The notes: a model not told the origin generated them from the letters alone. Numbered from the stretch's first letter, positions 1 to 64,000 are shown. The stretch: DNA of 64,000 nucleotides from Parvularcula sp. (GCA_002704915.1 PAIP01000034.1:5827-69826); one strand, 5' to 3'. Translations and numbers: made by a program.

Positions 1-950
1 TCGGCGATCATCTTGGCGAGGTCGCGCACCCGGTGGGTCTCGGTCATCTGATTGAGGATCCGCACCCGCTCTCCATGCTGCGGCGGGGTTTCGATGGCGA
101 GCTCGATGCACTTCACCGTATCCTGAATATGAATGAAGGCCCGGGTCTGACCGCCGGTTCCGTGAACCGTCATGGGGAAGCCGACGGCGGCCTGCATCAG
201 GAAGCGGTTCAGCACCGTGCCGTAATCGCCGTCATAATCGAAGCGGTTGATCAGACGTTCGTCTTTTTTCGTTTCTTCCGTTTGCGTGCCCCAGACGATG
301 CCCTGGTGAAGATCGGTGATCTTCAGTCCGTCATTCTTATTGTAGAAGGCGAATAGGAGCTGGTCCTGGGTTTTGGTCATGTGATAGATCGAGCCGGGAT
401 TGGCGGGATAGAGAATTTCCTGGCGGATCTCCTGTCCGTCATCGGTCTCGATCTTCACCGGCAGGTAGCCTTCGGGAATTTTCATCCCCGCCGTGCCATA
501 GCCATAAACGCCCATGGTGCCCAAATGCACGAGATGAGCGTCGACGCCTGACTCGACAATCGCGGCGAGCACGTTGTTGGTGGCGTTGAGGTTGTTATCG
601 ACCGTATAGCGCTTGTGATAGGACGACTTCATGGAATAGGGGGCGGCGCGCTGTTCGGCGAAATGAACAATGGCGTCGGGCTCGAAATCCTTGATCAGGT
701 TCATCAGCCGCGCATAGTTCTTGGCCGCGTCGATATTCTCGAACATGATGCGCCGGCCGGAGACTTCCTCCCACGCCTTGAGGCGGGTCGAGACCGGCTG
801 AATCGGGGTGAGCGATTCGACCTCGAGCTCGATGTCGATCTTGCGGCGGGATAGATTGTCCACAATCACCACGTCATGGCCCACATTTGACAGATGCAGC
901 GCCGTCGGCCAGCCGCAAAACCCGTCGCCCCCAATCACCAGGATCTTCAT
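1..950 (-). CDS. sqdB: UDP-sulfoquinovose synthase (about 316 N-terminal codons; 3' end is off the window)
   Basis: My own minus-strand translation from the ATG at 950 gives MKILVIGGDGFCGWPTALHLSNVGHDVVIVDNLSRRKIDIELEVESLTPI...FAEQRAAPYSM...LGTMGVYGYG. It is collinear with the SQD1/SqdB family. It is absent from the ORF track because it runs off the edge. Confidence 0.85.
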   Translation of the reverse strand, partial: MKILVIGGDGFCGWPTALHLSNVGHDVVIVDNLSRRKIDIELEVESLTPIQPVSTRLKAWEEVSGRRIMFENIDAAKNYARLMNLIKDFEPDAIVHFAEQRAAPYSMKSSYHKRYTVDNNLNATNNVLAAIVESGVDAHLVHLGTMGVYGYGTAGMKIPEGYLPVKIETDDGQEIRQEILYPANPGSIYHMTKTQDQLLFAFYNKNDGLKITDLHQGIVWGTQTEETKKDERLINRFDYDGDYGTVLNRFLMQAAVGFPMTVHGTGGQTRAFIHIQDTVKCIELAIETPPQHGERVRILNQMTETHRVRDLAKMIA

Positions 951-1231
951 ATCGTTTCTCACTTGCCTCGAAATCTTCTGTTCTCGCCACGCATCAAAGC
1001 CCCCGCTGAGGCCTTTGCGAGGCGGTTTCCAGCCCTCTTAGAGCCCCCTCCCGTTTGGGGCAAGGGCGAGGTCAAACAGGGGCTTGAGACGGCGGGCAAG
1101 GAGGGCGCGCGAAGGCGGGAGATTGCGTACCGGCCGAACCCCCGCTAGCTTTTGCTGCGGTGCGGGGGCGCAGGTGCGCCGCCGTGCGAAAAGAAGCGAC
1201 AAGGAACGCGCTTTTGGTCGATGTAGAAGAC

Positions 1232-1912
1232 ATGCTGGAGGCGCTGAATGCGCGCTATGAGGGCGGCGACGCCGCGGCGATCATCGATCACGCTGTCCAT
1301 GAAGCATTTCCAGGCCGCATCGCCTTCGTCTCCTCATTCGGCGCGGAATCGGCCGTGCTTCTTCATTTGATGGCGTCGGTCGATCCGGCGGTTCCGGTCC
1401 TCTTCCTCGACACCAACAAGTTGTTCGGCGAGACAGTGCGCTATCGCTCACGGCTGCAACATCATCTCGGGCTCGAGGACGTCCGCGTCATCGGTCCGCG
1501 CAAGGCTGACCTTGAGCGCGAGGACCCGCAAGGAACGCTTTCCATGAAAGATCCGGACGAATGCTGCCGCCTGAGGAAGACCGAGCCTTTGACCCGGTCT
1601 CTCAAAGGCTTCGACTGCTGGGCGACGGGCCGCAAGCGTCATCAGACGACATTTCGCAAAGAGATGGAGGTTGTTGAACATGACGGCCAGCATTACAAGC
1701 TGAACCCGCTCGCCTCGTGGACCCGGACCGATATCCGCGATTACTTCGCCGCCATGAAACTGCCAGAACACCCCCTTGTGCGTCAGGGCTATTTCTCCAT
1801 CGGCTGCATGCCATGCACATCGAAAGTCGAGGATGAAGACGATGCCCGCTCGGGGCGCTGGGCGGGACAGGCGAAAACCGAATGCGGCATCCACACGGCG
1901 AAGAAAGAATAA
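1232..1912 (+). CDS. cysH: APS/PAPS reductase (thioredoxin-dependent, Fe-S type)
   Basis: ORF 1160..1912 carries a CC pair (DECCRLRKTEPL), the GCMPCT motif and the C-terminal KTECGIH motif typical of CysH-type reductases. The start is uncertain: ATG 1232 is preferred, GTG 1160 is possible. Confidence 0.85.
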   Translation: MLEALNARYEGGDAAAIIDHAVHEAFPGRIAFVSSFGAESAVLLHLMASVDPAVPVLFLDTNKLFGETVRYRSRLQHHLGLEDVRVIGPRKADLEREDPQGTLSMKDPDECCRLRKTEPLTRSLKGFDCWATGRKRHQTTFRKEMEVVEHDGQHYKLNPLASWTRTDIRDYFAAMKLPEHPLVRQGYFSIGCMPCTSKVEDEDDARSGRWAGQAKTECGIHTAKKE

Positions 1913-1915
1913 GCG

Positions 1916-2782
1916 CTATTCGCTCGCCAGACGCAGCAAATACTGACCGTACTGGTTTTTCTTCAAAGGCTCGGCAAGCGCTTTTAACTGATTGCGATCG
2001 ATGAAGCCGGAGCGATAGGCGATTTCTTCCGGGCAGGATACTTTCAAGCCTTGGCGAGCCTCGATTGTCTGAACGAAATGCGCCGCTTCGAGAAGCGATT
2101 CATGCGTCCCGGTGTCGAGCCAGGCGAAGCCGCGTCCCAGCATCTGAACGCGAAGCGCACCGTCATTCATATACATTTCATTGAGCGTTGTAATCTCTAG
2201 CTCGCCGCGGGCGGAGGGTTTCACCTGTTTGGCGCGCTCGACCACGGTTTCGTCATAGAAATAAAGTCCTGTCGCGGCGAAGTTGGATTTCGGTTTCGCC
2301 GGCTTTTCCTCGATGGAAACGGCCTTGCCATCAGCGTCGAATTCGACGACGCCATAGCGTTCCGGATCCGTGACCTGATAGGCGAAGATCTCCGCGCCGG
2401 TTTCCAGCGCGGCGGCGTCGCGAAGCTGGCGGGTAAGGCCCTGCCCATAAAAAATATTGTCCCCAAGAACGAGCGCGCATTTGTCGCCGGCAATGAACTC
2501 CTCGCCGATGATGAATGCCTGGGCGAGCCCGTCCGGCGAGGGTTGTGCGGCGTAGCTGATCTTCAAACCCCAGTCGGAGCCATCGCCGAGCAGACGTTCG
2601 AAGGCTGGGCCATCTTCCGGCGTCGTGATGACAAGGATGTCGCGGATCCCAGCGAGCATGAGCACGCTCAAAGGATAATAGATCATGGGCTTGTCATAGA
2701 CCGGCGTGAGCTGTTTGGAGACGCCTTTGGTCACCGGGTAAAGCCGCGTGCCTGAGCCGCCGGCGAGAATGATCCCCTTCAT
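1916..2782 (-). CDS. rfbA: glucose-1-phosphate thymidylyltransferase
   Basis: The N-terminus [18 protein letters not shown] and the full-length match to RmlA/RfbA support the call. Confidence 0.95.
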
Positions 2783-3645
2783 TGCGCGTGTCCTTCTTGT
2801 TTCAATGCAGCGATGACGCGGCGCAGTTCCTGACGCCAGTCCGGCTGGCCTACGCCGAATTCGCGCTCGATCTTGGCGCAGTCGAGCATGGTGTTCAGCG
2901 GCCGTTTCGCAGGCGTTGGATAATCTTCGGTTTTGATGTGCGAAACCTTTACGGGAAGCTCGGCTATCTCGAAAATTTTCTCCGCGAAGCTGGCCCAGCT
3001 GACCGCCGGCGCCGACTGAAAGTGATAAACGCCCGCGCCCGGCGCGCCGCGATGTTTCTTGCCCGCGATTGCCATGATGGCCCGGGCGATATCGGCGGCG
3101 GCGGTGGGTCCGCCAATCTGGTCGGCGACGATGGAGAGCGCATCGCGTTCTCCCGCAAGACGCAGCATGGTTTTGACAAAATTCGCGCCATATTCGGAGA
3201 ACACCCAGGAGGTGCGCAGGATGACGGCGCTGAAATTGGCTTTCAGCACAGCCCGCTCGCCTTCCAGCTTCGTGCGGCCATAAACATTCAACGGATTGAC
3301 GGGCGCCTGTTCATCGAGACGGCCTTCGGTAGCGCCGTCGAAAACATAATCGGTGGAGATGTGTATGAAGGGAACGCCGGCTTCCGCCGCGGCGGCGGCC
3401 ATTTCTTCAGGCGCTTCGCAGTTGAGGCGTCTGGCAGCGCCTTCATCGCTTTCCGCGTTGTCGACGGCAGTGTAGGCGGCGGCGTTGATGACGATTCCGG
3501 GCTTTTGAGTTGCGATGGCGTCCCGCGCCGCGCCGGGGCGCATCAAGTCGGCTTCGTCGCGGCCAAGCGTGACGACAGCATCGCCGCCGATGTCTTTCAG
3601 CGCGCGCGCGACCTGTCCGTTTCTGCCAAAAACCAGCATGCGCAT
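2779..3645 (-). CDS. rfbD: dTDP-4-dehydrorhamnose reductase
   Basis: A 288-aa protein with an RmlD-like layout (STDYVFDG motif). Its stop overlaps the rfbA start by 4 nt. Confidence 0.9.
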
Positions 3646-3676
3646 GGATGCGCCTCGCCCTTCTGATGCGTATTGC

Positions 3677-4732
3677 TTACGCGCTTTGTTTCAGACCCTG
3701 CCGCTTAGCGGTGTCGAAGCCGCGCTGGCGGATCTTTTCCCACCAGTCGCGATTGTCGAGATACCATTTCACCGTGTCACGCATGCCTTCCTCGATCGTG
3801 TGCGCCGGTGTCCAGCCGAGTTCGCGTTCGATCTTGTCGCAATTAATGGCGTAACGCTGATCATGGCCGGGGCGGTCCGCGACGAAGTTGATCAGGCCTT
3901 CATGCGGCGCGTGGTTTGAGTCCTTTAGTTCTTCGTCGAGCACTTTGCAGATCGTCTTGACGAGATCGAGATTGGTGCGTTCCGCGCGCCCGCCGACATT
4001 GTAGGTTTCGCCGGGCTTGCCGTCGCGCGCCACAAGAAGCAGCGCTTCGGCGTGGTCTTCCACATGCAGCCAGTCGCGGATCTGGTCGCCCTTGCCGTAA
4101 ATGGGAATGTCTTTCCCTTCGAGCGCGTTGATGATGACCACCGGAATCAGTTTCTCCGGAAACTGGTAAGGTCCATAATTATTGGAACAGTTAGTGACGA
4201 TGACCGGCAGGTCGAACGTCTCGCGCCATGCCCGCGCCAGCATGTCGGATGACGCTTTGGCGGCGGAGTAGGGCGAATTGGGCTGATAGGGCGAGGTTTC
4301 TGTGAATTCGCCTGTGGGGCCCAGCGATCCGTAGACTTCATCCGTGGAGATATGGTGGAACCGGAAGTCCTTCGGCGCGCCGCCATTTGCGACATAACCT
4401 CTTGCAGCTTCGAGCAGCGCATAGGTTCCGATGATGTTGGTCTGGATGAAGGCGCCAGGACCGTCAATGGATCTGTCCACATGCGTCTCCGCGGCGAGGT
4501 TCATCACCGCGTCTGGTTTGAATTCGTTCATCAGGCGCGACATGGCGTCAAAGTCGCAGATGTCTTCCTGCGCGAAGCGATATCGCGGATTGTCGGCGAC
4601 CATGGCCACATTATCCGGATTGGCCGCATAAGTGAGCTTATCCACATTGAGGACATCGTCGCCCCGCTCAATCGCGCGGCGGACAACCGCCGATCCGATA
4701 AAGCCGGCGCCGCCGGTAACCATAAGCCTCAT
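3677..4732 (-). CDS. rfbB: dTDP-glucose 4,6-dehydratase
   Basis: [14 protein letters not shown] Rossmann fold, the YSAAKASSD catalytic motif and RmlB length. Confidence 0.95.
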
Positions 4733-4899
4733 CTGTCTCTCCTTGCCGTCCTTTTGCGGGTGTCCTCAGCGGCATCTTGCGCGTAGAGCAGCAAGAATTG
4801 CGCCGCAAAGGTTCCCCTCACGGGTGTCTAACACGGCTCGGGGCAGTTTGAAGCAATCGCCGGGTAAAAAGGGGTTAACACCGTCGGGTGCATGCGGGC

Positions 4900-5643
4900 T
4901 TAGCCAGCCACGGCGGTGTAAAGGTTGAACAGGCTGAGCCCGCAGATGACGACGCCAACCAAGGCGGTGAGCGTTCGCCTCGGCAAGCGTTTGGCTGCAA
5001 TCGCGGCGAGCGGGGCTGCAACCACACCTCCAATAACGAGGCCGAGCGCCGCTTTGCCGAAAGTCGGGCCGAGGGCCGCGAAAAAGGCGACCGAGGCGGA
5101 TATGGTGACGGCGAATTCGGCGAGGTTGACTGTTCCGACAGCGATAGCGGGTGCTGCGCCTTTCGCAAGAAGGTTTGAAACGACGACCGGTCCCCAGCCG
5201 CCTCCGCCGGATGCGTCGGCGAAGCCCCCGACAAAGCCTAAAAGGCGGACTTTCTCGATTGGCGTCGGCGCCTTTGGCGGCTTCAGCGCCTTGGAAATGA
5301 CCACAAGGCCCATAACGAACAGGTAAGCGGCGATCAGCGGTCTGGCGGCGTCGGCGTGAATAAAGCTGATAAAAAACGCGCCCAGGACTGCACCAGTTGA
5401 GCCCGCCAGCGCGAGGCGGCGGAAGAGGCGCCAGTCGATGTTTCTGGCGATGGCGTGCGATGTTCCGGAGGCGGCGGTGGTGAAAACCTCAGCCACATGG
5501 ACATTGGCGCTGGCTATAGCTGGCGGTACGCCGAGAAAAACAAGCGCGGTGGTTGAGGCGACGCCATAGGCCATGCCCAAAGCGCCGTCGATCAGTTGTG
5601 CGACAAAACCGACAGCCACGAAGGCGAAAAAAGGATCGTCCAT
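4900..5643 (-). CDS. TauE/SafE (DUF81) family sulfite/anion exporter, membrane protein
   Basis: A 247-aa, Gly/Ala-rich, multi-TM protein with the internal duplication typical of the TauE/SafE family. Confidence 0.75.
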   Translation of the reverse strand: MDDPFFAFVAVGFVAQLIDGALGMAYGVASTTALVFLGVPPAIASANVHVAEVFTTAASGTSHAIARNIDWRLFRRLALAGSTGAVLGAFFISFIHADAARPLIAAYLFVMGLVVISKALKPPKAPTPIEKVRLLGFVGGFADASGGGGWGPVVVSNLLAKGAAPAIAVGTVNLAEFAVTISASVAFFAALGPTFGKAALGLVIGGVVAAPLAAIAAKRLPRRTLTALVGVVICGLSLFNLYTAVAG

Positions 5644-6133
5644 TATCCGGAATGGTGCTGAAAAAATTTAATCTGCGGCGCCTCTTGTGAGTTTGCCGGC
5701 GCGAGCGCAAATAATTCCTACCCTGATTACCTTGCCGTCTCAAGGTTCGGCGCCTGAAGAATTCGGGGAGTTGGTTGAAGCTTCTTTAGACGCGTCCGAC
5801 AAGGGGAGGCCGCAACCGCCTCCCCTTGCGTTATTGTATGAGATTGCGCCGGCCTTCTACCGGCTGCGCGCAATCGGCGGCGGCGGCGCTTCTCTCCCCC
5901 GATGCCGCCGCCGTTTGAGCTCCGAGTTTGAATTCGTACTTCGGGCGGGTCGGCGCTTAACCCATGCGCGCGCTTGCAGGGAAAGCCGCGGGAATGGCTT
6001 GGCGCGTCGTTCTGGAAGCGGGCGCAGCCGAATTGCAGCGGGTCAAGTTGTGCCTCAGAAAAGCGTTAATGTGACGATCGAGCACATTGCTCTCGGTCGC
6101 TCGCAGGCTTTCCAGGCAAGCAAAGAATTGCAT

Positions 6134-6182
6134 GAAGTGGTGGGCGCACGTGGTTTCGAACCACGGACCTCTACCATGTCAA
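6134..6182. repeat. attL: 49-bp copy of the 3' end of tRNA-Val plus 4 flanking nt
   Basis: It is identical base for base to 16123..16171. The flanking bases differ on both sides (t6133 vs g16122; c6183 vs g16172). Confidence 0.9.
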
Positions 6183-6266
6183 CGCATGAAAAACCTAGCG
6201 AGGACAAATAGTTAGCTGTGCAACTGGAGACAACTGAGCGCATGAGAAACAAGGAGATAGCAGCAC

Positions 6267-6788
6267 ATGCGCGCCAATTGCGAGCCAGTGTCCGGCTCAA
6301 GTCATGGCAACCGTGCCAAAGTGGCAACAACCACGTTGCTGCCGTTGAGCGGCGGATGCCCGAAGCAGGTTAGTGAGAGGTGGAGGAAATATGCGAGAAC
6401 GGCGGATGCCGCCGCCGTCCTCGCGATGCCGGCCGATCACAGCTCAATTGATCTTACCTGGCGAAATGCTCCCGATCTTGTAGCCGCATTCGATGCGGTT
6501 GAGCAAGCGGGCCGCGTCCTGAATATTTTCCGGGAAACGCTCGACGGCGTGTCATCGGACAGGCGCAGCGCGCGCGAACAGTTCCGGCGCTTCCCCAAGG
6601 ATCGCGAGCGCCTGCAAACGCTGACGCGCTCGGCTGCCCATTTCTACATGGCGTTTGCCCAATCGGCGCTTGATCAGTTGACCGTCGGGCGCGTTCTTAA
6701 CATGTCTTTCGATCAGCTCGGCGAACTGATCGTCATGGCGGTCGATATTCTTGAGCACACGTCGTCGCAGGCGGTGCGCTATGGATGA
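6267..6788 (+). CDS. hypothetical protein (first gene of the island; start uncertain)
   Basis: AAGGAG lies 10 nt upstream of ATG 6267, and ATG 6426 is an alternative start. The stop overlaps the next start (ATGGATGA). I recognise no family. Confidence 0.4.
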   Translation: MRANCEPVSGSSHGNRAKVATTTLLPLSGGCPKQVSERWRKYARTADAAAVLAMPADHSSIDLTWRNAPDLVAAFDAVEQAGRVLNIFRETLDGVSSDRRSAREQFRRFPKDRERLQTLTRSAAHFYMAFAQSALDQLTVGRVLNMSFDQLGELIVMAVDILEHTSSQAVRYG

Positions 6789-7512
6789 ACTCTTTTCGAT
6801 CATCCGCGAGCCTGAATATGTGGCTTTGAAGTCCCTGTCTGCCAATGCCTGCAAGGCGCTGGTAGCGATCAAGTTTGGCCAACGTGACGGGGCGGACATT
6901 TCGTTCGGCGTTCGCGACCTTGAAGCCTTCGGTATGAAGAAAAGCGCCGCGGCTACAGCCTTGAAGGAGCTGATCGATGCCGGTTTAATCACCGTGCAAT
7001 GTGACAGCAGCTTCGGCGCGAAGCGCAAGAAAAGAGTTTGGCGCGTTGTTCACACAAGGGCCGAGAAGCCGGAATTACAGTCCGCCAGGGCGGACACGGG
7101 GAGGCGTGATAGTCCGCCACGGCGGACTATGCCCCGTCCTACAGTCCGCCAGAGCGGACAGGTTGTCGATCTACAGTCCGCCAGGGCGGACACTACTAGG
7201 AGACTTCCTTCGACTTCGTCTCAGGAAGTCGAAGGAGAAGGAAGTCGGCAACAGGCTTCGGTGAACCCGGCGCTCAGGGATCAGCAAAACGTCAGCAAGA
7301 AGGCCGCAGAGGCCCTACGCCTTTCCGAGCGAGCCTGTTGGGACCTGGCTGGAGGCCCCTCAGCCTTCGGCGAAATGGCTTGGGAATGGGAGCGGGGCGA
7401 AATCAGCACCTCCCAACTGCGGGCAAAACTCGCGGATGACGATGATGGCTCTGGAAGGGCTCCGCCCGGGACGCCCTATGTCGCCTCAGTCGCAATCGGC
7501 GGAGCATGCTGA
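6781..7512 (+). CDS. putative DNA-binding / replication-initiator-like protein containing the iteron array
   Basis: The N-terminal part (MDELFSIIREPEYVALKSLSANACKALVAIKF...LKELIDAGLITVQ) looks like a winged-helix/HTH domain. The central linker is encoded by four palindromic repeats, and the C-terminus is acidic. The function is inferred. Confidence 0.5.
   Translation: MDELFSIIREPEYVALKSLSANACKALVAIKFGQRDGADISFGVRDLEAFGMKKSAAATALKELIDAGLITVQCDSSFGAKRKKRVWRVVHTRAEKPELQSARADTGRRDSPPRRTMPRPTVRQSGQVVDLQSARADTTRRLPSTSSQEVEGEGSRQQASVNPALRDQQNVSKKAAEALRLSERACWDLAGGPSAFGEMAWEWERGEISTSQLRAKLADDDDGSGRAPPGTPYVASVAIGGAC
7080..7191. repeat. Four 16-bp dyads GTCCGCC-NN-GGCGGAC at an exact 32-bp period (candidate origin iterons or operator array)
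   Basis: The copies are at 7080-7095, 7112-7127, 7144-7159 (one arm is AGCGGAC) and 7176-7191, counted directly from the sequence. Confidence 0.7.
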
Positions 7513-7886
7513 TGGTTTGCAAACCTCCCTCATTCGCGCCCCAAAGGGCTCCTGCAAAGCGTTTCGAGATTAGCGGCGACGCGAAGCGGCCAAGTTCGTC
7601 AAAGCGCGGCTATGACCGGAAATGGCGGCTCATCCGCGCGGCGTTCCTCAAAGCGCATCCGTTCTGCGACTGCGGCGCGCGAGCTGTTGAGGCCGATCAT
7701 CAAATTCCGTTGCGGCAAGGCGGCACGCATGCCTGGAGCAACCTCCGGCCTTTGTGCAAACCGTGCCACTCGCGCAAGACCGCAACCCGCGACGGCGGCT
7801 TTGGAAATCCAAAAAAATCGCTGGGGGCTACTTCTGTTGACCGCGCCCTTAGTCAACTTCCCGTTTCCACAAAACTCATCTTTTAG
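7506..7886 (+). CDS. phage HNH endonuclease
   Basis: CDCG...ADHQIPLRQGG...NLRPLCKPCHSRKT is an HNH/zinc-finger motif. The gene sits immediately upstream of the terminase genes, as in HK97-like cos phages. Confidence 0.85.
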   Translation: MLMVCKPPSFAPQRAPAKRFEISGDAKRPSSSKRGYDRKWRLIRAAFLKAHPFCDCGARAVEADHQIPLRQGGTHAWSNLRPLCKPCHSRKTATRDGGFGNPKKSLGATSVDRALSQLPVSTKLIF

Positions 7887-7899
7887 AAGGGGTTAGGTC

Positions 7900-8301
7900 A
7901 TGAGTAGACCAAGAACGCCAAGCAATGTGCTCGATCTTCGCGGCGCCTTCGACAAGAACCCGCAACGCCGGCGGGAGGATCCGAAAGTCGAAGCCGGTCT
8001 CGGCGAAGCGCCGGACTATTTCACCGATGATGAACGCAAGGTCTGGGCGGAAATCGAACAGTCGGCGCCGGAAGGCGTGCTCTCTCGCGCTGATCGCATC
8101 GCCGTCGAGATGCTGACTGACCTGATCGTCCGATTCCGGGCGCGCCAGCCGCTCAAAGCCGCCGAGCGCAACCACATGCTCAACCTGTTGAGCCGTCTCG
8201 GCATGACCGCCGCCGACCGGAGCCGCGTCGCCAAGCCCGATGACGGCGAAGATCAGCTCGACATCTGGGATGTTCTCGGCGCCAAGGGCGGGGCCGCATG
8301 A
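7900..8301 (+). CDS. terminase small subunit (P27-family-like)
   Basis: A 133-aa protein placed between HNH and TerL. The N-terminus (PSNVLDLRGAFDKNPQRRR) and the C-terminal LGMTAADRSRV resemble P27-type TerS. It overlaps TerL by ATGA. Confidence 0.75.
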   Translation: MSRPRTPSNVLDLRGAFDKNPQRRREDPKVEAGLGEAPDYFTDDERKVWAEIEQSAPEGVLSRADRIAVEMLTDLIVRFRARQPLKAAERNHMLNLLSRLGMTAADRSRVAKPDDGEDQLDIWDVLGAKGGAA

Positions 8302-9980
8302 ATATCGACCTCGCGGCATATGGGCGGGTTGCGGAAGACTACGCGCGCGGCGTTGCGTCGGGTGAAATCCCGGCCTGCAAGTGGCTGCGTCTCGCCGCGC
8401 AAGCGATGGTGCAGGATCTTGCACGTCAGGATGACGAGGCGTTCCCGTGGCGATTCGATGAACGGCGTGTCTGGCGCGCCTGCGTTTTCATCGAAAGCCT
8501 GCCCCATGTGAAAGGCTCATGGGCCGCGCGACGCGAGCTGATGCGCCTGCAGCCTTGGCAAATCTGGATCGTCGCGTCGCTGTTCGGCTGGGTGAGCAAG
8601 AAAACCGGACGCCGCCGTTACCGGCGGGCGCTGATTCTCGTTCCGCGCAAAAACGGAAAGAGCGCCCTTGCGGCCGCCATCGGCCTCTACATGCTTGCCG
8701 GCGACGGCGAGCACGGCGCCGAAGTTTTCGCCGGCGCAACCTCCGAGAAACAGGCCTTCGAAGTGTTTCGCCCGGCGCGCGCCATGGCGCAGCGGACGCC
8801 GCGAATGTGCCGACGTTTCAGTCTCGACCTTGGCGCAAAAAGCATCATCAGCGTCGAAAACGGCTCGCGCTTCGAACCGCTAATCGGCAAGCCCGGCGAC
8901 GGCGCGTCGCCTTCCTGCGCGATCATCGATGAATATCACGAGCATCCGGACGATTCGCTCGTCGAGACGATGCGGACCGGCATGGGTGCGCGCGATGAGC
9001 CGTTGCTGCTGATGATCTCGACTGCCGGCGACAATATCGGCGGACCCTGTTACCAGGCGATGCTTGATGCGCGTCACGTCCTCGAGGGAAGCGAGAAGGA
9101 TGACGGCCTTTTCGCTGCGCTCTATGGCCTCGACGATGATGACGACTGGACGGCGGAAGCCTCGCTGAAAAAGGCGAACCCGAATTTCGGCGTTTCGGTG
9201 TCCGCGGAATTTCTCGCTCAGGAGCGCGCCGATGCGCTGGCGAACGCCCGGCGCCAGGCGGTGTTTCAGGTGAAGCACCTCAACCGCTGGGTTGGCTCGC
9301 GCGCCGCGTTTTTCAATATGGAAAACTGGCGGCGCTGCGCTGATGACGCGCTTTCGCTCGATGCCTACCAAGGCAAGCGCTGCTATCTCGGCCTAGACCT
9401 CGCTTCGAAAAACGATCTCGCCGCCATCGGTCTCGTCTTCCCCCGTGACGACGGAACGCATGCGCTGTTCGCGCGCTACTATGCGCCGGAGGATGCGCTG
9501 CGCGGCCCCAATGGCGGGCGCTATCGACCATGGGTCGCGGAAAAGCGGCTCACGCTCACCGATGGCGCGATGATCGATCATGACCGCATCGGCCGAGATA
9601 TTCGCGACATGATGCGGCGTTTCGACGTTGCGAAGCTTGCTTTCGATCCATGGAATGCGACGGCGTTGATCACGCGCTTGATGAATGACGGCGCGCCCGC
9701 GCTCGAATTTCGCCAGTCCACAAAGAACTATTCCGAAGGGATGAAGACACTCGCTGCTGCGATTGATGATCGCAAGGTGATCCACGAAGGCGACGCGGCT
9801 CTTGCCTGGCAATTCGGCAATGTGACCGCGAAGCCGGACGCCGCCGATAACGTATATCCGCGCAAGGAAACCCCGGAATCGAAAATCGACGGCGCGATCG
9901 CCGTGCTCATGGCCTATTGCGTCGCCATCGCCGAAGAGGGGACGGCGTGCGCTCCCCTCGTGTTCTCTATTGCTGTCTGA
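8298..9980 (+). CDS. terminase large subunit
   Basis: A 560-aa protein with a Walker A-like VPRKNGKS motif, the IIDEYHE Walker B/coupling motif and a Terminase_1-type layout. Confidence 0.92.
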   Translation: MNIDLAAYGRVAEDYARGVASGEIPACKWLRLAAQAMVQDLARQDDEAFPWRFDERRVWRACVFIESLPHVKGSWAARRELMRLQPWQIWIVASLFGWVSKKTGRRRYRRALILVPRKNGKSALAAAIGLYMLAGDGEHGAEVFAGATSEKQAFEVFRPARAMAQRTPRMCRRFSLDLGAKSIISVENGSRFEPLIGKPGDGASPSCAIIDEYHEHPDDSLVETMRTGMGARDEPLLLMISTAGDNIGGPCYQAMLDARHVLEGSEKDDGLFAALYGLDDDDDWTAEASLKKANPNFGVSVSAEFLAQERADALANARRQAVFQVKHLNRWVGSRAAFFNMENWRRCADDALSLDAYQGKRCYLGLDLASKNDLAAIGLVFPRDDGTHALFARYYAPEDALRGPNGGRYRPWVAEKRLTLTDGAMIDHDRIGRDIRDMMRRFDVAKLAFDPWNATALITRLMNDGAPALEFRQSTKNYSEGMKTLAAAIDDRKVIHEGDAALAWQFGNVTAKPDAADNVYPRKETPESKIDGAIAVLMAYCVAIAEEGTACAPLVFSIAV

Positions 9981-9990
9981 AAGGAATCCT

Positions 9991-10662
9991 ATGCCGCTCG
10001 CCGAAGTTGAAATCACCGATGATCCGTACACGACTTACATGCTGACCGACGCAGAACTCAAGGCAGCGGCCGCGCTGAAAGGGTTAGAAACGACAACCCT
10101 TGCCCAGCTTGCCCGCATTGGAGAGGGCGTTGTCGAAGCGATCTTGAACGCGCCGCAGGATGTAGAGGGAAACCGCCATCTCGCTAGGGCGAGCTATCGC
10201 GAAACGATCACTTTTGATCGCGACCGCCAGCACTACACGCTGGCGCGGCCTCCGGTGACGCTGACGGCGGTGACGCTCGACGGCATGGATCTCGAATTTG
10301 ACGAGCTGAGCCTTCATCCCTCGACGGGCCTTATCAGCCCGAAAAGCGGTATTTGGCCGTGTGGCGCGAAAGCGGTGTTCGAATATGCCGGAGGCTGGCG
10401 CACGCCCGCCCAGGCGGCCCAAGGCGCTGCCGCGAATTACGGGCCCGGCATGCCGTCGGCGATCATCCAGGCGGCCGTGCGCGGCGCGCAGATCGCCTAT
10501 TCGAGCCTTTGCCGCGAGGATCTTGGGGTGCGGTCATCCCGCGAGGCCGATGACGATGCCGGCGCCATCGAAACGGTCTACGCCGCGCCGCCGGCGCAAG
10601 CGGGGCAGGATGCCGAGATTTTCCGGTTGCTGGCGCCATGGCGGCGACTCGTTCTTTCATAG
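9991..10662 (+). CDS. putative head-tail connector/adaptor (gp6-like N-terminus)
   Basis: The position after TerL and the N-terminal segment (YMLTDAELKAAAALKGLETTT...EAIL...GNRHLARASYRETI) resemble gp6-type connector proteins. This is inferred only. The ORF could start at 9970. Confidence 0.45.
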   Translation: MPLAEVEITDDPYTTYMLTDAELKAAAALKGLETTTLAQLARIGEGVVEAILNAPQDVEGNRHLARASYRETITFDRDRQHYTLARPPVTLTAVTLDGMDLEFDELSLHPSTGLISPKSGIWPCGAKAVFEYAGGWRTPAQAAQGAAANYGPGMPSAIIQAAVRGAQIAYSSLCREDLGVRSSREADDDAGAIETVYAAPPAQAGQDAEIFRLLAPWRRLVLS

Positions 10663-10671
10663 GGGGGCGGT

Positions 10672-10899
10672 ATGAACGCAGATCGACGGCGGCGGCTTGA
10701 GCGGGTCTATTGGTCGTGTGTCGCAAGGCGTCGAGGCGAAGACGCCTCGATGGTGCGGCTATATGATGGCGGCGATTCGCCCCTCGGCTTGTCGGAGGAA
10801 GATGATCAGCGCCGGCAGATGCTTCGCATTTTGCTCGATAGCATTGAGCGGGACGAACGGATGCAGGCAGGACTGGAGGGCGCGAATGATAACGCTTGA
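10672..10899 (+). CDS. hypothetical small protein (75 aa)
   Basis: The ORF is tightly packed after the connector-like gene, and its stop overlaps the next ATG at 10886. Confidence 0.4.
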   Translation: MNADRRRRLERVYWSCVARRRGEDASMVRLYDGGDSPLGLSEEDDQRRQMLRILLDSIERDERMQAGLEGANDNA

Positions 10900-11074
10900 G
10901 CGGCTGGAGCGGTCCATGGGAACGCTGGCGGCCATAATCGAAAAGCATGGCGACGCGGCATGGCCCATCTTCGAAAGGCTGGAGCGCGAGCGCGACGCAA
11001 TTCTCGACAAGAAAAAGCGCTTGCGCGAAGCGATTGAGCGGGCCGAGGATGTTCAAGGGAGCGTCACGACATGA
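10886..11074 (+). CDS. hypothetical small coiled-coil-like protein (62 aa)
   Basis: An internal ATG of ORF 10697..11074 overlaps the upstream gene. Its ATGA overlap with the next ORF suggests translational coupling. Confidence 0.4.
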   Translation: MITLERLERSMGTLAAIIEKHGDAAWPIFERLERERDAILDKKKRLREAIERAEDVQGSVTT

Positions 11075-11265
11075 CAGATAAGGAAACTGAGAACCCATTT
11101 TCGAAATTCAACCAAGAGCCAAGGGCAATCTTGCGCGATTACGCCGAACTCCTCACGGCGGATCTGAAAGACATGCAAACGAAAGAACTGGTCCAAGCGA
11201 AAGCTTCGATAGAGCGCTTTTTAAAGCATGTTGATGCGGAGCTAGAGCGCCGAAAAGCACGCTGA
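11071..11265 (+). CDS. hypothetical small protein (64 aa), start of the AT-rich segment
   Basis: An ORF with an ATGA overlap to the upstream gene. Its composition is visibly AT-richer than the flanks. Confidence 0.4.
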   Translation: MTDKETENPFSKFNQEPRAILRDYAELLTADLKDMQTKELVQAKASIERFLKHVDAELERRKAR

Positions 11266-11343
11266 TTCACGGCCTTTGAAATGAAGCTGCGCCAACCACA
11301 CTCATTTGACTCACAAGAAAAGCCGTCCTCATGCTCGAAAAAT

Positions 11344-11712
11344 ATGAGCATTAGCGAATTAGAAAGCTACGCAGAGGCAATTAACAGCGCATACGCAAGA
11401 GCTGTGTCCGGTGTCATCGGGGCCGCATGCCATCTAAATGAGGCGAAGAAATCGCTAGCTCATGGGCAGTGGATTCCATTCTGTGAATTATTAGGACTGT
11501 CTCGTTTTCGGGCTGCGAAGCTGATCAAAATTGGATCGCACTTAGGCCTTCGAGCTTCTAAAAACGCCCGCTTCCTGCCTATTGATGAGGAAGTATTGTA
11601 TATCTTGGCGCAAATGTCCCTCTCAGATTTTGAGGAGGCGCTTGCAAAGAGCGCAATTACTCCAAAGTTGACGCGTGCTGCCGCAATACGTTTACGAGAC
11701 GGCTCCGCATAA
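11344..11712 (+). CDS. hypothetical protein, DUF3102-like (phage/plasmid-associated)
   Basis: LAHGQWIPFCELLGLSRFRAAKLIKIG resembles the HGxW..W/F...g.s.rtA core of DUF3102 proteins, from memory only. The ORF opens at 11281, and ATG 11344 is preferred. Confidence 0.45.
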   Translation: MSISELESYAEAINSAYARAVSGVIGAACHLNEAKKSLAHGQWIPFCELLGLSRFRAAKLIKIGSHLGLRASKNARFLPIDEEVLYILAQMSLSDFEEALAKSAITPKLTRAAAIRLRDGSA

Positions 11713-11784
11713 AAACTCAAATGTGTGAAATCAAGGGTCTCCGAACCCTGCCCACGATGCCCCCAGTATCAACTGGAGGCTTAT

Positions 11785-13050
11785 GTGACCCTGCGAGAAC
11801 TGAGAGAAAAACGCGCATCCATCGTCGCCGAGATGAGGGCCCTCAACGACAATCCGGAGGGCGAGGCGGGCGACCTTTCCGAACCTCAATCCAAACGATT
11901 CGATATTCTAAAGGGCGAGCTACAGCTCGTCGAAAAATCCGAAGAGCGCCAGCGCCTCGTTGACGAGGCGGACCGGCGCGCCGATGGCCGCCAGATCACC
12001 GGCGACGCCGATGCGGACTTCGACCGCGAATGCCGGTCATTCTCGCTCACGCGCGCCATCGCCGGCGCCGCCGGCCTCGATGTTGACGACGGCCGCGAAC
12101 GCGAAGTCGGCGCCGAGCTGAAACGCCGCGCCAAGGGTGCGTTCAAAGGCGTCGCCGTTCCCATGGCGGTTTTCGAAAAGCGCGTCATCACCACGGGCGC
12201 GCCCGTCGCCGGGCCCGGCGCCAACATCATCGCGACAGATTTCCGCGGCGATCAGTTTATCGACATTCTGCGCAACCAGTTGGTCACGCAAAAGCTTGGC
12301 GCGACCGTTCTCTCCGGCCTTGTCGGCAATGTCGATATTCCGCGGCTGAAAGCTTCGGCGGCGACGGGCTGGGTCGCAGAAAACGACGCCATCACGCCCA
12401 GCGATCAGCAATATGACAAGGTGTCCATGACGCCGAAACATGTGGGCTGCATCACTGAGTTCAGCCGCAATATGCTGATGCAGTCGACGCCTGACATTGA
12501 ACAATTGATCCGCAGCGACTTTGCGCAAGTCCTCGCCCAGGCGCTTGATGCTGCCGCGCTTGTCGGCGGCGGCTCGAATGAGCCGGACGGCATTCTCGCC
12601 ACAAGCGGCGTTGATACGTCTGTGTCCTTTGCCACGCCAAGCTGGGACGCCGTGCTCGACCTCATCAACATCGTTGATGAGGCGAACGCCATGGGTACCG
12701 GCTTCGCCATGCGCCCGCTGGCGGCGACGACCCTGCGCAAAACGCCGAAAGTCGATTCGACCGATAGTGTCATGGTCATGGAAAGCCCCGATAGTCTTGC
12801 GGGCTATCCCGTGGCGCGTACGACGCAAGTCCCGATCACCAGCGGCACGCCCGACACGACGGCCGTGATCTTTGCTCATTGGCCTGATTTGCTTATCGGT
12901 TACTTCGGCGCACTCGACATTCTCGTGAACCCTTACGAGTCTACGGCGTACAGCAAGGGCAATGTCAGCGTGCGCGGCATGCTGACGGCGGACATTCAGT
13001 TGCGCCATGTCGAAAGCTTCGCCGCCGCTGACGATTTTCCGGCGGAGTAA
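11785..13050 (+). CDS. HK97-family major capsid protein
   Basis: GGAGG lies 5 nt before GTG 11785. The N-terminus VTLRELREKRASIVAEMRALND and the overall layout are typical of the HK97 MCP delta-domain plus capsid fold. The ORF track opens at 11725. Confidence 0.9.
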   Translation: MTLRELREKRASIVAEMRALNDNPEGEAGDLSEPQSKRFDILKGELQLVEKSEERQRLVDEADRRADGRQITGDADADFDRECRSFSLTRAIAGAAGLDVDDGREREVGAELKRRAKGAFKGVAVPMAVFEKRVITTGAPVAGPGANIIATDFRGDQFIDILRNQLVTQKLGATVLSGLVGNVDIPRLKASAATGWVAENDAITPSDQQYDKVSMTPKHVGCITEFSRNMLMQSTPDIEQLIRSDFAQVLAQALDAAALVGGGSNEPDGILATSGVDTSVSFATPSWDAVLDLINIVDEANAMGTGFAMRPLAATTLRKTPKVDSTDSVMVMESPDSLAGYPVARTTQVPITSGTPDTTAVIFAHWPDLLIGYFGALDILVNPYESTAYSKGNVSVRGMLTADIQLRHVESFAAADDFPAE

Positions 13051-13055
13051 GAACG

Positions 13056-13592
13056 GTGACAGGCGCGCTTCAAAAGCGCTTCGCCGCGGAAATCCGCGCG
13101 GAAACCCGCGGCGGCGCCCGGCGTCTCGTCGGCTACGCCGCCCGTTACGGCGTCATCGCCGACATTGGCCCGTTCAAAGAGCGTATTTCTCCAGGCGCCT
13201 TTGCGGGTTCGGTCGAGGGGGGCGAGGATATTCTCGCCCTCCTCGATCACGACGCCTCGCGCGTGCTCGGACGCACGCGATCCAAAACGCTCACGCTTTC
13301 CGATGATGAGCGCGGTCTTTATTTCGAGATTGCAGCGCCGGACACAACGGCCGGCCGCGATGCGCTCGCGCTGGCGGAGCGCGGCGATCTCGGCGGCGCA
13401 AGCATCGGTTTCATTGTCGAAGAGGAAGCCCGCGACGGCGACGTGCGCGTCGTCAAGCGCGCGCGGCTTCTTGAAATTTCAGTTGTCTCGGCATGGCCAG
13501 CCTATGCCGAAACGACTGTAGAGGCGCGGCGCCTCGTCGCTGAGCATAAGCCGCGCCTCAACTCTCTCAGGCGCTTCCTGGAGACGGTGTAG
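13056..13592 (+). CDS. HK97-family prohead protease
   Basis: RRLVGYAARYGV...ERISPGAFA...ILALLDHD...VLGRT is typical of HK97 gp4-type (S78) proteases. Confidence 0.9.
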   Translation: MTGALQKRFAAEIRAETRGGARRLVGYAARYGVIADIGPFKERISPGAFAGSVEGGEDILALLDHDASRVLGRTRSKTLTLSDDERGLYFEIAAPDTTAGRDALALAERGDLGGASIGFIVEEEARDGDVRVVKRARLLEISVVSAWPAYAETTVEARRLVAEHKPRLNSLRRFLETV

Positions 13593-14819
13593 ATGGGGTT
13601 GCTGCGCCGCATAGCCGACAGGTTTGATCCACATGTCGAGCAACGGGCGGCGGTTGAGCCGTCATGGCAGGCGCTTGCCGGCGGCTCCGCTGACTGGACA
13701 GCATTGAAGGGCGCTGCGCCGATCCCGTTGACGCCGCGGCTCGCGGAAAATTTCGCGACGGTGACGGCTTGCGTTTCGGCCATCGCCCAGGCCATCGGTT
13801 CGCTGCCTGCATGGATCTATCGGCTCAACGATGACGGCCGCGAAGTCGATGACAAGCATGGCGTGGCGCGGCTGATCCGCGCTGGCGTCAATCAATATCA
13901 GTCCTGGCCGGAGTTTATCGAATGGCTGGTTTCGCAAGCTCTCTTGCACGGCAACGCCCTCGCTGAAATCAAAACGGACCGGAATGGCCGCGTGACCGAA
14001 CTGATGCCGCTGCCATGGCCGATGGTCACGGTTGTGCTGTTGCCGTCCGGGCGGCTTGCCTATGACGTTTCGGACATCAACACGCTATACGGCGGCACGG
14101 GGAAGGTGCGCCGGTTGCTTGATTCCGAAGTGCTGCATCTTCGCGACCGCACCGACGACGGCCTTGTCGGCCGCTCCCGTCTTTCACGCTGCGCCGGCGC
14201 AATTCGCCTTGGCCTGACCATGAGCGCTTTTTCGGAAACGCTCTATGACAATCGCGCAACGCCGTCTGGTGTGCTTTCGACGGATCAAACATTGTCGCCG
14301 GAACAGGGTGAAGCGTTGCGCGCCGCGGTACGAGAAGGCTGGCGCGGCGTTCGAAACGCCGGCGAACTTCTTGTCATGTCGAGCGGTCTCAAATTCACGC
14401 CGCTCACGATCTCGCCGGAAGATGCGGAACTGTTGTCGGCGCGGCGCTTTTCGACAGAAGAGGTCGCGCGGCTTTATCAGGTGCCGCCCCCGATCATCGG
14501 GATTTGGGACCATTCGACGTTCACAAATTCGGAGACGGCCGGCCGATGGTTCGCGCAGTTCACGCTATCGCCATGGATCCGCAAACTCGAAGAAGCCTTC
14601 CGGCGTTCGGTCTTTTCGTATTCGACGAAAACGACGCATGAGCTCGAAATCGATCTTTCCGGCTTCCTCCGGGGCGACGCCGAAGCGCGCTGGAAAGCCC
14701 ATGAAATCGCCGTCCGCAACAAAATCCTGACAACTGAGGAGGTGCGCGAGGTTGAAGGCTGGAACCCGCGGGGAGATAGCGCTGAGACTACGCCGGAAGG
14801 TGCGGAGACTGATCGGTGA
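13593..14819 (+). CDS. HK97-family portal protein
   Basis: A 408-aa protein with SLPAWIYR...HGNALAEI...SGVL...LSPEDAELLSARRF...EVARLYQVPP, which is typical of HK97-type portals. Confidence 0.9.
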   Translation: MGLLRRIADRFDPHVEQRAAVEPSWQALAGGSADWTALKGAAPIPLTPRLAENFATVTACVSAIAQAIGSLPAWIYRLNDDGREVDDKHGVARLIRAGVNQYQSWPEFIEWLVSQALLHGNALAEIKTDRNGRVTELMPLPWPMVTVVLLPSGRLAYDVSDINTLYGGTGKVRRLLDSEVLHLRDRTDDGLVGRSRLSRCAGAIRLGLTMSAFSETLYDNRATPSGVLSTDQTLSPEQGEALRAAVREGWRGVRNAGELLVMSSGLKFTPLTISPEDAELLSARRFSTEEVARLYQVPPPIIGIWDHSTFTNSETAGRWFAQFTLSPWIRKLEEAFRRSVFSYSTKTTHELEIDLSGFLRGDAEARWKAHEIAVRNKILTTEEVREVEGWNPRGDSAETTPEGAETDR

Positions 14820-15157
14820 GCGGTGTGCCTGTGCTTCCTGCGCTCTTGACGGAAAAGGAGGCTGCGGCGAGACTCCGCATTCACTTGGCCACGCTGCAAA
14901 GAATCCGGCGCCGTGGAGAAATCCGGTTCAAGCGCGTGGGACGTTCGATCCGTTATCGAGAAGATTGGCTTGCGGAATATGTTGAGCGTGACTCATGTCC
15001 AGAAATGACAAACCCGGTCAGTTCGGAGAATACTGGCTTTCACAGCGCTCAGGTTCGGAAAATTGGTATCGCACCTGGTACGAGCGGACTGCATCCGGCG
15101 ATAGACGCACAAAGCGCGAAAGCCTTGGCGTTGCAGACTTTGAGGAAGCCAAGCTAA
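14816..15157 (+). CDS. Xis/AlpA-like helix-turn-helix DNA-binding protein
   Basis: LLTEKEAAARLRIHLATLQRIRRRGEIRFKRVGRSIRY is an MerR/excisionase-type HTH. The GTGA start overlaps the portal stop. The ORF tail runs 163 nt into int in another frame. Confidence 0.6.
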   Translation: MSGVPVLPALLTEKEAAARLRIHLATLQRIRRRGEIRFKRVGRSIRYREDWLAEYVERDSCPEMTNPVSSENTGFHSAQVRKIGIAPGTSGLHPAIDAQSAKALALQTLRKPS

Positions 15158-16176
15158 AGCTCGCGCAATGGGTGATTTCTTTTGGGAAAACCGGCAAGCA
15201 GCGCGCAGAGGAAGTCTATCTCGGTCAGATTTTTCAGCGCTATTGGGTGCAGCACGCGCGACATCTTGGTGGCAAAGGCGCGGGTGTTCAGCGTAGGAAT
15301 CTTGAAGTGCTGACTGAATGTGTCGGCGATCTACCCGTCGCGGATTTCAAGCTGGCGCGTCAGCGCGAGCTAGTTGAGCATTTGCGAAGCGAACGCGAAT
15401 ATTCGACGGGATATATCCGCCGGATATTTTCCGCCGGTTTTGCGGCGATAAATTGGGCTTTCAAGAATGAAGAAATCGACAGGCCCATTCCAGCGTTGTC
15501 GCTCCCTGACAGCCCCCCAAAAGAGTATGTGGCGTCGATCGATGTTCTCGCGGCCTTTTGGGATTATCCAAAGCCCGATTATTTGCAGATGTATTACGTG
15601 TTGGCGCTCGCGACAGGTGCGCGGCCTAGCTCAATCGTCGCTCTTACAAAATTCCAATGCGATATTGACCGGAAGCTGATCAACCTCAATCCGCCCGATC
15701 ACGCTGAAACGAATAAGCGGCGACCCGTTGTGCCTATGTGCTCAACGGTGAAGCCGTGGATCGAAGCCTGTAAGACCGGGCCGCTTGTGACATCGAACGG
15801 ACGCACGTCGCTGGAAGACATTTTTGCGCCGTGGCGTCGGTTCAAACGCGAGGCGGGCCTTCCGGAGGCTTTCACACCCGCTTGCATTCGTCATACGGTC
15901 GCATCGGAATTGCGGCGGCGCGGCGTTCCCAAGTGGGATGTTGAAGGCCTGGGCGGATGGCGCAGCGGCGGCGGGCACACTGCCGAGCGTTACGCAAAGT
16001 ACGATCCGAACTATCTGAAAGCGGCGGTCGATGGAATTGACGCTCTGTTCGCTGACATTGCGAACGCCGCCGAAACAAGCTTATATCCACAGCGCGCGCC
16101 AGTTGCGCGCCAGTTGCCAGCGGAAGTGGTGGGCGCACGTGGTTTCGAACCACGGACCTCTACCATGTCAAGGTAG
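14995..16176 (+). CDS. int: tyrosine recombinase / phage integrase
   Basis: ARPSS...IRHTVASELRRRGV...GGWRSGGGHTAERYAKY carries the R..H-x-x-R..Y catalytic signature. The last 16 codons are encoded by the att/tRNA sequence. Confidence 0.9.
   Translation: MSRNDKPGQFGEYWLSQRSGSENWYRTWYERTASGDRRTKRESLGVADFEEAKLKLAQWVISFGKTGKQRAEEVYLGQIFQRYWVQHARHLGGKGAGVQRRNLEVLTECVGDLPVADFKLARQRELVEHLRSEREYSTGYIRRIFSAGFAAINWAFKNEEIDRPIPALSLPDSPPKEYVASIDVLAAFWDYPKPDYLQMYYVLALATGARPSSIVALTKFQCDIDRKLINLNPPDHAETNKRRPVVPMCSTVKPWIEACKTGPLVTSNGRTSLEDIFAPWRRFKREAGLPEAFTPACIRHTVASELRRRGVPKWDVEGLGGWRSGGGHTAERYAKYDPNYLKAAVDGIDALFADIANAAETSLYPQRAPVARQLPAEVVGARGFEPRTSTMSR
16123..16171. repeat. attR: 49-bp repeat forming the 3' part of the intact tRNA-Val
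   Basis: It is identical to 6134..6182. Confidence 0.9.
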
Positions 16177-16201
16177 CGCTCTACCCCTGAGCTATGCGCC
16201 C
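16127..16201 (-). tRNA. tRNA-Val (anticodon GAC), 75 nt with encoded CCA
   Basis: Hand-folded cloverleaf: GGGCGCA/TA/GCTC-AGGGGTA-GAGC/G/CTACC-TTGACAT-GGTAG/AGGTC/CGTGG-TTCGAAC-CCACG/TGCGCCC/A/CCA. Confidence 0.9.
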
Positions 16202-16284
16202 GAGGCGGGGTTGCCCCCGCATCGAAGGGACCGCTCTCTAACGGGAAAATCCGGAGCGCGCAAGCCTGTGTTCAGGCTTAAGGT

Positions 16285-16644
16285 TTAAGCCGCGACGACC
16301 CTCTCCACCTCATAGACGAGATCCTTGAGGTGGAAGGGTTTGGAGAGCACTTTCGCGTCCTCCGGGGCCTGATTGGCTGCGTTCAGCGCAACCGCGGCGA
16401 ATCCGGTGATGAACATGATCTTCATCTCGGGATCGATTTCCGTCGCGCGGCGCGCCAGCTCGATCCCATCCATCACCGGCATGACGATGTCGGTGAGAAG
16501 GAGATCGAATTCGCGCAACTGAAGTTCGGTCAGCGCCTCGTCCCCTTGCGAGGCGTCGATTACCGTATGCCCTGCCCGCTCCAGCGCCTTTTTCAGGAAA
16601 CGCCGCATGGAGTCATCGTCTTCCGCTAATAAAATCGCCGCCAT
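16285..16644 (-). CDS. cpdR: single-domain response regulator, CpdR type
   Basis: ILLAEDDDSMRRFL...LLLTDIVMPVMDGIELARRATEIDPEMKIMFITGFAAVALN...KVLSKPFHLKDLV closely matches the Caulobacter CpdR pattern. Confidence 0.85.
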   Translation of the reverse strand: MAAILLAEDDDSMRRFLKKALERAGHTVIDASQGDEALTELQLREFDLLLTDIVMPVMDGIELARRATEIDPEMKIMFITGFAAVALNAANQAPEDAKVLSKPFHLKDLVYEVERVVAA

Positions 16645-16806
16645 TTACGCTAACCCTTAATATTTCGACCCGTTGGGCTGTGACTGTCCTATATGGGGAT
16701 CGCGGCCAGGCCCGATCCGGTGCTCGGCTCCGATTCTGCAAAAACCGCTCCGTTGAAGCGGGCATTAACGATATGGCCTTAACGAATCCTGCAACTTCAC
16801 GCTAAC

Positions 16807-17760
16807 ATGCCGGAAGTCGTTTTGAATTCAAGTCTGAGGGAGCCGGTCGGCGCAATGACGCAGGATGAGGGAAGAGAAGGACGATTTGGCGCGCGCCGGG
16901 CCGTGGAAGTGCTCGCGCCGACGGCCGTGCAGTCGCCGCTGATCTTCGCCTCGCCCCATTCCGGGCGTGATTATCCGGGCGAACTTTTAAGGAATTCGCG
17001 CCTCGACCGGCACTCCTTGCGCCAATCCGAAGATAGCTATGTAGACCTTCTCTTCGACGAAGCGCCTCATTTCGGCGCGCCCTTGCTGCGCGCGCTTTTT
17101 CCAAGGGCTTATGTGGACGTCAATCGCTCCCGGGACGAGATCGATCCGCGCATGTTCGCCGATGACGTGCCGAAAACCGCCGACAGTCGGTCGAGCCGGG
17201 TGATTGCGGGGCTCGGGGTCATCCCGCGGATCGTTGCGGACGGCCAGGACATCTACGGACGCAAGCTCTATTATCTCGACGCCCGGGGCCGTCTCGCCGC
17301 CTGCTACGATCCTTATCACCGGACTTTGCGGGACCTGATCGACAATGCGCGGGCGCGTTTCGGTTGCGCCATCCTCATCGATTGCCATTCCATGCCGTCC
17401 GCCGGCGGCGCCCCGTTCCGGGCGGGAGAACCGCGCATCGATTTCGTGCTGGGCGACCGCTTCGGGTCTTCCTGCGCCCCTTCGATCATCCGCTTTGTGG
17501 AGGATCTTCTGACCGGCATGGGGTATCAGGTGGCTCGAAACGCTCCTTACGCCGGGGGCTATGTGGCCTCGTCTTATGGCCGCCCGAGAAACGGCGTCCA
17601 TGCCCTGCAGATCGAAATCAACCGGGCGCTCTATCTGGATGAGCGGCGAATCGCACGGACCGAAGGCTTTGACCCTTTGCGCCGGAACATGATTTCCCTG
17701 ATGGAGCGGCTCACCGAGTTTGACGCCGACGATCTGCGCTTGCCTCAGGCGGCTGAATAG
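16807..17760 (+). CDS. N-formylglutamate amidohydrolase family protein
   Basis: FASPHSGRDYP...DVNR...IDCHSMPS motifs of the FGase family. The true start may be the internal ATG near 16855. Confidence 0.8.
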   Translation: MPEVVLNSSLREPVGAMTQDEGREGRFGARRAVEVLAPTAVQSPLIFASPHSGRDYPGELLRNSRLDRHSLRQSEDSYVDLLFDEAPHFGAPLLRALFPRAYVDVNRSRDEIDPRMFADDVPKTADSRSSRVIAGLGVIPRIVADGQDIYGRKLYYLDARGRLAACYDPYHRTLRDLIDNARARFGCAILIDCHSMPSAGGAPFRAGEPRIDFVLGDRFGSSCAPSIIRFVEDLLTGMGYQVARNAPYAGGYVASSYGRPRNGVHALQIEINRALYLDERRIARTEGFDPLRRNMISLMERLTEFDADDLRLPQAAE

Positions 17761-17801
17761 ACCACAATCGGGAGTTCTGACGGCCTCAAAGAAAGTCACT
17801 G

Positions 17802-18405
17802 ACCTCCGCCAAAGGCGGAGGTTTGAGACGCTTCGCTTGGACCACTGGAAGTGGTTTTGTTAGGGATAGTTAGTACTTAAGCTGGAACAAATCGGCGTAA
17901 TCGCTCTGTTTGTCCTGCTTCTCCTGGTTCCGGATATAGCGTCTGACGACCTCCTCCTGGTAGCCCGTGGTCGAGACGAAGTATCCCCGGGCCCAAAAGT
18001 GATAGCCTTTATACTTCCGCTTGCGCGCATACCGGTTCGCCACATAAAGCGCCGTTTTCCCCTTCAGGAACCCCACCACATGCGCCACCGAATATTTCGG
18101 CGGGATCGAGATCAGCATATGTACGTGATCCGGCATCAAGAAGCCTTCCTCAATCACGCACCCCTTCTGGATCGCTAATTTGATAAACAACTCTCGCAGC
18201 TCTTGGCGCAAACTCCCATAAAGCCGCTTCGTCCGGTACTTACTGCCGAAAACAACATGGTATTTGCAGTCCCACGTCGAGTGGGATAGCGTCTTGTAGT
18301 CCATAAAACCTCCATGCTTGGGTTTAAAACCACGGCAATGGTCCAAGCGTGGAGGTATCTTTCCTACAATGTGGAACTCTTCCAATCCTCCACCGGAGGT
18401 GGAGG
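17802..18405 (-). mobile_element. IS200-type insertion sequence (IS200/IS605 family, tnpA only)
   Basis: A Y1 transposase gene is flanked by related subterminal hairpins: ACCTCCGCC-AAA-GGCGGAGGT (17802-17822) and CCTCCACC-GGA-GGTGGAGG (18387-18405). The segment is AT-richer than its surroundings. The exact ends are not determinable. Confidence 0.75.
17870..18304 (-). CDS. tnpA: IS200/IS605 family Y1 transposase TnpA
   Basis: MDYKTLSHSTWDCKYHVVFGSKYR...PDHVHMLISIPPKYSV...GYHFWARGYFVSTTG shows the HUH motif and the catalytic Tyr region. The ORF track's upstream extension to 18505 is rejected. Confidence 0.9.
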   Translation of the reverse strand: MDYKTLSHSTWDCKYHVVFGSKYRTKRLYGSLRQELRELFIKLAIQKGCVIEEGFLMPDHVHMLISIPPKYSVAHVVGFLKGKTALYVANRYARKRKYKGYHFWARGYFVSTTGYQEEVVRRYIRNQEKQDKQSDYADLFQLKY

Positions 18406-18762
18406 TTTTTGATCCAATAAGAAAAAAGGCCGCGGCAGAGCCGCGGCCAAAGTCGTTAGGGAGGAAACGCCCAAGAACTGGGCAGCAGCACCATAAGCGC
18501 TGCAAGATTGTTTATAACACCAATTATTATTGCGACGCAACAAAAATTTTGCAACGCAGCATTCCGCACGGGAAAAGCGGCTGAACTCTGAAGGAAACCC
18601 AGGTTTTCTGCGGTTTTTTCCCCAGGGGCGGCTTTATTTCAGTTTTTCACCCGGCAGGAATACGATCTGAACGGCGCTGCGGGCTGGTAAAGATTGTCAA
18701 AACGGCCCCGGCGCCTTACGCCACGCGCTCTCCTTAACCATGTTATTTGACGCCCAGGACAG

Positions 18763-19965
18763 GTGCCCCGCATGAGCGACAGCCAGCCCCCGACTCAGAC
18801 CACCACCGAGCCGACAGAAAAAAAGAAAAGCGCCTTGCGCCGTCTCGGTTCCGGGGTTGGCCGGCTGACGCGCGTCAAAAAGAAATTCGACATGCCCAAG
18901 GGCGAGCAGGGGCTGAAGATCGTTATCGCCACCGACGCCTGGAAACCGCAGTTGAACGGCGTCGTCAGGACCCTCGACACGCTGGGCCGGATTCTCACCG
19001 ATTTCGGCAATGAAGTTCTGTACATCACGCCTAACGAGTTCCGCTCGGTGCCTTTACCCTCCTATCCGGAGATCAGGCTGTCTTTGATGCCGAACCGGAA
19101 GGTCGCCAAGATGATTAACGACTTTCAGCCGGACGCCATCCACATTGCAACGGAAGGGCCCATCGGGCGGGCGACGCGCCGCTTCTGCAAACGCCGGGGC
19201 TATCCCTTCACCACGAGCTTTCATACGCGGTTTGCCGAATACGCCAATGAGCGCTGGAAAGTGCCGACGAGCTGGGGCTATGGCATCCTGAAGGATTTTC
19301 ACAAGGACGGCGAAACCATGATGGTGGCGACGCCGGGCCTTGTCTCTGAACTGAAAGAGCGCGGCTTTACGAATATGAAACTATGGGCCCGCGGCGTCGA
19401 TCTCGAACAGTTCACGCCCGGCGACCGCTCGCTGCTCGACAAACATGAGCGGCCGGTTTTTCTTTATGTAGGCCGGCTGGCTGTTGAGAAAAGCATCGAG
19501 GATTTTCTGGAGGCCGATCTTCCCGGGACCAAGGTCATTGTCGGGGACGGGCCTCAAAGGGAAGAACTGGAGGCCAAATACAAGGACGCAGTTTTTACCG
19601 GGCCCAAATATGGCGACGAACTGACAAAATATTATCAGGCCTCGGACGTCTTCGTGTTTCCCTCGCGCACGGACACCTTCGGTCTGGTTAATGTGGAGGC
19701 GCTCGCCTGCGGCGTGCCGGTTGCGGCTTACCCTGTGCGTGGACCGCTGGAAATTCTCGACGGCGCGCCGGCGGGTTGCGGCTCAATGGATGAAGACCTG
19801 ACCAAAGCCTGTCTGACGGCGTATGAAAACCGCGATCCCAAAGCCTGCCGCGAATGGGCGGAGAATTTCTCCTGGGAAGCTGCGTCACGGCAGTTCATCG
19901 CCAATCTCGAAACCCCCGGCTTTGATGACCAGTTCTGGTTGCGTTCGGCCAAGATGATCGACTGA
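18763..19965 (+). CDS. GT4-family glycosyltransferase (SqdX/SQD2-like glycolipid synthase type)
   Basis: LKIVIATDAWKPQLNGVVRTL...PSYPEIRL...VGRLAVEKSIEDF...FPSRTDTFGLVNVEALACGVPV is a GT-B/GT4 signature. The start is uncertain: a Ser/Thr/Lys-rich N-terminal extension, or ATG near 18892. Confidence 0.8.
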   Translation: MPRMSDSQPPTQTTTEPTEKKKSALRRLGSGVGRLTRVKKKFDMPKGEQGLKIVIATDAWKPQLNGVVRTLDTLGRILTDFGNEVLYITPNEFRSVPLPSYPEIRLSLMPNRKVAKMINDFQPDAIHIATEGPIGRATRRFCKRRGYPFTTSFHTRFAEYANERWKVPTSWGYGILKDFHKDGETMMVATPGLVSELKERGFTNMKLWARGVDLEQFTPGDRSLLDKHERPVFLYVGRLAVEKSIEDFLEADLPGTKVIVGDGPQREELEAKYKDAVFTGPKYGDELTKYYQASDVFVFPSRTDTFGLVNVEALACGVPVAAYPVRGPLEILDGAPAGCGSMDEDLTKACLTAYENRDPKACREWAENFSWEAASRQFIANLETPGFDDQFWLRSAKMID

Positions 19966-20168
19966 TCTGTTCCGATCTGACACAAACGGCGCCCCTTTCC
20001 GGCGTCTCATAGGGAGGCGGACACATCTTGCGCGCGTGAAAAGCGCGTTTTAGGCGAGCGAGTTTATTGCGGTTCACGCTTGCGGCACGGTGTTTGCGTT
20101 GAGCTCCGCATTCAGGCAACGCGCGGAATTAAGATGCGCGAGGGTTGTCGTGGTGTGGAGTAAGAGTA

Positions 20169-20561
20169 ATGGCGCATCCAATTGACGTGCATGTAGGCCG
20201 GCGGCTGAGGCAGCGTCGCCGTCTCCTCGGGTTAACGCAGGAAAAGCTGGCGCAGGCGGTCGATATCCGTTTCCAGCAGATTCAAAAATATGAAAGCGGT
20301 TCAAACCGCATTTCGGCCTCGCGGCTATGGTCGCTGGCGAAAGCGCTCGATGTTTCTATCACCTATTTCTTCGAAGGCATGAATGGGGCCGAGCCGAAGC
20401 TCGATATGGATCTGCGCGAGGAATTTGGTTTCGCCGAAGCGCCGGCCGAAGGGCTTCTGGACGAGAAAGAGACCATGGATCTCGTGCGTTATTACTACCG
20501 GCTTGAAGAAGAACCGCGCCGCCGTCTGCTTGATCTGGCGCGCGCACTCTCTGAAACCTGA
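20169..20561 (+). CDS. XRE-family HTH transcriptional regulator
   Basis: VGRRLRQRRRLLGLTQEKLAQAVDIRFQQIQKYESGSNRISASRLWSLAKAL is a classical Cro/C1-type HTH. Confidence 0.85.
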   Translation: MAHPIDVHVGRRLRQRRRLLGLTQEKLAQAVDIRFQQIQKYESGSNRISASRLWSLAKALDVSITYFFEGMNGAEPKLDMDLREEFGFAEAPAEGLLDEKETMDLVRYYYRLEEEPRRRLLDLARALSET

Positions 20562-20627
20562 TCGAGCGAACCCTCCGAGAACTTCTGGCTTGCACCATGG
20601 CGCGGCGATCAGCATGATCGCCGCGCC

Positions 20628-21437
20628 ATGACCTTTTCTCCGCAAGACCTGCAGGAATTTTCGAGTTTCGCACTGCGCCTCGCTGATGCTGCGCGCGCAG
20701 AAACCCTGCCGCGTTTTCGAAAAGGAACGACTATCTTCAACAAGGCGGGGCCCTGGTTCGACCCGGTCACGGATGCCGACCGCGAGGCCGAGCGCGCTCT
20801 GAGGCGGATGATTGAAAAGATTTATCCGCGTCACGGCGTGCTCGGCGAAGAGTTTGGCGAAACACCGGGCGATGAAGCGTGGCGCTGGGTGCTTGATCCC
20901 GTGGACGGCACGCGGGCTTTCATGTGCGGAACGCCAAGCTGGGCGACTCTGATTGCTTTGGAACATGACGCTTCGCCCGTGATCGGCGTGATCGACCAGC
21001 CTTTCACCGACGAACGCTGGGTCGGCGCAGGCGGCAAAACGCTTTACACCCATCGCGGCGAAACCAGCTTTGCGAAAACCAGCGGCCTGACCGACATCGC
21101 CAAGGCGCGCCTATCGACAACAGATCCGCTGGCGAGCGGCTATTTTTCGGACGCCGAAGCGGCGGCATTTGCACGTGTGGCGAAGGCTGCCCGCGTGGCG
21201 CGGTTCTCGCTTGATGCTTACGCCTACGCCCTTCTTGCGAGCGGTGAGCTCGATCTTGTTATCGAAAGCAGCTTGCAGCGCCATGACTATGCGGCTCTCA
21301 TTCCGGTGGTCGAAGGCGCCGGCGGCGTCGTTACAAACTGGCAGGGACAGCCGCCGGGGAGCGACGACACGGGCGAGTTAATCGCGGCTGCGACGCCGGA
21401 GCTGCACGCCGCCGCGCTAGAGTTGTTGAAGGCTTAG
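20628..21437 (+). CDS. hisN: inositol monophosphatase-family histidinol-phosphatase
   Basis: PVTDADREAE...GEEFG...WVLDPVDGTRAF...DAYAYALLASGELDLVIE matches the HisN subgroup of the IMPase family. Confidence 0.7.
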   Translation: MTFSPQDLQEFSSFALRLADAARAETLPRFRKGTTIFNKAGPWFDPVTDADREAERALRRMIEKIYPRHGVLGEEFGETPGDEAWRWVLDPVDGTRAFMCGTPSWATLIALEHDASPVIGVIDQPFTDERWVGAGGKTLYTHRGETSFAKTSGLTDIAKARLSTTDPLASGYFSDAEAAAFARVAKAARVARFSLDAYAYALLASGELDLVIESSLQRHDYAALIPVVEGAGGVVTNWQGQPPGSDDTGELIAAATPELHAAALELLKA

Positions 21438-21440
21438 GGC

Positions 21441-22547
21441 CTATTCCGAAACGCAGGGCGCGTCCGCGTCACCCGTCAGCATCAGCGTCATCATTCGCCG
21501 GGAGAGCTTGCCCGTATTCGGCGTATTGTAGGCGTTGCTCAGAACCACAAGGAAGACGTTTTCCTCCGGCGCGAACATGAACGCCGCCTGACCGCCGGGC
21601 GCCAAGCCGGTGTGCCAGATCATACGAACCCCGCAAAACATAGTTTCGTTGAAGCCTAGACCGTAGGAGGTCGGTGCGCCGTCTGGAAGCGGCTGCGGGG
21701 TCCAGGCCTCATCAAGCGTCGCCTCGCTAATAAACTGGCCTGCGGTCAAAAGCGTGATCCAGCGGTTGAGATCTCCCGCTGAAGAGAGAAGGGCGCCGGC
21801 TGCGCTTACATGAGACATGTCGAGACCGGGCGCGTTCAATACGCCGCTATCGCGAAGCTCATAAGCGGCCGCACGGTTTTTGATAATAGCGTCATGAGCA
21901 TCGAAGTGAGAATTCGTCATATTGTGGTCAGTGAAAAACGCATTGACGGCATCGTTGTAGGATCGTCCCGTAATTTTCTCGATGACATGCGCGACGATTA
22001 CATAGTTGAAATTCACATATTCGTACTTCTCGCCAGGCGGAAATGCGGTGGGCGCATCCTTTGCCAGATCGATAAGTTTGTCCGTGGTTATGGGCAGCCA
22101 TATATGTTCCAGCAAAGCAGGATCCAGGAGAAAGTCTGCAATGCCTGACCGATGACTCAAAAGCTGGCGCATGGTGACCGCGCCAAATTGTTCGGGCAAC
22201 TCCGGCGCATAGACGCTGACAGGTCGATCAAGGTTGAGACGCCCTTTTTCCGCGAGTTGCAGGACCATAACGGCGGTGACGGGTTTTGAGAGAGAGCCGA
22301 TGCGCACCGGCGTCTCGTCCGTCATGGGCTCGTCCCATTCAAGATTAGCGTATCCGACGGCGCCGGAAACAAGAACGGCTCCATTTTTTGAAACAAGATA
22401 GGCGGCGCCTGGCCCCGAAGGGTCATAAGCCTCAACCACCAGGGCGCCTGCCGCTTCAGCGCGCACTAACACCGGATCTGAAGGCGTCGCCGCGCAACCA
22501 GACGCAAAAAAAAGGACGAACAGACAACTCTTCAAACTAGCGGTCAT
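21441..22547 (-). CDS. serine hydrolase / beta-lactamase-family protein (secreted)
   Basis: A signal peptide, the S-x-x-K motif (GSLSKPVT) and class C/esterase-like length. Confidence 0.85.
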   Translation of the reverse strand: MTASLKSCLFVLFFASGCAATPSDPVLVRAEAAGALVVEAYDPSGPGAAYLVSKNGAVLVSGAVGYANLEWDEPMTDETPVRIGSLSKPVTAVMVLQLAEKGRLNLDRPVSVYAPELPEQFGAVTMRQLLSHRSGIADFLLDPALLEHIWLPITTDKLIDLAKDAPTAFPPGEKYEYVNFNYVIVAHVIEKITGRSYNDAVNAFFTDHNMTNSHFDAHDAIIKNRAAAYELRDSGVLNAPGLDMSHVSAAGALLSSAGDLNRWITLLTAGQFISEATLDEAWTPQPLPDGAPTSYGLGFNETMFCGVRMIWHTGLAPGGQAAFMFAPEENVFLVVLSNAYNTPNTGKLSRRMMTLMLTGDADAPCVSE

Positions 22548-23055
22548 TGCCGCTGACTTTCAGATCTTGTTGATATTGCGGGAATTGCTGACAAAGCCGG
22601 GCGAGCAGGGGCTTTGCGTGGAGCGCGCGTTCAAGTTTCAAAACCGTATCACTCATGTCGACGCCGATTTCGCGCCACAAGGCGTCATAAACCTTTTCAA
22701 AATCACGCATCATCTGGACGGCTTCTTTCACTTCGGCGCGTTTGCGTCCGGAAAGGGAAAAAACACGTTTTCTCGCATCCTTTTTGCTGACGGCGGATTT
22801 TACATAGCTTTCCGCCTCGAGCGTTTTCAGCCGCGATTCCACGAGCTGGCGGGACAATCCTGTGAAGGCCGCGAGATCGCTCGAGCTCTGTTCGTCTTTT
22901 TCATAAAGAGCGATCACCAGCGAGGTCAGCTTTGCATCAAGGCCAATGCCGGATCTCCAGAAGGCTTCCCGGCCTTGTTCGCCGATGAGATCGGACACGC
23001 GCCGCATTTTCAGACCGAAAAGATTTTCCGAGAGAGCGTTCATTGCACAGACCAT
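22537..23055 (-). CDS. MarR-family transcriptional regulator
   Basis: A winged-helix segment SSSDLAAFTGLSRQLVESRLKTLEAESYV. It overlaps the start of the downstream hydrolase. Confidence 0.8.
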   Translation of the reverse strand: MVCAMNALSENLFGLKMRRVSDLIGEQGREAFWRSGIGLDAKLTSLVIALYEKDEQSSSDLAAFTGLSRQLVESRLKTLEAESYVKSAVSKKDARKRVFSLSGRKRAEVKEAVQMMRDFEKVYDALWREIGVDMSDTVLKLERALHAKPLLARLCQQFPQYQQDLKVSGNDR

Positions 23056-23229
23056 ATTGATTTGCGCAAATTTTAGCGCAAATATCTTCTAATTTCAACC
23101 CATGCCGGGAGGCTGCTCACCGACGATAGTCTACTGGCCGATGCGGCGTTTTGAGTGCGTGGCGCGCCTGTTACAAATCTGACATATGAGGCGCATAACA
23201 TTGGCGAGAAGTAGTCCGGGGAGGCGACA

Positions 23230-23655
23230 ATGCCGCGGCTCTTATTATGCCTGTTTTTCCTGGCGACAATGATCACAGCCTGTGACTTGAGCCCCACCTC
23301 CAGTCACGGTTTCCGGCTGCCCGATGGCGACGCAGAAGCGGGGCGTCAGGTTTTCATCGACAAGAAATGTTCGAGCTGTCACGTCATTGAGGGCATGGAG
23401 GACTTGCGCGAAGGTCTCGCGATCGAGAACACCGTGCCGATTGGCGGGATGACGACGAAGGTGGATACATACGGCCAACTTGTGACTTCGATCATCAATC
23501 CCTCCCACAGGATCTCCCGCGCCTATCGCTCGGAGGCCTATTCCGAAGAGGGCGAATCGAAGATGCGCAATTATAATGATGAATTGACCGTCAGCGAATT
23601 GATCGACCTCGTCGCTTTCCTGCAGGCGCAATATGCGGAGTTTCCAGATTACTAA
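23230..23655 (+). CDS. c-type cytochrome (lipoprotein-like signal)
   Basis: A CSSCH haem-binding motif and an N-terminal signal with Cys. Confidence 0.7.
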   Translation: MPRLLLCLFFLATMITACDLSPTSSHGFRLPDGDAEAGRQVFIDKKCSSCHVIEGMEDLREGLAIENTVPIGGMTTKVDTYGQLVTSIINPSHRISRAYRSEAYSEEGESKMRNYNDELTVSELIDLVAFLQAQYAEFPDY

Positions 23656-24593
23656 CGGCTATCGACCTGCAAAACCGGCGCAACGAAATCATCGAACGCC
23701 TTGAAATAAAGCGCGCGGATGGCGTCGCGCTCCATCATGATCTCATGCAGCGCGCCGGGAATGACTTGCTGAGAGATCTTGTCGCTGGAGGCGGCGATGA
23801 TGGCGTGATCGGCGCCATCTATCTGCTGCTCGTTTCCCGCGGAGATAATCAGCACTGGAACCTTGATTCCGGCGAGCGCGCCCGGCGCATGGATATTAGC
23901 GCTGTCCATCATGGCCGCCTTGACCCAGCCATAAGTCGGCGTCGTCGAGGCGGCCTCCGGCGCCGCCAGTTTCAAGTCGCGAAAGCGTGCGTGACGGGTC
24001 TTGTCGCTGGTGAAGATGTTGCCCTCGAAGGCCTCCGAATGATCGCGGGAGCGTGCGGTTTCCGTGTTTGCAAAACCGAACGCGCATGCGGCCGACGCCG
24101 CAAAAGCGATCACCTTGTTTTGCAATTCGGGAAAAAGGCGCGTCATGGGCGCGCATAACACCGCCCGTGAAAAACCTTCATATCCCTCCGCCAGCAGCAT
24201 CAGGCCGGGCAGGCCGCCCATGGAATGTGTCATGAGGATGTAGGGCGCGGCGAAACGCGGCTTTACATGATGTTCTGTGAAATGACGCAGGTCTTCCTTG
24301 AGCGTTTCGAAGTAGCCGCTCCATTTCATGGCGCGGGCGCTGTCCCGGTCGGAAAGCCCCTGACCCCGCCAGTCCATCATCGCGACATTGAGGTTTCGCG
24401 CCTGAAGATCGCGCACGGTCTCGAAATATTTCTCGATGAATTCCGACCAGCCGGTGACGAGAACCACCGTGCCGCGCGCATGCTCTGCGGGAAAAAACGC
24501 GGCGCGCAGTCTCGCGCCGTCCGGCGCCGAGATGTCTTCAACGCTTGCGCCCTCGGGCAAGAGATTGCCGGCGATGTCGATGAACCGGCTCAC
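23652..24593 (-). CDS. alpha/beta hydrolase (lysophospholipase-like)
   Basis: An HSMGG nucleophile elbow. The GTG start overlaps the stop of the upstream SCP2 gene (GTGA). The track's extension to 24800 is rejected. Confidence 0.8.
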   Translation of the reverse strand: MSRFIDIAGNLLPEGASVEDISAPDGARLRAAFFPAEHARGTVVLVTGWSEFIEKYFETVRDLQARNLNVAMMDWRGQGLSDRDSARAMKWSGYFETLKEDLRHFTEHHVKPRFAAPYILMTHSMGGLPGLMLLAEGYEGFSRAVLCAPMTRLFPELQNKVIAFAASAACAFGFANTETARSRDHSEAFEGNIFTSDKTRHARFRDLKLAAPEAASTTPTYGWVKAAMMDSANIHAPGALAGIKVPVLIISAGNEQQIDGADHAIIAASSDKISQQVIPGALHEIMMERDAIRALYFKAFDDFVAPVLQVDSR

Positions 24594-24907
24594 CGGACTT
24601 CCGCAAGCTTGAGGCGGGCCATGACGCTGATATCGCCGGAAACGGCGACGCGGCCCGAGACATAAGCGCTTTCGAAGCTGCGCGCGCTTCCCATGGCGCG
24701 GATCAGGGCGTCCCGCGCGCCACGCCACAGACAATCGTCCGCTGCGTTGTCGGGAGCCGTCGCCAAAAGCTGCGGCGGGTCCTGGCGTCCGTCGACCCAA
24801 AGCGGAGGAGCGTTGTCAGGCGCGATTTTCAACACGGCGTCAAAAGGGGCGGCGAAGGCTTTCTTCGCTGCTGCGCTTAGGGCGTCTTCGGTATCCGCGT
24901 TGCTCAA
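24590..24907 (-). CDS. SCP2 sterol-binding-domain protein
   Basis: A 105-aa protein whose C-terminal FESAYVSGRVAVSGDISVMARL resembles the SCP-2 fold consensus. Confidence 0.65.
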   Translation of the reverse strand: MSNADTEDALSAAAKKAFAAPFDAVLKIAPDNAPPLWVDGRQDPPQLLATAPDNAADDCLWRGARDALIRAMGSARSFESAYVSGRVAVSGDISVMARLKLAEVR

Positions 24908-24919
24908 CCCCTTCCTCCC

Positions 24920-25825
24920 TTACTCGAGCAAGGCGCCGTCGGCCGCAATGGATTTGCGGAATTTCAGCGTCATGCGGTCGCTCTCGCCAATGGCGTCATA
25001 ATGAGCGCGGTCGAAATCGGGGTCGTCCTCGCCATTGATCTGCGCGGACCGGCGCACCGGCGGCAGGGTCCACACGCCGAAAGGATGGTCTTTCGTATCG
25101 GCGGGGGTCGCATTGATTTCAGAGGCTGAGTCGAATTCGAAACCCGCCGCTTCCGCCATGGCGATCACATCGTCCGTGTACACATAACCGGACGAGCCGT
25201 CGCGCGGCAGGTCCGATCCGTCGGCGTTATGTTCGACGACGCCGAGCACCCCTCCGGGTTTCAGGGCGCGATAGAATTCCTCGAATGTGTCTTCTGCAAT
25301 CTCCCGACCCATAAAGCTGTGAATGTTGCGGAAGGTGACGACCATGTCGGCGGACCCTTCAGGGGCGATGTGATGGCCTTCGCCGAGCGTCGTCATTTCA
25401 ACCTCGCCATAGGTCTCAGGCCCTTCCACATAAGTTTTGCGAAAAGCGTCGAGCGCGGCGCGGGCGCGCTCGCTCGCGCCTTCGGCGGGAAAGCTCGCCG
25501 CATAAAGCTTGCCGCCGCCGGTTTCGAGGTAAGGCGCGATTATCTGGGTGTACCAGCCGCCGCCGGGATAGACCTCAACCACGGTCATGTCCGGCTCCAT
25601 TCCGAAAAACAGGAGGGTTTCCTTGGGGTGGCGGAATTCGTCGCGCGCGCGCTCTTCCTCGCTGCGGTGATTGCCGGCGAGCACGGCGTCCAGCCGCGCG
25701 GCGTTGTCCATGGGCGCTGCGTCTTCGACAGCGGCCGATGATACCTCGCTTTCGCCCCCGCATGCCGCCAGTCCGAGGCTGGCTATAACGGCGAAACCGG
25801 CGTAAAGGGTTGATTTTAAAGTCAT
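24920..25825 (-). CDS. class I SAM-dependent methyltransferase with lipoprotein signal
   Basis: MTLKSTLYAGFAVIASLGLAACGG lipobox and the VVEVYPGGGWYTQ / LKPGGVLGVVEH methyltransferase motifs. The start is set at ATG 25825. Confidence 0.75.
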   Translation of the reverse strand: MTLKSTLYAGFAVIASLGLAACGGESEVSSAAVEDAAPMDNAARLDAVLAGNHRSEEERARDEFRHPKETLLFFGMEPDMTVVEVYPGGGWYTQIIAPYLETGGGKLYAASFPAEGASERARAALDAFRKTYVEGPETYGEVEMTTLGEGHHIAPEGSADMVVTFRNIHSFMGREIAEDTFEEFYRALKPGGVLGVVEHNADGSDLPRDGSSGYVYTDDVIAMAEAAGFEFDSASEINATPADTKDHPFGVWTLPPVRRSAQINGEDDPDFDRAHYDAIGESDRMTLKFRKSIAADGALLE

Positions 25826-25891
25826 GTTCGGCTCCCATCCATGTTTGGCAGGCTGTTTACCACGGTTTCCGCGGCGCCAGAAGCGCAAGCC

Positions 25892-25919
25892 CTTGAACTC
25901 GCCTCTACGGCGCCTATCT
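25892..25919 (+). promoter_or_regulatory. candidate RpoH (sigma-32) promoter for hsp20
   Basis: CTTG (25892-25895), 17 nt, then CCTATCT (25913-25919). This matches the alphaproteobacterial heat-shock promoter consensus CTTG-N17/18-CYTATNT. Confidence 0.5.
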
Positions 25920-25995
25920 CGGTTTTGACGGAGGCCAGACCGGCTCCGTTCGCGTCCCATTCCGGCCTGATGGCGGAACAAAGGGCGCGCGCAAC

Positions 25996-26015
25996 CCTCG
26001 CTTGAACCAAGGAGG
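25996..26015 (+). promoter_or_regulatory. SD-sequestering hairpin with a bulged G (ROSE-like RNA thermometer candidate)
   Basis: CCTC(g)CTTG-AAC-CAAGGAGG forms 8 bp with one bulged G. The 3' arm is the hsp20 Shine-Dalgarno, 10 nt before ATG 26026. Confidence 0.45.
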
Positions 26016-26025
26016 ATACAAGCAA

Positions 26026-26487
26026 ATGCGTACTTTTGATCTAACCCCCCTCTATCGATCGACGGTCGGTTTCGACCGAGTCTTTGACCTGCTCGACAAT
26101 ATGGGCAAGGCCGAGACCGGCGGATACCCGCCCTATAATATCGAGCGTCTCGACGAAAATGATTACCGCATCACGCTTGCGGTCGCCGGCTTCTCTGAAG
26201 ATGAGCTGGACGTCGAGCTTCATGAAAACACCCTGACCGTCACCGGGTCCCGCAAGGATGACGAAGAAGGCCGCACGTTCCTGTATCAGGGCATCGCGGG
26301 CCGCTCGTTCCAGCGGCGTTTCCAGCTTGCCGAGCATGTGCAGGTCGCCGGCGCGTCCCTCGTGAACGGTCTCCTCAATGTCGAGTTGAAGCGGGAAATT
26401 CCGGAATCGGCGAAGCCGCGCAAGATTTCGATTTCCGGAGAGAAGGCTGAAAACGTCAAAATCCTCAAGGACGCGGACGCGGCCTGA
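26026..26487 (+). CDS. Hsp20/alpha-crystallin family small heat-shock protein
   Basis: MRTFDLTPLYRSTVGFDRVFDLL...YPPYNIE...YRITLAVAGF...LNVEL is the classical IbpA/HspA pattern. Confidence 0.92.
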   Translation: MRTFDLTPLYRSTVGFDRVFDLLDNMGKAETGGYPPYNIERLDENDYRITLAVAGFSEDELDVELHENTLTVTGSRKDDEEGRTFLYQGIAGRSFQRRFQLAEHVQVAGASLVNGLLNVELKREIPESAKPRKISISGEKAENVKILKDADAA

Positions 26488-26538
26488 GGGATTTTCACCC
26501 TTCAATTCCCTCTTTAATTGAAAATCCGAGATAAACGG

Positions 26539-26569
26539 GAGCGCGGGGATTTCCCCCGCGCTCTTTTTT
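26539..26569 (+). terminator. Rho-independent terminator after hsp20
   Basis: GAGCGCGGGG-ATTTC-CCCCGCGCTC followed by TTTTTT. Confidence 0.75.
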
Positions 26570-26613
26570 ATTCGCCGCCACCTTGATACCATGCGGAAGC
26601 TGAGCGGGAAGGG

Positions 26614-26868
26614 ATGGCGCTAATGGTTGTGTTGAGAATGGCGATGGCCGGTCTGGGTCTTGCGATGCTGGCCGCCTGCGCAACCCCGGAGCCAGTTGGC
26701 GATCAGTCGATCTCAATCCCTTACGACCCCTATGATTTCGACCCCGACGACTTGCAGGCGGAGGCCGACGCCCATTGCCGCGCTTATGGCCTGAGGGCGG
26801 TCTTCGACGGGGAGACGGCGAACCCCCATGAGGTGCGCTGGCGCTATCGCCATTATCGTTGCGTCTGA
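26614..26868 (+). CDS. small putative lipoprotein (84 aa)
   Basis: A signal peptide with an LAACA lipobox. I recognise no family. Confidence 0.5.
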   Translation: MALMVVLRMAMAGLGLAMLAACATPEPVGDQSISIPYDPYDFDPDDLQAEADAHCRAYGLRAVFDGETANPHEVRWRYRHYRCV

Positions 26869-26999
26869 TCGGGCTGACTTCACCTACATATTCCGCCGGG
26901 CTTTTTTACGGCTTCCAAGGATCAAGCTGACTTCCCATCTGGGCAGGTCACGATTGTCCCCCTGCGCTAAAGGCTGGGTCAGGGAAGGAGGCTTTCATC

Positions 27000-27839
27000 A
27001 TGGCCAAAGACAACAAGATCACCATTTACGATCTCCAGCTTTCAACCGGAGCAACCATCAGTCCGTTTGTCTGGGCGACGAAATATGCGCTCGCCCATAA
27101 GGGTTTCGAGTTGGATATCGTGCCCGGCGGCTTCACCGGCATCATGGAGCGCACCGGCGGCAAGACCGAACGCCTGCCCGCGATTGTGGATGACGGCAAA
27201 TGGGTGCTCGATAGCTGGGGCATCGTTGAATATCTCGATGAGACCTATCCGGACCGTCCGGCGCTTATCCCGCATCCTGGCATCGCCACGCTGACGCGCG
27301 CGCTCGACACCTGGTTCTGGGGCGCCGCGGTCGGTCCGTGGATGCGCTGTTACTGCAAGGACTATCGCGACCTCTCTCTGCCGCAGGATCATGAATATGT
27401 GACGTCGACTCGCGAAAACATGCTGGGCTCGACGCTGGAAGACATGCAGGCCGGTCGCGAAGACCGGTTGCCGGGCATCTCGCTGGCGCTCGAGCCGTTG
27501 CGCAAGGCGCTTTACGAAGCGAAATGGCTGGGCGGCGACGAGCCGAACTATGCAGATTATCGTATTCTCGGCGGCTTCCTTTTCACGGCCTCTGTGGCGA
27601 AGATACCGGCGCTTGCCGATGACGACCCCTTACGCGACTGGGTGGATCGCTGTCTCGATCTTTATGGTGGTCTCGGACGTCATCCGGGCCTGTTCCCGCT
27701 CTTCGGGCTCAAAACCAAAGAGGGCGATCCTGATCCGTGGATGAAGGGCGGCCCCTGGGGCGGTCAGGCGAAACGCAATACGGGACCTGAGTCCACCCGC
27801 GCAGAGACCGAAGCGATCACGAAGTCGAAAGCAAGCTGA
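27000..27839 (+). CDS. glutathione S-transferase family protein
   Basis: An N-terminal thioredoxin-like GST fold (ISPFVWATKYAL...LPAIVDDGKWVLDSWGIVEYLDETYP). Confidence 0.8.
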   Translation: MAKDNKITIYDLQLSTGATISPFVWATKYALAHKGFELDIVPGGFTGIMERTGGKTERLPAIVDDGKWVLDSWGIVEYLDETYPDRPALIPHPGIATLTRALDTWFWGAAVGPWMRCYCKDYRDLSLPQDHEYVTSTRENMLGSTLEDMQAGREDRLPGISLALEPLRKALYEAKWLGGDEPNYADYRILGGFLFTASVAKIPALADDDPLRDWVDRCLDLYGGLGRHPGLFPLFGLKTKEGDPDPWMKGGPWGGQAKRNTGPESTRAETEAITKSKAS

Positions 27840-27872
27840 AGCGTTGCGAAAGCGCGGCGATCGCCTGCCCGA

Positions 27873-28667
27873 CTAGGCGCCGCCCGCGATCAACGCTTTC
27901 GCTTCTTCGTAGAGCTCGGCATTGGCGGCGAGGATCGATCCGGCGGTGAGAAAGTTTCTGCCGCCTTCGATCTCCGACACCATGCCGCCCGCTTCGCGCA
28001 CGAGAACGGCGCCGGCGGCGACGTCCCATATATTCAGATCGCGCTCCCAGAACGCATCGAAGCGTCCGGCCGCCACAAAAGCGAGATCGAGCGCAGCGGC
28101 GCCGAAGCGGCGCACGCCGGCTGTTTTTTCAAGAACGCGCTCGGTTTCCTCCAGGGCGCGTGTGCGACCCGGCCGTCCGGCGAAGGGAAGCCCGCAGGCG
28201 AAAAGCGATGCGCTGAGGTCATCGCGGCCGGAGACGCGAATGCGGCGGTCATTGAGATAGGCGCCTTCGCCTTTTTCCGCCCAGAAAAGTTCATCCGTGA
28301 CCGGATTGAAGACGACGCCTGCATAAGGCTGACGGTCGCGTTCCAGCGCGATTGAGATAGCAAATTGCGGCAGCCCGTGAAGAAAATTTGTCGTGCCGTC
28401 GAGCGGATCGACAATCCAGCGATTGGAATTGTCCGAGCCTTCGATCTCGCCGCGCTCCTCCATGATGAACCCGTATTTGGGGCGGGCCCGCGACAGTTCC
28501 TCGAAAATATCCTGCTCGGCCTTGTGGTCGGCGCGGGAGACGAAATCGGCGGCGCCCTTGCGCGAGACCTGAAGCGCCTGGGTCTCGCCGAAATCGCGAA
28601 TGAGGCCGCGGGCGGCCTTGCGCGCGGCATTGATCATCACGGTCATAAGGGCGGAAGCGTGGGGCAT
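27873..28667 (-). CDS. suhB: inositol monophosphatase
   Basis: FVSRADHKAE...EERG...WIVDPLDGTTNF...WDVAAG are IMPase motifs with a SuhB-like N-terminus. Confidence 0.85.
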   Translation of the reverse strand: MPHASALMTVMINAARKAARGLIRDFGETQALQVSRKGAADFVSRADHKAEQDIFEELSRARPKYGFIMEERGEIEGSDNSNRWIVDPLDGTTNFLHGLPQFAISIALERDRQPYAGVVFNPVTDELFWAEKGEGAYLNDRRIRVSGRDDLSASLFACGLPFAGRPGRTRALEETERVLEKTAGVRRFGAAALDLAFVAAGRFDAFWERDLNIWDVAAGAVLVREAGGMVSEIEGGRNFLTAGSILAANAELYEEAKALIAGGA

Positions 28668-28834
28668 GGAGAGGTCCGGCGGATTGGGGCGGAGAATAGG
28701 CGGCGCACCATAGCGATGGCGGCGCGGGGCGCAAGCATCCCCTTAATCTTTCACCCGCTAATGTCGCCAGCGCCATCGAACCGGGCTAAGCCGCGGGAGA
28801 GCGTCGCGGGGCGGCCCCATCTCGGAAGCGTCAG

Positions 28835-30346
28835 ATGTCAGAACCCTTAACGCCGTCTCCTGAAAACGCCTCGCTGACGGCGCGCGTGGCGCGCGGCGCG
28901 GCGTGGATTTTCGGGGCGGGGATCGCAGCCCGGCTGTTGGGCGCGCTCAACACAATCATCGTCGCCCGCCTTCTCGTTCCTGAGGATATCGGCATCGTCG
29001 CGACTGCGACCGTCGCCATGCAGCTCTTACAGGGAATCTCCGATATCGGCGTTTCGCAGGCGGTAGTGAAGTTTCGCGATGCGGACCGGGACGATCTCGA
29101 CACGCTTTTCTCCCTGTCGGTCATGCGCGGTCTTTTTATCGGCGCGCTCTTGTTTGCCGCGGCGCCGCTGGCGGCTGAGTTTTACGGCGACCCGAGATTA
29201 TTCTGGGCGTTTTCCGCTGTAGCCCTTTTTCCGGTGCTGACCGGATTTCTCAATCCGCGCTTTTACGAATTCGAACGCGATCTCAAATTCTCGCGGGAGT
29301 TCATCGTCACGATTTTGAACCGGATCGCCGGCGTCGCCATATCTCTCACTATCGCCATCATCTTTCGCACCTATTGGGCGATCATCGGCGGCATGCTGGC
29401 GAGCGCGCTCGTGCAATTATCGCTTTCTTATCTGCTGCGCCCGCACGCGCCCCGTTTCACCTTCAAGTCCTTGCGCAAAGTGTTTGGATTTTCCGGTTGG
29501 CTCGCGGGCGTCAGTTTCATGGCGGCGCTTAACAACAAGCTGGACGTCCCGATTCTGACCCGGCTTGCGGGAACTGGCGGCGCAGGCGTTTATTTTCTGG
29601 GCCTTCAATTGTCGGAAATGGTCGCAGGCCAGATCGCCGCGCCCCTGACCCGGGCCATCTATCCGGGGTTGTCGGAATTGCAAGAGGAGCCGGAGCGGAT
29701 GCGCGCCGGCTTCCTGAAAGGCGTCGAGGCGCTTGGCGCCTTCGCCATGCCGGCGGCGTTCGGCCTCGCCTTTACGGCGCCCGATCTCACCCTGGTGGTT
29801 CTCGGTGAGAAATGGCGCGGCGCGGTTCCGGCAATTGAATTCCTGGCGCCGGTGATTGGGTTGCAATCTTTGTTTTATGCAACACAAGCATACGCCGTCG
29901 CCCTGGGCCTCACGCGGCTTGTTTTCTTCCGTGAGCTGATCTTTTTTATCCTGCGCATGCCGGTCTTCTTGTGGGCGGCGCTGGCGCACGGGCTTAATGG
30001 GGCGATCCTCGCCGCCGCCGGCATGGGGCTGTTCCATGTCTTTCTCAATCTCGCGCTCTATGCCCGGGCGAGCGGCGCGCCCTTCTGGGAGCCCGTGGCG
30101 GCGGCGCGCCGTCCCATCGGGGCGGTCGGCGCCATGGCGATCTGGTTTCTGCTCATTCGCCCGCATCTTGGGCCCGTTGACGGTCTGGCGCCATTTCTGA
30201 GGCTTCTGGCCGATATTGTGGCGGGCGTCCTTGTCTATGCGGGCGCGCTCTTCACCCTGTGGCGGCTTCAGGGCGCGCCCGACGGCATTGAGCGCCGCAT
30301 CCTTTCCGCAGGGTCAACGGCAGTGCGAAAATTTTCAAAAAACTGA
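28835..30346 (+). CDS. polysaccharide/oligosaccharide flippase (MOP/Wzx-type) membrane protein
   Basis: A 503-aa polytopic membrane protein with an N-terminal pattern typical of polysaccharide biosynthesis (PST family) exporters. Confidence 0.7.
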   Translation: MSEPLTPSPENASLTARVARGAAWIFGAGIAARLLGALNTIIVARLLVPEDIGIVATATVAMQLLQGISDIGVSQAVVKFRDADRDDLDTLFSLSVMRGLFIGALLFAAAPLAAEFYGDPRLFWAFSAVALFPVLTGFLNPRFYEFERDLKFSREFIVTILNRIAGVAISLTIAIIFRTYWAIIGGMLASALVQLSLSYLLRPHAPRFTFKSLRKVFGFSGWLAGVSFMAALNNKLDVPILTRLAGTGGAGVYFLGLQLSEMVAGQIAAPLTRAIYPGLSELQEEPERMRAGFLKGVEALGAFAMPAAFGLAFTAPDLTLVVLGEKWRGAVPAIEFLAPVIGLQSLFYATQAYAVALGLTRLVFFRELIFFILRMPVFLWAALAHGLNGAILAAAGMGLFHVFLNLALYARASGAPFWEPVAAARRPIGAVGAMAIWFLLIRPHLGPVDGLAPFLRLLADIVAGVLVYAGALFTLWRLQGAPDGIERRILSAGSTAVRKFSKN

Positions 30347-30454
30347 GCCGCCAAAGAATTTTGAGGCGGCAACTGCGTCTTTCGGTTCCGCGCTCCTGCG
30401 CCTTCGGCTAGGAAGAGAGCAGGGACAATACAAGGGTAAGGGACGATATCGACC

Positions 30455-32164
30455 ATGGCCGATATGGCGCCGCTCGATCCGGCGAAGACCGCCGCTGCGG
30501 CTTTCAAGCTGCTTTCAGAAAATCCCATGTTCAAAGTGGGCGAGGCCGAAATCCGGGGGAATGTGTACCGGGTTTTCGAGAATGCGCCGCCCAGCCTCGC
30601 CGCGCTGTTCGCCCAGGGCGCCGCAACTCATGGCGAAAAAGAGTTCCTCATTTTCGAAGACGAACGCGTCAGTTCTGCAGAGTTGTGGCGGCGCGCCTGC
30701 CGTCTCGCCCATGCGCTGCAGGACGAACTCGGCGTGAAGCAGGGCGACAAGGTCGCCCTCGCCATGCGCAATTTTCCCGAATGGTGCGTCACCTATATGG
30801 CGGTGATCGCGCTGGGCGGCGTTATTGTGCCGTTAAATGCCTGGTGGAAGGATGAGGAGCTGCATTACGGGCTTGAGGATTGCGGCGCGAAGATCGTGAT
30901 CGCCGACGCTCGGCGCCTTGAATATCTCCTCCCGTCCAAGAAAGACCTGGGTCTGACGCTGGTGCTCGCCCGAGAGGACGCAGACGGGGCGGACTATCGG
31001 TTTGAAGATCTTCTGGAGCGCTCGAATAACGACTCCATGCCGGCGGTGGATATCCACCCGGACGACGATTTCTGCATCGTCTACACCTCAGGCTCCACGG
31101 GCCATCCCAAAGGCGTCGTTCTCACCCATCGCGGGGCGATTTCCGCGCTCTTTTCCTGGTCTTTCGTAGCGGCGATCTTGAAAGAGCTGCGTGACGGCGT
31201 GAGTCCTTTTGGCGACAATCCGGGAATTCTTCTCGGCATTCCGCTGTTTCATGTCACCGGCTCGCATTCGATCTTTCTGCTTTCCTATATGGTCGGGCGG
31301 CGCGTCGTCATGATGTATCGCTGGGATCCGAAGGAAGCCGCCGCGGTCATTAACCGCGAGAAACTCACCAATTTTGTCGGCGTCCCCAGTCAGTCTTTTG
31401 AGTTGATGCAGGCGGTTGGGCCGGAGGGACTGCCTACCTTGATCGACATCGCCGCCGGCGGCGCGAAACGCCCCGCCGATCATGTAAAAAAACTCGCGGA
31501 GAAATTTCAGAACGGCAAGCCGTCATCGGGTTACGGGTTGTCGGAAACCAATGCGCTCGGATGCGTGATCTCGCAAGGGGATTATCAGCTTCGGCCCGAC
31601 TCTACAGGCCGGCCCGTGCCGCCGGTGACCGACATCAAGATCGTCAAGGACGGGGAAGACCAGCCGGCCGGAAGCGTCGGCGAAGTCTGGATCAGAAGCC
31701 CGGCCAATTTCCGCGGCTATCACAATTTGCCTGAGGAAACGGCCAAGTCGATCACATCGGACGGCTGGTTCCGCACCGGGGATCTCGGCAGGATGGATGA
31801 GGAAGGCTATCTTTATATTGTCGACCGCCTAAAAGATCTCATCATTCGGGGCGGCGAAAACATCTCCTGTCTGGAGGTTGAAAACCGCGTTTACGAACAT
31901 GGCGATGTGGCCGAGGCCGTGGTGTTTTCCGTCCCTGACGAGGTTTTGGGCGAGCGCGTGGGGCTTGTCGTCTATCCGAAAGAGGGCATGACCATCGACG
32001 CCGCCGATTTGCGAGAGTTTCTTGCGGAAGAGCTGGCGGCCTTCAAGGTTCCGGAACGCATCTGGATATCGCCGTCGAAGCTGCCGCGTCTCGGCACGGC
32101 GAAATTCGACAAGATCACCGTCAGGAAGATCGCGCTTCAGCATCCTCCAGCGCTTTCTGTCTAA
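30455..32164 (+). CDS. AMP-dependent acyl-CoA synthetase/ligase
   Basis: The YTSGSTGHPKGV AMP-binding motif, YGLSET and GWFRTGDLG motifs. Confidence 0.92.
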   Translation: MADMAPLDPAKTAAAAFKLLSENPMFKVGEAEIRGNVYRVFENAPPSLAALFAQGAATHGEKEFLIFEDERVSSAELWRRACRLAHALQDELGVKQGDKVALAMRNFPEWCVTYMAVIALGGVIVPLNAWWKDEELHYGLEDCGAKIVIADARRLEYLLPSKKDLGLTLVLAREDADGADYRFEDLLERSNNDSMPAVDIHPDDDFCIVYTSGSTGHPKGVVLTHRGAISALFSWSFVAAILKELRDGVSPFGDNPGILLGIPLFHVTGSHSIFLLSYMVGRRVVMMYRWDPKEAAAVINREKLTNFVGVPSQSFELMQAVGPEGLPTLIDIAAGGAKRPADHVKKLAEKFQNGKPSSGYGLSETNALGCVISQGDYQLRPDSTGRPVPPVTDIKIVKDGEDQPAGSVGEVWIRSPANFRGYHNLPEETAKSITSDGWFRTGDLGRMDEEGYLYIVDRLKDLIIRGGENISCLEVENRVYEHGDVAEAVVFSVPDEVLGERVGLVVYPKEGMTIDAADLREFLAEELAAFKVPERIWISPSKLPRLGTAKFDKITVRKIALQHPPALSV

Positions 32165-32242
32165 CCCTCCCGCGAGCGTACTGCACTGCATAAAGCGCTT
32201 GCGTCGACCGCGCCAGCGTCCGACAAACGCGGCTGACCTAAA

Positions 32243-33466
32243 TTGCAAAAGGGTAGGCTGGCGATGAGCGATCTTGAAACCTTCCGCGCGGAAGCGCGGG
32301 CGTGGCTTGAAGAAAACTGCCCCAGGGAAATGCGCGACGGCGCGGGCGGCGAGGAAAACATCTGCTGGGGCGGCAAGCGCTGGCAATTCCAGTCTGAGGC
32401 GCAGAAAACCTGGCTTAACCGCATGGCCGAAAAAGGCTGGACCGTCCCCGCCTGGCCGAAGGAATATGGCGGCGGCGGTCTTTCCAAGGAAGAAGTCAAG
32501 GTTCTGAAAGAGGAGATGCGCAAGCTGAAATGCCGCTCTCCCCTGGAAAGCTTCGGCATCTGGATGCTTGGGCCTGCGCTGTTGAAATATGGCACGCATG
32601 AGCAAAAGCTGCATTTCCTGCCGCCCATTGCGCGCGGCGAAATCCGGTGGTGCCAGGGTTATTCCGAACCGAACGCCGGCTCCGATCTCGCCTCGCTTCA
32701 GTGCAAATGTGAGGACAAGGGCGATCACTGGCTGATCAACGGTCAGAAAATCTGGACGTCCTACGCCGATGAAAGCGACTGGATTTTCGTGCTTGTCCGC
32801 ACTGATCCGAAAGCGACGAAGCACACGGGCATCAGCTTCATTCTGGTCGACATGGACCAGAAGGGCGTCTCGACGAAACCGATCAAGCTGATTTCCGGCA
32901 AGTCGCCCTTCTGCGAAACTTTCTTCGATGATGCAACCACGCCGAAGGAGCATGCGCCGGGCGTCTCCGCCATTGTCGGTGAAATGAACAAGGGCTGGGA
33001 CGTTGCGAAATATCTCCTGACCCATGAACGCGAAATGATTTCCGCAGGCGGCGGCGGTCTTCTCGGCGGCCGCGGCATGGGCGAGGTCGCGGCAAATGAT
33101 ATCGGTCTTGAAAACGGCAAGCTTTCCGATCCGCTCCTGCGCGCGAAAATCGCGCAGGCCGAAATCGACGGCTGGGCGTTTCTTCTGACACTCGAACGCA
33201 TGAAAGACGAAGCAAAAGCCGGTCAGGGCGTCGGCGCGAATTCGTCTATGCTCAAATATTACGGCACCGAGTTCAACAAGCGCCGCTTTGAAATCCTTAT
33301 GGATATTGGCGGCTCCGACGAACTCGAATGGGAAGGGCAGCGCACCAAAGACGGCAAGCTCGCCCGCGGCTGGCTCCGTACGAAAGCCAACTCTATCGAA
33401 GGCGGCACCTCCGAGGTGCAGCTCAACGTCATCGCCAAACGTATTCTCGAACTGCCGGGTGCTTAA
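32243..33466 (+). CDS. acyl-CoA dehydrogenase family protein
   Basis: The ACAD layout with QGYSEPNAGSDLASL and the C-terminal IEGGTSEVQLNVIA. Confidence 0.9.
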   Translation: MQKGRLAMSDLETFRAEARAWLEENCPREMRDGAGGEENICWGGKRWQFQSEAQKTWLNRMAEKGWTVPAWPKEYGGGGLSKEEVKVLKEEMRKLKCRSPLESFGIWMLGPALLKYGTHEQKLHFLPPIARGEIRWCQGYSEPNAGSDLASLQCKCEDKGDHWLINGQKIWTSYADESDWIFVLVRTDPKATKHTGISFILVDMDQKGVSTKPIKLISGKSPFCETFFDDATTPKEHAPGVSAIVGEMNKGWDVAKYLLTHEREMISAGGGGLLGGRGMGEVAANDIGLENGKLSDPLLRAKIAQAEIDGWAFLLTLERMKDEAKAGQGVGANSSMLKYYGTEFNKRRFEILMDIGGSDELEWEGQRTKDGKLARGWLRTKANSIEGGTSEVQLNVIAKRILELPGA

Positions 33467-33490
33467 GAAACCGCGCGTAAAGGAAGTCCA

Positions 33491-34630
33491 ATGCCTCTCG
33501 TCCTCACCGAAGAACAGGAAATGCTGCGCGAGTCAGCGCACGGGTTTCTGGAGCAGAAAGCCCCGGTCTCCGCCTTGCGCAAATTGCGCGACACGAACGA
33601 TCCGGACGGTTTCGATCGCGGTCTCTGGAAAGAGATGGCGGAAATGGGGTGGGCCGGCATCCTTATTGACGAGGAACATGGCGGCGCCGATTTCGGTTTC
33701 GTCGGCGCTGGCGTGCTCGCCGAAGAAATGGGCCGTACGCTGACGGCCTCGCCTTTTCTGTCGACATCGATCCTTGCGGCGACGGCGCTGAAAAAGCTCG
33801 GGAGCGATCCGCAGAAACAGGCCACCCTGCCGAAGATCGCGGCGGGTGAGGCGCTCTATGCGCTGGCTGTGGACGAGACCCGCAAACACGGTCCCGCAAA
33901 AACCGCCATGAAAGCGGAAAAGCACGGCAATGGCTTCAAGCTGTCCGGCGACAAGACGTTTGTCGCTGACGGCCATGTCGCCGACAAGATCATCGTTGCG
34001 GCCCGCTCCGCTGGCGCGCCGGGCGAGCAGGACGGGCTGACGCTGTTTCTCATCGACGCAAAGTCGAAAGGCATTGAGATCGAACGGACGCAAATGGTCG
34101 ACAGCCGCAACGCCGCGCGTATCAAATTCGACGGCGTCGAGGCGACAGGAGACGACGTTCTCGGCGAAGTCGATGGCGGCTATATGGCGCTCGAAGGCGT
34201 TTTGAACGCCGGACGGGCCGGGCTCGCTGCTGAAATGTCGGGTTCCGCGCAGCAGGCCTTTGGGATGACGGTGAATTACCTGAAAGAACGCAAGCAGTTC
34301 GGGACGGAAATCGGTTCCTTCCAGGCGTTGCAACACAGGGCTGCGCATCTTTATTCTGAAATCGAGCTTGCGAAATCCGCGGTTCTCAAAGCCTTGCAGG
34401 ATCTCGACGCCCATTACGGCATGGCGGGGCCCATCTGTTCTCTGGCGAAGGCCAAAGCGGGCGAGGTTGCGAAACTCGCAAGCCAGGAAGCCGTGCAGAT
34501 GCATGGCGGCATCGGCATGACCGACGAATATGACATTGGCTTTTATATGAAGCGCATCCGCGTGGCGCAGGAAATGTTCGGCGATGCTGCTTTTCATGCC
34601 GACCGGCTCGCGCAAATGCGCGGCTATTGA
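33491..34630 (+). CDS. acyl-CoA dehydrogenase family protein (second subunit/paralogue)
   Basis: An ACAD fold (ERKQFGTEIGSFQALQHRAA...QMHGGIGMTDE) directly downstream of the first ACAD. Confidence 0.9.
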   Translation: MPLVLTEEQEMLRESAHGFLEQKAPVSALRKLRDTNDPDGFDRGLWKEMAEMGWAGILIDEEHGGADFGFVGAGVLAEEMGRTLTASPFLSTSILAATALKKLGSDPQKQATLPKIAAGEALYALAVDETRKHGPAKTAMKAEKHGNGFKLSGDKTFVADGHVADKIIVAARSAGAPGEQDGLTLFLIDAKSKGIEIERTQMVDSRNAARIKFDGVEATGDDVLGEVDGGYMALEGVLNAGRAGLAAEMSGSAQQAFGMTVNYLKERKQFGTEIGSFQALQHRAAHLYSEIELAKSAVLKALQDLDAHYGMAGPICSLAKAKAGEVAKLASQEAVQMHGGIGMTDEYDIGFYMKRIRVAQEMFGDAAFHADRLAQMRGY

Positions 34631-34666
34631 TATAGGCGGTGCGCCGCAGTTTGTGAGAGAGAGCCG

Positions 34667-35122
34667 ATGCCCGCAACGACGCCCGACAAAATCGCCGACT
34701 TTGTCGGCAAGGAAACCGGTGTTTCCGACTGGATTGTCATCGATCAGGAGCGGATCGATAAATTCGCCGATGTGACCGAAGATCACCAGTTCATCCATAT
34801 CAACCCGGAAGCGGCGGCGAAAACGCCCTTCGGAACCACCATCGCCCACGGCTTTCTGACGCTTTCCATGTTGTCCAAGCTTGCGTCGGGAAGTGTTGTC
34901 GTCCTTGAGGGCGTCAAGATGGGCGTCAATTACGGCTTTGAAAAAGTACGCTTCGTCAATCCGGTGAAGTCGGGCCAGAAAATTCGCGGCCGCTTCACCC
35001 TGATGTCGGCGGATACGAAAGTGCCGGGCCAATGGACGCTGAAATATGCAGTCAAGGTTGAGATCGAGGGCGAGACAAAGCCCGCCCTTGTCGCTGAATG
35101 GCTGACCATGCAGTTCGTCTGA
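34667..35122 (+). CDS. MaoC-like (R)-specific enoyl-CoA hydratase
   Basis: The hot-dog fold motif FADVTEDHQFIHINPEAA...TIAHGF. Confidence 0.85.
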   Translation: MPATTPDKIADFVGKETGVSDWIVIDQERIDKFADVTEDHQFIHINPEAAAKTPFGTTIAHGFLTLSMLSKLASGSVVVLEGVKMGVNYGFEKVRFVNPVKSGQKIRGRFTLMSADTKVPGQWTLKYAVKVEIEGETKPALVAEWLTMQFV

Positions 35123-35134
35123 GGAAAGATTTGC

Positions 35135-35581
35135 ATGTCTGAACATGTCGCAGACATCGCCTGGGAGCGCGAAACGGAAAGTTTCGCCTATGACGATTAC
35201 AACCGCACCCATGTCTGGCGTTTCGACAATGGCCTTGAAATCGCAGCCGCCGCGGCGCCGGCCTATCTCGGCGATCCCTCTTGCCTCGACCCGGAAGAGG
35301 CGTTTGTCGCCTCCGTTTCAAGCTGTCACATGCTGACTTTTCTTGCGATTGCAGCGCGCAAGCGCCTGACTGTCGACGCCTATGAGGATCATGCGGTGGG
35401 GCGTATGGAGAAGAACGAGGACGGGCGCCTTGCAATCACCCGCATCGATTTGCATCCCAAAATCAGATTCGCCGACGGCGTTGAGGTGAACGCGCAAGCC
35501 CTCGACAAGATGCATCACGCGGCCCACGAACAATGTTTCATCGCCAATTCGGTGAAGACCGAGATTGTCGTCAACACTTGA
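35135..35581 (+). CDS. OsmC/Ohr family protein
   Basis: A 148-aa protein with two conserved Cys contexts (SSCHMLTF and EQCFIANS) typical of OsmC-like peroxiredoxins. Confidence 0.75.
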   Translation: MSEHVADIAWERETESFAYDDYNRTHVWRFDNGLEIAAAAAPAYLGDPSCLDPEEAFVASVSSCHMLTFLAIAARKRLTVDAYEDHAVGRMEKNEDGRLAITRIDLHPKIRFADGVEVNAQALDKMHHAAHEQCFIANSVKTEIVVNT

Positions 35582-35593
35582 AGGAGAGTTCCC

Positions 35594-36511
35594 TTGTCGA
35601 TCAGATTTGACGGAAAAGTCGCCATTGTCACCGGCGCCGGCAACGGCCTCGGGCGCAGTCATGCGCTGGCTCTGGCTGAGCGCGGCGCAAAAGTCGTCGT
35701 CAACGATCTCGGCGGGGCGAGGGACGGCACAGGCGGATCGCTTTCCGCGGCGGAAGAGGTCGTCAATCACATCAACGCCTCAGGCGGCGAGGCGATCGCC
35801 GACGGCGCCAATGTGACGAAAGAGGGCGAAGTCTCCGCCATGGTGAAAGCGGCCATGGACAAATGGGGCCGCATCGACATTCTCGTCAACAACGCCGGCA
35901 TTCTGCGCGACAAGTCCTTCCATAAAATGACGCTCGACGATTTCAGGGCGGTGATCGACGTGCATCTTGTGGGCTCCGCGATCTGCACCCATGCGGTCTG
36001 GCCGATCATGCGTGAGCAGACTTATGGGCGCGTGATTTTAACGTCGTCGCCTTCCGGCCTGCACGGCATTTTCGGCCAGGTGAATTACGGCGCCGCGAAA
36101 GCTGGCATGATCGGGATGATGAACGCGCTTCATCTCGAGGGCGCGAAATACAACATAAAAACGAATGTCCTGTCGCCTTCGGCCAAAACGCGCATGACAG
36201 AAGATCTCGGCATACCAGAAGAAATCCTCAACCAGATGACGCCTGAGGCGATTACCGCGGCGATGCTGTACCTCGTCAGCGAAGACGCCCCCTCTCGTGC
36301 GATTGTGAGCTGCGCTGCGGGAGGCTATTCCCGCGCTTATGTCGTTGAGACCGATGGTGTTTATTTGCCGCCGGAGAAACAGACGCCCGAGGAAATCGCG
36401 GAAAACTGGGATCAAATCTCATCCACGAAAGATGTCCATTATTACGAGAACTCGTCGGGCCCGAATATGAACTTCATCGGCAAGGCCAAAACCTACGCCG
36501 ACAAGAAATGA
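35594..36511 (+). CDS. SDR-family oxidoreductase (3-hydroxyacyl-CoA dehydrogenase-like, MFE-2 type)
   Basis: VAIVTGAGNGLGRSHAL, NNAGILRD and YGAAK catalytic motifs. Confidence 0.85.
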   Translation: MSIRFDGKVAIVTGAGNGLGRSHALALAERGAKVVVNDLGGARDGTGGSLSAAEEVVNHINASGGEAIADGANVTKEGEVSAMVKAAMDKWGRIDILVNNAGILRDKSFHKMTLDDFRAVIDVHLVGSAICTHAVWPIMREQTYGRVILTSSPSGLHGIFGQVNYGAAKAGMIGMMNALHLEGAKYNIKTNVLSPSAKTRMTEDLGIPEEILNQMTPEAITAAMLYLVSEDAPSRAIVSCAAGGYSRAYVVETDGVYLPPEKQTPEEIAENWDQISSTKDVHYYENSSGPNMNFIGKAKTYADKK

Positions 36512-36529
36512 ATATGGAAATAGCCGCCC

Positions 36530-36733
36530 ATGTATCTGATGGCGCGCATCGATACGCAAACGGGCGTTGAAACGGAATGGTTTGTGGCTTTCACACCGGA
36601 TGTGGAGCAGGTGCAGGTCACAAGAACGCGCAAAAACGCCAGGCGGTTTAAGCGCGAAAGCGATGCTATGTCAGCCAGGGATATGGCGGCGAACATAGCG
36701 CCGGAACATCAATGGAAAGTCGTTGCTGCGTGA
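36530..36733 (+). CDS. hypothetical small protein (67 aa) inside the beta-oxidation operon
   Basis: This is the only ORF filling the SDR-thiolase gap. I recognise no family. Confidence 0.3.
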
Positions 36734-36767
36734 GTTCTGCAACGACGCTGCAAATGAGGAGATCATC

Positions 36768-37964
36768 ATGAGAGAAGCCGTCATCGTTTCGACCGCCAGG
36801 ACGCCCATCGGCAAGGCCTATCGCGGCGCGTTCAACAACACGACGTCGCCGGCGATGGCGGCCCACGCCATGACCAATGCGATTGAGCGCGCCAAGATCG
36901 AGCCGGGCGAGGTCGAGGATGTAGTGGCCGGCGCGGCGCTGCAAATGGGCACCGCGACGCCCAATGTCGCGCGGCTTTCCTTGTTGCGGGCCGGCATGCC
37001 CCATGACGTGCCGGGCCAGTCCCTCGACCGGCAATGCGCCTCCGGCATGATGGCGATTGCGACGGCGGCGAAACAAGTGATCTCAGACAATATGCAAATC
37101 GCCATGGGTGTCGGCGTCGAGTCGATCTCCATGAACCAGACGAAGCAGATGTTCGTTCATCCCGACCCATGGCTTCTCCAGAATCTGCCCGCGACGTATA
37201 TGCAGATGATCGAGACGGCGGAGATTGTTGCGGAGCGCTACAACATCTCCCGCGATGCCCAGGACGAATATGCGCTCCAGTCGCAACAGCGCACCCACGC
37301 CGCGCAGCAGGCGGGCAAGTTCGACGACGAGATCGTTCCGCTCGCTTCGGTGATGAAGTTCGTCAACAAGGAAACCGGCGAAACCTCCGATGTTGAGACA
37401 AAACTCGAAAAAGACGAGGGCAACCGCCCGGAAACGACGCTGGAAGGCTTGCAAGGGCTGAAGCCTGTCTTCAAGGGCGGCCAGCAGGTTCAGGAAGGTA
37501 ATTACATCACCGCCGGCAACGCCTCGCAATTGTCAGATGGTGCGTCCGCGGCGGTTGTGATGGAAGCAAAGGAAGCCTCGAAACGCGGGCTGTCGCCGCT
37601 CGGCATTTATCGCGGCATGGCGGTTGCGGGAACGAACCCGGACGAGATGGGCATTGGCCCCGTCTTCGCGGTGCCGAAGCTTCTCGAAAAGTTCAATCTC
37701 AAGATGGACGACATCGGCCTTTGGGAGTTGAACGAAGCCTTCGCGGTGCAGGTTCTTTATTGCCGCGACAAGCTCGGCATTCCCGACGAGCTCCTGAACG
37801 TCAATGGCGGCGCTATTTCCGTCGGCCACCCTTACGGCATGTCCGGCGCGCGCATGGTCGGCCACGCGCTCATTGAGGGCAAACGCCGCGGCGCCAAATA
37901 TGTCGTCTGCACCATGTGCGTCGGCGGCGGCATGGGCGCCGCGGGTCTCTTCGAAGTCGCATAA
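36768..37964 (+). CDS. acetyl-CoA C-acyltransferase (thiolase)
   Basis: [22 protein letters not shown], the active-site DRQCASGM, and the C-terminal [17 protein letters not shown]...CVGGGMG. Confidence 0.92.
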
Positions 37965-38330
37965 GTGGCGACGGATTACGACGCCATTCACGATCTCATC
38001 CGCGAAGTGCCTAAGGGCGAGGCCGCAAGCTACGGCATGATCGCGAGCCTTCTGCCCGGCGTCGGGCCGCGGCAGGTGGCCCGCGCCATGCGCTCCGCGC
38101 CGAAAGACCTGAAATGGTATCGCATCGTCACGGCGTCCGGCGCGCCGGCCGATCATTCCGGCGCTGAGGAACAGCGCCGCCGCCTGAAAAAGGAAGGCGT
38201 TGCTTTCAAAAAGAACGGCGCCGTCGATTGGACGCAATGCCGCTGGAAGGGGCCTTCTCAAAAGTGGGTGGACAAATCCGGCCGGCAGATTGAAGAGGTG
38301 ACGGAAGTGATCGCCGGCTGGAAAAGATGA
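37965..38330 (+). CDS. MGMT-family DNA-binding protein lacking the acceptor Cys (alkyltransferase-like, ATL)
   Basis: The HTH SYGMIASLL...PRQVARAM is followed by KWYRIV where MGMT has PCHRVV. The GTG start directly abuts the thiolase stop. Confidence 0.65.
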   Translation: MATDYDAIHDLIREVPKGEAASYGMIASLLPGVGPRQVARAMRSAPKDLKWYRIVTASGAPADHSGAEEQRRRLKKEGVAFKKNGAVDWTQCRWKGPSQKWVDKSGRQIEEVTEVIAGWKR

Positions 38331-38482
38331 ATTGCTGTAAAACGTCGCGTCATCCCGTGCGCGGCGCGGCGTCATGACGACGCGGTGCAGACACGGGATC
38401 TCCGGAAATAGATCCCGGATCTGCAAAGCATCGTTTCCCGCTGCATTGCGTCCGGGATGACAACTTCCTAGTCTCGATAGTC

Positions 38483-39154
38483 ATGCGCATCACCTTCCTT
38501 CTCTTCCCGAACCTGACGCAGCTCGATTTCACTGGCCCGTTGCAGGTGTTGTCTCGGCTGCCGGGCGCGGAGGTTGCACTCGCTGCGAAAACAAAAGCGC
38601 CGGTTCCGACGGATACGGCGCTGACGATCAACCCGACCCATCATTTCACGGACTGTCCGCCGACGGATCTTCTCTGTATTCCCGGCGGTTTCGGCATTGA
38701 TGACGCCATGCAGGACCAAGGCACGATTGCGTTCGTAAAGCGCGAAGGCGCGCGGGCGAACTATGTGACTTCCGTCTGTACCGGCGCCTTCATTCTCGGC
38801 GCAGCGGGGCTGCTTGAAGGAAAGAAAGCCACAACCCACTGGGCCTATCATGACCATTTGAAAGCTGTCGGCGCCGAGCCGGTGAAGGCCCGCGTCGTGC
38901 GCGACGGCAATCTCTTCACCGGCGGCGGGGTTACGGCGGGGATCGACTTCGCCTTCACGCTGGCGGCGGAAATCGCCGGCGAAGACGTCGCCAGGGCGAT
39001 CCAGCTCGGGCTCGAATATGACCCCGCGCCGCCATTTCACGCAGGATCGCCGGACAAGGCGGGCGCCCCGGCGCTTGAGGCCATGCAGGCTCGTTACGCC
39101 CCGCGCGTCGCGGAGTTTCGCAAGGCGCTGGCGGTCGCGTTAAGCTACCGTTAA
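38483..39154 (+). CDS. DJ-1/PfpI family protein
   Basis: MRITFLLFPNLTQLDFTGP...IPGG...SVCTGAFILGAAGLL shows the nucleophile-elbow Cys. Confidence 0.85.
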   Translation: MRITFLLFPNLTQLDFTGPLQVLSRLPGAEVALAAKTKAPVPTDTALTINPTHHFTDCPPTDLLCIPGGFGIDDAMQDQGTIAFVKREGARANYVTSVCTGAFILGAAGLLEGKKATTHWAYHDHLKAVGAEPVKARVVRDGNLFTGGGVTAGIDFAFTLAAEIAGEDVARAIQLGLEYDPAPPFHAGSPDKAGAPALEAMQARYAPRVAEFRKALAVALSYR

Positions 39155-39251
39155 TCACCGCCTTGCGAAGAGTTAAGCCGAAGGCGCGCGCGCTGGCCCT
39201 ATTTTGGCCGGAATGAGGGGCGAGGCTCCGCCAGATTTTTGGGAGGCATTC

Positions 39252-39809
39252 ATGACCGCCATTCGTGCATTTCGTTTTTTGTTTGTTCTGCTGGCGGGCT
39301 TGAGCGCGCTTTCCGGCGCCGCCTATGCCGCGTCGAAGGAAAAAATCGACCGCCGCACCAATGAGGCGCTGTCCGAATTCCGCGAGGATATCGGCGGGGC
39401 CGATGAAGTGCTCGCCCGCGCCAAAGGCGTTCTGGTTTTTCCGCTGATCCGCAAAGGCGGCATCGGGATCGGCGGCGAATATGGTCAGGGCGCCTTGCGC
39501 ATCGGCGGGGAGACCGCCGCCTATTATTCGACCGCCGCCGCCTCCATCGGGCTTCAGTTCGGCGGCCAGTCGCGCCGCCAGATCATTGTCTTTCTCGATC
39601 AGGGCGCGCTCGACAAATTCCGTTCAAGTCAGGGCTGGGAAATCGGCGTCGATGCATCTGTCGCCGTCGTCACCCTTGGCGCGGGCGGCGCCATTGACAC
39701 CACACAGTTGAACCAGCCGATCGTCGCTTTCGTCTTCGACAACAAGGGGCTCATGTACAATCTGTCGCTCGAAGGTTCGAAGATCAGCCAGATCCACGAC
39801 GACGATTAA
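39252..39809 (+). CDS. SYLF (DUF500) lipid-binding-domain protein, secreted
   Basis: A signal peptide, then the GIGIGGEYGQGAL...ASIGLQFGGQ...GVDASVAV repeats typical of the SYLF/Ysc84 domain. Confidence 0.75.
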   Translation: MTAIRAFRFLFVLLAGLSALSGAAYAASKEKIDRRTNEALSEFREDIGGADEVLARAKGVLVFPLIRKGGIGIGGEYGQGALRIGGETAAYYSTAAASIGLQFGGQSRRQIIVFLDQGALDKFRSSQGWEIGVDASVAVVTLGAGGAIDTTQLNQPIVAFVFDNKGLMYNLSLEGSKISQIHDDD

Positions 39810-40813
39810 ACGTTTTCAATCGCCGCAAGCTGCGCGCGTTTTTCGCCTTCGCTGAGAAAAGACCCGAGAAAGCTGTTCTTTGCGAGTGTCTTGATATCCT
39901 CGCGTGTCAGCGGCAGCGCCTCGATGACGGCTTTGAAATTATCATTCATATAGCCGCCGAAATAAGACGGGTCGTCGGAGTTCACGGTGGCGCGCAAGTT
40001 TAACTCAAGCATCCGCTTCAAGGGGTGCGCGCGCATGTCATCGACAACGCAAAGTTTCAGATTGGACAGGGGGCAGACCGTCAGCGTCATTTGTTCTTTT
40101 GCGAGACGCTCAACCAGCGCGGCGTCTTCCAGCGAGCGGTTGCCGTGATCGAGCCGGTCGACAGCGAGGCAGTCCAGCGCCTCGTGAACATAATCGGGCG
40201 GGCCTTCCTCGCCCGCATGAGCCACAAGCTTTAATCCGCGCTCGCGCGCCGCCTTGAAGACCCGTTCGAATTTCGACGGCGGGTGGCCGACTTCGGACGA
40301 GTCGAGCCCCACGGCCTCAATCCGATCAAGCCAGTTTTCCGCCTGTTTCAGCGTTTCAAAAGCGTCCTCTTCCGGCAGATGGCGCAGGAAACACATGATC
40401 AGCTTTGCTGTCATGCCGAATTGCGCCTTCGCCATTGAAAGCGCTGTCACTATGCCGCTGATCGCCGTATCGAAAGAAACCCCGCGTTCCGTGTGGCCTT
40501 GCGGATCAAAAAAAATCTCCGCATGGCGCACATTGTCGGCGCGCGCGCGGTTGAGATAGGCCATGGTGAGGTCGAAGAAATCTTCTTCCGTCAGAAGAAC
40601 GCTCATCCCCTGATAATAGATGTCTAGAAAATCCTGCAGGTTTGAAAACTTATAGGCCGCGCGAACCTCGTCTATGGACGCGAATGGAATATCGACCTTG
40701 TTGCGCTGCGCCAGTTTGAACAGCATCTCTGGCTCAAGGCTGCCCTCAATATGAAGATGCAGCTCCGCCTTCGGGAGCGCCGCAGCATAGGCGATGAGAT
40801 CTTGCTTGTTCAT
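39806..40813 (-). CDS. adenosine/adenine deaminase family protein (adenine deaminase type)
   Basis: LPKAELHLHIEGSLEPEMLF...HAGEEGPP...VNSDDPSYFGGY. The start at ATG 40813 overlaps the upstream stop (ATGA). Confidence 0.85.
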   Translation of the reverse strand: MNKQDLIAYAAALPKAELHLHIEGSLEPEMLFKLAQRNKVDIPFASIDEVRAAYKFSNLQDFLDIYYQGMSVLLTEEDFFDLTMAYLNRARADNVRHAEIFFDPQGHTERGVSFDTAISGIVTALSMAKAQFGMTAKLIMCFLRHLPEEDAFETLKQAENWLDRIEAVGLDSSEVGHPPSKFERVFKAARERGLKLVAHAGEEGPPDYVHEALDCLAVDRLDHGNRSLEDAALVERLAKEQMTLTVCPLSNLKLCVVDDMRAHPLKRMLELNLRATVNSDDPSYFGGYMNDNFKAVIEALPLTREDIKTLAKNSFLGSFLSEGEKRAQLAAIENV

Positions 40814-41370
40814 GCGGGCTTCCTGAACAGGCTGATAAGACTTGCTATCGCAGCGCTGACGACGGCGGCGAGGGCGCACACGGTTCCGAGCATGGCGGCG
40901 GCTCCTTTAATGTTGGTCATGACCTGCTGCGCGGTCGCGGGCGCGCCGCGGTCAGGAATGTAATCGCCCGCCATGAGAAAGAGGAGCGCGTTTTCGGCGA
41001 TCTCCGCCGCGAAAAGAATCAGCGGCAACAACAGCAAAAAACGCAAGGGTGTTGCCGCGAGCTTCAAAATTTTGAGCCCAAGCGCGATGGCGGCGGTGAT
41101 CATCGCCGCGTTCAGAAAGGCGAAGGGAATATCGACCGCCTGAAAAATCAGATAGTCGCTTGTCGCCTCGCCAAGCTTGCCGAAAGCAAGCGCCGGCTGT
41201 TCATCGTGAAAGCCTTGCAAGGTTTCAGGCAAGTGCGCCGCCGCCTCCTGCGCGCGCGTCCAGAAACCGGGACGGATGAAGGCCCAGTATGAATAGGCGA
41301 ATAAAAGAACAAAGCTGACGATAAAGCGCAGCCAGCTTGCTTTTTCGATCATGCGCGAAATGAACGTCAT
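40810..41370 (-). CDS. hypothetical membrane protein (186 aa)
   Basis: Several hydrophobic helices. It is translationally coupled to the deaminase gene. Confidence 0.55.
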   Translation of the reverse strand: MTFISRMIEKASWLRFIVSFVLLFAYSYWAFIRPGFWTRAQEAAAHLPETLQGFHDEQPALAFGKLGEATSDYLIFQAVDIPFAFLNAAMITAAIALGLKILKLAATPLRFLLLLPLILFAAEIAENALLFLMAGDYIPDRGAPATAQQVMTNIKGAAAMLGTVCALAAVVSAAIASLISLFRKPA

Positions 41371-41430
41371 GGCGCCCTCCCATCCGCGCTTCTAGCACAA
41401 AGCGCGGCGGGAAAGAAAACCGGCCCCGGC

Positions 41431-43161
41431 CTACCGGTCGAACAGATAGCGGTCCTTGAACCCGGCCCCGTCCATATCCTTGAACCTGGCGTCGCCATCC
41501 TCGCGCGCAATGTCGAAAGCGGCGTGGGTGAAAGCGTTATAGGCGCCGCCCTCGATCGTATCGACCGCTTTGTATTCCGCGCGCGCGCCCTCGCGCGTGA
41601 TCGTGAGATCGATGAAGCCGTGATACTCGCCGGAGAGGAACCGCACATCCTTGTTGTCGCGATTGGTGAGAAGCGCATATTCGGCGCCCATGCCGCCGAG
41701 AAACTCCTTGCGGTAAGGCGAGGGCGACGTGACCGAATGCGTGCCGAGCTCGACGCCCATATGGCCGCCATTCTTATCGACGAGATCGTTCGCCCACCAA
41801 GTATGCGTGTCGCCGGTGACGACGATCATGCCGCCGGCGTTCGCTTCGCGCGCCAGATCGTAAAACCGTTCCCGCGCCGCCGGATAACCGTCCCAGGCGT
41901 CGAAATTGAGCGGCAGTCCGAGGGCGGACATTTTGACGAAGGCCCGCGCCTCGTTCCATTGCTGTTCAAGCTCGACAATCTGCGCTTCTTCCACATGCGG
42001 GTTGAGGTCGGGCGCGGTCACCTTCGCCATGATCACCTGATTGGCGATCAGGCGCCATGGCTGGCCCTTGGCGACGGAATTTCTGAAAGTACGGTCCAGA
42101 TAATCGAGCTGCGCGGCGCCCAGCATTTCCCGGCTCTCGTCCCAGAGAATGACATCGCGGAAATGCGCTACGTCTTCCGGCGTTTGAAGCGTTGGTATAA
42201 CTTCGGAGTATTCGAATTGCCGCGCGCGCGCCATGAGGCGCGTTTCCAGCGCTGCGACGGTCAGAAGGTCGCCATAGGAAAAAGAGCGGAAGAACGCTTC
42301 CGGGGCCATGTCCGGCTCGCGCACGGGCATCCATTCGTAATAGGCCTGCAGCGCCGCGCGCCGCCGCGCATCCCAGCTTCCTTCCGTCGCCGGGTCGTGA
42401 TTCTCCGCGCCGCCTGACCAGGAATCGTTCGATGTTTCATGATCGTCCCAAATGGCGATCAGCGGATGTTTCGCATGCATCGCCTGCGATGCCGGGTCGG
42501 CCTTATATTGCGCATGGCGGCGGCGGTAATCGGCAAGGGAGATGATTTCATGAGGCGGCTCGTGTTCCCGGTCGAGGGCGCGGCCCTGATCGCCGCCATA
42601 CCCTTCACGGCTATATTCGTAAATGTAGTCGCCGAGATGAATGACCGCGTCGAGATCGTCGTGACGCGCGACGAGATCGTAGACATTGAAATAACCGAAC
42701 GGATAGTTCGAGCACGACATGACGGCGAAGCGCGCCTGATCGATGGCGCCATCGGGCAACGTCTTCGTTCGCCCCGTTGGCGAGACGTCGCCGCCCAACC
42801 GGAAGCGATAAAAATACGTCATGCCCGGCGACAGCGCCTCGGCCAGCGCCTTGACGGTCCAGTCACGGGAAAGACCGGTCTGCGTTTCGCCTTTTGCAAT
42901 AATGTCGGTAAAGCTTTCATCGGCGGCGACTTCCCAGGCGACATTGGCGATGGCCGCACGGGTCACGGGCGTGATGCGCGTCCACAACACCACAGACGTC
43001 GCAGCCGGATCTCCCGAGGCGACCCCATGGGCGAAGACGCCGCCCGACGCTTCGCTGACTGCGACATAAGGCGTCATCTTCGGCGCGGATGCGCAGGAGG
43101 CGGCGCCCATGGCCGCGCCGGACAACAGCGCCGCGCGCCGCGTGATTTTCGCCTTGGTCAT
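41431..43161 (-). CDS. phoD: alkaline phosphatase D, Tat-secreted
   Basis: MTKAKITRRAALLSGAA twin-arginine signal and the PhoD core (GVASGDP...VLWTR..., DDHE, GDTHTWW). The track's 755-aa ORF is an upstream over-extension. Confidence 0.9.
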   Translation of the reverse strand: MTKAKITRRAALLSGAAMGAASCASAPKMTPYVAVSEASGGVFAHGVASGDPAATSVVLWTRITPVTRAAIANVAWEVAADESFTDIIAKGETQTGLSRDWTVKALAEALSPGMTYFYRFRLGGDVSPTGRTKTLPDGAIDQARFAVMSCSNYPFGYFNVYDLVARHDDLDAVIHLGDYIYEYSREGYGGDQGRALDREHEPPHEIISLADYRRRHAQYKADPASQAMHAKHPLIAIWDDHETSNDSWSGGAENHDPATEGSWDARRRAALQAYYEWMPVREPDMAPEAFFRSFSYGDLLTVAALETRLMARARQFEYSEVIPTLQTPEDVAHFRDVILWDESREMLGAAQLDYLDRTFRNSVAKGQPWRLIANQVIMAKVTAPDLNPHVEEAQIVELEQQWNEARAFVKMSALGLPLNFDAWDGYPAARERFYDLAREANAGGMIVVTGDTHTWWANDLVDKNGGHMGVELGTHSVTSPSPYRKEFLGGMGAEYALLTNRDNKDVRFLSGEYHGFIDLTITREGARAEYKAVDTIEGGAYNAFTHAAFDIAREDGDARFKDMDGAGFKDRYLFDR

Positions 43162-43290
43162 AAAATCCTCCGTCCCCGAAATCCTGTCATCATCCGCCCC
43201 CTGCGGGGTGGCCGCGCCCCGATTTTGCGCTAGTCTTATGACACAAATATCGGCGCTGTCGACGAAGCGCCGCAGCCAGTCGAGGGACCT

Positions 43291-44811
43291 ATGCGAAAAA
43301 CGGGATGGACGGCGCTCGCCGTTCTGATGCTCAGCGCTTGCGCTCAGCAAGAAGGGGGCGAAAGCGAAGAGGCGCAAGTCGAAAAGGCGGCGCCGGCGGA
43401 AACGGAAACCGCCGCCGCAACGGATGAAAACGAGGAGGATGTGGACGGCCCGGTGCGCCCGCCGTCGGATCCCTATCCGTCCACCTATGAACCCTATCCC
43501 GGAGAAACCGTGCTCCTGACCGGCGCCACCGTCCTCACGGGCGACGGCGAGCGCATTGACGACGGCGCGGTCCTGATCGCCGACGGCAAGATCGCCTCTG
43601 TGGGCGCGGCCGGCGAGGTCGAGGCGCCGGAGGGCGCCCGAACCGTCGACGCCGGCGGCAAATGGATCACACCAGGCATCATCGATATTCACTCCCATCT
43701 GGGCGATTATCCGTCGCCGTCAAACGACTCCACCTCCGACGGCAATGAGATCGTATCTCCCAACACCGCCTATGTCTGGGCCGAACATTCGGTCTGGCCG
43801 CAGGATGCGGGCTTTACGCGCGCACTCGCAGGCGGGATCACGTCCTTACAAATCCTTCCCGGTTCCGCGAACCTCTTTGGCGGGCGATCGGCGATCCTGA
43901 AAAACGTGCCCTCACGCTCCGTACAAGGAATGAAATTTCCGGGTGCGCCTTACGGCCTCAAAATGGCCTGCGGCGAAAATCCCAAGCGTGTTTATGGCGA
44001 CCGCGGCGGGCCCGATACGCGCATGGGCAATTTCGCCGGCTATCGTTCGGCCTGGATCGAAGCCGCCGCCTACAAGAAGAAGTGGGAAGATTACTGGGAA
44101 GACTATGATTCCTGGGTGGACAATGACGATGATGACAAGGGCGATGCGCCAGAGGCGCCGACGCGCGATCTGAAGCTTGAAACCCTTGCGGGCGCGCTCA
44201 ATGGCGACATCAAGGTCAACATGCACTGCTACCGCGCCGATGAAATGGTGCAGGTGCTCGATATGGCTGATGAGTTCGGCTATGACGTGACAACCTTCCA
44301 TCACGCCATCGAGGCTTACAAAATCGCGGATGTTCTTGCCGAGAACAATGTCTGCGCGGCCATGTGGGCCGACTGGTGGGGCTTCAAACTCGAAGCCTTC
44401 GATACGGTCGGCGAAAACGTTCCACTGGTGCATGCCCAACCCGGCGGCTGCGCCATCGTTCATTCTGACGATGCGCTCGGCATTCAGCGGCTCAATCAGG
44501 AAGCCGCCAAAGCCATGGCCGACGGCCGCCGCATCGGCATTGAGATCGAACCCGAAGACGCCATCGCATGGATCACGTCGAACCCGGCGAAAGCCATGGG
44601 CGTGCTCGATCGGACAGGCACCCTTGAAGAAGGCAAGATGGCCGATGTCGTCGTCTGGAACGGCAACCCGTTCTCGGTCTACGCCAAGGCGGAGAAAGTC
44701 TATATCGACGGGGCGCTGATGTATGACCGGTCCGATCCGTCGCGCTCGCCGCGCGTCGATTTCGAACTCGGCCTTCATGACAATGACTACACGGGCGGAG
44801 CAGGCCAATGA
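43291..44811 (+). CDS. secreted amidohydrolase-superfamily protein (lipoprotein)
   Basis: A lipobox (LSACA), the PGIIDIHSHLG metal-binding HxH motif and the C-terminal GTLEEGKMADVVVW. Confidence 0.85.
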   Translation: MRKTGWTALAVLMLSACAQQEGGESEEAQVEKAAPAETETAAATDENEEDVDGPVRPPSDPYPSTYEPYPGETVLLTGATVLTGDGERIDDGAVLIADGKIASVGAAGEVEAPEGARTVDAGGKWITPGIIDIHSHLGDYPSPSNDSTSDGNEIVSPNTAYVWAEHSVWPQDAGFTRALAGGITSLQILPGSANLFGGRSAILKNVPSRSVQGMKFPGAPYGLKMACGENPKRVYGDRGGPDTRMGNFAGYRSAWIEAAAYKKKWEDYWEDYDSWVDNDDDDKGDAPEAPTRDLKLETLAGALNGDIKVNMHCYRADEMVQVLDMADEFGYDVTTFHHAIEAYKIADVLAENNVCAAMWADWWGFKLEAFDTVGENVPLVHAQPGGCAIVHSDDALGIQRLNQEAAKAMADGRRIGIEIEPEDAIAWITSNPAKAMGVLDRTGTLEEGKMADVVVWNGNPFSVYAKAEKVYIDGALMYDRSDPSRSPRVDFELGLHDNDYTGGAGQ

Positions 44812-46130
44812 CCGCAGCAATCAGGAAAATGATTCCCATGAAATCCTTCACCGCTTTCATCGCCGCTGCTTCTGTCTTTGCAGCAGCAGCGCATGCGCAA
44901 ACCGTCGCCATCATGAACGGGCAAGTGCATACCGTTTCGGGCGGCGTCATCGAAGAAGGCGACGTGATCATCCGTGACGGCCGCATCGCTCAAGTGGGCG
45001 CGGATTTATCCGCCCCCGCCGGCGCCACGGTCATCGACGCCTCGGGCAAGGTGGTGACGCCGGGCCTTTTCTCGCCGATTTCCTCGATTGGCCTTGTTGA
45101 GATCGGCGCCGTTGCCGATTCCAATGACGCAACGCCGGCCCCTCAGTCGCCCACGGACGATTTTCCGCTCGGCGCATCGCTGAACGCCATCGACGCCTAT
45201 AATCCGTCGTCTTCGCTCATTCCCGTGAATCGGGCGGGGGGCGTCACCCGTGCGCTGATGGCGCCAAATCCTGGCACATCGATCTTCGGCGGCCGTGCGG
45301 CGGTCATCGACCTTTCCGGGCGGGCGAATTCCGTCACCCGCGCGGAAGCGGCGCAATATGTCGCCATGGGCCAACAGGGCTCCGACCGCAGCGGGGGCAC
45401 GCGCATGGGCGCCTGGGCGCAGTTGCGCGACTATCTCGATGAAGCGCGTTCCTATCACGCAAATCCGAACGACTATATCCGCCGTCCGCATGGCCGGTTC
45501 GCCGTCTCGGATCTGAAAGCGCTGGGTCCGGTGATCGACGGCGAACAGCCGCTGATCGTTTCGGTGAACAGCGCCAACGACATTCGCACGCTGATACGCC
45601 TGAAAAACACCTACCGACTGAACGTTATCATTCATGGCGGTTCCGAGGCTTGGCGCGTGGCGGAGGAGCTCGCTTCGGCGAATATCCCGGTGATCACCGA
45701 TGCGCTTTACAATCTGCCGGGCGAGTTCGAGGATATCGACGCCACCTTGCAAAACGCAGCGCGGCTCAATGAAGCGGGCGTCAAGATCTCTTTCTATGAC
45801 GGCGCGCATAATATCCGCCTCATTCGCCAGCATGCTGGCAACGCTGTCGCCGAAGGCCTGCCCTTCGATGCGGGGCTGGCGGCGATCACGCTCAATCCGG
45901 CGACCATGTATGGTCTTGGCGATCAGCTCGGCTCGCTTGAAGCCGGCAAGATCGCCGATGTGGTGGTCTGGGACGGCGACCCTCTGGAGGTGACGACGCG
46001 GCCGGAGGCCGTGTTCATCAATGGCCGGCGTCAGGATCTCAACAACCGTCAGAAAATGCTGATGGAACGCTATCGCGATCTCGAACGGGGCGATCTTCCC
46101 TTCGCCTATCGCGGCGGGGAGAGCGATTAA
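44808..46130 (+). CDS. secreted amidohydrolase-superfamily protein (paralogous partner)
   Basis: A signal peptide and the C-terminal GSLEAGKIADVVVWDGDPLE. It overlaps the upstream amidohydrolase by 4 nt, and it lacks an obvious HxH motif. Confidence 0.8.
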   Translation: MTAAIRKMIPMKSFTAFIAAASVFAAAAHAQTVAIMNGQVHTVSGGVIEEGDVIIRDGRIAQVGADLSAPAGATVIDASGKVVTPGLFSPISSIGLVEIGAVADSNDATPAPQSPTDDFPLGASLNAIDAYNPSSSLIPVNRAGGVTRALMAPNPGTSIFGGRAAVIDLSGRANSVTRAEAAQYVAMGQQGSDRSGGTRMGAWAQLRDYLDEARSYHANPNDYIRRPHGRFAVSDLKALGPVIDGEQPLIVSVNSANDIRTLIRLKNTYRLNVIIHGGSEAWRVAEELASANIPVITDALYNLPGEFEDIDATLQNAARLNEAGVKISFYDGAHNIRLIRQHAGNAVAEGLPFDAGLAAITLNPATMYGLGDQLGSLEAGKIADVVVWDGDPLEVTTRPEAVFINGRRQDLNNRQKMLMERYRDLERGDLPFAYRGGESD

Positions 46131-47761
46131 GAGACGCTGAAGCTTTCAAGCTCCGGACCCGCAGGCGCTTTGCTCCTGCGGGTCTTTTTATGTCCGCTGT
46201 CGGCGATCAGGCTGAGCGCAATGGAGGGAAGAAGTCCCAGCGCAATCAGGATCAGCGCGGCGGGCGCCGCATCCGCAAGACGTTCATCGGAAGCGAGGCG
46301 ATAAATCTGGGTGCTGAGGGTTTCGAAATTAAAGGGACGCAAAATCAGCGTCGCGGGCAATTCCTTGGCGATGTCGATGGCGACGATCGCAGCGCCCGCG
46401 AGGAGGGACAGCCGCGCCATGGGCCAGTGCAACTCCCGGATGACGCGTTTGGGCGCGGCGCCGAGCGTCCTTGCCGCGCCGTCCATTTGCGGGCTGATCT
46501 GCGCAAGGCCGGCGGCTGCAGCGTTGTAGCCGGCTGTCAGGAACCTCGCCACATAAGCGTAGAGAAGAATGAGAACGCCGCCCGCAAGCGCGTGACCGGA
46601 AAGGCGTGCAAAGCTCGCCGACAGGGCGAGGACGCCGATCGCCATCACCGCGCCAGGCACGGCGTAGCCAAGCGTCGCCGCGCGCAAGACAAGTTTGGCA
46701 ATGCGCCCATGCGCCGCTCGCGCGCCATAAGCAAGGATGAGCGCCAGAAACAGCGCGGCGCCTGCGCCCGCGGCTGCAATCGCTGCGGTATTAAGGCCCG
46801 CCGCCGCGAGATTGCGCATGACGATGGCGTTCATTTCCGGTTGTAACGTTGAAAGCAGCAGGCCCGCCGGCGCGACAAAGCCGAAAAAAATCGGGAGGAT
46901 GCAAGCGACAAAGGCGAGAAAACCATGAACTGGCGAGAGGGAAAGGCGCCGCGCCTTGCGTTGTGCGCGCACATCATTGCTGGCGCGACCCTTTCGACTG
47001 GCGCTTTCCATCAGCACAAGCATCAGCGCCACCAGGAAGAGAGCAGCCGCCAGTTGCATGGCGCCCTGCAAATCGCCGAGCCCATACCAGGTGCGGAAAA
47101 TGCCGACGCTCAAAGTGGGCACGCCGAAGAAATCGGCGACGCCGTAATCGGCGGCGATTTCCATGAGCGCCAGCGCAAGGCCGCCGAAAAACGCCGGACG
47201 GCTCGCCGTCAACAAAACGCCGAGGGTCGCGCGGAAGGGATTTGCTCCAAGTGAGCGCGCCGCCTCCACCATCGCGCCGGAACGCTCGGCGAGCGAGGCG
47301 CGCATGGCAAGATAGACATAAGGATATGTCGTCAGCATCAGGACGAACGCCGCGCCCGGCAGGGACCTGATCTCGGGCAGCGCCTCGGCGCCGATAATGG
47401 CGGCGACCGGGCCGAAGGGACCGAAAAGATCGCCATAGGCATAGGCGGCCACATAGGCTGGAATGGCGAAAGGCAAGGCGAGCCCCACAGACAGCATTCG
47501 CCGTCCCGGAAACTCTGTCAGCGAAACCAGCATGGCCGTCACGGCGCCCACAATCCCCGCGCTCGCGCCGGCCGCGGCGCAGAGGAGCAATGTCGTCGAC
47601 ACATAGTTGAGACCCAGACGGCTTGTCAGAAGCGATAGAGCGCCGTCAGACCCGCCGGCGCCGGCCAGCATGGCGACGATGGGGGCGGCGGCGAAGACGG
47701 CGATCAGGATGATTGCCGCTGCGCCGCGCCATGCGTTCCTCTTTGTTCTCTTGTTGCTCAT
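46127..47761 (-). CDS. Fe3+/thiamine-type ABC transporter permease (fused double permease)
   Basis: A 544-aa polytopic protein with two permease halves, as in FbpB-type proteins. Confidence 0.85.
   Translation of the reverse strand: MSNKRTKRNAWRGAAAIILIAVFAAAPIVAMLAGAGGSDGALSLLTSRLGLNYVSTTLLLCAAAGASAGIVGAVTAMLVSLTEFPGRRMLSVGLALPFAIPAYVAAYAYGDLFGPFGPVAAIIGAEALPEIRSLPGAAFVLMLTTYPYVYLAMRASLAERSGAMVEAARSLGANPFRATLGVLLTASRPAFFGGLALALMEIAADYGVADFFGVPTLSVGIFRTWYGLGDLQGAMQLAAALFLVALMLVLMESASRKGRASNDVRAQRKARRLSLSPVHGFLAFVACILPIFFGFVAPAGLLLSTLQPEMNAIVMRNLAAAGLNTAAIAAAGAGAALFLALILAYGARAAHGRIAKLVLRAATLGYAVPGAVMAIGVLALSASFARLSGHALAGGVLILLYAYVARFLTAGYNAAAAGLAQISPQMDGAARTLGAAPKRVIRELHWPMARLSLLAGAAIVAIDIAKELPATLILRPFNFETLSTQIYRLASDERLADAAPAALILIALGLLPSIALSLIADSGHKKTRRSKAPAGPELESFSVS
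46156..46189 (+). terminator. Rho-independent terminator after the amidohydrolase pair
   Basis: GACCCGCAGG-9 nt-CCTGCGGGTC followed by TTTTT. It lies within the last codons of the convergent permease ORF. Confidence 0.65.
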
Positions 47762-47864
47762 GGGCTTAGGGCCCTGCTCTTAATTCTCGTTATTAACTGG
47801 TGACATCTATGCGAAAGTGAGGCAATTCCCAATCCCTGATGGAAAGACCGGCGCCGAAAACCTC

Positions 47865-48878
47865 ATGAGCCTCGACCTCGATCGCATTTCCCACCGCTAT
47901 GGCGGCGGCGTCGCCGCCGTCGATAATGCGAGCCTTTCCGTCGAGGCGGGCGAGGTTGTCTGCCTTTTCGGTCCGTCCGGATGCGGCAAGACCACGCTTT
48001 TGCGCATTGCGGCGGGGCTGGAGGCGCTTCAGGCAGGCGAAGTGCGCCTGGACAAGGCGCTGCTCGCGGCGCCGGGCCGGGAGACGCCGCCCGAACAGCG
48101 GCCCATCGGTTTCGTTTTTCAGGATTATGTTCTTTTCCCGCATCTGACAGTCGAGAAAAATATCGCTTTTGGCCTGAAAGGCATGAGCGATGCAAAAACG
48201 CGCATCGCCGATCAGCTCGCGGCCTTCGGCATAGAGGATCTCGCGAAACGCTATCCCCATGAGCTTTCCGGCGGACAGCAGCAGCGCGTAGCGCTCGCGC
48301 GCGCCGTCGCCCGGAAACCGAAAGCGCTTTTGCTGGACGAGCCATTCGCCAGCATCGATGTGGCGCTGCGGCGGCGCTTGCGCGAGGAGTTGCGCCGTGT
48401 GCTGAAGGAACAAAAAGCGGCGGTCCTGCTCGTCACCCATGACGCCGATGAGGCTTTAGCGCTGGGGGACCGCATTGCGCTGATGGGCGCGGGGAAAATC
48501 ATCGAGACCGCTGCGCCCGAAGATTTATATGAACGGCCCGCCACACCAGATGGCGCAAGCCTCTTTCCGGGCAGCCAGACCGTGCCAGGCGAGGTCCGTG
48601 GCGGCGTTTTTACTTGTATGTTGGGGGAGGCGGCGGCGCCGGGCCTCAAGGCCGGGCCTGCACGGGCTGTGTTGCGGGCGGACTGCCTGACAGCGTCAAA
48701 AGACGAGCTTTCTCACTTTAAAGTCGCCGACGTCCGGTTTGCAGGGCCGGGATGGCGCGTGCGGCTCGCGGGGCCTGATAATGCGCCGCTCTGGGTGAAG
48801 ATGGCCGCTGCGCCGGAGGTCGGCGCGGGCGTGTCCGTCGCCGTGGATTGGTCTAAGGTCTTTGTTTTTTCTGGATAA
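47865..48878 (+). CDS. ABC transporter ATP-binding protein (FbpC-like)
   Basis: Walker A GPSGCGKTT, signature LSGGQQQRV and Walker B LLLDEP. ATG 47865 is preferred over GTG 47817. Confidence 0.88.
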   Translation: MSLDLDRISHRYGGGVAAVDNASLSVEAGEVVCLFGPSGCGKTTLLRIAAGLEALQAGEVRLDKALLAAPGRETPPEQRPIGFVFQDYVLFPHLTVEKNIAFGLKGMSDAKTRIADQLAAFGIEDLAKRYPHELSGGQQQRVALARAVARKPKALLLDEPFASIDVALRRRLREELRRVLKEQKAAVLLVTHDADEALALGDRIALMGAGKIIETAAPEDLYERPATPDGASLFPGSQTVPGEVRGGVFTCMLGEAAAPGLKAGPARAVLRADCLTASKDELSHFKVADVRFAGPGWRVRLAGPDNAPLWVKMAAAPEVGAGVSVAVDWSKVFVFSG

Positions 48879-48972
48879 TTTTAGGGTCGGCGAATTCGGC
48901 CCTGGCGGCTTGCGTTTGTCATCGCATTTGATATTTTTGCTATTGAGAATTATTCGCAGAAAGGTTTCTGAT

Positions 48973-50013
48973 ATGCCCGGAATGATGGCGCGGATCGGCG
49001 TCGCTGTTTTCGTCTCGATGCTGGTCGCTTGCGGCGGGGAAAAGCAAGAGCGGCCGATCACCGGCGAGGTCAATGTCTATTCCGGACGTCATTACGATTC
49101 CGATATCGTGCTTTTTGAACGGTTTACGGATGAAACCGGCATTCGCGTCAATCTGATCGAGGCGGGCGGCGACGCCCTAATCGAACGCATCACGCAGGAA
49201 GCCGACGCGAGCCCGGCGGATATTTTCATGACGGCTGACGCCGGCATTTTATGGCGCGCCGATCAGCGCGATGTTTTTCGCACAATTGACAGCGAAGAAT
49301 TGAAAGAGCGCATCCCCGCGCAATATCGTCATCCGGACGGAAAATGGTTCGGTCTGTCGAAGCGCGCGCGCATCGTCATCTACAATAAAGAGATGGGTTT
49401 GCCCGACGGGCTGGATACGTATGAAGATCTTGCCGATCCTGCCTATCGCGGCATGATCTGCGTGCGGTCTTCCTCGAACATTTACAACCAGTCGCTGCTT
49501 GCTTCGATTATCGCGCATAATGGGGCCGAAGCGGCCGAGGAGTGGGCTGAAGGCGTCGTTGCGAATTTCGCGCGCAAGCCCCAAGGCAATGACACGTCGC
49601 AGATCGAAGCTGTTGCAGCCGGTCTTTGCCGGCTCGCCATCGTCAATTCCTATTATACGGCGCGCTATAAAGGCGCTGACGATGCGAAGGCCGCCGAAAT
49701 CGGCGAGAAATTCGAGCTGTTCTTTCCCAACCAGGATGGAAGAGGCGCCCATGTGAATATTTCCGGCGCCGGCGTCACAAAATATGCGCCCAATGCAGAC
49801 AATGCCGAACGGCTGATTGCGTTTCTCCTGGGTGATGAAGCCCAGACCGCTTTCGCGCGCGGCAACAATGAATACCCGGTGGCGCCGGGCGTTGCCGCGC
49901 AAGGACCGATTGCGGCCTATGCCGATTTCAAGGCGGATGAGCTGCCGGTCTCGGCGCTTGGCGAGCATCAGGCCGAGGCGGTCCGCATATTCGATCGCGC
50001 AGGCTGGCCCTGA
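48973..50013 (+). CDS. Fe3+ ABC transporter periplasmic binding protein (FbpA-like lipoprotein)
   Basis: A lipobox (LVACGG), then VNVYSGRHYDSD...TGIRVNLIE...PADIFMTAD...RIVIYNK, which resembles ferric-binding proteins. Confidence 0.85.
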   Translation: MPGMMARIGVAVFVSMLVACGGEKQERPITGEVNVYSGRHYDSDIVLFERFTDETGIRVNLIEAGGDALIERITQEADASPADIFMTADAGILWRADQRDVFRTIDSEELKERIPAQYRHPDGKWFGLSKRARIVIYNKEMGLPDGLDTYEDLADPAYRGMICVRSSSNIYNQSLLASIIAHNGAEAAEEWAEGVVANFARKPQGNDTSQIEAVAAGLCRLAIVNSYYTARYKGADDAKAAEIGEKFELFFPNQDGRGAHVNISGAGVTKYAPNADNAERLIAFLLGDEAQTAFARGNNEYPVAPGVAAQGPIAAYADFKADELPVSALGEHQAEAVRIFDRAGWP

Positions 50014-50040
50014 TCGCAAAGCGAGTGTTAGCTTTGCGTC

Positions 50041-51312
50041 ATGACAACGCCGAATGATTCTCTGGATGATGTGAGAATGCGCGCTGAGAAGGGGGACGCC
50101 CGCGCGCAATATTTTTTGGCTGCAAAACTGAGCGGTGCCGGAAAAAAAAAGGAAGCTGATCGTTGGCTTGCCGCTGCAGCGGAGCAAGGTTTCGGAGATG
50201 CGCTCTATACGCTGGCGACCCGCAGGCTAGATCATGACGGCTTAAACGAGGCGGCTGACATGCTGGCTCGCGCCAGCAAAAAAGGATCGTCGCCGGCGCA
50301 ACGTCTCCTGGGCGTGCTAGCCGCCATGGGGCTCGGACGCGAGCGTGACTGGCGCGAAGCCATACGCCTCGTAATGAACTCGGCTAAGACGGGCGATCCT
50401 GCGGCCATGCGCGAGCTTGCGATGCTGCTCTTCGCCGCCGATCCGGAGGATCGGGACGGCGCCGGCCTCATCGCGGCAGCGGCTCCGCTGGACCCGGTCG
50501 CCGCCGCTGTCGCAGTGCGCCGGTATTGCGAAGGCCGCGCCTTCACAGATGCGCAGGCTGCGAACACGCAACTCAATTTTCTGGAACGAGCTCGGTACCC
50601 TCATGCAGCTTTCCTGAGGAAAGTTTTCGCTAAAGCCGGGGCGGCGGCGCCCCAAAGCCCTGCGGCGCCGGATTGGACTCGCATATCTGACAAGCTCTCC
50701 AATGAACCAGCAGTTCCCTCCCTTGCTGCAGAAAAATTGTGCGACACGCCGCCGGCCCGAGTTTTCCGCAGCGCCTACACGCCGGAAGAATGCGAATATG
50801 TGATCGCCGCATCGGCACGTCGTCTGGCGTCATCCACAATTGTCGATCCGCACACCGGCGCGACCATGCAGGATGCCTACAGGACGTCATTGACGGCGAT
50901 TCTCGCGCTCGTGGATCTTGATCTCGCCCTTGTCATGCTCAATCGCCGTCTGGCGGCGCTGGCGCGCCGGCCCCCGGAAAAGGCCGAGTGTCTGGGCGTT
51001 CTCTATTACGCGCCTGGGAAGGAATATCGGCCCCATTGCGACTGGCTGCCGCCGGGGCCGGAGTTCGAACGCGGCGGCCAGCGCGCTGCGACCGGCCTCA
51101 TTTATCTTAATGAAGATTATGAGGGTGGAGAAACGCGTTTTACGGTTCCCGACCTTGCCTTCAAAGGACGAATAGGGGACGTTCTCGTCTTTGAGAATCT
51201 TAACAAAAACGGGGATCCCGACCCGGCCTCACGGCATGAAGGGGTCGCGGTCAGGTCAGGGGAAAAATGGCTTGGATCGACCTGGTTTCGGGAAAAAAAC
51301 TACCGGCATTAG
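50041..51312 (+). CDS. Sel1/TPR-repeat protein fused to a 2OG-Fe(II) oxygenase (prolyl 4-hydroxylase-like) domain
   Basis: N-terminal Sel1-like repeats (GDARAQYFLA, GFGDALYTLA, GSSPAQRLLG, GDPAAMRELA). The C-terminal part (YRPHCDW...GLIYLNEDYEGGETRF...SRHEGVAV..GEKW) carries the HxD...H facial triad context. Confidence 0.75.
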   Translation: MTTPNDSLDDVRMRAEKGDARAQYFLAAKLSGAGKKKEADRWLAAAAEQGFGDALYTLATRRLDHDGLNEAADMLARASKKGSSPAQRLLGVLAAMGLGRERDWREAIRLVMNSAKTGDPAAMRELAMLLFAADPEDRDGAGLIAAAAPLDPVAAAVAVRRYCEGRAFTDAQAANTQLNFLERARYPHAAFLRKVFAKAGAAAPQSPAAPDWTRISDKLSNEPAVPSLAAEKLCDTPPARVFRSAYTPEECEYVIAASARRLASSTIVDPHTGATMQDAYRTSLTAILALVDLDLALVMLNRRLAALARRPPEKAECLGVLYYAPGKEYRPHCDWLPPGPEFERGGQRAATGLIYLNEDYEGGETRFTVPDLAFKGRIGDVLVFENLNKNGDPDPASRHEGVAVRSGEKWLGSTWFREKNYRH

Positions 51313-51354
51313 GGTTTTCAGAATGATATAACAAAGCTATAACAATAATAGCGG

Positions 51355-51813
51355 ATGAGGAGAAAAGTTGTGAGTGACAAGGGCCATGATCACGACGATG
51401 GGGGCTCCCGCAAAAGGCCGGCGGGGCTTTTGAAAAACGAGAAGCTGGTTTGGGACGTGCTCGCGGCAAGTCGGGACCCATTGAAAGCTTATGAAATTCT
51501 CGACCGCTTGAAGGAGCGGGGTGTTCGCGCGCCCATGACAGTTTACCGCGCGCTCGACGGTCTCGAAGCCAAGGGACATATCCACAAGCTGGACGGGTTG
51601 AACGCTTTTGTCGTCTGCAATCATGAAGGCCCTCATGTGGTCCAGACTTTTCTCGTGTGCGAAAGCTGTTCCACGGTGAAAGAACTTCAGGTGGTGGCGG
51701 TCGAGGCGGACATTGCGCCCGCCGTGCGCGCTGCGGCTTTTGACATGCATACGGCGCGGCTTGAGATCAAAGGCCATTGCCGCGAGTGCGCCGCTGCCAT
51801 GGCGGCTGCGTAA
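51355..51813 (+). CDS. Fur-family metalloregulator (Zur-like)
   Basis: A winged helix (LKAYEILDRLKERGVRAPMTVYRALDGLEAKGHIHKL) plus C..C pairs (CESC, CRECAA). GTG 51370, behind GAGGAG, is an alternative start. Confidence 0.8.
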   Translation: MRRKVVSDKGHDHDDGGSRKRPAGLLKNEKLVWDVLAASRDPLKAYEILDRLKERGVRAPMTVYRALDGLEAKGHIHKLDGLNAFVVCNHEGPHVVQTFLVCESCSTVKELQVVAVEADIAPAVRAAAFDMHTARLEIKGHCRECAAAMAAA

Positions 51814-51907
51814 GTTTTTCTGCAGGCTATTACCGAGACTAATTGACTCTCATAACGGCGCGCTTATGGTCGCGCCCATCGTCCGGCATATTCGCCGGAC
51901 ATGTAGC

Positions 51908-52100
51908 ATGCGGGAGAGGCCGGTCGTCATTGCGCCGGCGCCGAAGGAGCAACCGCCCCGGAAACTCTCAGGCAAAAGGACCGCTTGCTGCGCTACAGGC
52001 TGGAAAGCGGGCGGCGCTCATTAAGCGCTGCTCCACCGACGGAGTAAGCGGAAACACTATGGGGTGTTCTGCGAAATCTCTCAGGTTCCCGTGACAGCCG
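51908..52100 (+). promoter_or_regulatory. tandem glycine riboswitch (two aptamers) upstream of gcvT
   Basis: Aptamer 1 has CGGGAGAG...GCGCCGAAGGAGCAA...CTCTCAGGCAAAAGGACCG. Aptamer 2 has CTGGAAAG...CCACCGACGGAGTAA...CTCTCAGGTTCCCGTGACAG. The position upstream of gcvT is canonical. Confidence 0.8.
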
Positions 52101-52142
52101 GGGTCGCCGCAATGAAGCGGCGGTTTGTCATGGGAAAGCTGG

Positions 52143-53318
52143 ATGCCGAATCAGGATTACAACGAGCTCAAGAAAACGCCTCTCTACGATTTGCATCTGT
52201 CGCTCGGCGCGAAGATGGTGGAGTTCGCTGGCTATGCCATGCCGGTGCAGTATCCTGCGGGCATCCTGAAAGAGCATCTGCACACGCGCGAAAAGGCCGG
52301 TCTTTTCGATGTCTCTCATATGGGACAGGCCTTCCTGCATTCTCTCGAAGTCGAGCGGGGCGCTCCGGGCGCGCATGAGGCGATTGCTGCTGCGCTTGAG
52401 ACGTTGATGCCTGGCGAAATCTCAAAATTGAAAAAGGGGGCTGCGCGATACACGGTCCTTCTTTCCGAAGCAGGCGGCGTGCTTGATGATCTGATGGTTT
52501 CACGTCCCCTGAGGGATGACCTTCAGGGCATGATGTTCCTGGTCGTGAACGCGGCGCGCAAAAAAGAAGATTTTGCCCTCATTCAACAAAAGCTTGGCGA
52601 TCGCGTGCGGCTCGATATCGCCCACGACCGGGCGCTTCTCGCCGTGCAGGGCCCGAAAGCGGCTGCGGTCGTAAGCCGGCTTATTCCCGGCGCCGCCGAA
52701 CAGACGTTCATGACCATGCGCGGCTATTCCTGGCCGGCTGTAGATAATGGCGCTTATGTCGTGGTGAGCCGGCTTGGCTATACAGGCGAGGACGGGTTCG
52801 AAATTTCCGTTCCCAATTCCCATGCGGAGCTTCTGGCGAAGGCGCTGCTCGCCGCGCCGGAGGTGGAGCCGGTTGGGCTTGGCGCGCGCGACTCCCTCCG
52901 CCTCGAAGCGGGACTTTGCCTCTATGGGCATGATCTGACGCCGGAAACATCGCCCATTGAAGGCAATATCGCCTTCGCCGTCGGCAAACGCAGACGCGAA
53001 GAGGGCGGTTTTCCGGGCGCGGAACGTATTCAGCGCGAGCTCATAGAAGGGCCTAAGCGCCTTCGAATCGGCCTCAAGCCGGAAGGCCGCGCGCCCGCCC
53101 GTGAAGGTGCGGAAATACAATCCGTGGACGGACAGAAAATTGGCGAAGTCACCTCCGGCGGCTTCGGGCCGAGCGCCGGCGCGCCCGTCGCCATGGGGTA
53201 TGTGGAGGCCGGATTTTCAAAAACCGGGACTCAAGTGAATCTGATTGTGCGTGGAAAACCGCTGCCGGCGATCGTCGCCGATATGCCCTTCGTTCCGCAC
53301 CGTTATTACCGAGGTTAG
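52143..53318 (+). CDS. gcvT: glycine cleavage system aminomethyltransferase T
   Basis: [29 protein letters not shown]...[10 protein letters not shown]. The ORF opens at TTG 52125, and ATG 52143 is preferred. Confidence 0.92.
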
Positions 53319-53328
53319 GGAGAAAAAG

Positions 53329-53700
53329 ATGACCGTGAAATACACCGAAGATCATGAATGGGTGAAAGCTGAAGGCGATGCTTACGTCATCGGCGTCAGT
53401 AAACATGCGGCCGAACAGCTCGGCGATGTCGTCTTCGTCGAATTGCCGGAAGTCGGCAAGACTTTCGCCAAGGGCGATGAAATGGCGGTGGTCGAATCGG
53501 TGAAGGCCGCCTCTGACGTCTACGCGCCGATCTCGGGCGATATTGTAGAAGTCAACAGCGCCATTGTCGACGAACCTGCGAAGGTGAATGAAGATCCGCA
53601 AGGCGCGGCCTGGTTCGTGAAGATCAAGCCGTCGAACCCCTCAGAGCTCGACGCGCTCATGGACGAGGGCGCCTACAAGGATTTCGCCGGCAATTCCTGA
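53329..53700 (+). CDS. gcvH: glycine cleavage system H protein
   Basis: YTEDHEWVK...[17 protein letters not shown] contains the lipoyl-lysine motif. Confidence 0.95.
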
Positions 53701-53728
53701 GGTCAATTCCAGGCGCGAAAAGGACTGA

Positions 53729-55075
53729 ATGATGAGATATTTGCCCCATAATGAGGCCGAACGTCAGGCGATGCTGAAAGCTGTCGGCGTTTCCGATATC
53801 GACGCCTTGTTTTCGGACGTGCCGAAAGAGGCGCTCAACGCGGATTTCAATCTGCCCGATCACAAGGGTGAGATGGAGGTGGAGCGTTCGTTAGGGGCGA
53901 TGGCCGCAAAGAATCGTGCGGCAGGCGCGGGGCCGTTCTTTATCGGCGCCGGCGCCTACAAGCACCACATCCCGGCGACGGTTGACCACATTATTCAGCG
54001 TTCGGAGTTTCTGACTGCCTACACGCCCTATCAGCCGGAAATCGCGCAAGGCACGCTGCAATATCTTTTTGAATTCCAGACCCAGGTCGCGGCGCTGACC
54101 GGCATGGAGGTCGCCAACGCCTCTATGTATGACGGCTCCACGGGCTGCGGCGAAGCGGCGCTCATGGCGCGGCGCATCACCAAGCGCGGCAAGGTGCTTC
54201 TGTCAGGCGGACTTCATCCTCATTACGGCGCGGTGACGCGCACCAATCTCGAACTGGTGAATGCGAAAGTCGTTCAGTCCCCCATGGATGTCGACGCGTC
54301 GGAAGACATCATCTCGCAAATCGACGACGACACAGCCTGCGTCGTCGTCCAGACGCCGGATGTTTTTGGCAATGTCCGCGACCTCACGCCCATCGCCGAA
54401 GCGGCGCACGCGAAAGGCGCGCTTCTGGTCGCGGTGGTGACGGAAGTGGTTTCCCTTGGCGCACTCAAAAGTCCCGGCGAGATGGGCGCCGACATCGTCG
54501 TCGGCGAGGGTCAGTCGCTCGGCAACGGGCTCAATTTCGGCGGGCCTTATGTGGGCCTTTTCGCCACGCGCCAGAAATATATCCGCCAGATGCCGGGACG
54601 CCTTTGCGGCGAGACCACGGACGCGGAAGGAAAGCGCGGCTTCGTGCTGACGCTCTCCACGCGCGAGCAGCATATCCGCCGCGACAAGGCGACCTCGAAC
54701 ATCTGCACCAATTCGGGGCTCTGCACCCTGGCCTTTACGATCCATATGACGCTTCTGGGTGAGGCGGGGCTCAGAAAGCTCGCCCTGCTGAACCATGAAG
54801 CGGCCTGCAGGACCGCAGACGCGTTGGCGAAAATCGACGGCGTCGAACTGCTCAACAAGAGCTATTTCAACGAATTCACGCTGCGTTTGTCGAAAGACGC
54901 CTCGGAGGTTGTCGAAAAACTCGCCGAAGGCGGCGTCCTCGCGGGCGTTCCCGGCGCGCGCCTGCTCCCGCACCGGAAAGACGCGCGCAATCTCCTCATC
55001 GTCGCGGCGACGGAATGCGTGACGGATGAGGATATCGAAATGTTTTCATCGAAACTCTCGGAGGCGCTGTCATGA
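53729..55075 (+). CDS. gcvPA: glycine dehydrogenase (decarboxylating) subunit 1
   Basis: [15 protein letters not shown]...[13 protein letters not shown] is the split P-protein alpha subunit. Confidence 0.92.
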
Positions 55076-56652
55076 CCATGAATAATCAGGGCCGTCCCAC
55101 AAAAGCGAGCGACGCGATGGAAACCAACGTCAACACCTTTACCGGCAACAAGGCGCTGATGATCGAGGAGGCGCTGTCCTTCGAGGTCGGCGATCTTTCG
55201 GGAAGCGGCGTGGATCTGCCCGAAGCGAAAAACAAGACCAACCGCCTCGGCGGGTTGGAGCGCAACACCGACATCGGATTGCCTGGCCTGTCCGAGCCCG
55301 AGGCTATGCGTCACTTCGTGCGTCTCTCACAAAAGAACTACGCCATCGACATGGGGCCGTTTCCGCTCGGCTCCTGCACCATGAAACACAATCCGCGCCT
55401 TAATGAAAAAGTCGCGCGGCTGCCCGGTTTCGCGGACCTTCACCCGCTGGCGCCGGAAAGCGCGGCGCAGGGCGCGCTCGAACTGATCGACACGCTCGCC
55501 TTTTGGCTGAAGGAACTCACCGGCATGCCCGCCGTCGCCATGTCGCCGAAAGCCGGCGCCCATGGCGAGCTGTGCGGCATGATGGCGATCAAGGCGGCGC
55601 TCGAAGCGCGCGGCGAGGCGGACAAACGCGTTCGCGTCCTGGCGCCGGAATCCGCACACGGAACGAACCCGGCGACAGCGGTGCAATGCGGCTTCAAGGT
55701 TGAGGCTATTCCCGGCGACAAGACGGGCCGCGTCGATTTGGAAGCCTTGAAAGCCAAGCTGGGCGACGATGTCGCCGGCATCATGGTGACGAACCCCAAT
55801 ACCTGCGGCCTCTTCGAGCGCGATATTCGCGCCATCGCCGATGCGGTGCATGAAGCGGGTGGGTACTTTTATTGCGACGGCGCCAATTTCAACGCCATCG
55901 CCGGCAAGGTGAAGCCCGGCGATCTCGGCGTCGACGCCATGCATATCAATCTTCACAAGACCTTCTCGACGCCCCATGGCGGCGGCGGTCCGGGCGCAGG
56001 GCCCACGGTCCTGTCAGATGCACTCGCGCCTTTCGCGCCGTTGCCTTATGTCTTTCTCGAAGATGGAAAATACAGGCTCGTTGAAACGCTGCACCACGCG
56101 GAAGCGGAAGATAGTGGCGAAACCCTCGGGCGCCTCACCGCTTTTCACGGCCAGATGGGCATGTTCGTGCGCGCGCTTTCCTACATGATGAGTCATGGAC
56201 GCGACGGGCTGAAACAGGCGTCGGAAGATGCGGTGTTGAACGCCAATTATGTGCTGGCGCGCCTCAAGACGGAAATGACGCCGTCTTTCGATGGCCCTTG
56301 CATGCACGAAGCGTTGTTCGATGACCGTTTCCTGAAAGACACCGGCGTCGAGACCATCGATTTCGCGAAGGCGATGATCGACGAGGGCTATCATCCCATG
56401 ACCATGTACTTTCCGCTGGTGGTGCATGGCGCCATGCTGATCGAGCCGACGGAATCGGAATCGAAGCGAGAGCTCGATCTTTTCTGCGACGCGCTCCTGT
56501 CCCTCGCCAAGCGCGCCAAGGCGGGCGACGACGTGGCGGCGTTCAAGGCCGCGCCGGTCTACGCCCCGCGCCGGCGGCTCGATGAAACTGCGGCAGCGCG
56601 CCATCCGGTGCTTCGCTGGACGCCGCCGCAACAGGCCGAAGCGGCCGAATAA
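55072..56652 (+). CDS. gcvPB: glycine dehydrogenase (decarboxylating) subunit 2
   Basis: [11 protein letters not shown]...[19 protein letters not shown] contains the PLP-lysine region. It overlaps gcvPA by 4 nt. Confidence 0.92.
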
Positions 56653-56736
56653 CCGCAACCCTAAAGGTCGCTTCCTCGCTTCACGGGCATGGGCGACGCG
56701 CTATAGGCTCCTCGCGGCTTCACGGGAGGAGCGTAT

Positions 56737-58257
56737 ATGGATTTCATTTCCGCCGTCACCATGCAGGGCATCGGCATTCTGGCGACGCTGTTCGTTTTGA
56801 CCGTCGGTTTTGGGTTGCTCGCCGTCCTCGTGATGTTCGTCATTGACGCCAACCAGTCAAAGGACGCCATCCGCCACAATTTCCCGGTGCTCGGCCGGTT
56901 CCGGAACCTCTTCACGCGGCTCGGCGAGTTTTTCCGGCAATATTTTTTCGCCCTTGACCGGGAGGAAATGCCGTTCAACCGCGCCGAGCGCGACTGGATC
57001 TATAAATCCGCAAGGGGCGGCAACAACACCCTGCCTTTCGGCTCGACTCGCAATCTGACCCTGGTGGGCACGCCGATTTTCATCAATGGCGCATTCCCGC
57101 GCCTCGATGAAGAAGCGTCGGACCCGCCGGCGATTGAATTCGGTCCGTACACGCCCAACCCTTATCGCGCGCCGTCGGTGATCAATGTATCTGCGATGAG
57201 TTATGGATCGCTGTCGAAGCCTGCGGTGCAGGCGCTGTCGCATGGCGCCGCGCTCGCAGGCTGCTGGCTCAATACAGGGGAGGGCGGGCTCGCCCCCTAT
57301 CATCTCGAAGGCGGCTGCGACGTGATTTTCCAGATGGGCACCGCGAAATATGGCTGCCGTGATGAAGCTGGTTTGCTGGATGATAGGAAGCTTGAGGCGA
57401 TTGCGGCGCAGGCCAATGTTAAAATGATCGAGGTGAAGCTGGCGCAGGGCGCAAAGCCGGGCAAGGGCGGCATTCTCCCGGCGGCGAAAGTGACGGAAGA
57501 GATCGCACGAATTCGGCACATCCCTGTGGGCGAGCCGTCGATCTCTCCCAACCGGCACCCGGAAATCGACAATGTGGAAGAGCTTCTGGATTTCATCGCC
57601 CGTGTGCGCAGTGTTTCCAAATTGCCGACAGGATTCAAAACCGTACTGGGCGCCTATGGCTGGGTTGACGATCTTTGCGACGCTATCGACCGGCGCGGGA
57701 TTGAGTCTGCACCGGATTTCATCACGCTGGACGGCGGCGACGGCGGCACGGGCGCGGCGCCGATGTCGTTGATGGATAATGTGGGCTTGCCCTTAAAACA
57801 GGCTTTGCCGATGCTGAGCGACATCCTCATACGCCGGGGCCTGCGCGAGCGGATCAAGATTATCGCTTCCGGAAAGCTTGTGACGCCCGCGGATGTCGCC
57901 TGGGCCTATTGCGCCGGCGCCGATGCGGTGAATACGGCGCGCGGCTTCATGTTTTCCATCGGCTGCATTCAGGCCATGCGCTGCAACACCAATAATTGCC
58001 CCACAGGCGTCACGACCCATAAAAGGCATCTGCAAAACGGTCTCGATCCGAAGGTGAAGGCGAAACACGTGGCGAATTATGTCGAAAAAATGCGCAAGGA
58101 TGTCGCCATGATCGCCCATTCCTGCGGCGCGCCTCACGCCCGTGAACTGAAACCCCTCCATGTGCGCATCCAGCAAGCGGACGGGACGTCTGTCCCCTTG
58201 AATGAGTTGATGGAAAAGCGCCGTCCCAAAGCGCCCCACGAATACCGGGAGGCCTGA
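56737..58257 (+). CDS. FMN-binding glutamate synthase-family protein (GltB domain-2-like) with N-terminal TM segment
   Basis: MSYGSLSKPAVQALSHGA...NTGEGGL...KLAQGAKPGKGGILP...DGGDGGTGAAP motifs. Confidence 0.8.
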   Translation: MDFISAVTMQGIGILATLFVLTVGFGLLAVLVMFVIDANQSKDAIRHNFPVLGRFRNLFTRLGEFFRQYFFALDREEMPFNRAERDWIYKSARGGNNTLPFGSTRNLTLVGTPIFINGAFPRLDEEASDPPAIEFGPYTPNPYRAPSVINVSAMSYGSLSKPAVQALSHGAALAGCWLNTGEGGLAPYHLEGGCDVIFQMGTAKYGCRDEAGLLDDRKLEAIAAQANVKMIEVKLAQGAKPGKGGILPAAKVTEEIARIRHIPVGEPSISPNRHPEIDNVEELLDFIARVRSVSKLPTGFKTVLGAYGWVDDLCDAIDRRGIESAPDFITLDGGDGGTGAAPMSLMDNVGLPLKQALPMLSDILIRRGLRERIKIIASGKLVTPADVAWAYCAGADAVNTARGFMFSIGCIQAMRCNTNNCPTGVTTHKRHLQNGLDPKVKAKHVANYVEKMRKDVAMIAHSCGAPHARELKPLHVRIQQADGTSVPLNELMEKRRPKAPHEYREA

Positions 58258-58305
58258 CCTGCTTTCCGCGCTTTACGGGGACGGGGCGACGAGTAAAGTC
58301 GCGCC

Positions 58306-59823
58306 ATGGCCTGGGAAAAAGAACTCGAAGACTTAAAACGCCGCGCGGCGCTCGCCGAAAAGATGGGCGGACCGGAGAAAGTCGCGCGCCAGCATGAGCG
58401 CGGCAAACTCGACGCGCGCGAACGCCTTCGCCGGTTGCTGGATGACAGTTCGTTCCGGGAAATCGGCAAGATTGCGGGGCGCGGGCGCTATGACGAGCAA
58501 GGCGAGCTGACGGATTTTTCAGCCAGCAATTTTATTTTCGGGCGTGGGCGCATTAACGGCGCGCCGGTGGTCGCGAGCGCAGATGATTTTACGGTTCGCG
58601 GCGGCGCGGCCGATGCGGCGATCCACCGGAAATTCGCAATGGCCGAACAGATGGCCCATGAGCTTCGCTTGCCGCTGATTCGCATGATCGACGGCACGGG
58701 CGGCGGCGGCTCCGTCAAGATGCTCGAAGAGATGGGCTTTACCTATGTGCCCTTCGTTCCCGGCTGGGAACATGTGGTGACAAACCTCAAAACCGTGCCG
58801 GTCGTTGCGCTGGCGCTGGGACCTACGGCGGGGCTGGGCGCCGCGCGCATGGTCGCTTCGCATTATTCAGTGATGGTGCGCGGGCTTTCGCAGATTTTCA
58901 CCGCGGGCCCCGCGGTTGTTTCCGGCCTTGGAACGGGTGAAAATCTCGACAAGGAGCAATTGGGCGGCGCCGACATTCACACGCGCAATGGCGTCATAGA
59001 CGATGAAGCTGAAAGCGAGGATCAGGCCTTCGCCATGGCGCGGGCGTTTCTCTCCTATCTCCCGTCGCATGCGGACGCGCGGGCGGAACGGCGTGAGACA
59101 GGCGACAGACCGGATCGGAAAGAACAGGCGCTTCTCTCCGCTGTCCCGGAAAACAAGCGCGAGGCATATTCCATGCGCAAAATTCTCGAGATGCTCGCCG
59201 ACAGGGGCAGCGTTTTTGAAATGGGAAAGCGCTGGGGCCGCGCGGCGATCACCGCCTTTGCGCGCTTCGACGGCTGGCCGGTTGCGGTGCTCGCCTCCGA
59301 TCCGACTTTTCTCGGCGGGTCATGGACGGCGGACACGGCGGAAAAGGTGCAGCGTTTCGTTCAGCTAGCGGAGCAGTTCCGCCTGCCGGTTATTCACCTC
59401 GTCGACAACCCTGGCTTCATGATCGGACTTGAGGCGGAGCGCGCGGCCACCATCCGCCGCGGCGTCGAAGCCATGAATGAAATTTACGACGCAACCGTGC
59501 CGTGGGCGACGGTGATCATCCGCAAGGCTTATGGGGTTGCGGGCGCCGCCATGTCTGATCATACGCGATTTCAATATCGCTTCGCCTGGCCGTCGGGCGA
59601 CTGGGGCTCGCTGCCTATGGAGGGCGGGGTCGAGGTCGCCTATAAATCGGAACTCGAAAAAGCCGATAATCCGGCGGCGGCGCTCAAAGACATCAAGGAA
59701 AGACTTGCGCGCGTCACCTCGCCGTTCCGCACGGCGGAGCATTTTCTCGTTGAAGACATCATCGATCCGCGCGAGACCCGGCCCTTATTGTGCGAATTTG
59801 CAGAGCTCGCTTACCGTCAATAG
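58306..59823 (+). CDS. acyl-CoA carboxylase carboxyltransferase (beta) subunit
   Basis: A two-domain carboxyltransferase layout (DDFTVRGGAAD...; LVDNPGFMIG...). The length is typical of PccB/MccB-like proteins. Confidence 0.85.
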   Translation: MAWEKELEDLKRRAALAEKMGGPEKVARQHERGKLDARERLRRLLDDSSFREIGKIAGRGRYDEQGELTDFSASNFIFGRGRINGAPVVASADDFTVRGGAADAAIHRKFAMAEQMAHELRLPLIRMIDGTGGGGSVKMLEEMGFTYVPFVPGWEHVVTNLKTVPVVALALGPTAGLGAARMVASHYSVMVRGLSQIFTAGPAVVSGLGTGENLDKEQLGGADIHTRNGVIDDEAESEDQAFAMARAFLSYLPSHADARAERRETGDRPDRKEQALLSAVPENKREAYSMRKILEMLADRGSVFEMGKRWGRAAITAFARFDGWPVAVLASDPTFLGGSWTADTAEKVQRFVQLAEQFRLPVIHLVDNPGFMIGLEAERAATIRRGVEAMNEIYDATVPWATVIIRKAYGVAGAAMSDHTRFQYRFAWPSGDWGSLPMEGGVEVAYKSELEKADNPAAALKDIKERLARVTSPFRTAEHFLVEDIIDPRETRPLLCEFAELAYRQ

Positions 59824-60479
59824 CTCGCTGAGGTTACGCCTTGCGCGCCCGGATAGGGGCCATTGGCGGCGAGAAACGCTCGGTAATCGGCAAGCTCCTC
59901 ATAAGCGACATCGATGTCACGGCGCAAAGGACCGAAAGAGCGTTTGACGCGCTGCTTTTCTTCATTGAGATTTTTCAAATCCGCGAGAATGTCGACGCGC
60001 TCCAGATGTGGCGTCGCCGGAGAAATCAGCGCGGCCTCCGCATGATCGATATTATGATTGATTTCCTGCAGCCGCTTTTCGGCGGCGGCGAAGGCGTGCT
60101 CTGCATGGGCGAGATCGTTTTCCAGAGCGAAAAGCTGATTGCCCTGTTGATAGGCGGTGACGAAGGCGCCTTCCTCGGGGCCGGTGCAGACGCCGTAATA
60201 GCGCCCGCCGCGCGCGCCGATAGAGAAGGCGTTTGAGACCTGGCAATATTCGCGAAGGCCCGCATCGCGGCCTGCGAGATAGGCATTCATGTCAGGCGTG
60301 ACGCCGGCTTTCTTGGCGCAGGCCTGGCGGTGCGAGGACACAGCGCTCGCCGGCGCGCCACGCGCGCCGTCTTCATAACCGATGGCGCGCCAGTCGGCGT
60401 AAAGGCATTCGTCTTTCGACATGCCGCTCGCACAGCCGCCAAGCACCGAAAAGGCCAACAGGAAGGCAGTAATACGCAT
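59817..60479 (-). CDS. DUF2799-like lipoprotein
   Basis: A lipobox (LGGCAS). The repeated C..DW...G..DG and Y..G...YC pattern resembles DUF2799. Confidence 0.65.
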   Translation of the reverse strand: MRITAFLLAFSVLGGCASGMSKDECLYADWRAIGYEDGARGAPASAVSSHRQACAKKAGVTPDMNAYLAGRDAGLREYCQVSNAFSIGARGGRYYGVCTGPEEGAFVTAYQQGNQLFALENDLAHAEHAFAAAEKRLQEINHNIDHAEAALISPATPHLERVDILADLKNLNEEKQRVKRSFGPLRRDIDVAYEELADYRAFLAANGPYPGAQGVTSASY

Positions 60480-60622
60480 GGCTCAAATCCTCTTTTGGAG
60501 GCGAGCCTAGCGCCCTGAAACTTAACAGCCGCCTTTGCCGAAGCGCGGTATTGGTCGTCTGCGCGAAACAGCTTGTTAGGCAGTGGGGCGTCAAACCGGC
60601 GAAATTACGGCGGGATCGGGCC

Positions 60623-61618
60623 TTATTCCACCGTGAGGACAATCTTGCCCGTCGCCTTGCGCTCCTCGATCAGGGCGAGCGCCTTGGCCGCATCCTGCAA
60701 CGGGAAATGCGCAGTGATCCGGGGACGGACTTTTCCTTCTTCATAAAACCGGAACAGCTCGCTGATATATTCGGCGTTCTTCGCCGGGTTGCGCATGGTG
60801 AACGCGCCCCAGAAGACACCGACAATCTGACAGGATTTGAGGAGCGTCAGATTCAAGGGAATGTTCGGAATGCCCGCGGGAAAACCGACAACGAGAAATC
60901 GCCCCTCCCAGGCAAGCGCGCGCAAAGCCGGTTCTGCGTAATCGCCGCCGACAGCGTCATAGACGACATTCGCGCCTTCGCCGCCGCAGAGTTTTTTGAT
61001 TTCGCCCGACAGCGCTTTTTGCGAGTCGCGGTCAAGCTCGCGCGGATAGACAAGCGCCTCATCGGCGCCGAGTTCCTTACAGAATGCTGCTTTGTCTTCG
61101 GAGGAAACGCCGGCGACGACTTTCGCGCCGAACGCTTTGCCGAGCTCGATGGCCGCGGCGCCGACGCCGCCTGCCGCGCCGATGATGAATAGCGATTCTC
61201 CGGGCTGCAGATTGGCGCGATCTTTCAACGCATAATGCGAGGTGCCGTAGGTGAGGAGAAATGCTGCGGCTTCGTCGAAGGGCATCGCATCGGGAATTTT
61301 ATGCACGCTCGCTGCATTGGCGATGAAATGGGTGGCGTAGCCCCCATTCACTCCGGCGGCGAGCACGCGATCGCCAGAGGCGAGACCGTCAACGCCGTCG
61401 CCTACAGCTTCAATGACGCCGGCGACTTCGCCGCCAGGCGCGAAGGGGCGCGGCGGCTTGAACTGGTAAAGATCGCGAATGATGAGCGTATCGGGAAAAT
61501 TGACTCCGGCCGCTTTCACCGCAATGCGCACTTCTCCCTTGCCGGGCTCTGGTGTCGCAACCTCCGTCAGTTTGAGCGCATCCGGCCCGCCCGCTTCGTG
61601 ACTCATCATGGCTTTCAT
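60623..61618 (-). CDS. NADPH:quinone oxidoreductase (MDR/zeta-crystallin family)
   Basis: GVNFPDTLI...GAAGGVGAAAIELGKAFGAKV is the nucleotide-binding motif. Confidence 0.85.
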   Translation of the reverse strand: MKAMMSHEAGGPDALKLTEVATPEPGKGEVRIAVKAAGVNFPDTLIIRDLYQFKPPRPFAPGGEVAGVIEAVGDGVDGLASGDRVLAAGVNGGYATHFIANAASVHKIPDAMPFDEAAAFLLTYGTSHYALKDRANLQPGESLFIIGAAGGVGAAAIELGKAFGAKVVAGVSSEDKAAFCKELGADEALVYPRELDRDSQKALSGEIKKLCGGEGANVVYDAVGGDYAEPALRALAWEGRFLVVGFPAGIPNIPLNLTLLKSCQIVGVFWGAFTMRNPAKNAEYISELFRFYEEGKVRPRITAHFPLQDAAKALALIEERKATGKIVLTVE

Positions 61619-61639
61619 GTGTCGTCCCTTTCTTGATCT

Positions 61640-62221
61640 CTAGTTGACGGCTGCAAATTTTCGGTCTTCGGCGCTCCAGGGTGCAGCGTTTTTGATTTTG
61701 TCCAGCACATCCTCAACATCGTCGGCCACGGACCACATCTCCAGATGCTTTTCATTCATGAAGCGCTCGCGCACGGCCTGTTCCAGAAGCGCGATGGCGT
61801 GCTTGTAATAATTACGGACATTCACAATGACGATGGGCTTGGCGAATAGCCCGAGGCGTTTCCAGGTGATGGCCTCGAACAGCTCTTCGAATGTCCCGCA
61901 GCCGCCGGGGAGGGCGATAACCGCGTCGGCGCGATCAATCATCAGCCTTTTGCGTTCATGCAGGTCATTGACAAGATGAAGGTCTGTCAGTCCCGGGTGG
62001 CCCCATTCAAGATCGTACATGAAACGCGGCAACACGCCTTCGACACGCCCGCCGCGGGATAGCGCGCCGTTGGCGACAGCGCCCATGGAGCCGATGGCGG
62101 CGCCGCCATAAACGGTCGTAGCTCCGGCTTCGCCCAAAATCTCGCCAAGGCGCGTCGCGGCCTTCAGATAATCCGGGTGCGTCTTGGGACTCGATGCGCA
62201 GTAAACCGTCACGCGTTCCAT
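61640..62221 (-). CDS. LOG-family (TIGR00730) nucleotide phosphoribohydrolase
   Basis: VYGGAAIGSMG and the LPGGCGTFEELFE (PGGxGTxxE) motifs. Confidence 0.85.
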   Translation of the reverse strand: MERVTVYCASSPKTHPDYLKAATRLGEILGEAGATTVYGGAAIGSMGAVANGALSRGGRVEGVLPRFMYDLEWGHPGLTDLHLVNDLHERKRLMIDRADAVIALPGGCGTFEELFEAITWKRLGLFAKPIVIVNVRNYYKHAIALLEQAVRERFMNEKHLEMWSVADDVEDVLDKIKNAAPWSAEDRKFAAVN

Positions 62222-62310
62222 AGGCGCCCTTTATCCTTGCTCTTCCCCCGGTTCTTACGCATTCTTCGCCCTCAAAGAAACGGTCAATAACAGATGGAGG
62301 GAGGACGGAA

Positions 62311-62625
62311 ATGCTGTACCGGCTCACTGGAGCGGCGCTGGCCGCGTTAATGCTCGCGGCATGCGCTACGGCGGCCCGCTATACGCTGCAGGATCGTTTT
62401 CGCGCCATCGGCATTCCCGGCGATACGGCGGACTGCATGGTGGGCGAGCTCGAAGACCGGCTTTCCAGCGACGATCTTCAGGACCTTGCGCGCTATACGC
62501 TGCAACTGACGCGCGCCGATTCCACATTCGCCGCGATCCGCTCGCTGATGCAGATCGATAACCCCCGCGCGGTAAAAGCCGTAGGCGCGTCGGGCGTCTC
62601 CTGCGTTACGGGCTTCCGGTTTTAG
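62311..62625 (+). CDS. small putative lipoprotein (104 aa)
   Basis: A signal peptide with an LAACA lipobox. I recognise no family. Confidence 0.5.
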   Translation: MLYRLTGAALAALMLAACATAARYTLQDRFRAIGIPGDTADCMVGELEDRLSSDDLQDLARYTLQLTRADSTFAAIRSLMQIDNPRAVKAVGASGVSCVTGFRF

Positions 62626-62628
62626 GCG

Positions 62629-63999
62629 GTGGATGTGAAAGAAAATACCGACGCGACAGCCGCGCCCGCCGCCGTTTCCCCAGAATCGAAAGGCCGCCTT
62701 TACCGCACTTATGTGCTGCTTCTTTTGACTGCGGTCTACACCTTCAACTTTATCGACCGCCAGATCATCGCCATCCTGTCTCCGGCGATCAAGGTCGATC
62801 TCGGTCTTGCCGACTGGCAATTGGGCGTGCTGAAAGGCTTCGCCTTTGCGGTCCTTTACACGACACTCGGCATACCCATCGCCCGGCTCGCCGACCGCAC
62901 CAACAGGGTCAATATCATTTCCATCGCGCTCGCCCTGTGGTCCGGCTTCACGGCGCTCTCCGGCGTATGTCAGAATTTCGTGCAGCTTGCGCTGGCCCGC
63001 GTCGGCGTCGGCATTGGCGAGGCCGGCGGATCGCCCCCGGCGCATTCCCTGATTTCCGATTACTATCCGAAAGAAAAACGCGCCGGCGCGCTCGGCATAT
63101 ACGCCATGGGCATTCCCGTCGGCGTCGCTTTCGCTTATCTCGCCGGCGGCTGGATTACGCAGACTTTCTCCTGGCGGGTGGCGTTCGCCGTTGTCGGCCT
63201 TCCCGGGCTTATTCTTGCGCTGCTGTTAAAGCTGACCGTGCGCGAGCCCCCGCGCGGCGCAACGGAAGCAGCAAGCGCCAATACCTTCGGCGAGGAAGGC
63301 GGCGCGCGCAGTTTTCTGAGCGAAGTAGGCGTCATTTGGCGCGCCGCGAAACATCTTTTATCGATTCCCACCTACCGCGCTGTTGTATTCGGCACAACGG
63401 CGATTTCCTTTTCCGCCTACGCGAACGGCACCTGGGTCGTCGATTTCTACGCCCGGTCGCATTCAGATTTCAGCCTGCTGACTGTCTTGTTCGCGCTCGG
63501 TCTTATTTCGGGGACGGCCTATGCGCTGGGGACTTTTCTTGGCGGTTATCTTGTGGACAAGCTGGGACAGAAGAGCAAGCGCATGTATGGCTATGTGCCG
63601 GCGATTGCGCTGCTCATTAATGCGCCCTTGTTTCTGGTTGTGCTCTGGCACCCGAGCGCTGTCGTGTCGTTGATTTTCCAAATCCCGGTGCAGCTTACCA
63701 TTGGCTTTTATCTGGGGCCGGCTTTCGCCCTGGCGCAGACGCTGGCGCCGGTCTCGGTGCGGGCGCTTTCGACCGCGATCTTCTTTTTCATCCTGAACAT
63801 GATTGCGCTTGGATTCGGACCGACTACAGCGGGCGTCGTTTCCAGCATTTTATCCGGCGGCATGGGCGAGGAACAGGCCCTGCGCTGGTCGCTGACGATC
63901 GTCTCCGTCGCAGGCTTGATCGGCGCATGGTATTTCTACCTAGTGGCGAAGCGTGTTCCCGCCGATTGGGAAAAAGCTACCGGGGAGAAGGTGGAATGA
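62629..63999 (+). CDS. MFS transporter (Spinster-like subgroup)
   Basis: Twelve-TM-type hydrophobicity and the FNFIDRQIIAILSP...LADRTNR MFS motif A region. Confidence 0.85.
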   Translation: MDVKENTDATAAPAAVSPESKGRLYRTYVLLLLTAVYTFNFIDRQIIAILSPAIKVDLGLADWQLGVLKGFAFAVLYTTLGIPIARLADRTNRVNIISIALALWSGFTALSGVCQNFVQLALARVGVGIGEAGGSPPAHSLISDYYPKEKRAGALGIYAMGIPVGVAFAYLAGGWITQTFSWRVAFAVVGLPGLILALLLKLTVREPPRGATEAASANTFGEEGGARSFLSEVGVIWRAAKHLLSIPTYRAVVFGTTAISFSAYANGTWVVDFYARSHSDFSLLTVLFALGLISGTAYALGTFLGGYLVDKLGQKSKRMYGYVPAIALLINAPLFLVVLWHPSAVVSLIFQIPVQLTIGFYLGPAFALAQTLAPVSVRALSTAIFFFILNMIALGFGPTTAGVVSSILSGGMGEEQALRWSLTIVSVAGLIGAWYFYLVAKRVPADWEKATGEKVE

Positions 64000-64000
64000 C

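Follow-up and report, generated by a model that had tools for sequence, protein, structure and literature searches.

We propose that the island lying within the 64-kb stretch of DNA analysed here (the window) is probably a functional capsid-forming satellite of cf-PICI-like type, belonging to an unrecognised lineage of ~10 kb in marine Alphaproteobacteria (Parvularculaceae/Caulobacterales-type MAGs). Read from its genes and sites, the island appears to be an intact, mobile ~10-kb element of a marine alphaproteobacterium, with a gene set that would suffice for excision, replication, assembly of a small phage head and packaging of its own DNA, and as tail and lysis genes are absent it most likely spreads by means of tails borrowed from another phage, like the E. 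coli capsid-forming satellites.

Boundaries and gene content of the island

The island unit measures 9,989 bp and is bounded, as the original prediction had it for positions 6134-16171, by a perfect 49-bp direct repeat at tRNA-Val (Table 1). The 3′ part of tRNA-Val(GAC) is covered by attR, and the tRNA stays intact through the att duplication. An unoccupied attB with one att copy is present in L068 and L070, which represent a genome near-identical to the window flanks; when these flanks are fused via one att copy they are colinear with both for a length of 2,211 bp (98.6% identity). The predicted attP junction had no match in JGI metagenome contigs or IMG/VR, and the element is possibly missing from both.

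Table 1. Features of the island, in positions of the window
Feature	Position	Strand	Evidence or remark
attL, left copy of 49-bp att core	6134..6182		duplicated 3′ fragment of tRNA-Val; perfect repeat of 16123-16171
orf173, family-specific all-helical protein	6267..6788	+	AF2 pLDDT 72, helical bundle
Rep, putative winged-helix lambda O-like replication initiator	6781..7512	+	phrog_270 5.8e-4 (weak)
Putative origin, four iterons inside rep	7076..7191 (approx.)		palindromes at 32-nt spacing
HNH endonuclease of packaging machinery	7506..7886	+	PF01844 1.8e-10, phrog_589 1.8e-23; start possibly 7512
Small terminase subunit TerS	7900..8301	+	phrog_83 1.5e-15
Large terminase subunit TerL, ATPase + nuclease	8298..9980	+	PF03354 2.4e-27, PF20441 1.4e-41, phrog_9 1.7e-171
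Predicted head-to-tail adaptor, portal-proximal neck protein	9991..10662	+	phrog_442 3e-9; AF2 model
Three small overlapping ORFs o75, o62, o64 (75, 62, 64 aa)	10672..11265	+	hydrophilic, helical
o143, accessory gene in low-GC variable slot	11281..11712	+	weakly DUF3102-like, PF11300 1.4e-3, under cut-off
HK97-fold major capsid protein	11725..13050	+	PF05065 2.3e-38, phrog_617 6e-68
Prohead serine protease S78	13056..13592	+	PF04586 3.7e-38, phrog_80 4.4e-50
Portal protein	13593..14819	+	PF04860 5.5e-90, phrog_12 2.8e-89
Xis/AlpA-type HTH_17 protein, excisionase and/or activator	14816..15157	+	PF12728 3.3e-11, phrog_66 4.2e-9
Tyrosine integrase Int	14995..16176	+	PF00589 2e-11, phrog_1 8.7e-34
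attR, right copy of 49-bp att core	16123..16171		perfect direct repeat of 6134-6182
tRNA-Val(GAC), integration target	16127..16201	-	ARAGORN

All 15 plausible genes lie densely packed on the + strand, in the order orf173, Rep, HNH, TerS, TerL, adaptor, four small ORFs, capsid, protease, portal, Xis and Int, and the ORF table bears out the earlier description of a tightly packed single-strand array with six start/stop overlaps (6781/6788, 7506/7512, 8298/8301, 10886/10899, 11071/11074 and 14816/14819). Gene functions were called by profile HMM (Pfam, PHROG), which recovered the predicted head-only set of HNH, TerS, TerL, capsid, protease, portal, int and xis. The Pfam matches of capsid, protease and portal (PF05065, PF04586, PF04860) lie far over their cut-offs, and that of TerS to Terminase_4 (2e-4) lies beneath Pfam's cut-off. 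The gene caller places the capsid start near 11785. The xis gene adjoins int, and its phrog_66 match is labelled 'excisionase and transcriptional regulator'; the two genes overlap by 163 nt in different frames, an overlap retained in L003, L006 and L008, and the 3′ end of int reads through the att core.

Profile HMMs gave no match to tail, lysis or CI/Cro functions in any island ORF, and no holin, lysin or recognisable repressor was found within the att-bounded island; the same search recovers the tape measure of a related Cohaesibacter prophage (2e-119). In no island protein does hydropathy reach 1.6 over any 19 residues, and a holin-like membrane protein is therefore absent. With HMMs, two structure models and the hydropathy scan revealing no tail or lysis homologue among the small ORFs, the predicted lack of tail and lysis genes holds, and neither tail, immunity and lysis modules nor their remnants were seen in the att-bounded 10 kb or in any delimited relative. 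Replication genes had also been described as lacking: primase, helicase and polymerase indeed have no match in any island ORF (profile HMMs), but a Rep/iteron module had been overlooked.

Four palindromic iterons of ~19 nt (ACAGTCCGCCAGGGCGGAC type) lie within the rep coding sequence at an exact spacing of 32 nt. Three to four iterons occupy the same position of rep in every relative, with member-specific sequences, and in an alignment of the family's Rep proteins the C-terminal domain is conserved, the N-terminal DNA-binding domain being variable. On these iterons and on low HMM scores, which include further weak matches to the O-like phrog_678 and phrog_391 and to a MarR-type HTH, we tentatively assign the window's own Rep as an initiator; its orthologue in L050 matches phrog_270 at 2.5e-5. 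The arrangement resembles that of lambda O and ori-lambda, in which four evenly spaced, internally symmetric iterons likewise lie inside the initiator gene, between the N-terminal DNA-binding and conserved C-terminal domains, although the sequence similarity of lambda O to the island Rep is only marginal, with weak O-like HMM matches. A P-like helicase loader was not recognised among the island genes, and a primase-helicase is carried by L059, a more distant family member. orf173 is translationally coupled to Rep.

The capsid protein carries an N-terminal delta (scaffolding) domain of ~160 aa, and its best PDB match is the roseophage R4C capsid (8gta, 5.4e-31); the portal matches 9lbn at 1e-32, and both proteins also match RcGTA structures (capsid 3.4e-6, portal 5.9e-21). 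Assignment of the ORF at 9991-10662 as a head-to-tail adaptor is supported by phrog_442 and by predicted fold, as its AF2 model, of modest confidence (pLDDT 62, TM 0.3-0.4), gives E values of 3e-6 to 7e-4 against neck/adaptor chains of T5/DT57C, RcGTA (6toa_C, 1.2e-4), Mycofy1 and phage 812. No connector/head-closure protein was recognised by profile HMMs among the remaining island ORFs; SatelliteFinder cfPICI types B and C tolerate one or two absent components.

Five small ORFs (orf173, o75, o62, o64 and o143) amount together to ~517 residues, all predicted to be helical or hydrophilic, and form the family's least conserved part, with unrelated genes replacing them in relatives. For orf173 there is no Pfam, PHROG or PADLOC match and no Foldseek match under E 0.6, and its relatives number just 7 representatives among 1.84 billion proteins. 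Neither a significant profile match nor a membrane segment was found in o75, o62 or o64, the first two of which are kept in L003. The o143 slot, covered by a region of GC 0.518 (11001-12000), varies in its contents among relatives; homologues of o143 itself occur in L004 (on the opposite strand), L048 and L050.

A family of relatives at tRNA genes

Many marine MAGs carry elements built in this way at tRNA genes (Val, Gly, Ala, Phe, Leu), all members of the family deriving from MAGs or metagenomes with no cultured strain among them. Eight att-repeat-delimited relatives and one circular contig (L059, 10.1 kb) measure 9.3-10.5 kb each. The same module is at tRNA-Val elsewhere, in L003, L006 and L008 (10.1-10.5 kb, with repeats of 49-52 bp), and further members of 9.3-10.5 kb use tRNA-Gly (L050), tRNA-Ala (L079), tRNA-Phe (L058) and tRNA-Leu (L052), the att repeats of the last three being just 17-20 bp. 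All delimited relatives, over portal identities of 49-86% and five tRNA targets, have the head-only content, and neither they nor the circle carry a tail module. Every relative with all three genes has the order capsid-protease-portal, and the order in L052 (capsid-protease-portal-Rep-HNH-TerL-int) is nearer to that of published cf-PICIs. No adaptor could be recognised in the sister subgroup L006-L008, and therefore neck logic differs across the family.

All 11 genes common to the island and L003 (TerL 88%) are intact and free of frameshifts, with dN/dS of 0.04-0.41 (int 0.04, orf173 0.20) at a dS of 0.4-1.5, where synonymous divergence is saturated. The 11 shared genes are under purifying selection, in agreement with the coding capacity having been predicted as intact and selected. 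Taken together, the in silico checks proposed alongside the original prediction all support the satellite reading.

Proposed cycle and alternative readings

In the cycle that we propose, Int and the Xis/AlpA-type protein would recombine the 49-bp att cores, excising a 9,989-bp circle. Rep may bind the four in-gene iterons and so allow replication by host enzymes, in the manner of lambda O at ori-lambda. The capsid protein, which brings its delta domain with it, the S78 protease and the portal would form a small procapsid, the assembly and triangulation number of which we infer, and HNH, TerS and TerL would cut and package one unit-length genome, presumably by a cos mechanism as known from HNH-dependent HK97-type packaging. 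The narrow 9.3-10.5-kb range of the delimited relatives fits a limit on capacity. The adaptor would sit under the portal and present a docking surface for the tail, which a helper would supply together with lysis and probably the head-closure (stopper) protein. No helper prophage lies within the 64-kb window.

The island could instead be a defective HK97-like prophage, inert or decaying after deletion of its tail, lysis and immunity genes, and we regard this as unlikely. Its genes for head and packaging are of the ordinary HK97 phage type, and one relative at tRNA-Gly, L005, shows visible erosion, with truncated matches to capsid, protease, portal and int and no att repeat; decay of such elements therefore does occur. 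Against this stand the perfect att repeats of the island and its own Rep/iteron replicon, as well as a gene order rearranged with respect to the prophage and phage examined. In the Cohaesibacter celericrescens prophage of L014 (TerL 48% identical) and in Roseobacter phage CRP-406, which by its capsid is the closest isolated phage, the canonical order was confirmed as far as capsid and tails, with tape-measure genes present; the TerL-portal order also holds for the remaining TerL relatives (≤51% identity). A precise deletion remnant, which the original prediction had offered as its alternative, is thus rejected on four grounds, namely the empty attB in a near-identical genome, the recurrent 9.3-10.5-kb family with its head-only content, the intact and selected genes, and the cf-PICI-type gene order.

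About as little room is left for a capsid-forming element that takes tails and release not from an infecting or resident phage but from an RcGTA-like agent of its host or from free extracellular tails, a reading that we hold to be quite improbable. The RcGTA matches of adaptor model, capsid and portal speak for it, and RcGTA-like clusters occur commonly in this section of the Alphaproteobacteria, while in E. coli the tail-less capsids of cf-PICIs are released and then joined to free tails outside the cell. Matches to true phages are nonetheless stronger (R4C for the capsid, 9lbn for the portal), those to RcGTA are expected of any HK97-type protein, the 64-kb window shows no GTA cluster, and the adaptor has no specific tie to GTA stopper or terminator proteins. 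We give slightly less credence still to the island being an independent fourth and smallest (~10 kb) capsid-forming lineage that has at most one neck protein and would draw tails and lysis from its host's RcGTA-like agent or from free tails in seawater, not from an infecting or resident phage; if true, two separately studied alphaproteobacterial gene-transfer systems would be linked. Least probable of all is that the island is a virus complete in itself, though minimal, with the genes for its tail or delivery device among the unannotated small ORFs, since the five ORFs lacking an assigned function lie, at ~517 residues in all, far below any known tail, are swapped for unrelated genes in relatives, and are accompanied by no receptor-binding, lysin or holin signals in profile HMM searches.

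Relation to known satellites, phages and GTAs

Our preferred reading, a satellite that packages itself and borrows tails from a phage, places the island beside the cf-PICIs. These are published as elements of 10-18 kb with int, replication and regulation modules, a head/packaging set of capsid, protease, portal, adaptor, HNH, TerS and TerL, and neither lysis nor tail genes (Alqurainy et al., 10.1101/2022.09.08.507074; He et al., 10.1101/2025.02.11.637232; de Sousa et al. 2023, PMC10085698). The island agrees in its size, its 49-bp att at tRNA-Val and tyrosine integrase, its own capsid, protease, portal, HNH, TerS and TerL, and its freedom from tail and lysis genes; the HTH_17 protein with its phrog_66 match beside int may correspond to the AlpA-type regulation module, and a putative O-like winged-helix initiator with in-gene iterons stands in place of the primase-replicase and ori. 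EcCIEDL933-type cf-PICIs are likewise integrative and free of tail and lysis genes, with int and packaging genes of their own, and their AlpA/Xis-type regulator, replication module and adaptor have probable counterparts in the island; a variable accessory slot within the packaging module and exchangeable int/att and replication modules are common to both. The unusual order capsid-protease-portal, stated for proteobacterial cf-PICIs (Alqurainy et al., 10.1101/2022.09.08.507074), is also that of the island.

The island differs in size (10.0 kb against 15.4 kb for EcCIEDL933 and a cfPICI median of 14 kb), in its lambda-O-like Rep with in-gene iterons where cf-PICIs have pri-rep, in having no recognisable connector, in layout, with HNH-TerS-TerL before the head genes and a xis-int end downstream of portal in a single-strand array, and in its marine alphaproteobacterial host, the EcCIEDL933 prototype being from Enterobacteriaceae. 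Packaging proteins of proteobacterial cf-PICIs are 50-90% similar to those of EcCIEDL933 (10.1101/2022.09.08.507074). Membership in the EcCIEDL933 clade was rejected on comparison of the capsids: that of the island reaches the EcCIEDL933 capsid 9gyi only at E 0.021, confined to the coiled-coil delta domain, against 5.4e-31 for R4C. The clade's gene order (capsid-protease-portal-connectors, then hnh-terS-terL, with int-alpA-rep at the left) is shared only in the capsid-protease-portal triplet. The predicted match to cf-PICIs stands for architecture. The head module, compared through its capsid, is no family-level homologue of that in the characterised E. coli cf-PICI; the island is 'cf-PICI-like by design' and, at the level of sequence, lies outside the E. 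coli lineage.

Detailed work on capsid-forming satellites is confined to Enterobacteriaceae, and bioinformatics has recognised them in a few Gamma- and Betaproteobacteria and Firmicutes; the cf-PICI papers agree here with the original prediction, which had them characterised outside the Alphaproteobacteria, and full-text literature searches found no publication on a cf-PICI in that class. Satellites as such do occur in marine Alphaproteobacteria, as the VEIMEs demonstrate (PMC9618062). Like the island, classical PICIs/SaPIs, VEIMEs and PICMIs (PMC10803314) are small and site-specific or tRNA-integrated, with int, an excision/regulation gene and an iteron replicon, and they need a helper for transfer, the same dependence as we propose here. 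They rely, however, on helper capsid proteins and TerL, the marine VEIMEs and PICMIs known so far being without capsid genes, whereas the island encodes the whole head/packaging set.

HK97-type temperate siphophages of Alphaproteobacteria have HNH-dependent packaging in common with the island, along with homologues of its TerL (reaching 51%), of its portal (some 25-31%), and of its protease and capsid (35% at most). Their own order is TerS-TerL-portal-protease-capsid, after which come the genes for head-tail joining, tube, tape measure and fibres, in genomes of at least 29 kb; the island, at 10 kb, is permuted and tail-less. RcGTA-like agents are similarly alphaproteobacterial, with small HK97-type heads and kindred portal, capsid and adaptor folds. 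GTAs encode tails, have neither int nor att nor Rep, and fill their heads with random host DNA. Unlike them, the island integrates site-specifically, and it has a replicon and, for packaging that is specific, a TerS/HNH set.

The family would carry the capsid-forming strategy into ocean bacterioplankton, combining its own head lineage with a lambda-O-type replicon in a genome of only ~10 kb, and it may represent a further, probably independent, instance of a satellite acquiring phage head genes in this rearranged order. It could also serve as a natural minimal template for a DNA container that packages itself. The tight 9.3-10.5-kb size class predicts a distinct small capsid, for which marine viromes can be searched. 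Such elements are now filed as 'viral contigs' in IMG/VR.

Boundaries, mobility and gene content

The 9,989-bp island carried by the window is a real, intact and mobile element in which the design of capsid-forming satellites takes a new, alphaproteobacterial form. It is bounded by two copies of a perfect 49-nt direct repeat, the right one overlapping the 3′ part of tRNA-Val(GAC), the sole tRNA within the window, and across the 64 kb examined the DNA outside it is housekeeping DNA. The response-regulator gene adjoining this tRNA is also present on other contigs. Immediately after this gene on L068, a contig of 1.33 Mb from GCA_041984225.1, and on the Tara scaffold L070 comes tRNA-Val, and after the tRNA come the TauE and rml genes, which border the island on its left in the window. 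An artificial empty site, in which a lone att copy joins the left and right flanks of the window, aligns colinearly with both contigs along 2,211 bp (98.6% identity), each holding an unoccupied attB with a single att copy in tRNA-Val (L068 5645-7859; L070 3071-5284). On this sequence comparison the island is mobile, or was until very recently, and genomes of this type would be natural recipient strains for its transfer. The predicted attP junction, ...GCCAGTTGCCAGCG-[49-bp att]-CGCATGAAAAACCT..., had no exact-pattern match in JGI metagenome contigs or IMG/VR, a search that is uninformative because the island itself is seen in ENA/Logan assemblies only. The Logan contig L002 begins within att and therefore says nothing on the circular form.

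The integrase ORF passes through the att core (16123-16176) to end 5 nt beyond it in tRNA-flanking DNA, and its C-terminus is predicted to change on excision from ...TSTMSR to ...TSTMSTHEKPSEDK; an ORF across attL (5687-6211) is the mirror image of this arrangement. The left flank (2779-5643) holds a dTDP-sugar/rhamnose-type biosynthesis cluster (epimerase, RmlD-like, NTP-transferase) and a TauE-family exporter gene. The genes adjoining the same tRNA differ in some relatives (L067, L069, L071, L073), and the tRNA-Val neighbourhood is therefore variable between genomes.

Fifteen plausible genes lie between the att repeats, all on the plus strand with hardly any DNA between them; the ORF table agrees with the same-strand, tightly packed genes with overlapping starts and stops of the original prediction. 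An AlphaFold model of the head-tail adaptor, moderately confident at pLDDT 62, supports its identity: the model's top PDB matches are neck/adaptor chains of T5/DT57C, the gene transfer agent RcGTA, Mycofy1 and phage 812 (E 3e-6 to 7e-4). The protein of orf173 is a helical bundle restricted to the island's family, for which structure and homologue searches gave no sequence or structural match and no function, and the hydrophilic products of o75, o62, o64 and o143 gave nothing significant in Pfam, PHROGs or PADLOC. Hydropathy windows that would fit a membrane helix are absent from all island proteins, which leaves no candidate for a holin. A related true prophage served as positive control for the PHROG search, which picks out its tape-measure protein at 2e-119. 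Judged from sequence, the unassigned ORFs hide no tail, lysis or repressor functions; the original prediction had seen none, and profile and structure searches of the small ORFs likewise found none. A scan for sigma-70 promoters and terminators was not above shuffled expectation.

Features of the island (window positions)
Feature	Position	Strand	Basis
attL	6134-6182		direct repeat
orf173	6267-6788	+	
Putative initiator (Rep)	6781-7512	+	weak profile matches
Iterons, within Rep	7076-7191		
HNH endonuclease	7506-7886	+	profile search
TerS	7900-8301	+	profile search
TerL	8298-9980	+	profile search
Head-tail adaptor	9991-10662	+	profile search and AlphaFold model
o75, o62, o64	10672-11265	+	
o143	11281-11712	+	
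HK97-fold capsid protein, long N-terminal delta domain	11725-13050	+	profile search
S78 prohead protease	13056-13592	+	profile search
Portal	13593-14819	+	profile search
HTH_17 Xis/AlpA-type protein	14816-15157	+	profile search
Tyrosine integrase	14995-16176	+	profile search
attR	16123-16171		direct repeat
tRNA-Val(GAC)	16127-16201	-	

A family of similar units

Scanning for TerL in a single genome of each GTDB species gave 42 loci. Of these, the seven whose TerL is at least 59% identical all belong to Caulobacterales, Parvularculaceae or unclassified alphaproteobacterial (or Pseudomonadota) MAGs, and the six whose contigs reach past TerL (L003-L008) are arranged like the window, as Rep-HNH-TerS-TerL-...-capsid-protease-portal-(xis)-int; where TerL identity is 51% or less, every portal found is downstream of TerL and, with one exception, immediately follows it. 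Portal scans of IMG/VR and JGI metagenomes added 25 further small contigs, and capsid, protease and portal follow one another on one strand in every small contig with all three genes, usually with xis, int and a tRNA after them. The elements with both ends definable are strikingly uniform in unit size, the three shortest att repeats (L079, L058, L052) being less secure than the rest. The same module recurs at tRNA-Val in other genomes (L003, L006, L008), where the original prediction had proposed to look for it. The island is a member of a conserved family, not a one-off deletion.

Integration target and unit length of family members
Element	tRNA	Unit	Repeat
Window	tRNA-Val	9,989 bp	49 bp
L003	tRNA-Val	10,094 bp	49 bp
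L006	tRNA-Val	10,202 bp	49 bp
L008	tRNA-Val	10,488 bp	52 bp
L050	tRNA-Gly	10,236 bp	49 bp
L079	tRNA-Ala	10,481 bp	20 bp
L058	tRNA-Phe	10,335 bp	17 bp
L052	tRNA-Leu	9,345 bp	19 bp
L059	none (circular contig)	about 10,080 bp	121 bp, terminal

As in PICIs, modules are exchangeable within the family. Integrases 41-46% identical go with different tRNA targets. For replication, most members have an O-like initiator, L052 has another, distinct O-like initiator and L059 has a primase-helicase. From member to member, unrelated small genes occupy the slot between TerL/adaptor and the capsid gene, and at the position of o64 and o143 this is so in L003, L004, L006, L008 and L050. Window 11001-12000, over these two ORFs, has a GC content of 0.518 against about 0.60 elsewhere, and this low-GC slot has the look of a hot spot for accessory genes; neither in the window nor in its relatives did PADLOC detect a known defence gene in the accessory slots.

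The relatives L006 (11711-12991) and L008 (11558-12874) form a sister subgroup with TerL 63% identical and the same att and tRNA-Val. The 236-239-aa proteins at their adaptor position were rejected as adaptor homologues; they are unrelated, one having a MerR/HTH_17-like N-terminus, and the subgroup may encode no neck protein at all. The IMG/VR contig L059 (1-10201) carries a 121-bp terminal direct repeat and is therefore circular as assembled (about 10.08 kb); it encodes an 816-aa primase-helicase, HNH, TerL, capsid, protease and portal, has no integrase match, and may be an episomal or excised relative. In L052 (= L076, 1505-9498) the map is permuted, as capsid-protease-portal-Rep(O-like)-HNH-TerL-int-tRNA-Leu, which is closer to the published order of the E. 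coli cf-PICIs (phage-inducible chromosomal islands that form capsids). The int/att module appears to shift its place within a circular gene order that is otherwise conserved.

Replication module and selection

The original prediction recognised no replication genes; a putative initiator and iteron origin are present and were overlooked. The initiator ORF encodes a MarR-like winged helix and has weak matches to phage replication initiators, O-like families among them, and its orthologue in L050 matches a replication-initiator family at 2.5e-5. Within it lie four palindromes of about 19 nt, of the type ACAGTCCGCCAGGGCGGAC, exactly 32 nt apart, which code for a low-complexity linker of the putative initiator. 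Three to four iterons occupy the same position of the homologous gene in every relative; their sequences and the Rep N-terminal domains vary among members, and the Rep C-terminal domain is conserved. This is the anatomy of lambda O/ori-lambda, and we read it as a putative initiator plus origin, the function being what we infer from that likeness. The L052 Rep was rejected as a homologue of the window type, with no detectable homology, and therefore represents another family of initiators that fills the same role.

In comparison with L003 (TerL 88% identical), 11 of the 11 shared genes are full-length and without internal stops, with dN/dS of 0.04-0.41 at synonymous divergence of 0.4-1.5. These values indicate that the island's genes are under selection, in line with the intact, selected coding capacity originally proposed. 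The xis gene has the island's lowest dS (0.39) and highest dN/dS (0.41), as expected from dual coding in the xis/int overlap. This overlap, 163 nt in different frames (14995-15157), is kept in L003, L006 and L008.

Proposed cycle and relation to known satellites

We propose a cycle whose every activity we infer from the anatomy, conservation, empty site and selection described here. Int and the Xis/AlpA-type protein would excise the island at the 49-bp cores, and replication would be driven by Rep and the iterons. The capsid protein, protease and portal that the island itself encodes would assemble into a small procapsid, a unit-length genome would be packaged in dependence on HNH-TerS-TerL, and the adaptor would close the head. 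A helper-made tail would then attach, with helper lysis releasing the particle. In tblastn the adaptor matched none of 50,697 phage records, so that the search yielded no candidate for the helper. We consider this satellite mechanism probable. Its main rival, an inert prophage remnant, is very unlikely: decay does occur in the family, as in L005 (13064-15300), an eroded member at tRNA-Gly of a 585-kb contig with a truncated capsid match, protease, portal and int matches of 35, 144 and 232 residues and no att repeat found, but the window copy has none of it. The conserved family, the empty site and selection uphold the cf-PICI-like satellite, rather than deletion remnant, of the original prediction.

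Apart from lacking a recognisable connector and a primase-type replicase, the island fits the cf-PICI description. In proteobacterial cf-PICIs the order is 'capsid-protease-portal-head connectors' then 'hnh-terS-terL' (Alqurainy preprint 10.1101/2022.09.08.507074), and the unusual capsid-protease-portal order common to them is a hallmark of the island's family, whereas Roseobacter phage CRP-406, the nearest isolated phage by capsid (35% identity), and the related Cohaesibacter celericrescens prophage in L014 have the canonical order with tails. The window capsid matches that of roseophage R4C at 5.4e-31 and RcGTA at 3.4e-6, but that of the E. coli prototype EcCIEDL933 (PDB 9gyi) at E 0.021 in the coiled-coil delta domain only, and therefore falls outside the enterobacterial lineage at sequence level, the comparison with a true cf-PICI covering this capsid only. 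The E. coli EDL933 region inspected holds CP-933H and a P4-like element, not EcCIEDL933, and PDB sequence searches with the portal and adaptor profile found no cf-PICI entry. We thus read the island as working like a cf-PICI without being a sequence-level member of the enterobacterial lineage; most simply, it is a further lineage with a head module taken from alphaproteobacterial siphophages. As at least three independent cf-PICI origins have been argued (10.1101/2022.09.08.507074), a fourth, represented by the island's family, is plausible but not proven.

Capsid-forming satellites are a known kind. What is new here is the lineage, together with its host group, its minimal size and its replicon, and predictions drawn from the family can be tested in marine viromes. 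Published cf-PICI hosts are Gamma- and Betaproteobacteria and Firmicutes (10.1101/2022.09.08.507074; PMC10085698), and full-text literature searches found no paper describing a cf-PICI in Alphaproteobacteria. Marine VEIMEs occur in Alphaproteobacteria, but without capsid genes (PMC9618062).
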